A stretch of DNA of 63,851 nt, counting the filler, from Guillardia theta CCMP2712 (Eukaryota > Protista > Cryptophyta), in assembly GCF_000315625.1 (NCBI RefSeq). It is 5 parts of 5 records of this genome, joined end to end, with 100 filler letters (N's around TTAATTAATTAA, not from the genome) between each part and the next. Parts side by side here need not be neighbours in the genome. Positions count along the whole stretch, not along the records: positions 29,217 to 44,962 come from NW_005434610.1; 4 more parts are not named here. One strand, 5' to 3'. How positions within the stretch are numbered: position 1 is the stretch's first letter; every line of letters starts with the position of its first letter. Below the pieces are notes generated by a model. The model saw only the letters and a program-made list of their open reading frames with translations. It had not been told where the DNA came from and ran no database searches. Made by a program: the position numbers and the translations under genes. Below, piece by piece: positions 1-63,851 of the stretch.

Positions 1-2805
1 CGTAGTCCTTGACCCATTGCTGGAGTGATCGCTGTTGGTGTCATCGATGCAATCCTCGATGGCAGCACTGGTGTCGGTGTCTGCATTGTACAGTTTGTGC
101 TTGCGGGACGAGGGATTGAGGAACTCCGGGTAGTTCTGCTGTAGGTAATCCATGTTGGCAAGCCTCAACCCAGATGTGCCATGCGTGAGGAGGTCCGCCC
201 AGTCAAAGTCGTAACCCCCCAAGAGGGAGCCCTGCACCCCCGCGGCCCACTTGTCCACCTTGGTGTCGCTCACAATTCCCCAGACATCCGACAGCTGCAT
301 ATCCGTGCAGACCCAGGTGGGCATCCACACGGCTTCCATCGTACGGTAAACCGCCAACCACTGCGAGAAGGTGGAATAGGACCCTGCAGAGCAGATCGAG
401 TAGAACTCCTGCGTCGTGGCGGCATCCAGAGCGGTCCCCTGCAATGACGCCGTCTGGCAAACACCCGTGGGAACAGAGCAGCTTGTGCCGTCTGTGGATT
501 TCCAACCGCAGTAGCAGCGGGTGGTGAAGGAGGAGAGATTCAGCCCGTAGGCCCCGTACGATGCCGTCTGCATACCCGTGAGATGAGGGGGCATCGTGTA
601 GGATGTCCCGCTGGCATCCAGGGTGATGCGGTTGCCCGAGGCCGAGGGGAGGATGTCATAGGCGACAGGCCTTACCGTGGATTGGGAGTTCCTGCACCGC
701 TGGCTCTTGGATGGCATGTACCTCACATCCCCTCCCCTGAATCCGTGATAGAACGGCGACTCTGCCTTGGCCTTGGAGAGCAGTGTCTGTACCGTCTCCT
801 CGATGCCGTCAACGTATCCCGAGGAGGGGTTCGCAGTGGCATCGTGCTGGTAGGCGCTGTAGATGGTGTCGAGGGCAAGCCCGTCCAGCGTGCTGTTGAG
901 AGGGAGGACGGCAAAGGTCTGCGAGAGAACGTTGGTGCACACCTGCCAGAGGTTCTGCGACGATTTCGGGTCGAGTATGTCCTCCGTGTCGTACCGGAGG
1001 ATGGGTTTCGAGGTGTCAAACAGGGACTCATCCTTGGCCTGCGTCTTTTGGCTCTCCGTGAGGTTGGAGGAGTATTCATTGAACATTGTCACATTGGTGT
1101 AGATGTCGATGATGTGCTGGTTGATCTTCTCGTAGATGCCCGAGAGCACATCCTCCGTCTCTAGGATGTCAAAGTTGATGCCCTGGATGTCCTTCGAAGT
1201 CCAGAGGTCCGGCTCGTTGGCCTTGCCGCAACGGAGGTTGTTCGTTCCGTCTCCGCACTGGCAGCCAAAGAGGAGGGTGTTGGTGAGGACATCGCGGAAT
1301 TGCCTCAGCTTCGCCCTCACCCCATTCTGCACTGCCTGTCGGAGCAGGTTGTTGCTGCTATCGGTGTTGAATCTCTTCAGCGTCTGGATGAAGCTGTGGA
1401 TGATTGCCATCCTTCCCGGCCCGCCGCAGGAGAAGGGAGAGACCTGCGGGCAGCATGCGTCTTGGGCCGGGTCGCAGCCTGCCGATGGAATCTGGAATGT
1501 GCGATCCAGGGTAGAGGAACGGTAGTACTGAAGGACCTGAAGCGAGCGCGATCCGCCCGACGGCCAGAGCTCGGCTGCGGAGAACGGCCCTAGGAAGTAA
1601 CAGTCGAAGAGCTGGTGGATGACATCCCCCTCCATCGAGAAGAAGTTGAGATCGAGCTCTGTGTTGGACCAGCCCAGCACCTCGGGTGTGAATAGCGCCC
1701 TGGCCTCCGCCGCCACCGCGTCGTACTCGTCCTGAACGGACTGGTACAGGGCCTGCGATCCGGGCACGTAGCTTACCGCATGCAGCGAGGCGATCGGGAC
1801 GCGGTTGCTCGTCCTCCCCGACCAGATGTATTGCGGGAGCTGGCACTGGGAGGAGAGCGAGGTGCTGAGGCACTGGCTGAACTCGTGGGCAATCGCCGGA
1901 TTGGGGTTCTGTGCCGGACCCGTGAAGACCTCGCAGCCATCGATGTCTGCATAGTCCGCATTGTCGGAGGAGAAGCTTGCGATGCTATACAAGAAGTAAT
2001 TCACACGGCTTGTGTTCATCAGGGTGAGGTAGCCGAGGAGGCAGGCATCCGTTCCGGTTCCCACGCGCACGGACTCGGAGAAGCAATTCAGCACCGATTG
2101 CTGGATGAATGAGGGGTTGTACACATTGTCGATGATGAATCCAAGGTTCTGCAGGTCGGGGTAGAGCTGGTAGTTGGAGATGTAGGCAGCCCCCGTGTCC
2201 CATACCTTGTTGGCAAAGTTGGAGCGGCAGCGCGTGAGCACAGTCCCAGCATCGATCCCCTGACGCTCCAACAAGGGGAGCGTTGGGCGGTAGGTGTCGC
2301 AGCTCCCAAACCGCGTGGTGGTTGCCATGCAACGCAGGTAGGCATCCATCCCCTTGCCCGTCGATGGGTTGTATCGGCATGCGTCGACCAGCTCCTGGAA
2401 CGTGTACGGGTTGAATATGAGGTATGGCTTGCCGTCGGACCTCAGGATCTGCATCACACCGGTGCACCAGAAGGCATGCTCCCTGATGCCCTCACCCCTC
2501 CTCGCGCTGTTGATGTGGTGTGCATAATCCCCGCACGCACACTTTGCAATGGTCGTCGTTGTGATATCCGGCAGCTTGCAGTGCTTCTCGTCGATGGTCT
2601 GCAGGACATCCATGAACCCGTAGACCACGCCTCGCATGTAGCTCAGCGTCGCATCCGCGGAGTGGTACAGCGGTGAGAGGTTGAGGGTGAATCCCAGGTC
2701 GATGAAACGGCTGGCCACCTGCGAGGCCGCGTTGTTCAGTGTGGAGGAGCTGCCGCCAAGGGCAAACGATTGGACGTCCTTGCCTCTTTCTTTGTAACCT
2801 AACAT
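1..2805 (-). CDS. Large intronless Cys-rich hypothetical protein, 3' end outside window; possibly large-DNA-virus derived
   Basis: Both ends of the minus frame starting at ATG 2805 translate in the same frame (e.g. KCACGD...FWCTGVMQILRSDGKPYLIFNPYTFQEL...VLTRCRSNF). The ORF track lists no terminated ORF in this frame, so about 935 codons appear open to the edge. The region is GC-rich with an abrupt switch to AT-rich sequence near 2790, suggesting 5' truncation. Confidence 0.75.
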   Translation of the reverse strand, partial: MLGYKERGKDVQSFALGGSSSTLNNAASQVASRFIDLGFTLNLSPLYHSADATLSYMRGVVYGFMDVLQTIDEKHCKLPDITTTTIAKCACGDYAHHINSARRGEGIREHAFWCTGVMQILRSDGKPYLIFNPYTFQELVDACRYNPSTGKGMDAYLRCMATTTRFGSCDTYRPTLPLLERQGIDAGTVLTRCRSNFANKVWDTGAAYISNYQLYPDLQNLGFIIDNVYNPSFIQQSVLNCFSESVRVGTGTDACLLGYLTLMNTSRVNYFLYSIASFSSDNADYADIDGCEVFTGPAQNPNPAIAHEFSQCLSTSLSSQCQLPQYIWSGRTSNRVPIASLHAVSYVPGSQALYQSVQDEYDAVAAEARALFTPEVLGWSNTELDLNFFSMEGDVIHQLFDCYFLGPFSAAELWPSGGSRSLQVLQYYRSSTLDRTFQIPSAGCDPAQDACCPQVSPFSCGGPGRMAIIHSFIQTLKRFNTDSSNNLLRQAVQNGVRAKLRQFRDVLTNTLLFGCQCGDGTNNLRCGKANEPDLWTSKDIQGINFDILETEDVLSGIYEKINQHIIDIYTNVTMFNEYSSNLTESQKTQAKDESLFDTSKPILRYDTEDILDPKSSQNLWQVCTNVLSQTFAVLPLNSTLDGLALDTIYSAYQHDATANPSSGYVDGIEETVQTLLSKAKAESPFYHGFRGGDVRYMPSKSQRCRNSQSTVRPVAYDILPSASGNRITLDASGTSYTMPPHLTGMQTASYGAYGLNLSSFTTRCYCGWKSTDGTSCSVPTGVCQTASLQGTALDAATTQEFYSICSAGSYSTFSQWLAVYRTMEAVWMPTWVCTDMQLSDVWGIVSDTKVDKWAAGVQGSLLGGYDFDWADLLTHGTSGLRLANMDYLQQNYPEFLNPSSRKHKLYNADTDTSAAIEDCIDDTNSDHSSNGSRTT

Positions 2806-4428
2806 GTACAAAGCATTGGCATTTTCTTACACAAAGTAAACTGAGCCTGACCAGCTTCTCTTATTCGCTGCATTCTCGCCCTTCCATCATCCTGATCTTT
2901 TCCTCGCTTGACACCCTTGGGCCAATGCGAGTTGCATGCTGCGATATCATCAATTGTTTGGAACCAAGCGATAAGTGGAACAAAGCGCTCAGGTGCTATG
3001 CAGGCTGCAATGCATCGCCGGCATTCCAACCATATGGATAAGTTTGCCAAACTTTGCGCTGCTCATATTACTTGCAGCGAAAGTCAACCATTCCAGATGA
3101 TAAGGACAATGTATGAGACTTGCGCAGAAGAATGTGCAAACACTTCCACACGACGGTGAGTGTGCACGATTCCACATACACAAGAATGCTGCGCAGAAGC
3201 ATCTACCAATTTCTTGTCTAACCACTCTTTTGATGAATGAGCATCGACTTCTCTAACATGTACATCAGGTCATGCAGGCTCATGGAGAAATGATGATGTT
3301 GTTAGCAACAACTTGGCTTTGTTTTATTGAAGTACGTTGAAAACATCACCTAGGCCGCTACATATTCCCATGTCCGCTTTGCAACAGTTCTAAACCACGT
3401 ATCACCATAAAGTTGTACATCATTCGACTAGTCCGATAACATCTTCATGTAGAGCCTCAGTTTCAAGCACAACGCGGTTTGGAGCGATACTGTGACTTGT
3501 TTGCCTGGTATGATTACATGTGACATGCTCTCTTACACAATTGAAGAGTATTGTAAAAATTTCAGTCAAGCGGTGCACAGTTCAGCCTTTCTTTCTTACT
3601 ATTCATCAAACATAGTGTATCAGACAGATGTCATCGTGTGGATCGACGCAAAATAAAGATGAACTCGAAGTTCTGTCTGAAAAATGACCCTTTGCAAGTA
3701 CTGATGGATCGAGAGCAAGTTCTTGATGCTGTATCATTAAGAAGTAAAATGACAGTCATTTGCCAGTACTTTACGACTCGTATCCATCAGCTTAAAATAT
3801 GCACACCTGAGTTTCATTCCATGAATCATCTTTCCTCCCGCATTCAAACTGAGAAACTCAGTGCTAGTCAACTCATGGGCATGGTTTCAGAGTTTGAATT
3901 CCCAGCAAGTTGAGGAAGGACAAGGCAGACAGAAGCGTGAAAGAAAGTTGAGGGTCATCAGGGAAGGTCTGACGAGAGTCTGAGACTCATGGACAGGGAA
4001 GGATAGGGATGCGCAAGTGTGGAGGGCAGGGAGATGGGGAGGGAGACACCCTCTGCTAAATGTATTTTAAAAGGTACCCATTACAGTACCAGACCAAGAC
4101 CTGTACCCCCCACCCCCCTGTCGCGTCCGTTGGGTTCGAATATTTGAAATACTACCACGCCTACCCATCAGGTTCTGGTACAAATCATTACTCCACTATA
4201 CAAGCGCTATGTGACCCTATCCAAAGACAAATAGGAACGATTGTTTACTTATCTAAGCTCTCAATTACCCCCGCCGTTGCCGTTGAACTTGCAGCGCTGG
4301 AAATGGATTTTTAAACCTTCCAATCCTTGGATTTTTTACTCACACACAAATTTTTGTACTGGAAAACGCCTGGATCTGGTACAAATCCCAATTGTCAGCA
4401 AGTTCCTTGACCCGACAACGCTATGGGA

Positions 4429-4805
4429 GATTGGCCGGGGGCCTGATCTCTCCGGGCGGCCGTGACCGGTCAGCGGACCGTGTCAGCAGGCCCGTGACAT
4501 GTCAGCCGGCTGACAGGGGCCGTGACCCGGCTGACAGGCTCACCTGACCGGTCACGTGACACATCACGTGACCGAGACAAGACTTTTTTATATCGCAGAT
4601 CCAAAAACCCATTGGACATTTCTCCCAGGGGGAAGAAAACCTCCCTTGACCCCCCTGTTTCTCGACGGATCCTGCCGGCCGGGCCCGTCAGTAGACCGAC
4701 TGCAGCCTTCAGCCCCGCCTCAGACCCCCTGGAGGCCCGCCAGGAGGCTAAGTGTCCGGAGCCTCGGATTGGCCGGGGGCCTGATCTCTCCGGGCGGCCG
4801 TGACA
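4429..4805. repeat. GC-rich block bounded by an approximately 38-bp direct repeat, with internal GTGAC/CCGG motifs
   Basis: GATTGGCCGGGGGCCTGATCTCTCCGGGCGGCCGTGAC occurs at about 4429 and 4768. Many CCGTGAC/CACGTGAC motifs lie at 4460-4575. Confidence 0.8.
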
Positions 4806-4819
4806 CCCCAGACGTTCTT

Positions 4820-7281
4820 ATGTTCCTGACAAGGATCGGACAGGGATACATGTTCTCTACTACCTCAATTTTTGGCAGCACTTTTCGTCGGTACTTCAAG
4901 CTTCTAGAGGACTACAACACATTGCAGAATGAGAACGCACGTCTAAATCAAGAGATTGTTGCTTTGCGGGAGAAGTCAGAACAATTGAAACCTTTATTTG
5001 ATATTCAGAAACTCACATTTGCCAACTTATGGCGCACGATTTTTCCGAAGAAGGAATATCCACAAGGTGTTGACAGCATGTCAGAAAGTGATCATCTCGG
5101 ATACCTGAGAACAGTTTTGAGTTGTCTACAGCCCGTCATTTGTATTTTGGAATCTTGCTTGCAAAACTTGAGTCCTGGTTATTCAATCAGCAAGATGTTT
5201 GGTTATCTGATTGCAATACCTCAGAGAAAAACCTCTGTGTTGAATTTGGAAAATTTTCTTTCCGGTTTTTCATCCTCGATCACAAAAACTCTCAGATGCC
5301 GTATCCTCTCAAACAATTCGATACGTATGGCTCTGCGTAGAATTTCTTCATGTTTGATGCCGACTGCTGAACAAATTGCAAGGGAGTCCCTGGAGAGGGG
5401 AATTTCGCATAGCTCTATTTGTCATGTATACTCGATGTATCACTACACGGGTATGATGCCTTGTCCCAAATTGGTCACAACTTCAAGAGCTCAGATCAAA
5501 AAGCATGTCCAAGAATTATTGGGGCTTGTGGAAACTGCAGATGGATACAGAATTCCTCTTGAAAGGAGACTCGAACTGCATTTGATGGAATACATGGAAC
5601 AACAACATGTTCATCTGTTGGACATCAAAAAGTTGCTTACATTGCTTGCGTTCGACGGAACAAGACTGGGTTCATCTGCTCAATCTAACTCATCGCATTG
5701 TGAATTTACCCTAACCTGCGCAGCTGTCTTTTCAAGATTTGTGGAAACACTTGTTAGGCAGCAGGAAGATTTTCTTAATTCCCCACTGTCTTTAGCTACA
5801 TTTCTTTTAATATGTATGGATGATACTATCGAAAATGTGAAGCGAAATTTTTGGGAAATGTATTTGCAAGAGCTGATTGCGCTCATCAAAGACACTACCT
5901 TAGATAATGGGAAAATTTTAAAGGCTGGGCTGCATTTCTATCGCGATCCTGAAACCAACCAACTTACCTGTCTTGGAGGTCGGGCACGGACAGCATCTTC
6001 TCTGGAAGATGTTCCAGAGGTGGTATTGCCCCTTGAAATTTACTTCAAGGGTGACATGAAAGGGTTTTGGAATCTGGTTGCGATGAAAGGTATCCGTGGA
6101 ACGCACTGCTGCTTGTTTTGCAACATCAGTACAAGTGCGAAGCATGAGATGTTTCACATAATCAATGTCGAGACAGAGCAATCTGTTTCTAATTTTTGTG
6201 CGGAAGTGTCGATACCTGTAGATTGCTTTTGGATTCTCAACGACGGTGCAGCTGAAGGCGGTTCAAACATTGTTCAATTATGTATGTTCAACCGCCAAAC
6301 TCTCAGTCAGGCTGACAAGGCTGCTCTGCGAAGTTCAAGATCATCAAATATGTTGCACGCAGGGCAAAGGGTAGTGGTTTTGAAGCAAGATGAATCTTTC
6401 ACGCGACAACATGACATGCTCAACCAATGTGGCTTAACATGCAAAAGTATGATTCTTTGCATGCTTCATCTCAAGCTGAGGATTACTTCATGCTTTGTCA
6501 AGTGGTTTTACAAAACAGCCACCAAGATGAGATTGCTCCAAGCTGTCAATCGTGTATTGGTGACATCTGGAATTAATTACAATCTGGAAGGATCATCTGA
6601 TAGACTACCAAGCTTGAATGGTGAGCAGTGCGATGATATGGTGGAAGTTGCTCTACCAAGAATTGTTGATGTGTTAATCAACGATTCTGTACTGAACAAT
6701 CAGTTCCAGTTCCAAGAGGTTTTCAAGATCTGGTCTCGAATCCTTTCTACAATCACAAAAACCCACAGAAATTATTTTCAACCCGGAGAGATAGAATCCC
6801 TACAAGGAAGGATCAATTCGTTTGTAATCAAGTACGTGTCTTTGACTGGCGACAAACAAATGTTTTCAGCAATTTACTTCCATATGTTGAGTTCGGGACA
6901 TGTCTCAGACCTTTTCCGTCATCACATGGATGTGAATGAACTGCCCTTAGGACTTCTCAGTATGAGCACCAACGAGTTAAGACATAAGGTAGAGTTTGCA
7001 TTGAACTTCGAACCTCATTCTTGCGTACTTAATGTACTTATCAGTTGCGGGGAAGAGGAGCATGGAGGCAAGCGGGTGCCCAAGCGAATAAGAACATGAA
7101 AAGGGATCTAGCGGCGGCAGGTTTGGATAAAGACAACGATGATCCTGAGGTTATCAGGCAGGCAGCGAAAAGACACAGAGGTTTGTACACGTTCATAAAC
7201 ATGGCTTGTAACCAGTTTGTCACGGGTATTTCCATTCTCTCCTTTCAACCTTCAAATGGTTCCATAATTGTGCTGGAATGA
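4820..7281 (+). mobile_element. RAG1/Transib/Chapaev-like DDE transposase
   Basis: Ordered motifs match the RAG1 core: AFDG (Asp 5654), FKGDMK (Asp 6053) followed by HCCLFC, CMLHLKLR, LNGEQC, YFHML..GH, and LGLLSMSTNELRHK (Glu 6974). A 56-bp GT-AG intron at 6989-7044 joins in frame to ORF 7045-7281. The 5' start is uncertain and no TIRs were identified. Confidence 0.8.
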
Positions 7282-8114
7282 GTCTCAACAGTGCACAAAA
7301 TGAAATCTCATGGCTTTTGAATTCATACTCACGAGTTCCCTTCTTCTCAAAGGTCTCACTTCTTGACTTCAACCACTGATTCAACTTCTTTTTGACTTCA
7401 GTCATATCTCGACAAATCCGATTGTACTCCGACGCAGAACAGAAAGTTGTTTGCACCATCTTTTCAACGAGGGATGCCGGGTTTGCCATGGAGAAGTGAG
7501 AGATTTCACAGTATTTGTTCTTTTTGACATTGTCTTCATGAAAAAATATGTACCCATGCACTCTGAAATTATCCTCGAGATCATCGTTGGCATGATCCAA
7601 CATGCAAGGAAAGCTGAAGAAACAAATGTTTTGTATAGCTTTTACATCGACCGTATCCTTGTAACTTGATTGAAAGCAATCACGGTTTCCAATTTTGGTC
7701 AAAATTCTTTTCAGGGCCCACACAGGGTACTCGATTAGTTGTAATGTTCTCGTCTACATGTTCCAAGAGGACTCGATCATACATGATGTACACTTCGACA
7801 ACCTGTGCATCTGAATCCAGCGATTTGATCATCCCCAGTCGATTCACTTCAACGCCCCTGTGATCTTCACACTGATATTGAACCCCTATGCCAGGCTCAA
7901 GTCTGATATTCAAATCACTCCTTGGCTTGTTCCAGTACATCCTGGGCAAGTCTCGATCATCAACTGACATCTGCAGGATCATTGGAAGCCTCAAATCTTC
8001 AGGTGTCTTTGACTCATCACAAGTCTCTTCCTGCTCCAAGGATGTGTCGAAATCTTCCTGCCTTCGCCTTTTCTGAATTCCATTTGATGCTGATACACGA
8101 CGAGGAAGATTCAT
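7220..8114 (-). pseudogene. Frameshifted (or mis-sequenced) gene with BAH-like domain, convergent on the transposase
   Basis: Overlapping ORFs 7680-8225 and 7220-7723 join by a shift near 7700 to give LGMIKSLDSDAQVVEVYIMYDR...RDCFQSSYKDTVDVKAIQNICFF. This resembles the BAH pattern (IARI..lw....v.v.wfyr...ELFLS...D.I.v.sI.gkC). Confidence 0.4.
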
Positions 8115-8639
8115 TTGTTCACAGTGTCTTAACTGGGGCCGCTGTGATGGATAGGGGAGCAGGGGGTGAGGAAAGGGAGCAGGGAGGGGCAGGGAAGCAT
8201 GGAGAGAGGGAGGGGAACCCCCCACACCTGGCTAGTCCGATGTACGACCGGTAATTTATCGTATAATTTAGGTATAAAGGTGGGGTAGAAGTATATACCC
8301 GTAGGCGAGTGACCCCTACGATTTCAAGAAAAATATTTACACTTGTAAGACCAAAACAGGAGATTACAATTCTTTATTGTCGGTTTTTCCATTTACTATA
8401 GAAGTAACATAAAAATTGTTCGGAAATGGACCCCACCCCTCTAAACGTATCATTTAGTACCCACCCCTGCATGTCGAACCCCCATCCCCACCCTCCGCTT
8501 TGTGTGGCCACCCGCCTCAGAGTGTCCAACACTTAGCCAAATTTTCACAATTCGAGTCAACACACAACTTGAACGCATCGTTGCATCTTTACGTCACCCG
8601 CGGTTCGAGGTTCCATACCATTTATGTAAGATCTAAACT

Positions 8640-9208
8640 TCAATTCCACAGCCACTCCAGTTCATCAGGTCTAGAGGTGCACTTGACTCGCAGTTTGCGA
8701 ACATAACTTGTCCATTTTAGCTGTCCACTTCGATTCGTCGAACTGCTACTGGCAGCTCCAATGTCGATCCAATTCAGGTATTGATGGGCATACTTCATGA
8801 AGAATTCATTCGTTTCTCGGACTGAAGGATTCCCCCGCTCTATACAAACCAGTTGGTCCATTTCCCTCCTTCTCGCTTCATTGTCCTGTTCGCTGTCCCT
8901 GATCACCTTCCTTATGAATTGATGAAAATGCCTCATGAAAAACTTCATATCTGTCAATCGTTTATCTTGGCTCTTCTGTGTCAAATCTTTTCCCCTCATA
9001 CGTTTCAGCGGTGGAAGTCCTTTTAAATTGTTGCCACAATGCCAAATGCTCCAGGCTGCCTCTGTTACTCCTGCTTCGTCCGATACTCGTATATCTTCCG
9101 GAAGAAGCCTCTGACCTTGGCACTGCTGTACTTCCGGCTGCTGCTGTGAATGAAGTGGCTCCTGACATACTTCCTCTTGCCGTTGTTGCACTTGCTGTGG
9201 TTGCACTA

Positions 9209-9243
<35 letters not shown>

Positions 9244-11724
9244 AGGTGCTGGAGCAATTCAAGTTGTTGCTGCTGCAAATTCTCTATCATCCGTTTCTGC
9301 ATGTCCCACCCTTCCTGTAGCTTTGCAACTACTTCTCGTAGTTGCATTTGCACCGTGAAGTTCTCGTGGCCATGATTTTGTTGCATAGATACTTCAAGCT
9401 GTTGTAGCAATAGCAGGCGATTTTCCTCATTCTTTCCCTGAGACTGTTTAAAATAGTTGACAATCTCCTTGAATTCCACCTCCATCTTTTGCATCATGCT
9501 GTCTTGCTTCAGTCTCAGCTGTTCATTGGCTGCCACCAGCTGTTCATTGGCTGCCACCAGCTGTTCATTGCCTGCCACCACTTGATCAAGCTTCTCTTGC
9601 AAAAGTTGTGTCTTCATCATCCACTGCTTTTCGTGAACCAGTGATGTGACATGAGGCGGACATCCAGTACTACGATAAATGGGAACCTGCACAGTGCACA
9701 TCATGTTCTCGGAACTTTCATTCATCTCTATGGGTACGTCTGTAGGAAGCAGAACTAAAACTTGCTCTTTCAGCTGTTCATAAATTCCAGTATCCCGAAA
9801 CAATGCGCAGCTCCATAATGGATGACTGGGGTCCAACTCCTTTCTCAAGTAATCGAAATGATACACAATGCTTGCTAAGCAATGTATCAGAATCCCATTC
9901 ATATTCCCTGGCAATGTAGGAAAACATAACTGAATCGTACTCTGTACTAATTCATCATTTCCCTTCTTGAACTGTGGAGGTAATGACGCAAACATCGCCG
10001 AATGAATGGGTAATCCACAGGCCGTACGACCAACAAACAGATCTGATGCAGCCTCGTACTTGAAGTAAGTCTTGGGAATTGTTCCGTTGTTCCAACTGGC
10101 TCGGTCAGAAACCGCGGTAACTGATGGACAGTGAGTAGAACCACTTGTACAATACGTCGCTGCACCCTACACGTAGGGTTCAAACAATCTTCACATCATC
10201 AATCAATATCTCACCTTTCGAATGGAGTGGGTGCCTAAATCCTCCTTGTTCATCCCAAGTCTTTGCAGCTCCTGACAGACAGCTTTCCGAATGGCTCGGT
10301 AATCATACGGAGCATCCTGTGCGTTAGAAGATTCATCACACTCACCCCGTTCGGGCAGTGTCATGACTTTCTGCAGACAATTGACAAAACGATGGTATTG
10401 ACTGCCACCTATCATGCCCAAAAAATGCATCATTATCAACCACATTTCATGCCAAGTACACCTGGAAACAACTTCCTGGTGTCTGGAGAATGACTCATAA
10501 GGTACACACCCATAGCAAGAATGGGGCAAATTGCAGGACAGATCGGATTGGCATATATTGATTTCGGCTCGTTCCGTTCTCCAACTTGATCTGTCTTGCT
10601 ATGAGGAAAACATATCCACATGTGATCGTCTTTCCATCCCATGTGTTGAAACAGAATCTCAGCCGTATTGACAGATCTGCAGATCAGATTCCAACTTAGT
10701 ATCAGGAAGGTACGACCAACTATTAAATCCATCTTCTTACATTTCAGCAACTCTCCACCCATTATGACATACAAACTAAAGGGTAATGGATCCTTGCCAG
10801 ATGACAATTTCGTTCCACTCACGGCTCTCTCATCTGCGATGGTGTTCTGAAGACCTTTATAGAAATCGGCTATCTGAACGTCGAACTTTCTCCTGTACGT
10901 TTTGGTCTTGTGGTGCCTTCTATAGAAATGCCTAACACCTGATCTCAAAGCTACGTATGACGAGAATTTCAACTTTTTTTTCATCATGACATTTACCACA
11001 TAGCTGGTCCATTGCTTGTATGAGAACCTTCTCGTGTTGAATGGTAACAATTCTCTTCTCTTCAACAATTCTTTGATCTTCTTGGTAATTGGACCACGAT
11101 TTCTGGGTTCGTTGTCTAAACAACTCTTGAATTCGTGATTCAAACAAAATGGTTTGGTTTCATACAACCATGCAATCAGCTGACTTACAGAACTGAAGTA
11201 ACATGCCTTCGAATTGTCCGAGAGCATCCTGTCTTTGACAGACTCGATTTTTTCTCTTGTTTCTTGTTCGTCCTCGCCTTCCATTTCCTCCACTTCCTCG
11301 TTATCGTCCTCGTCGTCGTCTTCTTCTGTGATCGTTCTCCTTGTTGCATACCCGTCTAGTTCTGTTAGTCCCTGAAACGTAGTCTTCTTCTGTGATCGTT
11401 CTCCTTGTTGCATACCCGTCTAGTTCTGTTAGTCCCTGAAACGTATTCCACAATTGATTCCGCGATTTGTTCTTCAGAGATGGAAGGAACAACTTTTGGG
11501 GTTTGCTGCTGCGCTGAAGTTTTTGGTCCCTTTGTTCCTTTTGGGTTGCGAGTCGAGCAACCACAATCACTCCACTCTTCACTCCATTCACTAGCACAAA
11601 GATGATGAAACATGTTTGAGCAGACAGTACATTGATACAGTTGAGCTGCGTCGTCCCTAACCTTGCATCGTGAACCGAACAAGCATTTCTGACGGCTACC
11701 TTGTGATCCAGCGGCTGTGGCCAT
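8640..11724 (-). mobile_element. Crypton-type DNA transposon tyrosine recombinase with N-terminal PHD-like Zn finger and poly-Q/GCR1_C-like C-terminus
   Basis: Removing introns 10461-10409 (53 bp) and 10214-10167 (48 bp) gives one frame with WNLICRSVN (R), HSKTDQ (K), GTHSIRKGAATY (HxxR), RASW and KTYFKY (Tyr). The N-terminal exon has C-x5-C...CxxC-x4-HHxC. A (CAG)n run lies at about 9210-9245. AWSIWHCG is GCR1_C-like. Confidence 0.88.
11318..11445. repeat. Perfect 64-bp tandem duplication inside the Crypton 5' coding region
   Basis: 11318-11381 = 11382-11445. Confidence 0.9.
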
Positions 11725-12911
11725 GCTGAGCGATTTGCGCGGGTTGCAGGTATGAAAGGGGGGGTGGGGGGTGGAGGGGGCCGGGGGCTGCAATAAACTA
11801 CTACGCAGGAGGCTCAGGATTTAGGGGGTAGGAGCAATTAGAGGTCCAGAGTTGAGTGAAAAAAAATCTCTAATTGAAATTTCCTGTTTTGGTCATGATG
11901 TTTTTCAATAAATTTTTACAAATAAGACATCCCCTCTGTCAACCCGTAAAAGTAGGGGTACTCAGATTCCGCACCCCTAAAATAGTTTTAATAAAGTTTG
12001 GGATTTCAGGAAATCCGGCGGACAGGAATTTGAACTAGGAAAAATCCTGAAAACGCTAGCTAATTTTCATTAAAATCCTGAGATCTCCATTGCAAGTATC
12101 CCTCCCCTCCTCCTTCCATGCTCTTACGGTAGGTTTTCTGCGTGCTGATGCTGACCCTGTGCGATTCTAAGTTCCTGAATGCTTGCACGTTGCTGTCACT
12201 GTTCGTTGCCATCGGTGCGTCGGGATCATTGAAAACGGACAGTATGTCAAACTCATCTCCTTCCCGCGTCCGTTTACGTGGCCTGCCACCCACCCCAAGT
12301 CTCTTGCCGCCTCGCTGACATGTTCCGCAATAGTCCCCTTGATCGCTATTAGCACGTTGAAAGGCACATCATCCGAATATGGAATTTTTTTTGGCAACTT
12401 CGACATACCTTCAACTGTGCATCATCTCTTTCCCGCAACTGACAATCAGGTCCAAATAAGCATGTGCTGCCATTTTCAGTCCAGTTCCGATGATATATCG
12501 CGATGTTTTGCCCCAATCCTGCAATGTGACCAGGCCCAATCCTGAAGACTGGTGTAAGATGGAAGGGATTGCTTGGCAAACAGCAAGAAATGAGTGCATA
12601 CCGGATGATGAAGGATGAAATAAGCTGGAAGGCGACGATGGAATGCTTGTGGTGCTCTTGGTTGTACCACTTGGTTGTACCACTGTGGTAGTTTGCATTG
12701 TAGCACCGGTACTTTCAAAATGTAAACGTTACCTTCACCCCTTCTGCAGTGGTTTTTAGATGGGGTATCAATTGACCCACCCCACGGGATTACAGGCATG
12801 TATCACCCCCCACCCCCCTTCCTTCCTACTTGTGCGATCCTCTATCCCTGTGTTTTTCTTTCCCTTGTGTACCGGTCGTACTGAACAAAAAATGTTATCT
12901 CCTGATCATTG

Positions 12912-13531
12912 TGAGATGGTCGGAGCACAAGAAAGATTGTTTATTAGAGAAATCGAAGACATACAATTGCTTATTGTACAAGACGATGCGTCAGCATGGT
13001 GTGGACAAGTGGAAGATAGAACTGTATGAACGGTTTCCATGTAGTAACAGAACAGAATTGAGGAAGAAAGAAGGTGACATCATAAAGCAGATAGGAACAT
13101 TGAGTTCCATTGTATCGGGACGTGACAAGAAAGAATATAGTGAGGCGAATGCTGAGCATTTGAAGGAGCGCAGCAGGAAGTATGCTGAAGAGAACAAAGA
13201 GAAGTTGAAGCAGCGCTATGAACACTACTATCAAGAGAACAAGGAAAAAATAAGTGAGAGGAGCAAGATGCGTAGGGAGACTCTTACAGAAGAGCAACGC
13301 GAGATAAATAGACAAAGACGCAAGGAATACTATGATAAACATGCGGAAGAAGATAAAGAAAGGAGTAAACAGTACTATCAAGAGAACAAGGATAAGATCA
13401 ATGAAAGAAAGAGGCAAATGCGAAAGCAAAAGAAAGAAACGATGGGAGCAGCAACGAATAAGAAGGAAGGCGATGATGAATTAGTTGAAGATATTGGTAG
13501 ACTTGATATCAATCAAAATGAAACTGACTAA
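12912..13531 (+). pseudogene. N-terminally truncated GIY-YIG endonuclease of large-DNA-virus/Polinton-like type
   Basis: RWSEHKK...LYKTMRQHGVDKWKIELYERFPCSNRTELRKKEGDII is followed by YYQENKEKI-type charged repeats. The GIY/YIG strands are missing and replaced by unrelated upstream sequence. Confidence 0.75.
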
Positions 13532-13801
13532 GTATGTATTGATCTATCATATTTTTATTAGTTTGGCACTATTATGATCATAATGATGGGACATGGCAAG
13601 TTGTATTGCTTGAATGAGTGACACTTGTAGCATTCAATAATATACTTAGTGTGTAGTATACATTCCTTATCATCAGTAATAAATTTGTTAGGAATCTTGT
13701 TTTAGTCTTCACTATGATCATGGTGAATAGGTAGGATATGGCAAGCTTACCCTATATTTGGCAGATTGGTCATGTAGGGTAATACCGCCTATACTCTCAG
13801 A

Positions 13802-16029
13802 GTCATCCTGCATCAGTCATCACTGGCAGCAGGCAACGTCCCGGCATACACACATCCTAGGCATCGCTCTTTTCGAAACGTTTTCAGAACAGATGACGTT
13901 TCCCAGTTACGGTCATCTTCTCGAAGCAGCCACACTTGACGAATGATCCGGTCTTGCTTGTTTGCATCGGCGTGTATCATGTCCCATGGTGCAAGCGCAA
14001 GCAGCTCTTCCATCACGTCTGTGCGTCTGTGGTGGCCCAGGCAGGCGAGGTAAACCATTGCGGCAGATGCGACAAACCAGCACCGGAGAAGGAGAGCAGA
14101 CCTTTGAAGCGCCGCCGTAAATGTGGCGTCATGCCCAATCAATCTTGGACATACTCAAAGATCCAGGCAGGAGATCGTTGGAGGGTGATCAGTACAGGGA
14201 AGCTTTCCATGATCTGGCGTCCAAGCGGGTCAATATCAGCACCCAAAGAAATGACGCATATCGTCTCCCTGCCATGCTTGACTTGCCCAAATCCTCCAAG
14301 GCTTACGAGGTGGGCGCCCTATCCGCCGCAGGCGGCTCCTATCTAAGTGTCATTGCCTTACTTTGCTCTTGAGGCAGCCTGTACCGAAGTGAACCTGTAT
14401 TAGCACATGGAGCACTACAAGGCTGTGGAGATTGACAAGTATGAGGCGACAAAGGATTGATATCGATGCGGAAGAATGAGAGAAAGAGAGTCGAAGAGAA
14501 ACGGCGGGGCTTTGAAAGCAGTGGCAACTGAGGTAGGAGGTTTGGAAAGGTGTGGAGATATGCACCAGATGTTGAAGAGCTCGGATATTATCTCGCCGCA
14601 TGTAAATGTTGAATTGAACATCCTGCTAGGCTTCAGAGAAGTCCCGAATAGACCGGAGCATCTCGCTGTGTAGGGGAACCACCATGTTGTGACAGCATGC
14701 TTGCTTTTCTGCGAAGTTGATTCATAGAGTAATCAGTGACGTGAGATGAAAGCAGGAGGTCACGGCAGCAACTCACACCATCATCGCAAAACAAACTTCC
14801 ATCTGCGAGTTGCTAGCACGGTTCGTCAGTGGAAGAGTCTANNNNNNNNNNNNNNNNNNNNNNNNNNNNNNNNNNNNNNNNNNNNNNNNNNNNNNNNNNN
14901 NNNNNNNNNNNNNNNNNNNNNNNNNNNNNNNNNNNNNNNNNNNNNNNNNNNNNNNNNNNNNNNNNNNNNNNNNNNNNNNNNNNNNNNNNNNNNNNNNNNN
15001 NNNNNNNNNNNNNNNNNNNNNNNNNNNNNNNNNNNNNNNNNNNNNNNNNNNNNNNNNNNNNNNNNNNNNNNNNNNNNNNNNNNNNNNNNNNNNNNNNNNN
15101 NNNNNNNNNNNNNNNNNNNNNNNNNNNNNNNNNNNNNNNNNNNNNNNNNNNNNNNNNNNNNNNNNNNNNNNNNNNNNNNNNNNNNNNNNNNNNNNNNNNN
15201 NNNNNNNNNNNNNNNNNNNNNNNNNNNNNNNNNNNNNNNNNNNNNNNNNNNNNNNNNNNNNNNNNNNNNNNNNNNNNNNNNNNNNNNNNNNNNNNNNNNN
15301 NNNNNNNNNNNNNNNNNNNNNNNNNNNNNNNNNNNNNNNNNNNNNNNNNNNNNNNNNNNNNNNNNNNNNNNNNNNNNNNNNNNNNNNNNNNNNNNNNNNN
15401 NNNNNNNNNNNNNNNNNNNNNNNNNNNNNNNNNNNNNNNNNNNNNNNNNNNNNNNNNNNNNNNNNNNNNNNNNNNNNNNNNNNNNNNNNNNNNNNNNNNN
15501 NNNNNNNNNNNNNNNNNNNNNNNNNNNNNNNNNNNNNNNNNNNNNNNNNNNNGATTGACTACGTACGTGGCGGAAGGACAGTCATCCATCCCTTTGGCCT
15601 CCGCATCGCATCCTCCTTCGAAAGCATCATGATATACTGAGTGACTCCCCTGATTTGACTCTCCTGCTCCTGGCTTGCCTTCACTCCCTGAGATGTGAAG
15701 CCTTGATCTCGTCCCCAGCAGGGCATTTCCTCATGCCCTGAAGGTACAACGAACACAAATAATTGCCTCTCAAACTTGTTCTTGGCTCGCAGAGCGTTCA
15801 AGATGTTGAGTAATGAGTCCACTTTGATAGGATGTTTCCCCGCCCGTGTCATCTGGAACATGTAGAGAACCCCGCTAGCAGACAATAACATCGCATCCAT
15901 GCAAGGAAAGTTCGATGCCTTTGGCTTACAGTATGCATCCGGCATGATCACCCACTCCTCCAAGTCTCCGATTGATGACGCAAATTCAATGTACGGTTGC
16001 GATTCCTTCAACTTCAGCTTTTCTGACCC
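13802..16029. repeat. Segmental duplication copy 1 (spans a gap)
   Basis: Near-identical to 18522-20336 on both sides of the N gap. It differs by a few SNPs and an indel of about 23 bp near 14688. Confidence 0.92.
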
Positions 16030-17851
16030 GTTTCCATCGCCCGTATCCTTATCCAGCCTTTGCAGATGGTACATTCCTCCTCCCTTCAGCACCTCATGCG
16101 CAACGTGTTCAAAAGCTACACCTGCAGCTGACTGATAGCCATAAGTAGGACTCGAAAAAGCAAAGTCGACAACATGATCCCAATCCCTTTTCACAAGGGT
16201 CTCAAATATCATCTTCTCGGCCTTCGTCGAGCATATTCGAGCGGTAAAGGATCTGAAGTCAGTGCTGGGGGAAAGGTGAATCAGTTTCGATGGCATTCCA
16301 AGGTCGTCATTCACTGCTGCATCCATCTTGTTCTTGAGTGATGTCACTGAATCTATTCCTCCAACAGCCTGCCCAAGTGTCTCTAAAGGTTTCACGACGA
16401 TGTTTCTCGGCACATTGCCCCAATCCTCTACGATCTTCTGTACTTCGTCAGGGTCCATACCACGCTCCGATTGCATCTTGATGAAGAGTGACATCTCCTC
16501 GTCTGACCACAACGGCAAGAAATATCTCTTCGCCGATCCAGCATTCACAATGGCCTTGAACATCCCATACTTCGGTGAAGAGATTATGATTGTCTTCGCG
16601 GTTCGTGATATCGAATAGTTCCCCTGCTTTTTCAACAGATCACAGATATACCAGTGCCTAAACGTTTGAAGAAAGCGTTGCGCTACGGATCCATCCATGA
16701 GCAGGCTCCATGCTTCTCCATCAAAGTACCAATATTCACTCCCTATCTGATACACTACTTCCTCACCAGGCCGGAGGAGCTGAAGAAGTAAGAAGTATGC
16801 GAAGCAGGACTTCCCGATCCCTGGAGTACCTGTGAGGATTACTTGATGGCATCCTTGAGTGGAGTCCTTGCCCTTTAGCGTCTCTGGGTCCAACTTGAAA
16901 TCATTGGCAATCAACTCCCTCATCTTCAAGTAGCACGCTCGTATGAAGAGCTTGTTTCCAAGTGTCTCATAGCCTCCCAAGCATGTGGAGAAGCTGACGT
17001 ATTCATTAGCCACCAAGCCCTTTCCTGCGCGTGCGGTAGTCCAGAGCTCTTTCAAGAAACTTAGCATGCCAACTAGCATCAGTCCTCTTAGTACCCATGA
17101 TAGCCACATTCAATTCTGTTTCACCTTCAGGTCTTGACAAGCTGTCTCGAAGTTGCACAGGACGTGGAATAAGCCCCTCAAGCCGCTTCTTGTCCTCTAC
17201 AAGCCGCGTCTTGTCCTCTACAAGCAGCTGCTGGTACTCTACAAGCTGCGTCTTGTCCTTTACAAGCTGCGTCTCCCTTTTTATAAGCTGCTTGAGGATC
17301 TCCTCCTGCGTTGGGTCATTTTGACCTTGCATCCTTTTCAACAGATCTGTAATCTCTTTTTGTACATCTTTGATCTCTCCTTGTACACCTTCGATCTTTC
17401 CTTGTACACCTTTGATCTCTCCTTGTACATCTTTGATCTCTCCTTGTACACCTTCGATCTTTCCTTGTACATCTCCGATCCCTCCTTGTACACCTCCGAT
17501 CCCTCCTTGTACATCTCCGATCTTTCCTTGTACATCTCCGATCCCTCCTTGTACATCTTTGATCTCTCCTTGTACATCTCGGATCTCTTCATTCCGCCTC
17601 TCTTGTTGTTCTCCCTCCATTTCTGATTGCACTCCCTCCATCCCTGTGTGTACACCCTCCATTTCATTCATCCATGGAGACCTCTGAGTCCTAGAGTCCT
17701 GAGCTTCAGCAGAGATGCCGGAATTGAGGATCTCCTCAGAACCCGTCTTGGAACGAGAGGTTGAAGCTTGCTTCACATCTTGTCTCTTCTTTTCAGGCCC
17801 TGGGAGGCAGCGCGCAAGGTCAGCTTCCCATATAGAAATTGAGCCTCGCAC
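15559..17851 (-). CDS. Crinkler/RHS (CR)-type protein: heptad coiled-coil + P-loop NTPase + PD-(D/E)xK-like REase
   Basis: Walker A ILTGTPGIGKS; IIISSP; LPLWSDEE; WGNVPR; GVAFEHVAH; C-terminal YCKP...NFPCMDA...YMFQMT..KHPIK. A 52-bp intron at 17124-17073 links the GEIKDVQ 21-bp repeat exon in frame. The start is uncertain. Confidence 0.85.
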
Positions 17852-18409
17852 TCAGCCATCGCAGCACGGGGGGGATCGACACTGGTACAAAATCGATAGG
17901 TCTCACCTTGGTTGTCGCGGTCTTGAGAGAGTTCGTTCGCCCTGGGCGTCTTCATACTTCCCTCCCGTGGACACAACTAACGCAATGTGAGATGCCCCTA
18001 CATCACAGTATCAGACCCAAACATGCGTTCGAGGATATCATCATGGGCAAACAACATACTTGCGATCGTCAGCTACGATGCACGGCAAGGGCGGCAGCCT
18101 CCTGTCACTCTGGCCTTTCAAGGACACGTATCCTCTTTTTCATAATGTAGCTAGTGGGGTACTTTTGGGGTAGGAGGACCCGGTCCAAGCGGGTACTTCA
18201 TGGATTGTAGGGGCAATACATCTCTTATTTTAGAGAGTGCAACTAAAGTTTTCCTAGTATTTTATTAGGGGGCTTATGGGTTGACCTAACCTTGACCTTG
18301 ACCTTCGTGCTGATTTGAATCCGACGTCCGTTTTAGGAGAAATGCTGTCATGAACGGATGCAAGATAGCTTGAAAGCAGGGTAGAAAGAACCTAAAAATT
18401 GACTGATAT

Positions 18410-20461
18410 TTAGTACTTTGACCTTCAGTTTTAGAGTTTTAAGTTTTGTTTTTATCTCTTTCTTGGAACTGTTCGACATCTTGTGGGGTCTATAGAGAGC
18501 ATCCCTCATCACAAGAAGCATGTCATCCTGCATCAGTCATCACTGGCAGCAGGCAACGTCCCGGCATACACACATCCTAGGCATCGCTCTTACCGAAACG
18601 TTTTCAGAACAGATGACGTTTCCCAGTTACGGTCATCTTCTCGAAGCAGCCACACTTGACGAATGATCCGGTCTTGCTTGTTTGCATCGGCGTGTATCAT
18701 GTCCCATGGTGCAAGCGCAAGCAGCTCTTCCATCACGTCTGTGCGTCTGTGGTGGCCCAGGCAGGCGAGGTAAACCATTGCGGCAGATGCGACAAACCAG
18801 CACCGGAGAAGGAGAGCAGACCTTTGAAGCGCCGCCGTAAATGTGGCGTCATGCCCAATCAATCTTGGACATACTCAAAGATCCAGGCAGGAGATCGTTG
18901 GAGGGTGATCAGTACAGGGAAGCTTTCCATGATCTGGCGTCCAAGCGGGTCAATATCAGCACCCAAAGAAATGACGCATATCGTCTCCCTGCCATGCTTG
19001 ACTTGCCCAAATCCTCCAAGGCTTACGAGGTGGGCGCCCTATCCGCCGCAGGCGGCTCCTATCTAAGTGTCATTGCCTTACTTTGCTCTTGAGGCAGCCT
19101 GTACCGAAGTGAACCTGTATTAGCACATGGAGCACTACAAGGCTGTGGAGATTGACAAGTATGAGGCGACAAAGGATTGATATCGATGCGGAAGATTGAG
19201 AGAAAGAGAGTCGAAGAGAAACGGCGGGGCTTTGAAAGCAGTGGCAACTGAGGTAGGAGGTTTGGAAAGGTGTGGAGATATGCACCAGATGTTGAAGAGC
19301 TCGGATATTATCTCGCCGCATGTAAATGTTGAATTGAACATCCTGCTAGGCTTCAGAGAAGTCCCGAATAGACCGGAGCATCTCGCTGTGTAGGGGAACC
19401 ACCATGTGCGAAGTTGATTCATAGAGTAATCAGTGACGTGAGATGAAAGCAGGAGGTCACGGCAGCAACTCACACCATCATCGCAAAACAAACTTCCATC
19501 TGCGAGTTGCTAGCACGGTTCGTCAGTGGAAAAGTCTATTGGATAGCGTCGAGTCATCGCACTGCGGAAGGCGCTGTCAGGCTCAGTAGGCTCGTAGGAG
19601 ATAGAGTCATGATGGCCATGTGTGTCGTTTATCTATTCTAGCAAGCTTCTACAGCATCGCGACGAAGGTCCTCATCTCAAACGCAAAGATTGCTGGGCTC
19701 TGGCAACTTTGTATATTTCGAAATGATCGCCCACAGGAATCCTGACGATTCTAAAGTCTTGGATGCACAACCTTGCAAGGCGACTCTCTACGTGCAAAAA
19801 CTTCTCTTCTTCTGTCGCGTCCTCCCAGGTTCCAACTACTCCCTTGGCGCTGCTCTTGCGATTGACTACGTACGTGGCGGAGTGACAGTCATCCATCCCT
19901 TTGGCCTCCGCATCGCATCCTCCTTCGAAAGCATCATGATATACTGAGTGACTCCCCTGATTTGACTCTCCTGCTCCTGGCTTGCCTTCACTCCCTGAGA
20001 TGTGAAGCCTTGATCTCGTCCCCAGCAGGGCATTTCCTCATGCCCTGAAGGTACAACGAACACAAATAATTGCCTCTCAAACTTGTTCTTGGCTCGCAGA
20101 GCGTTCAAGATGTTGAGTAATGAGTCCACTTTGATAGGATGTTTCCCCGCCCGTGTCATCTGGAACATGTAGAGAACCCCGCTAGCAGACAATAACATCG
20201 CATCCATGCAAGGAAAGTTCGATGCCTTTGGCTTACAGTATGCATCCGGCATGATCACCCACTCCTCCAAGTCTCCGATTGATGACGCAAATTCATTGTA
20301 CGGTTGCGATTCCTTCAACTTCAGCTTTTCTGACCCATGGACATCTTGGTGCTTTGCCGACATCGCATGCAGCGCAACTGCCATTCACGATATGTCGAAC
20401 AGTTCCAAGAAAGAGATAAAAACAAAACTTAAAACTCTAAAACTGAAGGTCAAAGTACTAA
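18410..20461. repeat. 70-bp perfect inverted repeat pair (18410-18479 / 20392-20461) enclosing duplication copy 2 (18522-20336)
   Basis: ATGTCGAACAGTTCCAAGAAAGAG...GGTCAAAGTACTAA at 20392 is the reverse complement of 18410-18479. Confidence 0.9.
19866..20336 (-). pseudogene. Duplicated 3' fragment (REase domain only) of the CR gene
   Basis: Translation is nearly identical to the C-terminal about 156 aa of 15559-17109. Confidence 0.85.
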
Positions 20462-20468
20462 GATGATG

Positions 20469-20501
20469 TTAGGGTTTAGGGTTTAGGGTTTAGGGTTTAG
20501 G
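20469..20501 (+). repeat. Telomeric repeat tract (TTTAGGG)n, G-strand on +
   Basis: TTAGGG(TTTAGGG)3TTTAGG. Confidence 0.95.
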
Positions 20502-21253
20502 AGGTTCCTTATTTCCTGGCAGGTTCCTTATTTCCTGGCAGGTTCCTTATTTCCTGGCAGGTTCCTTATTTCCTGGCAGGTTCCTTATTTCCTGGCAGGT
20601 TCCTTATTTCCTGGCAGGTTCCTTATTTCCTGGCAGGTTCCTTATTTCCTGGCAGGTTCCTTATTTCCTGGCAGGTTCCTTATTTCCTGGCAGGTTCCTT
20701 ATTTCCTGGCAGGTTCCTTATTTCCTGGCAGGTTCCTTATTTCCTGGCAGGTTCCTTATTTCCTGGCAGGTTCCTTATTTCCTGGCAGGTTCCTTATTTC
20801 CTGGCAGGTTCCTTATTTCCTGGCAGGTTCCTTATTTCCTGGCAGGTTCCTTATTTCCTGGCAGGTTCCTTATTTCCTGGCAGGTTCCTTATTTCCTGGC
20901 AGGTTCCTTATTTCCTGGCAGGTTCCTTATTTCCTGGCAGGTTCCTTATTTCCTGGCAGGTTCCTTATTTCCTGGCAGGTTCCTTATTTCCTGGCAGGTT
21001 CCTTATTTCCTGGCAGGTTCCTTATTTCCTGGCAGGTTCCTTATTTCCTGGCAGGTTCCTTATTTCCTGGCAGGTTCCTTATTTCCTGGCAGGTTCCTTA
21101 TTTCCTGGCAGGTTCCTTATTTCCTGGCAGGTTCCTTATTTCCTGGCAGGTTCCTTATTTCCTGGCAGGTTCCTTATTTCCTGGCAGGTTCCTTATTTCC
21201 TGGCAGGTTCCTTATTTCCTGGCAGGTTCCTTATTTCCTGGCAGGTTCCTTAT
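20502..21253 (+). repeat. Homogeneous 19-bp tandem satellite (AGGTTCCTTATTTCCTGGC), about 39-40 copies, running into a gap
   Basis: Units appear invariant with no spacers. The array starts immediately after TTTAGG. Confidence 0.95.
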
Positions 21254-21353
21254 NNNNNNNNNNNNNNNNNNNNNNNNNNNNNNNNNNNNNNNNNNNNTTA
21301 ATTAATTAANNNNNNNNNNNNNNNNNNNNNNNNNNNNNNNNNNNNNNNNNNNN

Positions 21354-23780
21354 AGAGGAGATCGCGGCGGCGAAAGTCAAGGTCGCGGAGGCGAAGCAGA
21401 GAGGGGAGGTCGAGGTCGCGGAGGCGAAGCAGAGAGGGGAGGTCGAGGTCGCGGAGGCGAAGCAGAGAGGGGAGGTCGAGGTCGCGAAGGCGAAGCTGGG
21501 AGCAGCGAACAAGGCTGGGGACGAGAGGGAGATCGAGGCGGCGATAGTCGAGGTCGCGAAGGCGGAGCTGAGAGGGGAGGTCAAGGTCACGAAGGCGAAG
21601 CTGAGAGGGGAGGTCGAGGTCGCGGAGGCGAAGCTGGTTGATGCGCAAACCAAGAATCAGACCCAGTTAGTAGATGATTTGCAGCGCTCTTTGTACCTCA
21701 ATCAGTGCAAGCTTGCAGACTTTGATGCATCGTTGCCTATGCGGTTGGATACGGAAGGTAACCTGTACTTGCTGAGATTGTGTGCTGCCGTGCGGAGGGT
21801 TGAGGTGGTTTGAAAAGGCGAAGCGCTGAATGTTTTCCTGCAGTGTTGCATGCGGTGTCTCTCAAGTATCGCATTGCGCTGGGAGAGGTCGTTGACACGC
21901 TGAAGAGACACCTAGGCGGAGTGCTGGGATCAAGAACGGGAGCATTCAGCCAAAGGAACCCCATCGACAAAGTAGTAGCAGAAGCGGGAAGAAAAGCCGG
22001 GATTGTTACTTGTATGATCGAGGCATGCTCGGGGAGCGGGAAATCGCTGAGTGCTGTAGACTACTTCGTACGAAATCCAAAGACATCGCTTTATTGCTTG
22101 TTCGGATACATCCAGGAACAGGATTTATATCTGATTGTACGAGGCATCTCGCACATGATCAATGCAGCCATCGATCTTGATCTCCAGGCGTGTGATCGCA
22201 GGATCGATTACCTTGACCCAACAAAATGCGAGCAGGAAGTCTTGACGATCGACCTGCACGCGTACAGCTGGAACTTGCTTGGTGTTGTGGGATACCTGTT
22301 TGGCAAGACGACGGGCCCAGGAAAGGTGCGCGTGGAGGAAGCAAAGCTGTGGACAGAGAAGGAGCACCTGTGGGTGTTGGTCGATGAAGCAATCCCGAGG
22401 TATCAAGGTATGCCCTGCCGCACTAATGCCTTATGGAGGCTGTTGTTCCTCAAGAGGATGCTTCGTAATGCAGGCTTTCATTGCATCATGCTGGGTACCA
22501 ACACTCTGGTGATGAATTTCAACAATGCTTTACAGCAGACGAGAAATAGCCGAGGCAAGAACCAAGAGACTATCAAGTGCATCACCCATCGAGCTCTTCC
22601 TCCGATGATCCTTCAGTCTGATGAGCAGCGCGATATCCTGAAGCAGGTGTTTGGGGAAGAGATGATTGAGGGGTTGCTCGACAATGTCAACCCCATGCTC
22701 TGCCACCTATTCTTCAAGTATTGGAGAGGTGAACAAGGGAAAGATAGCGCGACCTTGTTTCGAGATCTAGCAAATCCACTGTTGGCCTTAGTACGAAGTG
22801 ACAAGAAAAGCCTCAAAGACTCATCGTTGTACTGTATGTTTCAGATAGCAACGCACGAAAGCATGTGCCAGGCGCACATCTTGCAAGGCTTTGGTGTCCT
22901 CAATGCTTGGCCGATGAGCCAAGTCCCTGCACGCGGCAGCTCGGAGTCAATCGTTGAGCTTAAACGGACCGACAATCAGATTGAGATGAATGGGATCGAA
23001 CTCAACGACTTAACTAGCAAGTTCCCGCCAAGCTGGGTAGACCCCATCACCGTCGCGATCTGTGCTGGCGGGGGGAGACCTTTCGGGAACAACTCGAGCC
23101 TTGAGGTGTTGAGGAGGATCCACCGAGACGCTCTCAAGCCCATGGATGATCCAACAGCAGTAGATGCGCTGCGCCGAGACGGGAACCTGCTGGAGTCGTT
23201 TGGAGGAGTCGTGGTGATGTTGACGAGCTGGGCCGATCCTGAGGACATTCTTTCAACCCTCAGCCATCATTGCGGAAGGGAAGTGAGAGGCAAAGTGAAG
23301 GAGGTGCTTGGTTGCGTGAAGGATGAAGCATCAGCACGGGAGTTCCGCAAAGTCTTGACTCAGTGCTTCTGTAATCTGATCCCCTTGCGGGACAGTGACG
23401 ATGAGATGCCTGACCATAAAGCTTTCGGGTACTACATTCGATGCAAGGACAAGCGGAGACGGGACGGAGAGTTTGTGGGCCCCGTCCACAGTCCTGATGG
23501 CCAAAGCAGCATGAGGGGAGCAGCGGAGTTTAAGAACCGGAGAAAGCCTCTTGGTCAATCGCAGCTCACGAAGTTTGTGAAGAAACTAGCCAACGACAAT
23601 CACAACCTCCTGTTGTTCATGGCTCCGGCGCTAGGAGACTCAGGATGGCACACTGAGGTGTTAGGCGGAAAGGCGAAGTGCAAAAGTCATAGGATACTGA
23701 TCCTTATGGAGATCGGGCTGTCAACGAAACCTTTTAGTGAACCGTCGATGCAGCAAGACGAGATGGATGAGGACCCGTGA
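21354..23780 (+). CDS. CR-like P-loop NTPase + PD-(D/E)xK nuclease, 3' part; N-terminal EVEVAEAK coiled-coil repeats
   Basis: Walker A IEACSGSGKS, Walker B WVLVDEA, C-terminal RRDGEF...AAEFKNR. A probable 47-bp intron at 21758-21804 joins the repeat exon in frame. Confidence 0.7.
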
Positions 23781-24076
23781 AGATGGATGACGAGGACCCG
23801 TGAAGATGGATGACGAGGACCCGTGAAGATGGATGACGAGGACCCGTGAAGATGGGTTGAGGACCCGTGAAGATGGGTTGAGGACCCGTGAAGATGGATG
23901 ACGAGGACCCGTGAAGATGGATGACGAGGACCCGTGAAGATGGATGACGAGGACCCGTGAAGATGGATGACGAGGACCCGTGAAGATGGATGACGAGGAC
24001 CCGTGAAGATGGATGACGAGGACCCGTGAAGATGGATGACGAGGACCCGTGAAGATGGATGACGAGGACCCGTGAA
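23761..24076 (+). repeat. 23-bp minisatellite (GTGAAGATGGATGACGAGGACCC), about 14 copies with 20-bp variants
   Basis: Read directly. It overlaps the apparent stop codon of the NTPase ORF. Confidence 0.92.
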
Positions 24077-24238
24077 GCAACCGGGAGATGATCGCTCAGA
24101 GACGCAGACCAATGAGGGATGCTGGACTCGGTAGAAAAGGAGAACGAGAGACCGAGAAAAGATGAAGAGACGCTAGATCGATGACGAAGCGACGAAGAGG
24201 ACGTGAGAGCTTTGTTTGTGCTGGTCTTGTCTGGTAAT

Positions 24239-25283
24239 GAAGCATCCTCTTGAGGAACAACAGCCTCCATAAGGCGTTGGTGCGGCAGGGCATACCTTGA
24301 TACCTCGGGATTGCTTCATCGACCAACACCCACAGGTGCTCCTTCTCTGTCCACAGCTTTGCTTCCTCCACGCGCACCTTTCCTGGGCCCGTCGTCTTGC
24401 CAAACAGGTATCCCACAACACCAAGCAAGTTCCAGCTGTACGCGTGCAGGTCGATCGTCAAGACTTCCTGCTCGCATTTTGTTGGGTCAAGGTAATCGAT
24501 CCTGCGATCACACGCCTGGAGATCAAGATCGATGGCTGCATTGATCATGTGCGAGATGCCTCGTACAATCAGATATAAATCCTGTTCCTGGATGTATCCG
24601 AACAAGCAATAAAGCGATGTCTTTGGATTTCGTACGAAGTAGTCTACAGCACTCAGCGATTTCCCGCTCCCCGAGCATGCCTCGATCATACAAGTAACAA
24701 TCCCGGCTTTTCTTCCCGCTTCTGCTACTACTTTGTCGATGGGGTTCTTGTGGCTGAATGCTCCCGTTCTTGATCCCAGCACTTCGCCTAGGTATCTCTT
24801 CAGCGTGTCAACGACCTCTCCCAGCGCAATGCGATACTTGAGAGACACCGCATGCAACACTGCAGGAAAACATTCAGCGCTTCGCCTTTTCAAACCACCT
24901 CAACCCTCCGCACGGCAGCACACAATCTCAGCAAGTACAGGTTACCTTCCGTATCCAACCGCATAGGCAAAGATGCATCAAAGTCTGCACGCTTGCACTG
25001 ATTGAGGTACAAAGAGCGCTGCAAATCATCTACTAACTGGGTCTGATTCTTGGTTTGCGCATCAACTAGCTTCGCCTCCGCGACCTCGACCTCCCCTCTC
25101 AGCTTCGCCTTCGCGACCTCGACCTCCCCTCTCAGCTTCGCCTTCGCGACCTCGACCTCCTCTCTCAGCTCCGCCTTCGCGACCTCGACCTCCTCTCTCA
25201 GCTTCCTCGTCCTCTACCTTGCTGCCGCGATCTCCCTCTCGTCCCCAGCCTTGTTCGCTGCCCCCAGCTTCGCTTCCACGACC
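24239..25283 (-). pseudogene. Inverted partial copy of the NTPase gene 5' region
   Basis: Near-identical reverse complement of about 21590-22464. The translation matches up to LLFLKRML and then breaks. Confidence 0.9.
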
Positions 25284-25731
25284 TGAGATTGGAGATCATG
25301 ATGAGGAGCGGTAAGGGAATAGGTCGTAGATGTTCTAAGTGAGGTCAAGGTAATATTGGGTACGGTCGGACCCCAATTGGCCACGAGGATATCGGTGCGA
25401 GAGGCTATGGCGCCGGCAAAAACGAGGGATAACAAAGAGGGAGGAGGCGGGGGAGCGAGAGACAGGGAGGACATGGCGGCAGGGGGCGAAGGACACGATA
25501 CAGGCAAGTCGGCAGGCAAGCACGGCAGGGCAAACGAGCACAACCATGGCGATGAGAAGGTAAGTTAGGTCGCCCCCCAAAGCTCGTTGCTTGCCATGCT
25601 CATTTTGCCGACTTCCATCTTCTCCTTTTCCTGCTCTTGTTGATGTCCAACTTGATGTGCAATGATGAGAACGTGCTATCATCTCCCGTCCTTGAACGTA
25701 GCTACTTGTTTCATTTGGCACACTCCTCGGC

Positions 25732-27197
25732 ATGAGCCCCCCACCTCTCCCTATGGTTGAGCCAGCAGCTGCTGCCTTACCTCACGCGTGCTCGCAGGAC
25801 TTCGTCTTGGTCGATGTGTTCTCGCAAGTCGTCAAGGTTCCCATCAGGGCAGACACTTCGGTCTCAGACGTGTGCGACCACCTCGCATCGCTATACCCAG
25901 AGCTCACCCCTGAGCACCTGTACACTTGTGACGGCTGCGAGTTGATGATGGAGGACTTGCTGTGCAATGTGTGTGTAGCAGGAGAACACCTGCTGCTGGC
26001 GTTGGGAGCAACCGACGATGAGAGGAAACGGTCTACTGTGCTGAGCTCCCTCGGAATCTTCCATGGGGTTCCCAGGACTGCGTTTCAGCCGATGCCAGCG
26101 AGAGTGACGTCGTCGTCCTCATGTTCCCTCCTGACAGGTCAGTGTATCCTCAACCCGAGGATAGCCTCCTCCTTGAAGAAGCTCTACATAGCAGTAGAGG
26201 GAGAGTGCCATTCAAGCCTGACTTATGGGTTGAGGGCTGACTCTGCCCAGAAGCCGCGCGTTCTGACGAGTGTGTGTGTGGACACGTCGAGCTTGAAGCA
26301 TCTTGTCGTGGTCGGAGGAAAGTCAAACTTGAATAGCGTCGGGGACCTCGTCCGATGGGTGAGGGCGAGGATGGGAGGTATCCCTTCCTGGGTTCGCTTG
26401 CATGCGTACGTCTTCTCCAACCTAGGGAGTGATGTTCGCGAGGACGAGAGTGAGAAGGATTGGTTCGAGGAGCTGGATGACAGGTGAAGGAGTTGTTCTC
26501 GTCTTCATCACCTGGTGTTCTGCTGCCAGCACTGCCATCCCGGTGCTGTCCAAGAACGAGAATCTTCTCATCAGTACAGAGGTTACGCCAGGTTCAAGGA
26601 CAACATTAGCGACCTGATGCGAACTGACGTGAAATTGTTGATGTCAGTTGTGTTATCGAAGAAGGATTCATTGGTGTGGAAGACAACTCACGACGGAGGT
26701 CAGGCGATGTACGGAAAGAAGGCCCTTGCCTTCGATCCCTTGAGGTTGGACGATTTCAGCTGCCTCGTCGAGAGCCTGGTACCGATCCCACGACCTCTTG
26801 TCCGATGTTGGGGTAAACTGTCACCACAGGCCGACTCCTTCAATTTTTTACACAAGATGCAGCTGTGTGCTACGGAGGTAGCAGGGGTGGGGACATTTCT
26901 CAACGGGGAGGTTCGTTTCAATGGTATCCCAGTGGAAATTCCGTCCTTGCAGGATCTGAGGATCACGTTGCGGATCACCTCGCGCTCCGAGTCAGCGCAC
27001 AACGGGGGGAAGAGCCTTGTACTGAGGCCTTACTTTGGGGACGAGAGTGTCTGGTGTCACCTCCCCCCTCACGGCCACGTCCTTCCCTTCTTCTTCACCG
27101 CTGGGCCTAACATGATCTTCACTCCGTGCTTGGAAACGGTCCTGCCTGCCTGCCAGCCTGCCTGCCTGCCTACCTGCCTGTCATTCTCTTCTTCCTC

Positions 27198-27233
<36 letters not shown>

Positions 27234-27540
27234 GTTGTCGTTGCGTTTTCTCAGCATTCCTTGATTGTATAAAGTCCCTGCTCGTTATGTGTGCGCTGGA
27301 GAAGCTTTCTCTTTCATCTGACGTCAATCGCAGATTGACGTGCTCAGCTGGGCGACGTCTCCTCAGATCAAAGTACTTGTTGTTTTCCCACAAAAATGTT
27401 CTTCTCACTGCTGTATCAGTCTTTCTCGAAGGACGATCTCATCATTCTCATTTCGAGAATATCAGCGCCCAGGTATGACAACAACAAACCTTCCTCTATC
27501 CGACTACAAACGCACCTACAAGTATGTCGGAGAAGCGTAA
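25732..27540 (+). CDS. Multi-exon hypothetical protein, possible N-terminal ubiquitin-like fold
   Basis: Long ORFs 25732-26487 and 26515-27264 have plausible splice sites. VKVPIRADTSVSDV...LYTCDGCELMMEDLL weakly resembles a Ubl domain. A (GT)n run lies at 27200-27232. Confidence 0.4.
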
Positions 27541-28029
27541 TCTACCCGCTCCTTCTATGTAAATTCTCTCTCAGCATACTTCACTACTTCACTTGACTGA
27601 TCGCTCAGTCGCTTTCACTGTCCGAGGCTGCTGTTGAGAGTCCGTCCGCGATCCATTGCCACCGTAGCTCGGGGGACTATCACACGTGGGAGAAGCCTCG
27701 GATCGGATCTAGTATCGTCATGCCGACTAACTTGCCATGAACTTTCAGCTTTCGGGCCCGTGACTTGGAGTAAACTTGCCTCGAGAATCCGGGCCGGGCC
27801 CCGGCCGACCGTCCGACCGCCGACCGGGTCACCGTCGGGGCGGCCGGGCCGCGCCGGTCACTGGGGCCCGGGGGGGCCGGTTTACAAGCCGCGCCCGAGG
27901 CTCTATAGAGGGGGTGTACTTTCAAATCGGACCCCTCCACGTGAAATTGAGAGCGGGCATTTCAAATAGAACCTCCAATCCTCCTGCTCCGCTCCAAATC
28001 CCCTCGAAATCAAGCGCCATTCGAGCAGC

Positions 28030-29116
28030 ATGTCAGGCAACAGATCCAAGCGAAGGCGCGATGCCGAGATGCACGAGAGCAGACCCTCAAGGCAAAGGAC
28101 GCGTCAAGGACATGTCCAGGATCTACATACCCCACCTGAAGAGGAAGCGGTGGAGCTGAACCCATGGAATGCTCGAGGGAACGAGAGGGAGATCGCCGCG
28201 ACGGAGGTAACGGAGATGAGGAAGAGACTACAAGCAGCGCGAGAAAGCCGCGATGGAGAGAAGATAGCCTTTGCAGAGATAGATTTAGCGAAGGCGAAGC
28301 TGGGAGCAGCGAACAAGGCTGGGGACGAGAGGGTGATCGCGGCAGCAAAAGTCGAGGTCGCGGAGGCGAAGCTGAGAGGAGAGGTCGAGGTCGCGGAGGC
28401 GAAACTGGGAGAAGCGAACAAGGCTGGGGACGAGAGGGTGATCGCGGCGGCGAAAGTCAAGGTCGCGGAGGCGAAGCTGAGAGGGGAGGTCGAGGTCGCG
28501 GAGGCGAAGCTGAGAGAGGAGGTCGAGGTCGCGAAGGCGAAGCAGAGAGGGGAGGTCGAGGTCGCGGAGGCGAAGCTGGGAGCAGCGAACAAGGCTGGGG
28601 ACGAGAGGGTGATCGCGGCGGCGAAAGTCAAGGTCGCGGACGAGAGGGTGATCGCGGCGGCGAAAGTCAAGGTCGCGGAGGCGAAGCTGAGAGGGGAGGT
28701 CGAGGTCGCGGAGGCGAAACTGGGAGAAGCGAACAAGGCTGGGGACGAGAGGAAGATCGCGGCGGCGAAAGTCAAGGTCGCGGAGGCGAAGCAGAGAGGG
28801 GAGGTCGAGGTCGCGGAGGCGAAGCTGAGAGAGGAGGTCGAGGTCGCGAAGGCGAAGCTGGGAGGGGAGGTCGAGGTCGCGGAGGCGAAGCTGGGAGCAG
28901 CGAACAAGGCTGGGGACGAGAGGAAGATCGCGGCGGCGAAAGTCAAGGTCGCGGAGGCGAAGCAGAGAGGGGAGGTCGAGGTCGCGGAGGCGAAGCAGAG
29001 AGGGGAGGTCGAGGTCGCGGAGGCGAAGCAGAGAGGGGAGGTCGAGGTCGCGAAGGCGAAGCTGGGAGCAGCGAACAAGGCTGGGGACGAGAGGGAGATC
29101 GAGGCGGCGATAGTCG
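28030..29116 (+). CDS. 5' part of CR-like gene: EVEVAEAK/GAANKAGDER coiled-coil repeat region
   Basis: Open frame from ATG 28030 to the gap. The last about 190 bp match the contig start (about 21359-21549). Confidence 0.8.
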
Positions 29117-29217
29117 NNNNNNNNNNNNNNNNNNNNNNNNNNNNNNNNNNNNNNNNNNNNTTAATTAATTAANNNNNNNNNNNNNNNNNNNNNNNNNNNN
29201 NNNNNNNNNNNNNNNNA

Positions 29218-31657
29218 GTTGCCTCTCCTCACCTTGGCCTTCGGTCGCCACCTACTCCTCCTCCATTCAGCTTCCTCAGCCTCAGTCAGAAGAGTTGCCT
29301 CTCCTCACCTTGGCCTTCGGTCGCCTCCACCTTCTCTACTTACCTTGAGCTCAGCTCAAGCTCGGTACGGGCTCGCCCCGTCTTCTTCCTCGCCCTCGCC
29401 TTGCTCTTCCTCCATGTCTTCCTCTTCTTCGCCATCTTCCCTCATCTCCACTCGCAGTCGGTCCTTCTTGTCCACCTTCAGCGAGCAGGCCAGCACATGC
29501 ATCTCTGCGAATTTACTCAGTGCTATGAACAGGAAGCTAAGAGATCGACGCTCTATGTCGTCGCTCTCCGCCTCCTGCTCAAGCTCAGCAGCTGCCGTTG
29601 CCCGTGGCGAGAACGCGCTGCCCCTCCTTGCCTTCTTGCTCTCTCCTTGCACGCGAGTCCAGCGCTTGCTCTGCAGCCACTTCCCCAGCTTCTCCTTGAG
29701 AACGTTGCGCCCAACTCCCTGCTCCTCTGGCATCTTCGCCCACTCTCCCAGCGACATGAACTCCAGGCTCCCCGGAGAGTAGAAGGTGTCGTGGAGGTTG
29801 CCAACGGCCTTGTCCAGGACCAGCTTGATCGGCTCGCTCGTCCCTGCCTCGTTCAAAGAAGCTGCATCTTCGATGACTGCTGACAGCTCGCTGACGAGCT
29901 GCATGTCCTCTTGGCTTGACGGAGATGCTGCCTCCATTGTGATCCTCTCCAGGTCTGTAAACTCCAGCCACTCTCCCTCGCTCTCCTCCTGTCGCTGCGC
30001 TGCGTCGCTGGTGCCCCGCTGACCAGCCGCCTCAGAGTCAGGCTCCTTGTCGAAGCCGACTGCTTCGAGCTTGGTGGCTGCGCCTTCGAGATAGAAGGGC
30101 AGCTCCTTCATCATGCGTCGAGCATCCTCCGTGGAGCCGAGGAGGATGCATAGCTTGGACCCGTTCCAGGACTTGGTGTTCAAATCCTCCTCCATGTCGA
30201 TGCCTTCAACGTTGATCTCGAGCCTGTTAGCGATCTCCAACAAGACTCTCTTGACTCTTGCGATAGACGTGTTGCCGCCGTTGCACAGCCCCTCCATCTC
30301 CTTCCTCGTGAAGCGACCAGATGCCGCCGTCGACTTGATGATGATCTTGATCTCCTTGCCGTCCTTGCCGCCTGCCTTCTTCTGCATCCTTGATGCCTTC
30401 TTCAACTTATTTCTGGACACAAAGCGATCGGCTGTCAACTCGACTGCGAGCGCCTCTCTGATCTTCGGGTCCTCGCTGAACAGAGTCAGGTGTACTCCCT
30501 CCATCGCTTCGCTCTCTCGGAAAGCTCGAAATGCTGTATCATTCGCCTCTGGGCAGCTCGAGGAGACGATCCACTCCACCTCCCTCTGTCTCCAGATGAC
30601 GTTGGCCCCTACAGCGATGAAGCCTTTCTGACCTAAGCCTTTGTGGACTTGCTGTCCTGGCGCCCCAGCGACCAGCATGCCTGCCAGCGGCTGGAGTTGG
30701 ACCGCTGCAAGGGACTGGCGCAGCAGCTGATAGCGATAGACGGCAGCTATCTCAGCCGTTGTCATGCCGCCCAAGGTTAGCAGGTGAGTCAGCTCTGCCA
30801 AGCTGCCCCCTTTGCCCCAGGGTCCTCTCTTGGCTCGAATCTTGAAAGATCGATCGTGCACGATGCTCACATGTACAGCTGTGAACTTGCGACCATCGAT
30901 CGCGAAGTCCTCTCTTCCCTGCCAGAGCTTCTCCGCTTGTGCATTGCGGAGGAAGGAAACAGTCACCGGGATCTCCTCAGCACTCGCTATCTCGGGTCTA
31001 TACGGAGCCTTCCACATGATTGCTTTACTCTCTTGCACTGAGTCTACGATCAGTCCGCTCTCTTCAAATTTCTTCTTCAGCTTTTCTTCATGGTTGACAT
31101 ACACCGAGGAGATGCCCAGGAGAGTCATGGAGATGAAGGAAGTCACCTCGTTGCCTGCTGAGGCGGTGTATGTCTCGACCTTCTCCTTCTTGGCTTCTTC
31201 AATCTGCTGCATAAACCACTCTCTGGATGCGTCACTCCATCCAGCCATCGCTTCTTGTAGAAGCTCACGTCGTGCCTGCTGACATGTCGAGCGGATGGCT
31301 TCTGCGATAGCGTCGGGGGTGCATCCCTCCACAGCCTTGCAAGCCTGGGCTGTCCTGCTGTTCGGATAACGCTTCGCGAAGCTCTTCACCCTCTCGACGA
31401 GATCAGCTTCGAGGACAGAGGCATCCACAAGTCCGCTCTGCGTGTATTGGCATGATCTCCGATACAGCAGGTTGCGAACATTTTCATCATACTGAAGAAC
31501 CATACTTAGAAAGCTATTTGAAGTATACAAACCTCTTGCTTGCAGCTTCCTTGGCGCCCTGGCGGCTTCCCCTACACCTGACGAGGAGCCATGCTGCCGA
31601 AAATAACGGCGCCTCTGCCGAAAATAACGGCGCCTCTGCCGAAAATAACGGCGCCTC
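29218..31657 (-). mobile_element. Telomere-inserted retroelement D: ORF1 (29356-31530, about 724 aa) followed by about 76-bp 3' repeats, no ORF2 seen
   Basis: ORF is colinear with ORF1 39756-41867 (YPxSRT, WxAP, GxLAExxHLL, GRFTRxE, SWNG, LxLDxAxxxLxDxxxSPG). The 5' end abuts telomeric repeats via three 21-bp repeats. The 3' end is lost in a gap. Confidence 0.8.
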
Positions 31658-31690
31658 CTAACCCTAAACCCTAACCCTAGTAGTAGTAGT
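31656..31690 (-). repeat. Telomeric tract (mixed TTAGGG/TTTAGGG) fused to the (ACT)n tail of element A
   Basis: CCTAACCCTAAACCCTAACCCT|AGTAGTAGTAGT, with AATAAA (minus strand) at about 31696-31701. Confidence 0.92.
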
Positions 31691-32246
31691 CGATTTTTAT
31701 TAGAATGCTAGAATAGTCGCATCGGGTACCTTCCCGGTCTAGTCTAGTCTAAATGGGTTCTCACGCTTGGCAGAGCGGCCCTTCTTGGATGGCCCGTTGT
31801 GGCATCCAGAGTTCTATCGCTGTTCCGCTGTTTCTGTTGTTTCCATAGTCCTCCGTTCCGAGCCGCCGGTGCCGTATCTCCTCCGGGCCCGGGTTGACGG
31901 TTTCAGTGTAACCGTCCACCTTTCTATTTTTTGCGCTAAGTCCATGTCCCTTCCCTGCCTGCCGCTTGTGAAGCTTCCCCATCGGTCTGTCCTCGTTGCC
32001 CTTTCCCCTGTCGTCATCCATCTGTCTCCTGTGTCCTAGCCCCTTCCTTGCCATGTTGGTTGTTTTTCGCCTGTGAGGCTTCACCTTCGGTCTGTCCGTT
32101 GACCGTTGCCCTTTCGTCTCCCATCTGTCTTCTGTGTCCTTGCCCCTTCCCTGCCATGCTGATCCTGGTTGCTTGCTTTTGAGGCTTCCCTTTTGATCCT
32201 TCCTCGTTGATCTTTACCCAGTCATCTTCCAACCATCTTATATCCT

Positions 32247-35200
32247 TCATGCTTGTTCTCTGTTAGTCGTGTCTCCTCGTCTCCTTGAGGTCCACAGCAT
32301 GTGTTGCACTTCGAGCAGCTGGATGACTATCTTGGTCATGGCTCTGTCAATCATATCCTCGTCCATGAGCAAGTTCCGGAAATTTGTGGTCCATTCCCGC
32401 TCCATAATACTGCCTCTCACTCCTGCAATGAACGTGGCTTGTAAGACCTCTGTGTTGTCGCTCCTGCTTGTCATCTCTGCCCGCAGTGCTGCATATTTCT
32501 GTTCTTTCTCCTGAAACTTTGCTTTCAGGTTTGCCAGACTGCTTCCCTCGCCCGTGAACTCTGAAGTTCTCGCTATCTCCACCAGCACAATGCGATTGCT
32601 CCCTCTGAAGTAGCAGAGCCCATCTGGTATGAGATTGCCGTGCTCTGGTGCAGTCAGTCCTAGCCCTGTCATAGAGTTGATTGGCGTTTGCCACCAACTC
32701 TCCTGTTCAACACTTTTCTTCTTCCAGCTTTCTTTCAGGCATCCCTTGATTGTCTCCATTACTCTGTTGTGTGCCAACGCGATCATGAGCTCAAATTCTT
32801 TGCAGGCTAGCTGAACATGCACCCAGCTTTCTTCCCTGCCTTCGCACCATGGGCAACAGGGGGATGTCGTCTTCTTCCACTGGAACAGCTTTTTCCTCGT
32901 TGGTGCTGACCAGGTAATGGCTTGGATAGCTGTCCGAAGTACTGATCCGCGACACCTCTGTAAGGCTCGACCTAGGATCCTTCTGCCCACTTGTGGTTCC
33001 AGGAGAAAGGTTTCCGTCAAGGTGAGGGGGGCTTCTTTCCTCCTCAGTTCCAGTTGTTCTTCTCTGATTATCTTATCCCATATTTTCAATCGATCCATCC
33101 CCGGCTTGAAGTTCTCTTCGTCTGCAATGCAGAATCCCAAGTCGCTGTCGATGAGGGCCCGTTCCCACGTGGAGGAGAAGGAGGATTTTCCCTTGCGGGC
33201 TTCTTCTGCAGCTTCTTGCACTACGGTGTGGTCTGTGATCATAGAGAGGTTGATCTCAATGCCCTCCCGCTGAAATTTGCTCAGGCATTCCTGCAGTCTT
33301 CCTGCCAAGTCGTGTACGAGCTCGTCTTCATACTGCATGGTAGACCATCTGAGGGTGTCCGTAAGAAAGCGATGCATTCGGGTTGATTTAAAGAGGACGA
33401 AGATTTTCCTGATTGTTTTCTGTTTGCCTCTTTGTTCCCAAATCGCTTGTAGGAGTATGCAGAGTGCGATGGTATGTGCTCTGATGACGCTGCATTTTCC
33501 GTGTATCTTGATCGCTCCGCGTTCCTGCTCTCCTTCCTTGTCTTGCGTGCTGTATCCTATCGACATTGATCGACCCTTCCTGTTTCGTGATATGTCGCCG
33601 TGGATTGCGGACCACACTTGGTTCCTGTTCTTCTCCTGTTTGGCCGAGGCTTGATAGTTTTCGTTTTGCTTCCTTCGGTATTCTTGTAGCTCCTCCTGTT
33701 CAGGGATCAGGTGTACTGTGAGTTGGACAATTATTCTCTCTTGTTCCGACTCCTTGCAGTAGACAATCAGGTCGTCTTGTGACTTCCTGAGGCTCCGATC
33801 GCCCGTCCTCCAGAAATTTGCAGCGTAGCATATTTCTGATCCTTTAGGTACCTTACCGACTAGCATGAAGCCGTCAGGGATTTCTTTCCTGAAGCAAGTT
33901 TGGTTCCATCCGATCAAGATTGTTCCAGACTCGCATGCGGCGTAGCTGAGGTATTGTTCCTGTTGGTCGATCCATATTATTTCACGTCGAACCTCGTCTT
34001 CCTGCAAGCTATCGGTTGCGGCCTGGATTGTCGGGTGATAGAGGGTGGGCCAGTTGCTGAACTGTTTTGTTTCAGCGAGCATCCCCAAGTGTTCTAGAAA
34101 TTCGTACGACAGCGGAAGGCCTTGTTGTCTATCTCGAATTTCAGCCATGGCGGTGGTTAGATGTTCCCACCAAGCTTGCGAGTTGAGTGAGCTGTTATGT
34201 GTTTTGCTGATATACTTAGCAATTTGCAGTAGGATCTCTGTCTTCTCTGGGTTCTTGGCTCCATCGTCATCTTCTTTCCTCGCAAATGGCGCCGAGCGAA
34301 GGGAAGGTTCAGCTTCTTTGATGTCTTGTTCTTGGCCCGTGTGACTTCTGGGCCGGTCCATGATTGCTATGTCGCCCTTGATTTTGAAACTTTCCTTACC
34401 TTTTAGGATTAGGTGTTCCTGTTGATCCAGATTGCCTAGTAGTTTAGCCATGAGGGATCTTGTGTTTGCATGAGCTGGGTGTGGCCTTCTCTCTTCTGCT
34501 GCTTCCCGATGCTTTTTGGATGTCTCCTCCCGGTCCTCCTCTGATTGCGGGTGTGACTTTCGTTTTCGGGTTGTAGCACTATCCTGCGAGGCAACCTCTC
34601 GTCTTTTCCTCTTTGTTCCTGATGCTCTGTTGACGCTGCTTACCCAGATGACATTTTCTTGTAGCAGTTGCATTACGATCCCCTCCGCCTCCTCGCGTTG
34701 CCTTGGGAAAGGCCAGAGCTTCCTTGGCAAATGCAGTTCTTCGTCAGCGATAGGTCGTATATTGCGTAGCAAGGAGAATTGGAGTTTCGGGAGTTGCCTC
34801 CATAAGGCTTGGAAGGTCGTCCAGCCTTGTGGTCTGTCGCTGTCGTTCAAGTTTGCCACCATATCCTCCATCCTATGAAGGAGGGAGATGCTTCCAGGTA
34901 GGTGACCTGCTTCTATGTGGGCCCAGCTGATCCTCGTGTTTAGTTTTTCCGCCAGCCAGACTGCTAAAGCTTCGGGTCCCCGCACCACATCACGCTCCAT
35001 AGTTCGAAAATTCATTTCTCTTTGGAGCTCGAGGATTGTTTGGCATCCCCATTCCGCAAACCAGTTTCTGAGTTTAGATATCAGTCTATCTTGGATGTCT
35101 CCACCATGCTTACTATTCACTTCTCGTTCGATGTATCGTAGCGCTGCTCGCCCTAGGATTGGGGCAGGATGAGGGACCTGCAGCCCTCCATTCTCTGTTG

Positions 35201-38200
35201 GCAGGTAGAATATACCATTCCCTGTACTTTTGCTTAGGCCTAACGCTTTTTTAAAAGCTCGTATCCACAGTTGATCTAATTCTTGTAGGTCTCGCCAAGT
35301 CCATCCAGTCATGACTGCGGAGTAGCGAAAGACGTTGAGAATTCCAACTTTCACCAGGTAAAATTTTTGCGCAGGAGTATAACTCGACGAGCTGATATTG
35401 TTGATCAGTTCTTTGGTTTTTTCAAAGACGTATGCTCGTTCTCCCCAAGTGAAAGGGCAGCCCTTTATTCTTCGTCTTTCTTCCTTCCACAGAGAGATGC
35501 GATAGCCGAGATATTTGAACGGTTTAGTAGCCGGTAGGGCTTCGACAGGTTCCCCCATGACCGTTATTTTGTTCGCACCAGGAACCTCTCCCTTGCGAGC
35601 ATAGTCGAAGCTGGTTATCTCTGATTTCTTATTGTTGATTTGCAGTCCTGACCATTTGCAGAAGGAATCCACCACTGCTACCAATTCTCGCATTTCTTTC
35701 ATCGTGTGTGCGATGAGTACCATGTCATCGGCGAAGGACAGGTTGTTTGTTGTTCCTGTGCTGCACTTGTCCAATTGCCTAGAGAGGATGCATAGCACCA
35801 AGTTGGCCAGTTGTGGGCTACTTGCTCCACCTTGAGGCAGCCCGATCATTAGAGGTATTTTCCCTGTGTTGAACTCGTTTGTTTGTATTTGCAGTTCGAC
35901 TCCACTGTTGCAGGCTATCACAGTTCTAATGTCCTCAGGATGGAAGCCTAGGCTGTTCATTGCCTGCTCGACCACCTCGATTGCCACATTGTTAAAGAAG
36001 TTCGCAAAGTCCAGGTACAAGAGAATTAGGGACGTTTTGGCCTCTTCTGCTTCTTCTACGATCGAGATCAGTCGATGAGCCTGCCGACTTGTGCTTCTGC
36101 CTGGACGGAACCCCTCCTGGAAGTTTGTGAGGACGTTGTTTGCTTCTACTGTCTTACTCAGACGATGCGCCAGGATTGCCTGAACCAGCCGAGTAAGCGT
36201 TGACATGACGCATATAGGCCGCATGTTTTCGAGAATGTGACAGAATTGATTTTTTGGCAGGAGGCGTACTCTCGCTGTCTTGTTGAGAACCTCAGCTTTG
36301 CCTTCTAGGGCTGCATTGACTAACTTGCCAACTTCCTCTCGGCATGCTGGTGGCAGCGCTCGCAGCACTTCGTTCGAAATGAGGTCAAGTCCTGCAGCCT
36401 TTCGTCTCGGCGCCGAGGCGAGCCAGACATCAATCTCTCCCGGTGCCAGGGGTCTGGTGATTTCCTGTTGTTGTCTCCTTGAAAGCTGCACCCCCTCAGG
36501 CGGTGTGATCCGTCTTGGGGCCACGGTTGTGAACGACTTACATTTTGTGCAGTACGGGGTCATCCCTCCCCCTCCGATGGTCTCGTCGCTTGAGTCAGCC
36601 AAGGGGAGCATACATCCGATGTTTGAGCATTTTGAGCAGGTCCCTTGTTTCGTGCATGCGTTGACGCTGAAGAAGAATCGTGTATGGTCCGCGTCCTCAA
36701 GCTCTCTAACCTTCTGCATTGGGAGATGATCCGTGAGATCACGGTATCCTGCTATCTCCCATGTTGTTTTATCCGATTCTTCCAGTGCTACAATTGCTTT
36801 CGTGATTGTGTTTGCAGGTAGCAGTGATAGAAAGAGCCAGTCATCTGTCCCCTCTCGCTCGATCCCAATCATCAGTTGCTGGTTTGCACTCCAAAATGCT
36901 CTAACACCCCTCGTGTCTTCGCTAGATAGGGTTGCTTCGAGTTGGTTGATGAGCTCGTCGGCATTGTCGACTATCTTGCCGAGCAGTCTAAGAGCCAAGC
37001 CTTTGTGGCAACGAAGGGAGTTAGGGTGTTTTTTCTTGATGTCTTGACTTATCATCGGTTCTTTGGGAGTGAAATCATTCTTGCGTCCCATTGCATTCTG
37101 GGATTCACGGCTGCCTACCGTGCCAAGCCGTGTTTGCTGCTGTTGGCAGATCTCTTGGAAAACTTCGTTGTTTTGTTCTTCACATATCGTTCTGAACCTC
37201 TCGATCTTAGTTCGCAATTCTCGTTGTAATGTAGCTTCCGTAGGTACTCCAGTCGCTGGTCTTTTCTGTGATGCTTCCCTAAGTTTAGTCCGCAAGTTGC
37301 GGATCGATCTCTTCAAATCCATTTGTTCTTTGTTCGCGTGTCGCCTCCCTCCCTTTCTGATTTTTACCTCCTTTAGTGGTAGAGAGTTGGCGAGCATCTC
37401 ACAAATGTTACATTCTTGCGCCTTAGCTCGCATGTCTCGTATGTTTGCATCTAGTTGTTGCGCCCATTCGATCTTCTTCTCCTCCCACGTATCGCGATCC
37501 AGCACCCATCTGCTTTTAGGGGTTTCCCCCCTCTTCTGTCGTGAATTCATCTGATGCACTTCCACTCGTGGGATTAGCTGCGTCTCCTCGGATGTGAACT
37601 TGGTGTGCACTTGCACCACCAGGGCTCTGTGATCAACTGCTCCCCCTATCACACAGCCGTCGACCGTCCACGATTGAAGGGAGATGTTGGGGAAGTTGTC
37701 CTCATTAGTTGGGGGGTGGATAGCGAGGACTGCGTCGAGTTTGGCTTCTATCAATTCTTGTTTGTACCATGTTGAGAAGGTAAATGTTGTCCCAGTCTCG
37801 CTGATCTGTTCATATGAGAGTGTACGGTGTGCGGAAAGGTCTGCCAGGAATTTCTCGAATCTCTCATCTGCTTTTGCGGTGATAGATGAGGGGGAATATC
37901 CTCTCCGCATTGGTGTTGTTGTGTTGGTTCTTGCTGCATTAAAGTCTCCGGCTATGATGTGTGTCTCTCTCGTTCCCAGAGCGAGGTGTAGCAGCTCTGC
38001 CCACAGTTCCCCTTGCTCTCGAATCGCATTTTCCGCCGGTACCTGATGGAGGTTCGTGACTACGAAAGAATTTTTCCCTGTTCCGACTTTGATCGAAAAC
38101 ACTCGGTTTCGATATTTCTTTTCTTTGTTGCACGCCTGAGCGGCATGGGAAGGGGAAGGCGAGAGGGAAGCGTGGACCAGCGTTACCAACCTCAGGTCTC

Positions 38201-39746
38201 CTTTCCCCTTCTTGGCATTGATCTTCGCAGGCCCCAGGAAGATTCTGTAGCAGGCCCAGTTCTCCTTGATCATCTTCCTTAATTTGTTCTCGTCGCGGGC
38301 CGAGACCCTTACCTCTTGTAGTAGCACAACCCCAGGTTGGAAGGACTGGATTAAGTATGCGAGGATGTGCTTGAGAACAAAGTGATTGCAACCATTCACA
38401 TTTTGTGAGATGAGGAAACCTGGGTCTGAGCTTTTTCGATGCATCTGTGCCCAATCATCGCCCCTTTGCTCCTCCTGCCTTTTCCCCCTCCGCTCCTTCC
38501 CTATCTGGGAGGTTTTCTCTCCTGAGTGTGCATTCTCCTCCATTTCCTCACCAAAAAGTCTTGGTTGGGGCTTCGTGGTGGTCGCCTGCCGCTGGATTGC
38601 GATCGGCTGTACCTTCTCCTCAGGCTTTGCCGTCGAGGTCATCGGCCGCTGGATTGCGTTTGGCTGTACCTCCTCCTCAAGCTTTGTCGTCGAGGTCATC
38701 AGCCGCTGGATTGCGTTTGGCTGTACCTCCTCCTCAAGCTTTGTCGTCGAGGTCATCAGCCGCTGGATTGCGTTCGGCTGTACCTCCTCCTCCGGCTTTG
38801 TCGTCGATTTCAAGCTCTCTTGCACCCTCGCCTCCTTCGGCAGGGATCGCAGAATTACCTGGGCCGTTTCCTCCATCTTCTCCAGATGGGTGAGAGCTTC
38901 GATCAGTTGTGTTCTGGTTTGCATCAGCCATTCTTGCGGAAGTCTTAGTCTTGTCCTCGTTTCCATCGTTGCTAGCCAGTCTTGATTTGTCTCGCAGAGC
39001 AGTAGGGTGTGAAGGATAGCGAACACTCCGCAGTTGAAGTTATCTTCCTGTTGGAAGGCTGAGCACCACTGTATCTGCCATGGGGCATTGGTCTGATCGT
39101 CAAAGATGTGTTCGATCACTCCGATTGTCAGCTCAGCCATTTCTCTTGCTCCGTGCTCCCCCGTTGTTGCAAGATTCCTCGCTCCCTCGATCCCTCGTGG
39201 GTCCCTCGTTGTGCTCGTTCTGTCCTCGCAGAGAGGGTCCAAGATGTACGCGCATCGCCGATCATATCTTAATGCAATTAGAATCCAGTGGTTGCTGTGG
39301 ATGATAGTTGGAAACAGGAAGGTGTGTTGCTCATCTCTCAAGCTGCTGAGGTGAAATCTGTTCCCGACTCTCAAGCGGGACGCCTCGTCTCGCAGACTGG
39401 ATATTACCCTTGGCAAGAAGATGATGTTCCGCGTTTGCTGGTCCTCGTGGGCTCTCCCTTTGCGTACCATGTGTATTGCTCGTCCTCCTTGAAGAGCCTT
39501 GCTCATCTCATTGAGAGTAACTTCGATCATGTTCTCGCATAAAAATCCGCTTACTCCTCGATTGTTCAGGGCAGTGATGCCAAATTCCTTGTCGCCTCGT
39601 TTGTCTGACCATGGGATCTCCTCGATCCAATCAAAAAAATATAATGTTCTATCTACATGTTGCGTTTCCTTTGAAACCGTTTCCCTCTCCCCCCCTTGCC
39701 TACTCCCGGCACTCCCCCCTTCCTCCTCCCTTCCTCCTCCTGTCAT
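32247..39746 (-). CDS. ORF2 polyprotein: Ulp1/C48 protease - APE endonuclease - Cys cluster - reverse transcriptase - degenerate RNase H - CCHC Zn finger - restriction-like endonuclease
   Basis: Ulp1: NHWIL...ILDPL...QQEDNFNCGVF. APE: SQNVNG, LLQEVR, AGDFNA, LDAV, DHRAL. RT: KAAGLD, RPICV, QEGFRPGRST, LDFANFF, GLPQGGASSP, FADD, GLQINNKKS, FKYLG. Zn finger: CPWC...HVQLAC, AHN. RLE: IPDGL...LVEIA...KEQKY. Confidence 0.95.
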   Translation of the reverse strand: MTGGGREEEGGSAGSRQGGERETVSKETQHVDRTLYFFDWIEEIPWSDKRGDKEFGITALNNRGVSGFLCENMIEVTLNEMSKALQGGRAIHMVRKGRAHEDQQTRNIIFLPRVISSLRDEASRLRVGNRFHLSSLRDEQHTFLFPTIIHSNHWILIALRYDRRCAYILDPLCEDRTSTTRDPRGIEGARNLATTGEHGAREMAELTIGVIEHIFDDQTNAPWQIQWCSAFQQEDNFNCGVFAILHTLLLCETNQDWLATMETRTRLRLPQEWLMQTRTQLIEALTHLEKMEETAQVILRSLPKEARVQESLKSTTKPEEEVQPNAIQRLMTSTTKLEEEVQPNAIQRLMTSTTKLEEEVQPNAIQRPMTSTAKPEEKVQPIAIQRQATTTKPQPRLFGEEMEENAHSGEKTSQIGKERRGKRQEEQRGDDWAQMHRKSSDPGFLISQNVNGCNHFVLKHILAYLIQSFQPGVVLLQEVRVSARDENKLRKMIKENWACYRIFLGPAKINAKKGKGDLRLVTLVHASLSPSPSHAAQACNKEKKYRNRVFSIKVGTGKNSFVVTNLHQVPAENAIREQGELWAELLHLALGTRETHIIAGDFNAARTNTTTPMRRGYSPSSITAKADERFEKFLADLSAHRTLSYEQISETGTTFTFSTWYKQELIEAKLDAVLAIHPPTNEDNFPNISLQSWTVDGCVIGGAVDHRALVVQVHTKFTSEETQLIPRVEVHQMNSRQKRGETPKSRWVLDRDTWEEKKIEWAQQLDANIRDMRAKAQECNICEMLANSLPLKEVKIRKGGRRHANKEQMDLKRSIRNLRTKLREASQKRPATGVPTEATLQRELRTKIERFRTICEEQNNEVFQEICQQQQTRLGTVGSRESQNAMGRKNDFTPKEPMISQDIKKKHPNSLRCHKGLALRLLGKIVDNADELINQLEATLSSEDTRGVRAFWSANQQLMIGIEREGTDDWLFLSLLPANTITKAIVALEESDKTTWEIAGYRDLTDHLPMQKVRELEDADHTRFFFSVNACTKQGTCSKCSNIGCMLPLADSSDETIGGGGMTPYCTKCKSFTTVAPRRITPPEGVQLSRRQQQEITRPLAPGEIDVWLASAPRRKAAGLDLISNEVLRALPPACREEVGKLVNAALEGKAEVLNKTARVRLLPKNQFCHILENMRPICVMSTLTRLVQAILAHRLSKTVEANNVLTNFQEGFRPGRSTSRQAHRLISIVEEAEEAKTSLILLYLDFANFFNNVAIEVVEQAMNSLGFHPEDIRTVIACNSGVELQIQTNEFNTGKIPLMIGLPQGGASSPQLANLVLCILSRQLDKCSTGTTNNLSFADDMVLIAHTMKEMRELVAVVDSFCKWSGLQINNKKSEITSFDYARKGEVPGANKITVMGEPVEALPATKPFKYLGYRISLWKEERRRIKGCPFTWGERAYVFEKTKELINNISSSSYTPAQKFYLVKVGILNVFRYSAVMTGWTWRDLQELDQLWIRAFKKALGLSKSTGNGIFYLPTENGGLQVPHPAPILGRAALRYIEREVNSKHGGDIQDRLISKLRNWFAEWGCQTILELQREMNFRTMERDVVRGPEALAVWLAEKLNTRISWAHIEAGHLPGSISLLHRMEDMVANLNDSDRPQGWTTFQALWRQLPKLQFSLLRNIRPIADEELHLPRKLWPFPRQREEAEGIVMQLLQENVIWVSSVNRASGTKRKRREVASQDSATTRKRKSHPQSEEDREETSKKHREAAEERRPHPAHANTRSLMAKLLGNLDQQEHLILKGKESFKIKGDIAIMDRPRSHTGQEQDIKEAEPSLRSAPFARKEDDDGAKNPEKTEILLQIAKYISKTHNSSLNSQAWWEHLTTAMAEIRDRQQGLPLSYEFLEHLGMLAETKQFSNWPTLYHPTIQAATDSLQEDEVRREIIWIDQQEQYLSYAACESGTILIGWNQTCFRKEIPDGFMLVGKVPKGSEICYAANFWRTGDRSLRKSQDDLIVYCKESEQERIIVQLTVHLIPEQEELQEYRRKQNENYQASAKQEKNRNQVWSAIHGDISRNRKGRSMSIGYSTQDKEGEQERGAIKIHGKCSVIRAHTIALCILLQAIWEQRGKQKTIRKIFVLFKSTRMHRFLTDTLRWSTMQYEDELVHDLAGRLQECLSKFQREGIEINLSMITDHTVVQEAAEEARKGKSSFSSTWERALIDSDLGFCIADEENFKPGMDRLKIWDKIIREEQLELRRKEAPLTLTETFLLEPQVGRRILGRALQRCRGSVLRTAIQAITWSAPTRKKLFQWKKTTSPCCPWCEGREESWVHVQLACKEFELMIALAHNRVMETIKGCLKESWKKKSVEQESWWQTPINSMTGLGLTAPEHGNLIPDGLCYFRGSNRIVLVEIARTSEFTGEGSSLANLKAKFQEKEQKYAALRAEMTSRSDNTEVLQATFIAGVRGSIMEREWTTNFRNLLMDEDMIDRAMTKIVIQLLEVQHMLWTSRRRGDTTNREQA
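38590..38808 (-). repeat. 57-bp in-frame tandem repeat (about 4 copies) in the protease-APE linker
   Basis: TTKLEEEVQPNAIQRLMTS repeats. Confidence 0.9.
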
Positions 39747-39755
39747 GATTCGGTT

Positions 39756-41867
39756 TTAGAGTTGAGAGGCAACCTCTCCCTCTTGGTTGCCACTCTCCTC
39801 TTCCATCTCCAGTCCCATCTCCTCCTCTGCCTTGCTCAAGAGAAACTCAATTTCGTCTCCCGAGCCTACGCTGCCTTGGTAGGTTAGCGTGGCTGTGAGA
39901 ACTAATTTATTCAGGGCAAGAAACAACAAGTCAGTTCGAAATTCTTTTTGTTGTTTCTCCCCTCCTCTCCCTGTTGCTTTTGCAAAGGCTCCCTGGCGTC
40001 TTCTTGATGCTACCGTCTCCCACGCATGCTGCTCGCTTACTCTTGCAATCTTACTCTTCAAAACTTGCATGTCGTCGTCCTGGGTTGCCGAGGATGATTC
40101 CGCCCATTCCTTCAGCGTCGGAAAACATGCATTTCCAGGAGATGACAAGCTGTCGTACAGGCCGACTATGGCTCCATCGAGCCTGAGTTTGCAAGCTTGG
40201 TTTTCTGCACTCTGTCCCTGATTGACAGTCTCCTCCAGAACTTTGTAGATGTCTTCGAGGACCACGTTTGCCTCTGGTTCTGGGATGTTGATCTCATTCT
40301 CGATCCGTTCGAGATCTACCTGAGCCCAAAGAGGCTCTGTGGGGGGTTCTGTAGCGATCGCTTCCCAAAGGTTGGCACTGCCTGGCTCTAGGAGAAGAAG
40401 TTTCCCCGCCCTGTCCCATGGCGCAAAGGACCTGAGTATGTCGATCGCCGTTTCTTTTTCTGAGAAGCTGAGCACTAGATGTTCACCGTTCCAGCTGTTG
40501 GTCTCGACATCTTCCTTCGAGGAGATCTTGACGATGTGCTCAGCCGCTGACTCCTTCCAGCTCGCCACGATCCGTCTCAGTCCTCGAATTGTCATGCCCA
40601 TAGAGAGATCCTCCCCGTCGCAGATCTGTTCAGCTTCCTCTCTTGTGAACCTTCCCTTCTGTGCTTTACTCTTGACCAGCACCTCATAGGTCACTCTTCG
40701 TGGTACTGCTCCTAGCGCGTCGGGCAAGAAGTCCAACCTAATTGGATGCTGTCTCGTTACCCTGGTGATTGCACTAACCTGAGTAGTGAACCATTTGAGG
40801 ATCTTTTCATCTTCCGACATCAGTCCGAGGTGTATGCTTCCTCCATTCCTGTCATCTCCCTCAAACATCCGTAGCGTGGTGCTCAGGACGTCCGTCGAAG
40901 AGCATCTCGCAATCCAATCGATCTCTCTTCCTTGTCGTATCTCGTCCACTCCGGCTGCTGCGAAAGTGCGTTTGTTGGGCTGACCTTGAGGTCTCCTCTT
41001 CGTCTTGACCTCTAGCTGCATGCCCGCTTCCGGCTGCACCTCCAACACAGCTATTCCTTGTTGCAGCAGGTGTTGACGATAGATCTCCGTAATCCCAGCT
41101 GAGTTCATGCCATTCATCTTGAGGAGGTGAGAGAACTCAGCTAGGGCCCCCGCCTTGCCAGAGTGCTTATCCTTCTGTGGCCTTATCTTGAAGGAGCAAG
41201 GATGCTTCGAATGCGCGTTCACCGCGCGGATCATCTTTCCGTCGATCCTGAAGTTCGTCTGTCCTTTCCACAGCAGTTCTGCTGCGTCGTTCAATTGGAG
41301 TGTTGCCACGACTGGGATTTCATCCACTGTCGGAATCAAATCTTTCTTGATCGGGGCTCTCCACGAGATGCATTTCTTGCCCTGCTCCTCGTGCACCAAG
41401 AGTCCTTGATCCTTCAACTTCTCACACAGTACCTCAACTTGTTTTATGTACTGGGTAGGAACTCCGAGGATAGCCATGGTAATCAGTTTACCACTCTCGG
41501 GGGACGCTCCTGAAGCATCGATGCAGGCACTCTTGTCTAGTACCTCCTGTTTGTCTGCGTTCCATGCAGAGACATACCACGACTGTCCTTCTTCCCCCCA
41601 TTCTTTGATGGCATCCTCCTGGCTCCTGACTTCAGCATGTTTGCAGGTCTGTCGAATGGCTTCGGCTAAGGCGTTCATCGAGACTTCCTTGGACTGCAAG
41701 GCTCTGCCTGTCCTGCTCTGAGGGTACTGCCTGACGAAGTGTTCCAATCTTCGGATCAGCTCTCCTAGCGAAGGTGCTGAAGGTGTCGTGTCCTTGTTTA
41801 GGAACTGGGAAACTCGGACACGAGCAATCTGTTTCCTTTCCTCTTTGGATAGATACCACATGATCAA
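39756..41867 (-). CDS. ORF1 of element A (703 aa, no family recognised)
   Basis: Lies directly upstream of ORF2 and is homologous to the ORFs at 29356-31530 and 43914-44962. Confidence 0.85.
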   Translation of the reverse strand: MIMWYLSKEERKQIARVRVSQFLNKDTTPSAPSLGELIRRLEHFVRQYPQSRTGRALQSKEVSMNALAEAIRQTCKHAEVRSQEDAIKEWGEEGQSWYVSAWNADKQEVLDKSACIDASGASPESGKLITMAILGVPTQYIKQVEVLCEKLKDQGLLVHEEQGKKCISWRAPIKKDLIPTVDEIPVVATLQLNDAAELLWKGQTNFRIDGKMIRAVNAHSKHPCSFKIRPQKDKHSGKAGALAEFSHLLKMNGMNSAGITEIYRQHLLQQGIAVLEVQPEAGMQLEVKTKRRPQGQPNKRTFAAAGVDEIRQGREIDWIARCSSTDVLSTTLRMFEGDDRNGGSIHLGLMSEDEKILKWFTTQVSAITRVTRQHPIRLDFLPDALGAVPRRVTYEVLVKSKAQKGRFTREEAEQICDGEDLSMGMTIRGLRRIVASWKESAAEHIVKISSKEDVETNSWNGEHLVLSFSEKETAIDILRSFAPWDRAGKLLLLEPGSANLWEAIATEPPTEPLWAQVDLERIENEINIPEPEANVVLEDIYKVLEETVNQGQSAENQACKLRLDGAIVGLYDSLSSPGNACFPTLKEWAESSSATQDDDMQVLKSKIARVSEQHAWETVASRRRQGAFAKATGRGGEKQQKEFRTDLLFLALNKLVLTATLTYQGSVGSGDEIEFLLSKAEEEMGLEMEEESGNQEGEVASQL

Positions 41868-41967
41868 ACAACCGTTTCTGCACAGAAAAATATCCTGTTC
41901 AGCACCCTAGCTCGCAGGGATCCCCTCAAACTGCAGGGGAGGAGAGCATGTCTGTTACTCCAGCCCT

Positions 41968-42047
41968 CCTAGACCCTAAACCCTAAACCCTAAACCCAAA
42001 ACCCTAAACCCAAAACCCAAAACCCTAAACCCAAAACCCAAAACCCT
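41968..42047 (-). repeat. Telomeric tract with TTTAGGG and variant TTTTGGG units
   Basis: CCCTAAA and CCCAAAA units are interspersed. Confidence 0.93.
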
Positions 42048-42762
42048 GCTGTCTTCTCTTGGCTTCCTAAGCCTCAGTCAGGAGAGTTGCCTCTCCTCAC
42101 CTTGGCCTTCGGTCGCCACCTACTCTACCTCCATTCAGCTTCCTCAGCCTCAAGAGAGTTGCCTCTCCTCACCTTGGCCTTCGGTCGCCACCTACTCGTC
42201 CTCCATTCAGCTTCCTCAGCCTCAGTCAGGAGAGTTGCCTCTCCTCACCTTGGCCTTCGGTCGCCACCTACTCCTCCTCCATTCAGCTTCCTCAGCTTCA
42301 GTCAGGAGAGTTGCCTCTCCTCACCTTGGCCTTCGGTCGCCTCCACCTTCTCTACTTACCTTGAGCTCAGCTCAAGCTCGGTACGGGCTCGCCCCGTCTT
42401 CTTCCTCGCCCTCGCCTTGCTCTTCCTCCATGTCTTTCTCTTCTTCGCCATCTTCCCTCATCTCAACCCGCAGTCGGTCCTTCTTGTCCACCTTCAGCGA
42501 GCAGGCCAGCACATGCATCTAGACGAGATCAGCTTCGAGGACAGAGGCATCCACAAGTCCGCTCTGCGTGTATTGGCATGATCTCCGATACAGCAGGTTG
42601 CGAACATTTTCATCATACTGAAGAACCATACTTAGAAAGCTATTTGAAGTATACAAACCTCTCGCTTGCAGCTTCCTTGGCGCCCTGGCGGCTTCCCCTA
42701 CACCACGCGTGCAGCCATGGTGCCTGAAATAACCGGCGCTGTGCCTGAAATAACCGGCGCTC
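42048..42762 (-). mobile_element. Internally deleted, 3'-truncated copy of element D
   Basis: About 42310-42519 matches 29295-29504 and about 42522-42705 matches 31396-31578, implying a deletion of about 1.9 kb. It carries about four 72-76 bp repeats and two 21-bp 5' repeats. Confidence 0.88.
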
Positions 42763-42830
42763 CTAAACCCTAAACCCTAAACCCTAAACCCTAAACCCTA
42801 AACCCTATTATTATTATTATTATTATTTGA
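42763..42830 (-). repeat. Telomeric tract (TTTAGGG) x about 6 fused to an (AAT)n tail
   Basis: (CCCTAAA)nCCCT|ATTATTATT...GAGTTTATTAGA. Confidence 0.93.
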
Positions 42831-43277
42831 GTTTATTAGACTCTTAGTCGAGAATTTCATAGCTAAGAACTATTGCTCTTTGCTCATCTCTCGCCTAATG
42901 ATCTGTCTAAAGGGGTTCCCAACCTTGGGAGGTTGGCCCATTGTCCTATAGGCCCCTTGGGCCTGGGTGCTTCCGTATTAGATATTTTCAGTGACGATGT
43001 CCTCCGGGCCCGTCTCAGGTCCGATCCCGGTTTTCTTCCCTAATTTCGCAAAGTGTCGTTGCGCCATGCCTCCCCTCCCTCCTGCCCCTTCCCCCCCCAG
43101 TTGCCCACCTCTTCCCTCCATGACCTTTAGCTGTGCCTGCCTCCTTGATGCTAGGCTTGTTTTCCTTCCCTGCTTGTGCTCCATAGGAGGCTTGCCCCTG
43201 AGCCGTGCCTGCCCCCAGCGGACCAGGTCTACTCTATTCTCCTTCTTGCCGTCCATAGCATGTGCTGCTTGCCCCTT
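42807..43277 (-). mobile_element. 5'-truncated retroelement B (3' UTR only)
   Basis: Has AATAAA plus (AAT)n tail and patchy similarity to the 3' UTR of A (GTCTAAA.GGGTTC, CTCCGGGCCCG). Telomeric repeats lie on both sides. Confidence 0.75.
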
Positions 43278-43328
43278 CTAAACCCTAAACCCTAAACCCT
43301 AAACCCTAGTAGTAGTAGTAGTAGTAGT
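43278..43328 (-). repeat. Telomeric tract (TTTAGGG) x about 4 fused to an (ACT)n tail
   Basis: CTAAA(CCCTAAA)3CCCT|(AGT)7. Confidence 0.93.
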
Positions 43329-44962
43329 TGAGTTTATTAGAATGCTAGGTAGGTTGCATGGCTTGTTATCACCTTGCTCTATTCTAGTCTAACAGGGATC
43401 TCGTGACCTGGCAGTTCGGCCCGACTTGGCTGGCCCTTATGGCAGCCGTGCTTCTGCTCTGCTCCCTCCTCTGATATACTTCAGTGAGTTTCCTCCGCCG
43501 GCCTTGGCCTGGGTCGTCCGTGCTTTCAACTTGTGTTGCTTCCTCGGCTCCGACACACCTTGGCGGTCTCGGCCGGCCTTCGGCCAGTGAGTGAATGAGG
43601 GATAAGGACAATCAGGAGATAAGGTGAATGAGGGATAAGGACAATCAGGAGATAAGGTGGTAGGTGGAATGCGTATGGGTCCCTGGGACTCACGTCCCTT
43701 CCCCCGGGCCTCGGTCCGGACCGGGCCCTAGAGCCCGGCCGGCCTCCGCCCGGCCTCCTCCTCCCGGCCCCCCTCCCCCCTCCCCCACCGGCTTACCTGC
43801 CCTTACCTTCGTTGCTTGCCCCATGTCCACCTCATTTATTTCTTCCTCCTTCCCCCCATGGGGCCCACAGCTCCGCTCCGCCTCTTGTCCACCTCTAAGA
43901 CTTGACTCGAGCCTCAAGCGCGCGAGGGGCCTGCACCGGCCTCCTCCTCCACGCCCTCGCCCTCCTCCGCCTCCATGTCGACTTCCTCCCTCATCATCAG
44001 CCGCAGTCGGTCTTGCTTGTCGACCTTGCCCGTGCAGCTCAACCCATGGTGCTCAGCAAATTTACTGATCGCAAGAAACAAGAGGCTTACAGATCGACTC
44101 TCGATGTCATCGCTCTCAGCCTCCTGCTCGAGCGCATCAGTCGCTGCTGCCCTTGGAGAGAAGGCGCTGCCCCTCCTCGCTGCCTTGTTCCCTTGCACCC
44201 GTGTCCAGCGCTGCTCGCCGAGGTACGCTCTGAGCTTTTCTTTCAACATGTTTCGCTTCGATCCCAGCGTCGGCGTGGCTGCCCAAGCTCCGAGCGTCAT
44301 GAACTCCACGTTGCCCGGCGAGCAGAAGGTGTCATGCAGCTTGCCAACACTCTTGTCTAGCTCCAGCGAGATCGGCTTGCCAGCTAGCAGCTCCTCCTCT
44401 GATGTCTCCAAGAGCATCGTCGAGAGGTCGAGCAAGACCTGTTGATCGACTGGCCCTGACGGCGACGCTGCTTCCATAGTAATCCTGTCGATGTCGCTGA
44501 GCTCCAGCCATCCAGCGCCTTGCTGCTGCCCTTGGGGCTCTTGGGCTTGCTCCTCGCTCTCTTCTTCCTCCTGAGAGCTGACAGTGGGTTTGAACCCCAC
44601 CGCTTCCAGCTTGACTTCCAGGATCCCTTCCAAGTAGAAGGGCATGTCTTCCATCAAGCGTCGAGCCTCTGCCTTGGTCGCCAGGGAGAGAGCTATCAGG
44701 CTCCCATCCCAGCTGAGCGTGTCACGATCCTCCTCGGCCTCGACGCTGACCAGCTTGAGGTTCATTCTTCTTGCTAACTCCAACATGGCTCGCTTGACTC
44801 TCGTGATCGATGTGTTACCTCCTCCGCACAGCGCTTCCATCTCCTTCCTCGAGAAGCGGCCTGTGCTCATGCTTGACCTCGACTTGATCTGTACTCTGAA
44901 GCTGCTGCGCCCGCATGATCTCTCTCGCGAAGTGCCTTCCTTTGCTAGCGATCTTTCCCTAG
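43308..44962 (-). mobile_element. ORF1-only retroelement C (ORF1 3' part 43914-44962, about 590-bp 3' UTR, tail); 5' end in gap
   Basis: The ORF is a clear paralog of the ORF1 C-terminus of D. Its stop at 43914 is followed only by UTR, AATAAA and (ACT)n. Confidence 0.85.
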
Positions 44963-45526
44963 NNNNNNNNNNNNNNNNNNNNNNNNNNNNNNNNNNNNNN
45001 NNNNNNTTAATTAATTAANNNNNNNNNNNNNNNNNNNNNNNNNNNNNNNNNNNNNNNNNNNNATTATCTGTAACATCCCGTCAGGTGCTCTGATCAACCC
45101 GACTTTAGGATGGGGGGAGAGCGAGGGCGTGACGTCTCCTCAGGTTCCTCGCAAGGCGAACGAGAGGAAGGAGGAGTTTGTGATCCCCGACCACCTTCAT
45201 GGCGAGAACCCTGACCATCGATCTCCTCACTTCGTCCACATGCAGAGGTACACGTAGACCCCCCTGTTCCTTTTCCTTCTCTCTGATCCAGCGATTGCAA
45301 CATCTCATCAACATGTTGTCAGGATGGATTCGACCGACTGCTTCATGGATCCCGAGTACGCATGTGTTTTCTAAGTTTTTGTACATTACGAGGGTCAAAG
45401 TCGAAGAAACGGAGGCGAACAGAGTGACAAAGTATTATTAGTAGGGGTGAGAACACGAGACAAGATGTTTAAATTTCAGCTTTCAATCATTGTTAAATTC
45501 ATCAAATAATATGTCTGTCTCCCTCC

Positions 45527-46399
45527 TCACGAACTATACAGGCCTACTTTCATCCTTCTCTTCTCTGCTGGTGCTCGGGTGGCGGGTCCTCGTGGCTTCC
45601 ACTCCCACACGTGAATCTTCTCGCAGTGCCCGTCGCTCTCGCTGCTCTCCCGCGTGTAGAAGCGCATTCCCGTAGCAGCTCTGTGCAGCCCCTGGATCTC
45701 TGCCTCCATCCAGTACAGCTCGTAGACCGATCGAAGCCCCGGGTAGGAAGAGGACGTTTCTGTCTCCTCCCACGCCACAACTTCACCGTTGCGGAGGAAA
45801 TGGATCGCCGGGTTCGAGCCCACGATGCTACCCAACTCTTCGCTCACTCCCCGACCACACGCATGCAAGGGAGTCTCTCCAGGTCGGAACTTCTCCGCGA
45901 GCTGCTTGTTCCTCTCCTTCACCACTCCGTTGTCGAGGATCTGACTCGTCTCGAACAGCTCGTAGTCCCCGTCAAAAACTCTTACCTTCGCAACCTTCAC
46001 TCCCCTCGTCCCCTCTGGCCGGAGGAACGACTCCCCAGCTCGCAGCTCCTCGAGCAGCTCCCGCGCGCTCTTCGCTTTTCCATGCCCCCACTTGTTAAGA
46101 TCACATCCGGCCTCTTCCACGAGCCATCGCTCAAGAGCCTCTTCGGACGCAAGAGGACCCTGGAGGAGAGGAGGAGGGAACAGGAAAGGCAGCCCAAGAC
46201 CTCGAAAGCGGGTCACTGCAGTCGTGCCTTCCTTCACAGCTGTCTTGACGAGATCCAGCGTTGCATGCGCCAAGCAGGTCGTTTGTCGTGCCCCAGACCT
46301 TGGCCCTGACAACACGCTGGTAGCGCGGAAGCAGAGGCCGGGAGACAGGAGAACCGCGAAAACGAGAAGCGACAAGCCTGCACGCCGGAAACCCTTCAT
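45527..46399 (-). CDS. Nudix-fold protein, probably plastid-targeted (signal peptide + Phe + transit-like peptide)
   Basis: MKGFRRAGLSLLVFAVLLSPGLC-F leader, WGHGKAKS..LLEEL..GES, and a Nudix-like box AEKFRPGETPLHACGRGVSEELG. Confidence 0.7.
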   Translation of the reverse strand: MKGFRRAGLSLLVFAVLLSPGLCFRATSVLSGPRSGARQTTCLAHATLDLVKTAVKEGTTAVTRFRGLGLPFLFPPPLLQGPLASEEALERWLVEEAGCDLNKWGHGKAKSARELLEELRAGESFLRPEGTRGVKVAKVRVFDGDYELFETSQILDNGVVKERNKQLAEKFRPGETPLHACGRGVSEELGSIVGSNPAIHFLRNGEVVAWEETETSSSYPGLRSVYELYWMEAEIQGLHRAATGMRFYTRESSESDGHCEKIHVWEWKPRGPATRAPAEKRRMKVGLYSS

Positions 46400-47432
46400 C
46401 CTTCCCTCTTGTTCACCAGGACAGCCAGCTAATCCTTGCAATCAAAGCACCCGCACCTCCAAGAGCCTCTCCTTACACCCCTTGTCCTGTTGATCTTCTC
46501 AGTCCTTGGTTTTGATAAACAGTTGTTTTCTTGTAGCCTTGTTGTGTAGCAGTGCTGTAGCCTTGTCTCTCAGTGATGTGTAGCAGTGCTGGAGTCTTGT
46601 TGTGTCCTTTCCTTGTGTGCTTGCTGTCTTGACGTGCTTGTCTTGTCCTGTCCTCGTCTCTTGCACCTTCTTTCCGATTGTTCTCTTACAAGTCACCCTC
46701 GACTTTCAAGGACTCCCACCCTCATCACCCACCCCCTCCCATATCCCTACCCTCCCGATATCTCCACTACCCCATAGCAAGAGTTCCAAACCACCCCCTC
46801 GGTGAATGACCACCTTGTGCATCTACCAAAGTACCCCACCCAAACTCACTGCAACAGTGATCCTCTGCTGGATCCTCTGACCCCACCTGGTATCTTTGAT
46901 GCCCCTACCCCCTTAAAATGTTGATAACCCCCAATGTTGACCACCCTACCCTACCTCCCTCCCCTCTTCCTTGCTCGTGCGCATTGCAACAACCGCCAGA
47001 AACACGCTATAAATTAGTTTTATATATTAATATAATTTTAAAAGGCCACTATAAACAAATTAAACGAACAATACATGTTTTATCTTTGAAGGCTAAAACA
47101 TTCAGTACAATATAAAACCATTTTATGAAATAAAACGATATTAAAACGGTGGGTCGCAATACCAATGGAATCGACGCAATATGGGCATGTTCTCTTTAAC
47201 TACGCGTATCTGCCTCGTAAGTACGCACCACTGAGCGTGAGCCCGAGCCCCTGCCCGAGCCCGGGTATGAGCAGGGGGATGAGGGGGATGAGATGAGCAA
47301 GAGGGGGATGATGTAATATGAGAATGAGGGGGATGAAGTAGAGAGAGCACGTGAAGAATGAAGCGGAGGAGGGAGGAGGGGAAGCGAGGAGGTGGGGGAA
47401 GGGACAGCGAAGGAAGAGGAGGGGGAGGAGGC

Positions 47433-50291
47433 ATGGGCTTCAAGCGGAAGAGACCAAACACGCAAGAGAAAGAGAAGAAGGAGATCTCGACACAGAAGAA
47501 TTTAATGCAACCCATAGAGTATGTGGAGACGTCCCTTGACGAATACGGCTGGAAGCCTGTGCCCTTCGACTCCAAAACTTTCGGATCGTCTTGTAACCTC
47601 ATGGGAATTATGTCGATATCGAAGATCGAGGGCGACGAGGCAGAGAAACTCTTGCGGAAGTACGAGAAATCCAAGGAGAAGCTGACGAAGCTGCAAGATA
47701 AGGGCAAGAGCACCAACAAGAAAGCAGCTCCAACGCCGGGGGAGGACCCAGCGCGTCGAAAGGGGGGGCAGAAGAAGCAGGAAGTAGCTAATGAGGCGAG
47801 AGAGAGCAGTATTCTCAAGAAGAAGAAGAAGAAGAAGAAGAGGCAGCAGGCTGACGTAGCCGCTGGAGGTCCAGGTGAAGCCGTGGAGGGTCAAGGGGAG
47901 GAGGAGGAGGATCATGAGGGTAACGAGGAGGTTGATGTCAGCGAACAGACGCCGAAGATCGCAGATGAAGACTACGACGACCAATGGGAGTACGAGGAAT
48001 GGAACTGCGTCATGTTGCGCAAGTGCCTAGTGAAGGCGCTCAAGGAGCAGGGGTTCGAGCAGCCGACGGCGATCCAAGAGCTTGTCATCCCTGCTGCCAT
48101 GGCCAAGCGTCAGGACATCTTCGGTGCTGCAGAGACAGGCTCGGGCAAGACGCTTGCCTTCGCACTCCCCATGCTCCAGCGCATCCTCGACAGCCACAAC
48201 TTCTCGGGGATCGACGCGAAGGAGCGGAAGCTCGCCGGGCTTGTGCTGTCCCCCACGCGAGAGCTGGCGATTCAAGTGCGCGATCATATCGTAGCAGCGG
48301 CGAGATTCACCAAGATCAAGGTGGTGGCTGTTGTCGGCGGCCTCTCCATGCAGAAGCAGCAGCGCCAGCTCGCCATGCACCCGCACATAGTCGTCGGCAC
48401 TCCCGGGCGACTGTGGGAGCAGATGCGACTGGGGAACGAGTACCTGCGGGAGCTGAACATGCTGCTGTGCCTTGTGATCGATGAAGCAGACAGGATGATG
48501 GAGACAGGTCACTTCCAAGAGCTCGAGAACATCCTCAACCTGCTCCCTGACCTCGACCCGAAGGCGAAGCAGAAGAGGGAGTCCAACGAGGAGGAGGAGG
48601 AGGAGGAGATAACGTCATTCCAAGCGACTAAGGGGAGCAAACTGCATGCTCAGAGGCATTACAGGAGGCAGACGATGATCTTCTCTGCCACCCTCATCAA
48701 GGACATCCAGTGGAGAAGCACCAAGAAGGTCAAGCGCAAGGAGAAGCGGAAGCAACCAGAGACCTCAGCTGACGTCAGGCGGCAGTCCATCGAGCGCCTG
48801 ATTGACAGGCTGCAGCTGCCAGAGGAGCCAGTCATCTTCGACCTGACGCCGTCTGGGAAGGTGTCAGAGAAGATCGCGCAGTACCGTGTGGAGTGTCTGC
48901 CGCTGGAGAAGGAGGCGCGGGTGTATCACTTCCTGCTGAAGCACTTCGACAAGGGCGGGGCCGCGCCATCCTCTTCATCAACGCCATAGGAGAGGCGAGA
49001 AGGATCGCAAACCTCCTGAACCTCCTCCGCATCCGAGCTGTCCTCCTCCACTCGGGGCTGCAGCAGCGGCAGCGGCTCAAGAACCTGGAGACGTTCAAGC
49101 AGGACGCTTCCTCCGTCCTCATCGCCACAGACGTTGCTGCTCGTGGCCTCGACATCCCGCAAGTTTCTGTTGTCTTGCATTTCCACGTGCCCAAAGTTCC
49201 CTCGCTCTACATCCACCGATGCGGCCGCACGGCAAGAGGACGCGCGGAGGAAGGAATGAGCATCATGTACGTCACTCCACAAGAGCAGGTGTGCTCCGCT
49301 GCCTCATCCTCCTCCCTCCCCTCCCCTCCCCTCCCCTCCCCTCCCTCCCTCCCTCCCTCACTCACTTTCTCTCCCTCTTCCTTTCGCATGCTTGTCATTC
49401 TCTTCTACTTGCTGCTGTCGGTGCTGTCGGGCTCAAGCTTTATCTTTCAGGTTCACCTGCAGAAGATTGTTGACTCGACCGGTTTCGAGATTCCTCTGCG
49501 AGATGACGACGATGTTTACTTGACCTCCGCTCAGAAGCGCGTTCATGCTGCCAAGAAGCTCGAGGTGCCCGTGCAAGCTCCGCCTCGCCTCCTCCTCCTG
49601 ACCTTCTCTTCTTACCTGCTCCTTCTCCCTCCTCCTCTTCCCTGGTCTTCCCCCTTCCTCTGTTCCAGGCGGAGCTGAACAAGAGCGGGAGGGAATCGAG
49701 GGACAGCAGCTGGTTGCGGCAGCAAGCGCAGGCGATGGAAATCGACATGGAGGAGTCGGACGGGGAGGACGAGGAGGTTGACGCGTCATCATCTTCTTTG
49801 CTGCTCCTGCTCCACCACCATCCTCCTACTCCACCTCCACCCTCCTGCTCCTCGTCTCACTTGTTTCCGCCCTGTCCTCCTCTCCCCCCCCCCCTTCTCT
49901 GATTATCTCCGTGCCCAGGTGATGATACAGAAGAGAAGCGCGACGCAAAAGATCCGGCAGCTTCAGGAGCAGCTCGATCGCTTGCTGGATGCTCACGTCC
50001 TACCCAAGGGCATTTCCCCTCGGTCTGACCTCACTCCTCCTCCCACTATCCTAGTTTGTTGCCTTCTCCTCATGCCTTCTGCCTCCTCCTCCTGCTGCTC
50101 CTCCTGCCCCTTCCTTTGCTCCTGGTCTTACCGCCATTGTCTCCGCCCTCCTTCTGATGTCTCGCAGCTTCATCGCAGGGTCGCAAGCGGCTCACGCTGG
50201 ACTGCCAGAGATGCTGACGCACGGGGCGAGGATGGGGAGCATCAAGTACGCGGACGGCAAGCGAGTGCACAGGAAGAAGAGGAGGAGATGA
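47433..50291 (+). CDS. DDX24: DEAD-box RNA helicase, DDX24/Mak5-like
   Basis: Q motif GFEQPTAIQ, AAETGSGKTLAF, PTRELA, VGGLSMQKQQRQL, TPGRLWE, DEADRM..GHF.EL, FSATL, ATDVAARGLDIP, YIHRCGRTAR. There is a 1-nt frameshift in a G run at about 48957 and several 3' introns (e.g. 49289-49450). Confidence 0.88.
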
Positions 50292-50343
50292 GGAGGAGAA
50301 TGAACCCGCTAGCTCTGGCTGTATCCCTCAGATCTTGACAACT

Positions 50344-53990
<3,647 letters not shown>

Positions 53991-54236
53991 ATGCGGAGTG
54001 CGGGAAATTTGATTGCGAGGGAGGAAGGGAGGGAGAGATAGAGGGAGAGGACGGACGGACGGACGGAGAGGGAGGGAGGGAGAGGGAGGGGACGGACGGA
54101 CGGACGGACGGACGGAGAGGGACGGAGGGAGGGAGAGGGAGGGAGGGACGGCAGGAGGGGGAGGGAGGGAGGGAAGGAGGGAGGGAGAGATCTGATCGTC
54201 TATGACTTCAAACTGATCAAGGATCATGGTCTTCAG

Positions 54237-56649
54237 ATGTCCTCCCACGTTTTCAGTGTGACAGTTGCGGAGATGGATGGTGTTCTACGTAAAGATTTCT
54301 CCATCATCCAAGGTTCCGCTCCTGATCCTTCATGCAGTTGACGTGGATGGCGACAAGAAAGTTGGAGGGATGCTGCCTTCTGCTGAGCGAAAGCTCTTGG
54401 AGTATCATCAGGCCAAGGGCGCGGTCTACCCTCTGATTCAGGTTCCCTCCTCGCCACATGTCAACACCAAGGACGGAACGAGATCAGATCCGCTCTTCGA
54501 AGCAGCTTTCCCAGTTGCTCTAATGGGGGCAATCGTCATCACGTGCTACGAATCGAGGTGAGTCGGATTAACTTGCCGTGGGACTCTGACGTCGCAAGAA
54601 GCACAACTGCCATACTTCACGGAATCATCTCTGGACTTATCTTCTTCACTGCTGTTGTTTGCTTCGGCTTGCAACAAGGATCGCGAATTAATTTCAAGTT
54701 TTTTTGATTGTTTTAGAATGAGTTGTATCTGAGTGTTCCTGTAGTCAACTCAAACTTTACTGGAATCAATATTTCAGACTCCTCAGCATGTTTGGACTCC
54801 ATGTTGAAAAAGGTGAATCGTCTGCTTCTCAGCGGTTGTTGATTTGAAATCGATAGATCCCAAAGTGGAGAAGGGGAAGACGATCGATGCTTTGAGCTGG
54901 CATCCTTATCTGAACAGGTGGTGCTCACAGCTCAAGTCAGGATGGCTGATGCGTCTCTTGTTTAGGTTTGCTGTGGCTTTGAAGGACGGACACGCGAACT
55001 ATATCGCCTTCTATGACATGGACACAGAAGTACTTGTGAATGAGTTTCTCCGAGAGCCCTCTAATCTCTTGACAGTCTTGGCTCCCTACTGTCCTTCGTC
55101 ATCAGTTCTTACGGGGGTTGTTCTTCGCTTGCCCGTAATGACCTGACGCTCTTTTGCAAGGGTAACATGTCTCAAGTTTCAGCCATTTGCTGGATGCACC
55201 CTCGCTGTTGGTTGCAGAGAGGTCAGGAATCATCCAACTCACTTCCAAGCTGACGATGATTGTCGTGGCTCTGGTCCACACAGGGGATTTGCATGTGGAA
55301 GTTGGAACCAACAGTGGACCCCGTCAACGCTTTGCCCCAAGCATCCAGTGTGAACGTGGCTGAAAGAAGGTAAGCTCTGACTTCTACCTTGTGGCAAACT
55401 CAAAGCAAGGCAGCGCTGATTCTGCGTGGATGAGTTTCCTGAGGTTGTCGGGGTTCCGACTGGTCACTTCGATCTCGTGGAGCCCGTGCGGAAGGTGAGG
55501 CCACATTGCAGTAGTGCTCCTGCGAGTCCCTTGAGTGCCATGACATGCTTTCTTCAGATACCTCGCGGCAGGTTACGAGTCGCGAGACAAGGCGGTGGTG
55601 TGGGATGCTGTTTCAGGCTTGAGCTCGCAGTTGGAGTCCTTCACTCCTCTCTCAGTCCTGGGGACATACGGGTGACTCTCATTGTCACGCCCCTGAGCTC
55701 TTGCTCATCGTCTTGCAGGGGAGGAGTACGAGAAGTCTGCTGGTCACCTGACGGGAATCTGTTGCTAGTGGCGCTCAGGACCCAACTGTTTGCCCTCTAC
55801 GAAACGCGCTCGTGGTCTTGGCATCGTCACAGGACGAGCGGGTCGTTGGTGGCGGCATGCTTCAGCCCCAACAGCCGATACCTTCTTGTGGCATCCAACA
55901 GCGACGGTGAGGGCAAGGTGTGGAGCTGCATTATTTCAGGCAAAGACGGGAACAGCATCTCGAAGTTCCAACAGGCTAGCAGACCCCAGCGCACGTGTGC
56001 GAGTCTGACGCTAGCATGCAGATCGAAGTGTTCAACAAGGAACAAGGAATGGTTCCCACATCTATTCTGTCCATGTCTTGGAATCGAAGTGGAGAAAGGC
56101 TGGCGATTACCTTGGCAGGGACAAGAGACAACCCTGAGCAGAAGCATCATCTCGGTCTCTACCTGACTGAATGCGATGGGCGCTCGAACCACGTCCGTCT
56201 GGTCATTCAGTCTCATGGCCTTGCTCGCGCTCTCTTGACCTTCTTCCTAAGGTTTTCCGCGGATTCATCAAGGGCCCGCCGGAGCTTCAACGCCATGAGC
56301 CTTCGGACGAGCCAGGGAAACTGGATGATCCGCTGCCGACGCTGACTGTGATGGCACTTTGCTCTTCTTAGCTCGGCTGACACGTTGCCAGGAATTTCGC
56401 CCATCGTTTCGAAGCTCCATGGATCATCAGAACCAGCCTCGAAGCGAAGGAGCCTTGCTTACTGTGGTGAGAGCGAAAGAGGGGGGGGGGGGGGGATGGA
56501 GGTGACGGGGAGCGCAGGGATGGAGCAACGGCAGGATCTCATCTTACCCGTAAGCCTCAGCATGCGAGGACAGTCAGGTTGACCATGCGCGCAGGCTCTA
56601 CTTCCCTTCGCTCATCGGCCATCTCAACGCTCCTATTGATCCTCCATGA
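54237..56649 (+). CDS. AAAS: Aladin-like WD40 nucleoporin (many short introns)
   Basis: Exons in order: SVTVAEMDG, YPLI, LSWHP..RFAVALKD, TLAVGC, GGVREVCWSPDG...YETRSW, MSWNRSGERLAI, RGFIKGP, WSNGRISSYPLYF (last intron 56550-56594). Confidence 0.75.
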
Positions 56650-56921
56650 AATTTCTGCCTCCAGCACAAAATATATTCTTTATTTTGAAAAAACAAGAAA
56701 GAATTTTGAACCTTGTTTATCTGTTGGAAGACTGCCCAGTGCTGAGGGCTGCAATGGGGGGTGGGGTAGGGATCACGAGGTGGGTAATATGAAGAGGTGG
56801 GGGTGGCGAATCAATAACAGGTGGGGTAGTTCTCGGTGCCTTGATACGTAGGGTGTGTGTGCTAGAGGGTAGGGTACCAAAAGGGGGGTCTCAATCAGGG
56901 GGGTGGTTCAGCGGTGCTGCA

Positions 56922-57390
56922 ATGCTGGGCTTGGGGCGGGAGGCATGGCGGCGGGGCCGGACGTGGATGACCGGAATGAGCAGAAATGTGGCAGGAGAGA
57001 TGAGCCGCATGGGTGCGATGGCAAGTGCGGGCTGGAAGCGAGACATGGTTCGTCTGCGACTTCAGCGCTTCGGCAAGAAAAACTGGCCATTCTACCGCCT
57101 GGTGGCAGCCGATGCTCGCTCTCCGAGAGATGGCAAATGCCTCGAGTACCTGGGAACTTACAACCCCCTGCCGACCAAGCATGGGGAGAAGTTTGTCACG
57201 TTGAACTACGATGTAGGCTGCCTTCTTGTTGCTCTTCTTTCTCTGACCTGTTCCCTACCAGAGGATCAAGTACTGGCTGGTGGTTGGTGCACAACCTACC
57301 GACCGAGTAGCGAAGTTGCTCGGAGGTGCAAACATTTTGCCTTTCAAACCCGAATACAGATTCAAGGAACCCAAGGAGAAGAAGGAGTAG
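56922..57390 (+). CDS. rps16: Organellar (likely mitochondrial) ribosomal protein bS16
   Basis: Arg-rich presequence, then [39 protein letters not shown]. Intron 57213-57261 is followed by [20 protein letters not shown]. Confidence 0.93.
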
Positions 57391-57556
57391 CTTTCTTTCT
57401 CCACGACCAGCCTGCACATGGATGGGGCCAGTAAACTGGATAAGAGTGTTTGTTTGGCTTGTTCACACAGTTTACACTTAAACACTTAACACAGTTAACA
57501 TTTGGGCTTCAATTGCAATCTGAAAGTTGTGGGTAGTCACAGGCGGTACTTTTCGC

Positions 57557-60449
57557 TCAGTCTCTGAATCCGCGGGGGAGCTTCTTCAGTGTGCGAAGTC
57601 CTTGCGACAAGCTCATGTCGAACGCTGGCATGAGAGCCAAGTCAAGAGCGACATCTCGCTCATGCTGCCTGTTGGCTTCCGTCTCAAGCATGGAGGAGCC
57701 TGGTAGATGCTCCGCCTCCCCTGCATCCTCGTCGCGGCTTCGTCGCCCCTGAAGCTGCAGAGGCCCACGAGCTTCAGGCTCGCGAAGGTCGTCCGGTATG
57801 GTCGTGTTGAGGAAGAGGAAGGCTGTCGGGCTCAAGCGAAGGCTCTTCTCCCATGGCGGCGGGTGCACCTTTCCTCCTCCAGCGATGGGGAGCAGGCGTG
57901 TTGGTCTGCGAGGAAGTGCTTGAAGGTTCGAGAGCGACCTGGGGATGTGCTCTTGCTGGCTCAGAATGTCGCGAGACAGCGACCAACCAACTTCATGCAG
58001 GATCCACAGCTGGTTGGAGTTGTCGATGTATCTGTCCTGCTCCACTAGCGGCGTGTCTCTCCCATGCTTCCCCACGACTGTAGAGTTCAAGTCAGGCTCG
58101 CTGTAAGCAAGAATTCCGTTCCTCGCAGCCGACTGTTCCTCGTCGCCCTCATCAAGCCTCTCAAACTCGTCTAACAGCCAAGGACGTCCGACGCTCCCTG
58201 TAGTCCCTGCTGAGTGTCCAATCGCTATGACCCTCTCGCTGTCTGAGGACGAGCAGCGGTCGAACTCGTCCGCCTCCCCTTCGGGTTCATCCTCGCCATC
58301 GAGTGGCAGCACCTTGACGAAGGGCTGAGGCTGGACCTGCCTCCTCTTGTACAAGCGCAGGACACGAAAGCCCGTGCAGATCAAGAGCAGGCCGAGTGGC
58401 AACGAGACGAGGGAGACGAGGACTGAGGGGTTTGCGATCCCCTGGATCACCCCTGCTCCCGACTTGACCGTCAGAGCGAAGCTCTTGGGCAGACCATTCT
58501 TGACAAGCTCGCGATCGAGTGCGTCCTGACTGACCGTCTGAGCCAGCGAGTCTCGTTGAGCGCTGCTGGTCAAGATCGCAGTCTCAACTTCCACGCCCAC
58601 AGCCAGCAAGGATCTTCCTCCTCGTCCTCCTCGCCGTAACGAAATCTCTGTGACACTCACGACTGTCACGAGCGAGATATCTACGTTGGCCATGCTGGCG
58701 ACACTGGCAAGGTACTGGGACTGCTGCCTCTGAAACTCACCGATCGACATCGGAAGAATGGCAACGAACACAAATTGAACCTGAGGCACTGGAGTAGTTT
58801 CCAATATCATCGTAGTCGACTTGTCCACACCTACAAGAGCGGCCGAAGTACTGGACGCACGAAACGAAGATGAAAGAAACGGCTCGGGCGTGCTGACTAT
58901 CAGGCTCGTACTCCCTGCCTCCTCCCCGCCTGCTGCCGAGCTGGTGCTCCCTGCCTCCTCCCCGCCTGCTGCCGAGCTTGTACTTCCAGTCTGACCTTGT
59001 TCAGCTTGCGACGGCTCGGGCGTGCTGACTATCAGGCTCGTACTCCCTGCCTCCTCCCCGCCTGCTGCCGAGCTTGTGCCCCCTGCCTCCTCCCCGCCTG
59101 CTGCCGAGCTTGTGCTCCCTGCCTCCTCCCCGCCTGCTGCCGAGCTTGTGCTCCCTGCCTCCTCCCCGCCTGCTGCCGAGCTTGTACTTCCAGTCTGACC
59201 TTGTTGAGCTTGCGACGGCTCGGGCGTGCTGACTATCAGGCTCGTACTCCCTGCCTCCTCCCCGCCTGCTGCCGAGCTTGTGCTCCCTGCCTCCTCCCCG
59301 CCTGCTGCCGAGCTTGTACTTCCAGTCTGACCTTGTTCAGCTTGCGACGGCTCGGGCGTGCTGACTATCAGGCTCGTACTCCCTGCCTCCTCCCCGCCTG
59401 CTGCCGAGCTTGTGCTCCCTGCCTCCTCCCCGCCTGCTGCCAAGCTTGTACTTCCAGTCTGACCTTGTTCAGCTTGCGACGGCTCGGGCGTGCTGACTAT
59501 CAGGCTCGTACTCCCTGCCTCCTCCCCGCCTACTGCCGAGCTTGTGCCCCCTGCCTCCTCCCCGCCTGCTGCCGAGCTGGTGCCCCCTGCCTCCTCCCCG
59601 CCTGCTGCCGAGCTTGTACTGTTCGCTACCCGCGGAGTCCCTTGACGAGGTAGGAGCAGGCGTGCTGACCAGGACGTTTGTTGTCCGATCCACCTCTCCG
59701 CCTGCCCCCGTCGTCGTCCTGCCCTCCCCTCCGCCTGCCCTTGTCGTCGTCCCTGCCTCCTCTTCGCCTGCCCCCGTCGTCGTCCCGGCCTCTTCTCTGC
59801 TCGTGCTTACTGCTTCCCCTGCCCGTGTCGATGTTGGCTCCCCCTGCTCTGCCGTGCTGCTGCTGCTGCTTATCGGGCCTCCTACCTCCCCTACTGCGCT
59901 GCTCGAGCCCTCGGGCTCTGCTGCTCCTGGTGACGGCGTGGACGACTGCATGCCTTCTCCAGTCGTGTCCGCTTGTTCGCTACCCGCGGAGTCCCCTGAC
60001 GAGGTAGGAGCAGGCGTGCTGACCAGGACGTTTGTTGTCCGATCCTCCTCTATCTCGTTTGCACTGGTGTTTTGGAGCTGAGCTGTTTTGATGTTTTGGA
60101 TTGTTTGAGGGTTTGTTGTCGCTTCGTCCTCAAAGATGGTTTTGCTGCTGCTACTGCTTTCGATAGTTTTGAGCTTCCTTGTGTTGTGATGGCAGATTGT
60201 ATTTTGTTTATCTGTGATATTCTGGTATTGCAATTCTTGGGTCTGATTGCTATTGCGCTTTAGTTTGTGAATTTCAGGATGATCGGATGTCAGGATTGAT
60301 GCGATTGACACGCAAAGCTGACATAAGAAAATGCAGAACAAATGTATCTTCCTTCTCGATATCATGACCATTGCTTTATGCGATTCCGTGTCGAATTTTG
60401 AACTGAGGCAAGATAGCAGGATGGGATATCCTTCATAATCAGAGGACAA
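57557..60449 (-). CDS. Mucin-like single-pass membrane protein with STSSAAGGEEAG repeats; one frameshift near 59620
   Basis: Hydrophobic N-terminal segment, Ser/Thr/Ala/Gly/Glu tandem repeats (58880-59620), RRxxRSLL motif, and TM helix VLVSLVSLPLGLLLICTGF. Confidence 0.7.
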
Positions 60450-60962
60450 GTTGTATCTCGCACTCAGCTTTGAATCAGTAGGTTAGGATCATTTCCGGCC
60501 TAACACAGCAAGAGGTGGAGCAATGGTTTCGCGCTGCCGACGATCCTGTCTTGAGCTCCGCAGGTTCCTCTCGCTCTCCTCCCCTCCCTCACTTCCTTGC
60601 TCGACCCCACCACGCGCATCCCCGCTTCTAACCGCAAACCCAATGGGTCACCCATCACCCCACGAACTCCTCAGAAAAGGAGGGGTATCTTCACGTCATT
60701 GATTTGACGTTTTTTTTAAAGTTTGTTGACAAGCCGGCAACTCCCGGGCCCGGGCCCGGGCCCGGAGACTGAGAGACTGAGAGACCCAAGGTCACCTATT
60801 TCTGGATTTGAGGGGGATGAGGAGGTGCAACAGGGGTAATACAATGGAAAAGAGGGGGTAGGGGTCATATTGGACTTTTTTTTTGCTTTTCTATTTTGGG
60901 AGCACGTAGAGTTCGGAAGCTGATCTTCGCCATGGTGAGGCAGAGGAAAAGAGGACGTAGAA

Positions 60963-61312
60963 TGGATGAACAAGATGCTGACTTGCTTGTTGTCTCCCTC
61001 TATTGGGTGAACAAGATGCTGACTTGCTTGTTGTCTCCCTCTCTTGGATGAACAAGATGCTGACTTGCTTGTTGTCTCCCTCTATTGGATGAACAAGATG
61101 CTTCCTTGCTTGTTGTCTCCCTCTCTTGGATGAACAAGATGCTGACTTGCTTGTTGTCTCCCTCTCTTGGATGAACAAGATGCTGACTTGCTTGTTGTCT
61201 CCCTCTATTGGATGAACAAGATGCTGACTTGCTTGTTGTCTCCCTCTCTGGATGAACAAGATGCTGACTTGCTTGTGTCTCCCTCTATGGATGACAGATG
61301 CTGACTTGCTTG
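60963..61312. repeat. 41-bp minisatellite (TGGATGAACAAGATGCTGACTTGCTTGTTGTCTCCCTCTAT), about 8.5 copies, running into a gap
   Basis: Read directly. Confidence 0.92.
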
Positions 61313-61563
61313 NNNNNNNNNNNNNNNNNNNNNNNNNNNNNNNNNNNNNNNNNNNNTTAATTAATTAANNNNNNNNNNNNNNNNNNNNNNNNNNNNNNNN
61401 NNNNNNNNNNNNAGGAGGAGGGGGGGGGGATGAAGGGGGGTGAGGGGGGGAGGAGAAGCGGGAGGAGCGGGAGAGAGGAGGAGGAGGAGGAGGAGCTGGA
61501 GAGAGGGGGGCAACGAGAGGAGGGAGCGGGAGCGGGAGAGAGGAGGAGGACGTAGCGGGGTAG

Positions 61564-63760
61564 ACTGAACAAGCGTGTGTGGGTTGCAGATGGAGTGTGA
61601 GAGGCAGCGGGAATGTCATGCCTACATATTCTTCGGGCTCAAGACGGAGGACGGGGAGCGTGCCGGGAGATGTTTCGGCAAGATGTGGAGAGCTGGGGAG
61701 AGAATCGAGTGGCTTCCTCGAGCTTACTTGCATGCGGTGAGATGAATGAGGATGGGGATGGCACGACCTTGCCGTGCCTTGAATACTCCTCCTCCTCCTT
61801 TCTCCTCTTCCTCCTTTCTGCTCCTTCTCTTCTCAACCTTGTTCGCTTCGTCGTCCTCTTCCACACTGCCTTCTGCTCCCCCGTCCTCTCTTCGTCTCCC
61901 CCGTCCTCTCATCCTCTCTCTCTTCCTCTTGCTCTTCACTCTACTCCACCATCCCACCATCTTCTCCCCTCTCTCCACTTGTCATCCTCCCTTTCCCTGT
62001 CTGCCCTCCTCAGTCTCCTTGCAGACTTGTGGTTTCGTTCCGAGCACAGCGAGCAAATACTCTCAGAGCAAATTCGGACGAACGTCATTGCTGTGGTTGC
62101 TGAGGACAGCCGTTGAACGCATGATCTCGGTACGGAGGAAGAGGAAGAGGAAGAGGCGAGGGCGGGACGAGGAGGAGATGATGATGATGATGAGGAAGGG
62201 ATGGGTTGGAGGAGACGAGGAATAGGATGAAGATGACTTGAAGAGGAGGTTGATGTTTGACGTTTGTTGAGACGTACAGAATTCTGTTTGTGAGTCTTCT
62301 TCAGCTGATTTTCTCGTCAGAGCTCCTTCTGGGCGATAAGTGAGCTTTCCTCGCACCCTCAAATCCTCGGCGGCATCGTTGCGACTCTGCTCACTCTTGC
62401 CTGGCTGCTTCACTACATCAAGACGCGACGAGAGGTGAAAGGAGGTGGCTGGTGCTGGTGCTGGTGCTGGTGCTGGTGCTGGTGCTGGTGCTGCTTCTCC
62501 TCCTTCTCCTTCTCCTCCTCTTCCTCCAGCTGCCGGTGCTTCTGGTGCTTCTGGTGCTTCTGGTGCTAGTGTTGCTGCTGCTCTTAGTCTTCCCATCACT
62601 TGTCTTCGCTCTCTCCCTCTCCTCTGGTTTCCTTGCCCTCGTCATGCTCCTACTCCTTCTCCTGATCATGCTCCTGCTCATGTCAGGAGGAGATGAAGCG
62701 AGTGGAACAGAAAAGAGAAGAATATCGGCAGGCAGAGCTGAGGCGGATCAGAGAAGAGGTCTGGAAGGAGGAGGAGTAGGAGGGAGGGGAGGGGGAGGGG
62801 AGAGGGAGGAGGGAGGGGAGGGGGACCAGGACGAGACGAAGGAGAGGGGGAGGGGAGCAGGAGGAACAGCAGTGCTGGAAAGGGACAATGAAATGATTTT
62901 CAGGTGAGCGAAAGGGAACGGCAGAAGGAGCTCAGCAAGCAGCTCAAGCGAGAGCTGTGGGAGGCAGAGAAGCTGGAGGAGGAAAGAAAGAAGAAGGAGA
63001 TCGAAGCCAATGAGGTGAGGAGGAGGGGAGAAGGAGATGAGGGAGGGAGGGAGGGAGAGAGAGGGAGAGAGAAAGAAGAGCAGGAGCAGGAGCAGGAGCA
63101 AGGATTGTTCTGATGCTGAATTTTGCAGATTTTGCTGCGAGAAAGAATGCAGAACAAGTATAACCATTTGGAGCAGAAGAAACGAACCGCGAGAGAGCAG
63201 AAGAAGAAGGAAGAGGAAGAGAAGAAGCGAAAGCAGCAGGAGGAGGAACTGAAGAGGAGGCTGCCTGCACTGTGAGAGCCTGACGAGAAAGGGGAGGAGG
63301 AGGGAATGAAGGGGAGGGAATGAAGGGGGAGGGGGAGGGGGAGAGGAGGAGCTGAGGGAGAAGGATGGGAATGACAGGTTGTCAGGTACAAGGAGGCAGC
63401 AAGGGGAATATGCGAGGAGGAGGAGGAAGCCTCATCCGGTCGACGCCTTGGTGAGGAGGAGGGGGAGGAGGAGAGGAGGAGAGGAGGAGGATACTGATAC
63501 TGGCTGACTGTCATGACAGGAGGAGAGCAGGGCAGTGGAGACTCTGCCGAGAACGTGAGAACGAGATGGAAGGAGGAAGAGGGACAGAGATAAGTGGAAG
63601 AGGGTGAGGGAAGTGGGGAGAAGAGCGGGGAAGAGGAGACGGAGGAGAAAGGAGGAGGAGGAGCTGAGTGGGCGGAGTTGATTTCTGGTCAGGCAAGGAT
63701 GGCGAGCGTGCGAGCAGCGGCACAGCGACTTGATGCTGCTGTCTCCTCGGGAGAGGTAGG
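61564..63760 (+). CDS. Fragmented multi-exon hypothetical gene among low-complexity introns
   Basis: Short exon-like segments with GT/AG borders (e.g. 62024-62129, 62904-63013, 63129-63268) are separated by GGA/TCC-rich tracts. Confidence 0.3.
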
Positions 63761-63851
63761 AGGAGGAGGAGGAGGAGGAGGAGGAGGAGGGGTGGGGAGG
63801 AGGGAGGAGGGAGGAGGGAGGAGGAGGAAGAGGTGGTGGTGGTGGAGGTGG

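Follow-up and report, generated by a model that had tools for sequence, protein, structure and literature searches.

A telomere-repeat-inserting retrotransposon of Guillardia theta, probably of the cryptophyte Dualen group, with two endonucleases in one ORF

RESULTS

A two-ORF retrotransposon lies between telomere-type repeats

The window is a stretch of 63,851 nucleotides (filler included), joined from five parts of the Guillardia theta CCMP2712 genome (GCF_000315625.1). In the part that comes from NW_005434610.1 (positions 29,217 to 44,962), we found a non-LTR retrotransposon of 10,290 bp on the minus strand, at 41967-31678 (Table 1). It has two ORFs, ORF1 (701 aa) and ORF2 (2,499 aa), both in one frame, with the start of ORF2 9 nt past the stop of ORF1; in relative L001, stop and start overlap as TAATG. 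The 5' UTR opens with a 19-20-bp unit that is present once in this element and in 3-4 copies in other family members, and the copy number of the 57-bp repeat in the protease-APE linker also varies among element copies. The terminal ~110 nt of the 3' UTR (TTTAGAC…CTAGCATTCTAATAAA…) are common to a class of ORF1-only elements described below. The first-pass annotation had proposed a two-ORF layout with a separate ORF1 and (TTTAGGG)n flanks, and our reading of the ORFs and junctions bears this out.

Table 1. Features of the element and its neighbours, in positions of the window
Feature	Position	Strand	Description
Upstream array members A, B, C	42048..44962	-	each followed by a telomere tract; tracts at 43278-43308 and 42762-42807
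Member A	44962-43309	-	3' part of an ORF1-only element
Member B	43277-42808	-	5'-truncated tail of the L001-like autonomous family
Member C	42761-42048	-	type-E copy with internal deletion
Upstream target tract	41968..42047	-	11 telomere-type heptamers, TTTAGGG and TTTTGGG mixed; ...TCTAG abuts the first element base
5' UTR	41862..41967	-	starts with a single 19-20-bp unit (…GCTGGAGTAACAGACA)
ORF1	39756..41861	-	701 aa and TAA stop
ORF2	32247..39746	-	2,499 aa and stop; uninterrupted
C48/Ulp1-type cysteine protease domain	38877..39638	-	aa 37-290; His153, Asp170, Gln233, Cys239
57-bp tandem repeat, 3.9 copies	38588..38807	-	encodes 19-aa repeat in protease-APE linker
AP-type endonuclease (APE) domain	37581..38426	-	aa 441-722; catalytic residues intact
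Cys-rich segment, CxxC…CxxC	36534..36662	-	aa 1029-1071, upstream of RT
Reverse transcriptase (RT) and thumb region	35067..36464	-	aa 1095-1560; FADD at 1338-1341
Degenerate RNase H fold	33147..33629	-	aa 2040-2200
CCHC zinc finger and PD-(D/E)xK RLE	32250..32936	-	C2298, C2301, H2310, C2315; D2375, E2390, K2417
3' UTR	31678..32246	-	includes 103-bp x1.9 repeat at 31963-32158
(CTA)4 tail	31678-31690	-	terminus of 3' UTR
Downstream target tract GGGTTAGGGTTTAGGGTTAG	31658..31677	-	next element adjoins directly
Next element (type E)	29217..31657	-	cut by piece edge; 21-bp x3 repeats at 5' end, then homologous ORF1, 724 aa
Two GT..AG introns	36503-36552 and 36744-36817	+	only in contigs of runs guessed to be RNA

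ORF2 combines a C48 protease, two endonucleases, and a reverse transcriptase

The domains listed for ORF2 in the first-pass annotation (Ulp1 protease, APE, RT, degenerate RNase H, and RLE) were all found, in the order C48 protease, APE, Cys-rich segment, RT, dead RNase H fold, CCHC, and RLE, and catalytic residues are present in every enzyme domain but the RNase H. For the C48 domain, the Pfam match falls short of the threshold when this copy is taken by itself (E = 0.14); that of relative P0001, which is 45% identical, reaches E = 2.8e-9, and a profile built from nine family members matches yeast Ulp1 (1euv) with E = 2.3e-16. The His-Asp-Cys triad described earlier as intact is indeed present, together with the oxyanion Gln (Gln233). 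Judged at the level of sequence profiles, the N-terminal domain of ORF2 thus has the attributes of a C48 (Ulp1/SENP) peptidase, namely the triad, the oxyanion Gln, and a profile match to Ulp1.

The APE domain scores over the cut-off of Pfam Exo_endo_phos (E = 1.7e-7), and its columns N449, E478, D601, N603, D671, D705, and H706 are invariant or E/D among nine relatives. The RT matches Pfam RVT_1 (E = 4e-35) and, among solved structures, an R2 protein best (E = 1.3e-22, against 1.8e-18 for L1). At the C-terminus, a 38-sequence profile matches the CCHC and RLE of solved R2 proteins with E = 7e-22. The reported presence of both endonuclease motif sets is therefore confirmed, since the APE catalytic residues and the RLE CCHC and D/E/K are kept, and neither endonuclease appears dead. 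The Cys-rich segment upstream of the RT, a possible zinc ribbon by a function that we infer, is kept in P0001, P0002, and P0003. A protein atlas search with the part from the RT to the C-terminus returned generic RT clusters only.

The RNase H module is predicted to keep its fold without its catalytic residues

Kinship of the segment downstream of the RT with RNase H is visible solely by profile-profile comparison and by predicted fold. Specifically, comparison with the Pfam-positive RNase H domains of relatives gives a probability of 77% (E = 2e-5), and the structural model (pLDDT 73) has an RNase H fold, with a Foldseek match to RNase H1 at E = 9e-8; its profile, searched directly against solved structures, found nothing. 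The catalytic D-E-D-D positions read H2049, A2090, K2120, and E, in agreement with the earlier observation that IHGD stands in place of TDGS and that the catalytic acids had been lost. The same residues are lost in P0001 and P0002, and the segment is 46% identical to that of P0001, a level close to that of the APE domain. As modeled, the RNase H is a catalytically dead yet conserved fold, kept as a structural module only, in which case the RNA strand would have to be removed by an enzyme of the host or displaced.

ORF1 belongs to a family shared with abundant ORF1-only elements

ORF1 matches no Pfam family. Its structural model, of moderate quality (pLDDT 68, pTM 0.49), resembles proteins in which several RNA-recognition motifs (RRMs) stand in tandem (Foldseek E = 5e-5), and for this reason ORF1 is probably a multi-RRM RNA-binding protein. 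It is 94% identical to GUITHDRAFT_111706 and belongs to a G. theta family of ~35 gene models on ~30 scaffolds. The abundant ORF1-only elements, 2.5-2.7 kb long, have this ORF1 family and the conserved 3' end in common with the autonomous element. Type E, to which the next element downstream belongs, is such an ORF1-only element of 2.5-2.7 kb in G. theta scaffolds; its ORF1 is 29% identical to that of the 10,290-bp element. For the shared 3' end, RNAalifold predicts a weak 6-pair consensus hairpin with two covarying pairs, and we therefore refrain from any claim about its structure. The upstream ORFs of the distant relatives L003, L004, and L005 have no detectable homology to the ORF1 family or to one another, and consequently we do not claim an ORF1 conserved across the group.

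Elements are inserted in one register of the telomere repeat and form arrays at scaffold ends

TTTAGGG is the cryptomonad telomere repeat (PMC3622300). Site specificity for this repeat, proposed from the window sequence, is borne out by the junctions: all copies examined are bounded by telomere repeats in one register. Where an element runs into telomere repeats, the tract starts with GGGTTT at 12 of 13 junctions and with GGTTT at the other; where telomere repeats run into an element, the tract ends in …TAG at all 13 (TTTAG at 11, the variant units TCTAG and GTTAG at 2), and the first element base is other than G in three. The nick positions derived from these junctions carry an ambiguity of 1-2 nt where an element starts with G or its tail ends in TA. 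The 3' tails are (CTA)n and (AAT)n.

At scaffold ends, copies follow one another head to tail, their sense strand on the G-rich strand and their 3' ends outward. In L006, L009, and L010, host genes are followed by (TTTAGGG)n and then by elements running 5' to 3' outward; at all loci read, the elements sit at scaffold ends, immediately distal to ordinary genes, and telomerase-type repeats separate all elements. Upstream array member C terminates without the conserved 3' motif, its 76-bp repeats running straight into TTTTGGG repeats. We rejected the idea that type E normally ends in this way, because in L009 the complete copies of type E terminate with the common 3' motif and (AAT)n; copy C is therefore atypical.

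When the contigs of the distant relatives L002-L005 were searched, neither telomere repeats nor other tandem repeats were found. As such, telomere targeting is a trait of a sublineage, and we reject it as a general trait of cryptophyte Dualen.

Copies are under purifying selection and an antisense transcript is indicated

Full-length copies L007 and L008, from two other assemblies, are 97.4% identical, with ORF1 and ORF2 open and the same 10.3-kb structure, and the G. theta scaffold end L006 has 96-98% nucleotide identity to the window. Among copies, pN/pS of ORF2 is 0.20, and the synonymous:nonsynonymous counts are 12:0 in the RT, 19:5 in the APE, and 8:3 in the RLE. Because the copies differ by 2.6% with a pN/pS of ~0.2, the lineage is or recently was active. 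Contigs from four public runs span a 6-kb stretch of the window (36000-41990). The plus-strand introns, seen only in contigs of runs guessed to be RNA, indicate a spliced transcript antisense to ORF2.

DISCUSSION

The junctions and element structure lead us to propose the following cycle. A transcript would start in the 5' tandem repeats and be translated into ORF1p and ORF2p, the latter by reinitiation across the 9-nt stop-start gap here or the TAATG overlap in L001. A readthrough fusion of ORF1 and ORF2, cut by the protease at a conserved N-terminal GGG, was also considered and set aside as speculative, since the two frames agree here and not in L001. Both proteins would bind the conserved 3' end of the RNA; one endonuclease would nick the C-rich strand at CCC^TAAA, and the freed 3' OH would prime reverse transcription at the (CTA)n or (AAT)n tail. 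A cut of the second strand at TTTAG^GG, one base off, would give a 1-bp duplication. Because the nick is internal, telomerase repeats would be left on either side and arrays would grow, and ORF1-only elements with the same 3' end would be copied in trans. Candidate targets of the C48 protease are the protease itself, modifiers such as SUMO, NEDD8, or ubiquitin, and a host factor.

This behavior has a close parallel in SART1 of Bombyx mori, which also has the overlapping stop-start TAATG seen in L001. Both SART1 and TRAS1, of the R1 clade, insert at one telomere-repeat position in an endonuclease-dependent manner and form arrays in telomeric regions, and SART1 shares with the present element the sense strand on the G-rich strand and the two-ORF layout (PMC7265360). 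They differ in having APE only, without RLE or protease, and poly(A) tails, in the RT clade, in their insect host, and in the repeat TTAGG. With an RLE and a C48 domain beside the APE and with a (CTA)n tail, rather than APE as sole endonuclease, a poly(A) tail, and an R1-clade RT, the G. theta element works like SART/TRAS at a fixed telomere-repeat site and is not a member of that group.

HeT-A, TART, and TAHRE of Drosophila, too, form head-to-tail terminal arrays in which autonomous elements are accompanied by abundant Gag/ORF1-only partners that need RT in trans, as here, and TART is known to give rise to antisense transcripts that are spliced. Telomerase repeats are absent from Drosophila, where these elements attach to the chromosome end with the 3' end toward the centromere, whereas the G. 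theta elements are all separated by telomerase repeats and have their 3' ends outward. The likeness raises the question of whether the G. theta arrays have been co-opted for chromosome-end maintenance or capping in the Drosophila manner, with the ORF1 family serving as a telomere-associated protein. Such co-option would agree with the location of the elements, at all loci read, at scaffold ends just beyond ordinary genes, with the spread of the ORF1 gene models over so many scaffolds, with purifying selection on ORF2, with an ORF1-only partner that mirrors HeT-A, and with a spliced antisense transcript that recalls TART. We nevertheless consider it quite unlikely. Telomerase-type repeats remain between all elements, and therefore telomerase is evidently active; 3' ends that point outward are the reverse of end-addition and fit endonuclease-mediated insertion as in SART1, itself a LINE of unproven benefit to its host; and the presence of truncated copies and of copies with internal deletions is typical of parasitic LINEs. 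A broader proposal is that a telomere-repeat-specific Dualen community, made up of autonomous dual-nuclease elements and ORF1-only dependants, builds the chromosome ends of G. theta and has a part in maintaining them, convergent with HeT-A/TART and coexisting with telomerase; access to the end would be gained through action of the C48 protease on SUMO-dependent telomere or silencing factors. This we offer as speculation and consider unlikely.

Our preferred reading is that the element is an intact autonomous non-LTR retrotransposon, probably of the cryptophyte Dualen group, resident in G. theta and specialized for (TTTAGGG)n insertion. It has the APE and RLE together in one element, the RNase H fold in its expected place between RT and RLE with the catalytic D-E-D-D lost, and a short-tandem-repeat 3' tail rather than poly(A), as in Dualen/RandI, for which (ATT)n tails are known (PMC3747384). 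The C48 peptidase N-terminal to the APE and the cryptophyte host point to the cryptophyte Dualen in particular: Lescot et al. (2016) described Dualen-1_GCr as SET, C48 peptidase, APE, RT, RNase H, CCHC, and RLE, and this element of Geminigera cryophila and Dualen-5_CCu have the same C48-APE-RT-RNase H-CCHC-RLE order in one long ORF and a cryptophyte host (PMC5029228). The present element differs from them in that the RNase H catalytic residues are lost, in its separate ORF1 of a large family, and in its strict insertion into telomere repeats, PMC5029228 reporting no target specificity. It also differs in SET: neither ORF2 nor ORF1 has a Pfam match to the SET methyltransferase domain, which Lescot et al. 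(2016; PMC5029228) give for one element, whereas relative P0038 carries a SET domain, as reported for Dualen-1_GCr.

The combination of Ulp1 with two endonucleases, which the first-pass annotation took to be unusual, had thus already been published for cryptophyte Dualen (PMC5029228), and many metagenomic proteins share its domain order. At least five long metagenomic proteins have C48, RT, and the shared CCHC-RLE C-terminus; among these, the APE reaches the reported E-value in two and the RNase H in three. In the RT tree, the element groups with the proteins that share the CCHC-RLE, with 99/97 support against APE-RT-RNase H outgroups; most of these proteins have C48, and several have APE and RNase H. 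The tree was built without Repbase Dualen/RandI, R2, NeSL, R1, or L1 reference sequences, so that Dualen membership rests on the shared architecture and the metagenomic relatives. Grouping of the RT with a known family of identical architecture, named beforehand as the outcome that would refute novelty, is what we see as far as a tree without reference clades reaches.

Earlier statements on the literature were correct as to the Josephin-like protease of Chlamydomonas Dualen (PMC9977147, PMC8557442) and the Ulp1 of NeSL/Utopia (PMC4640811). Chlamydomonas Dualen/RandI (Kojima and Fujiwara 2005; Dualen-4b_cRei, PMC9977147) likewise combines APE and RLE with RT, RNase H, and a cysteine protease and has short-tandem-repeat 3' tails such as (ATT)n; its protease is Josephin-like where that of the G. 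theta element is C48, and its copies are dispersed with target-site duplications of median 900 bp, in contrast to a fixed site with a duplication inferred at ~1 bp.

NeSL/Utopia elements share with the G. theta element the N-terminal Ulp1-like protease, the C-terminal CCHC and RLE, and target-specific insertion into repeated sequences (PMC4640811). An RLE element of this kind that gained its APE secondarily, independently of Dualen, would show these same traits, and an R2 protein is the top solved-structure match of the RT. This origin is very improbable, however, given that the RT clusters with CCHC-RLE proteins of which most have C48 and several have APE and RNase H, that this order is published as cryptophyte Dualen, and that an RNase H placed between RT and RLE and tails of trinucleotide repeats are characteristic of Dualen/RandI. 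NeSL/Utopia elements themselves lack APE, insert into spliced-leader or U2 snRNA genes, and have the RNase H absent or upstream of the RT (PMC4640811); RLE is not the sole endonuclease here, the APE being intact and under purifying selection. Finally, terminal repeat arrays are difficult to assemble and L006 has an odd ORF1 / host-like gene / ORF1 arrangement, but there is a negligible chance that a chimeric assembly, or nested LINEs that happen to read through, produced the dual-endonuclease ORF as an artefact, this reading being refuted by the run contigs, the copies in two other assemblies, and mainly synonymous substitutions in APE and RLE, and opposed as well by the largely collinear domain order of relatives P0001 and P0003 (45% and 25% identical), the latter with RNase H and RLE on a separate downstream ORF.

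Since the enzyme-domain combination is already in the literature for cryptophyte Dualen, that part of the finding is ordinary. We found no published description of one-register telomere-repeat insertion by a Dualen sublineage, of head-to-tail scaffold-end arrays with 3' ends outward, of small helper-dependent ORF1-only partners sharing the ORF1 family and 3' end, or of the catalytically dead yet conserved RNase H of this lineage. As far as we found, no Dualen lineage had been reported before to have strict target specificity, nor any retrotransposon to target cryptophyte telomere repeats. Because of that specificity, the lineage lends itself naturally to separating the roles of its two endonucleases, as the 7-bp target and 1-bp stagger make cuts mappable in vitro. 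It also pairs an autonomous element with ORF1-only partners at the ends of chromosomes, an arrangement that arose independently of that of insects. For G. theta genomics, the annotated "hypothetical proteins" include dozens of ORF1 copies, the scaffold ends consist of arrays of these retrotransposons, and a repeat annotation of the genome with no Dualen overlooks these elements.

Element D lies in a head-to-tail array

The piece at 29217-44962 (NW_005434610.1) holds non-LTR elements arranged head to tail, all on the minus strand, with a short TTTAGGG heptamer tract between each element and the next. A two-unit heptamer pattern matches 15 times in this piece, with none expected by chance. TTTAGGG has been inferred to be the cryptomonad telomere repeat (PMC3622300). 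The tract upstream of element D, the element under study, mixes TTTTGGG and TTTAGGG units in a 21-bp super-repeat (41968-42047); the other tracts are pure TTTAGGG. All element families open at the 5' end with 18-21-bp tandem repeats of variable number, where the promoter may be located.

Features of the array and of element D (window coordinates)
Feature	Position	Strand	Description
A	44962-43309	-	3' part of element; ORF1-like gene and 600-nt 3' UTR
B	43277-42808	-	3' UTR fragment, 5'-truncated
C	42761-42048	-	small element, internally deleted
D	41967-31678	-	10,290 bp
D leader		-	106 nt, 5' of ORF1
D ORF1	41861-39756	-	701 aa
D ORF1-ORF2 spacer		-	9 nt
D ORF2	39746-32247	-	2,499 aa
ORF2 N-terminal segment bearing GGG	39714-39746	-	aa 1-11
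Skipped stretches	36503-36552, 36744-36817	+	GT..AG at both; neither length a multiple of three
D 3' UTR		-	569 nt, ends in (CTA)4
E	31657 to piece edge	-	start of another small element

The ORF1 of D is 94% identical to the Guillardia theta protein GUITHDRAFT_111706, and that of E matches proteins annotated as "hypothetical" in G. theta CCMP2712 (about 35, at 50-100% identity) as well as a single Hanusia phi protein. The window matches the end of G. theta scaffold JH993018.1 (L006) at 96-98% nucleotide identity. P0199, an ORF1 fragment with 100% identity to the G. theta family, is filed as Heterocapsa arctica in a transcriptome collection, probably through cryptophyte carry-over into that culture or library.

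ORF2 encodes a protease, an RT, and two endonucleases

The first-pass annotation described a two-ORF element with a protease, APE, RT, degenerate RNase H, and RLE, and our domain checks confirm this description. In ORF2, RVT_1 (E 4e-35) and Exo_endo_phos (E 1.7e-7) exceed the Pfam cut-offs; zf-RVT and Peptidase_C48 give only sub-threshold Pfam matches to ORF2 alone. It is the relatives of ORF2 that make the C48 assignment solid: P0001, with 45% identity across 83% of ORF2, carries a Pfam Peptidase_C48 domain (E 2.8e-9), and a nine-member C48 profile matches yeast Ulp1 (E 2.3e-16), with SENP1, 2, 5, and 8 ranking below. His153, Asp170, Gln233, and Cys239 of ORF2 occupy the C48 catalytic columns.

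The APE motifs (asparagine, glutamate, GDxN, aspartate, and DH) are invariant or E/D in nine family members and are kept in ORF2. The C-terminal 260 residues align with 37 relatives, and the resulting profile matches the CCHC and restriction-like endonuclease of three solved R2 proteins (E 1e-17 to 7e-22), with the family PDG, hhE, and K..KY motifs lining up with the PD, D, and K..KY of R2. Since the catalytic motifs of both APE and RLE are kept, both endonucleases look competent.

The RNase H-like segment, said by the same annotation to have lost its catalytic acids, is real and dead, the acidic positions being H2049, A2090, K2120, and E. At exactly the same position, relatives carry a Pfam-positive RNase H with TDGS, AEL, TDS, and H…NE.AD motifs, and the segment of D and its closest kin aligns with it over 148 columns (profile-profile probability 77%, E 2e-5). 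The predicted structure (pLDDT 73) consists of three β-strands followed by a helix, another strand, and additional helices, and matches RNase H1 structures (Foldseek E 9e-8), although its alignment contained true RNase H relatives, which biases the model toward that fold. Because the segment is conserved between D and P0001 (46% identity) on par with the APE domain, the dead fold is retained as a structural module.

A probable member of the Dualen family

Cryptophyte Dualen elements have been reconstructed, among them Dualen-1_GCr with SET, C48 peptidase, APE, RT, RNase H, CCHC, and RLE (Lescot et al. 2016, PMC5029228). Given the cryptophyte host, this published domain list settles whether the architecture is new, and the earlier claim that the architecture is unusual has been overtaken. 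A profile of the C-terminal 800 residues of ORF2, searched exhaustively, returned 186 proteins. Five long ones (P0038, P0059, P0080, P0084, and P0089), all metagenomic, combine Pfam C48 and RT with a matching CCHC-RLE C-terminus; at reported E-values, APE is found in P0038 and P0089 and RNase H in P0059, P0080, and P0089, and P0038 also carries SET.

In an RT tree built without named reference clades, D, P0001, and P0002 form a long-branched clade (support 100/100) that is sister to P0003 (92/91), inside the C48/CCHC-RLE family and apart from APE-RT-RNase H outgroups. Assignment to Dualen therefore relies on the dual endonucleases (the defining trait), the order of the domains, and the type of tail. 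RandI tails of the (ATT)n type have been recorded (PMC3747384). The sister protein P0003 (L002, an ENA metagenome contig) carries an OTU-like DNCLFDS motif in an N-terminal segment; the catalytic Cys of its C48-like domain is replaced by Ser, and a separate downstream ORF encodes RNase H and RLE.

ORF1 and its relation to ORF2

The ORF1s of A, D, E, and the metagenomic relative L001 are homologous (26-54% identity). The predicted ORF1 structure (pLDDT 68) is similar to those of proteins that contain three or four RRMs in tandem, Prp24 and raver1 among them (Foldseek E 5e-5), which fits an RNA-binding role. In D, ORF1 and ORF2 share a frame, separated by TAA and 9 nt (window 39744-39758); in the 45%-identical L001, stop and start overlap out of frame as TAATG (L001:2441-2445). 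Both arrangements suggest translational coupling.

Ulp1-type enzymes cleave after GG. A GGG lies within the first seven ORF2 residues in D, P0001, and P0002, and at residues 39-41 in P0003, so that, with the common ORF1/ORF2 frame of D, a C48 processing site is conceivable; we give this idea low weight because in L001 the two overlapping ORFs are in different frames.

G. theta scaffolds also contain complete elements of 2.5-2.7 kb whose only gene is a homologous ORF1; telomere repeats flank these elements on both sides. They share with the autonomous element a 3' sequence of ~110 nt (TTTAGAC…CTAGCATTCTAATAAA…), which leads into (AAT)n or (CTA)n. These ORF1-only elements probably borrow RT in trans, although the consensus fold of the shared 3' sequence is weak. 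The terminal array of JH993018.1 also includes a 4.4-kb stretch (L006:2892-7160), flanked by a 5' ORF1 fragment on one side and by a nearly complete ORF1 on the other, that encodes Ephrin_rec_like repeats together with F5/8 type C and glycine-rich domains. Capture of a host gene, rearrangement, or misassembly could each account for this stretch.

Copy divergence and signs of transcription

Two copies in another study's assemblies (L007 and L008) are full-length, with both ORFs open, 97.4% identity to D over 10.3 kb, and one 19-aa repeat unit fewer. ORF2 differences give a pN/pS of 0.20, with synonymous:nonsynonymous counts of 12:0 in RT, 19:5 in APE, and 8:3 in RLE.

The stretch searched in public runs (window 36000-41990) is spanned by contigs from four of them. 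Two runs, which we guess to be RNA, have very uneven depth, and one contig joins ORF1 to the first third of ORF2, which is suggestive, not proof, of transcription. Stretches of 50 and 74 nt, present in contigs of the two DNA-guessed runs, are skipped by those of X5 and X11, the RNA-guessed runs. Since GT..AG bounds both skipped stretches on the plus strand, the skips indicate that a transcript antisense to ORF2 is spliced. Several freshwater, aquatic, and runoff metagenome runs contain about half or more of the element's sampled words; G. theta is a marine alga, and these matches could reflect close relatives or contamination.

Insertion in one register of the telomere repeat

We examined 26 junctions from the window, L001, L007, L008, and three G. 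theta scaffold ends (L006, L009, and L010). The element 3' end is followed by GGGTTT at 12 of 13 junctions and by GGTTT at the other; the upstream telomere tract ends in …TAG in 13/13 cases and in TTTAG in 11/13, the tract before D ending in the variant TCTAG and that before E in GTTAG. At three of these junctions the element begins with a base other than G, which fixes the telomere-to-element boundary there. Given seven possible registers, chance cannot explain this pattern, and the site specificity proposed at first pass is borne out across all these loci.

In the simplest reading, the C-rich strand would be nicked at CCC^TAAA, priming reverse transcription, and the G-rich strand would be cut at TTTAG^GG, yielding a 1-bp duplication; the cut positions are read from the junctions, with an uncertainty of one or two bases. 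In contrast to this 1-bp stagger, work in Chlamydomonas suggests that the two endonucleases together give very long duplications. Going outward, ordinary host genes at the three scaffold ends give way to a telomere tract, beyond which lie elements with their sense strand on the G-rich strand; element 3' ends therefore point to the chromosome end. This orientation is that of Bombyx SART1, as expected from an internal endonuclease nick, and is opposite to that of Drosophila-type end addition.

In the searchable literature, which excludes Repbase, we found no account of telomere-repeat specificity or a dead RNase H in these elements, or of arrays at G. theta chromosome ends that combine autonomous with ORF1-only elements. 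Telomere repeats are absent from the contigs of more distant relatives (L002-L005). Telomere targeting is thus a trait of the sublineage to which D belongs.
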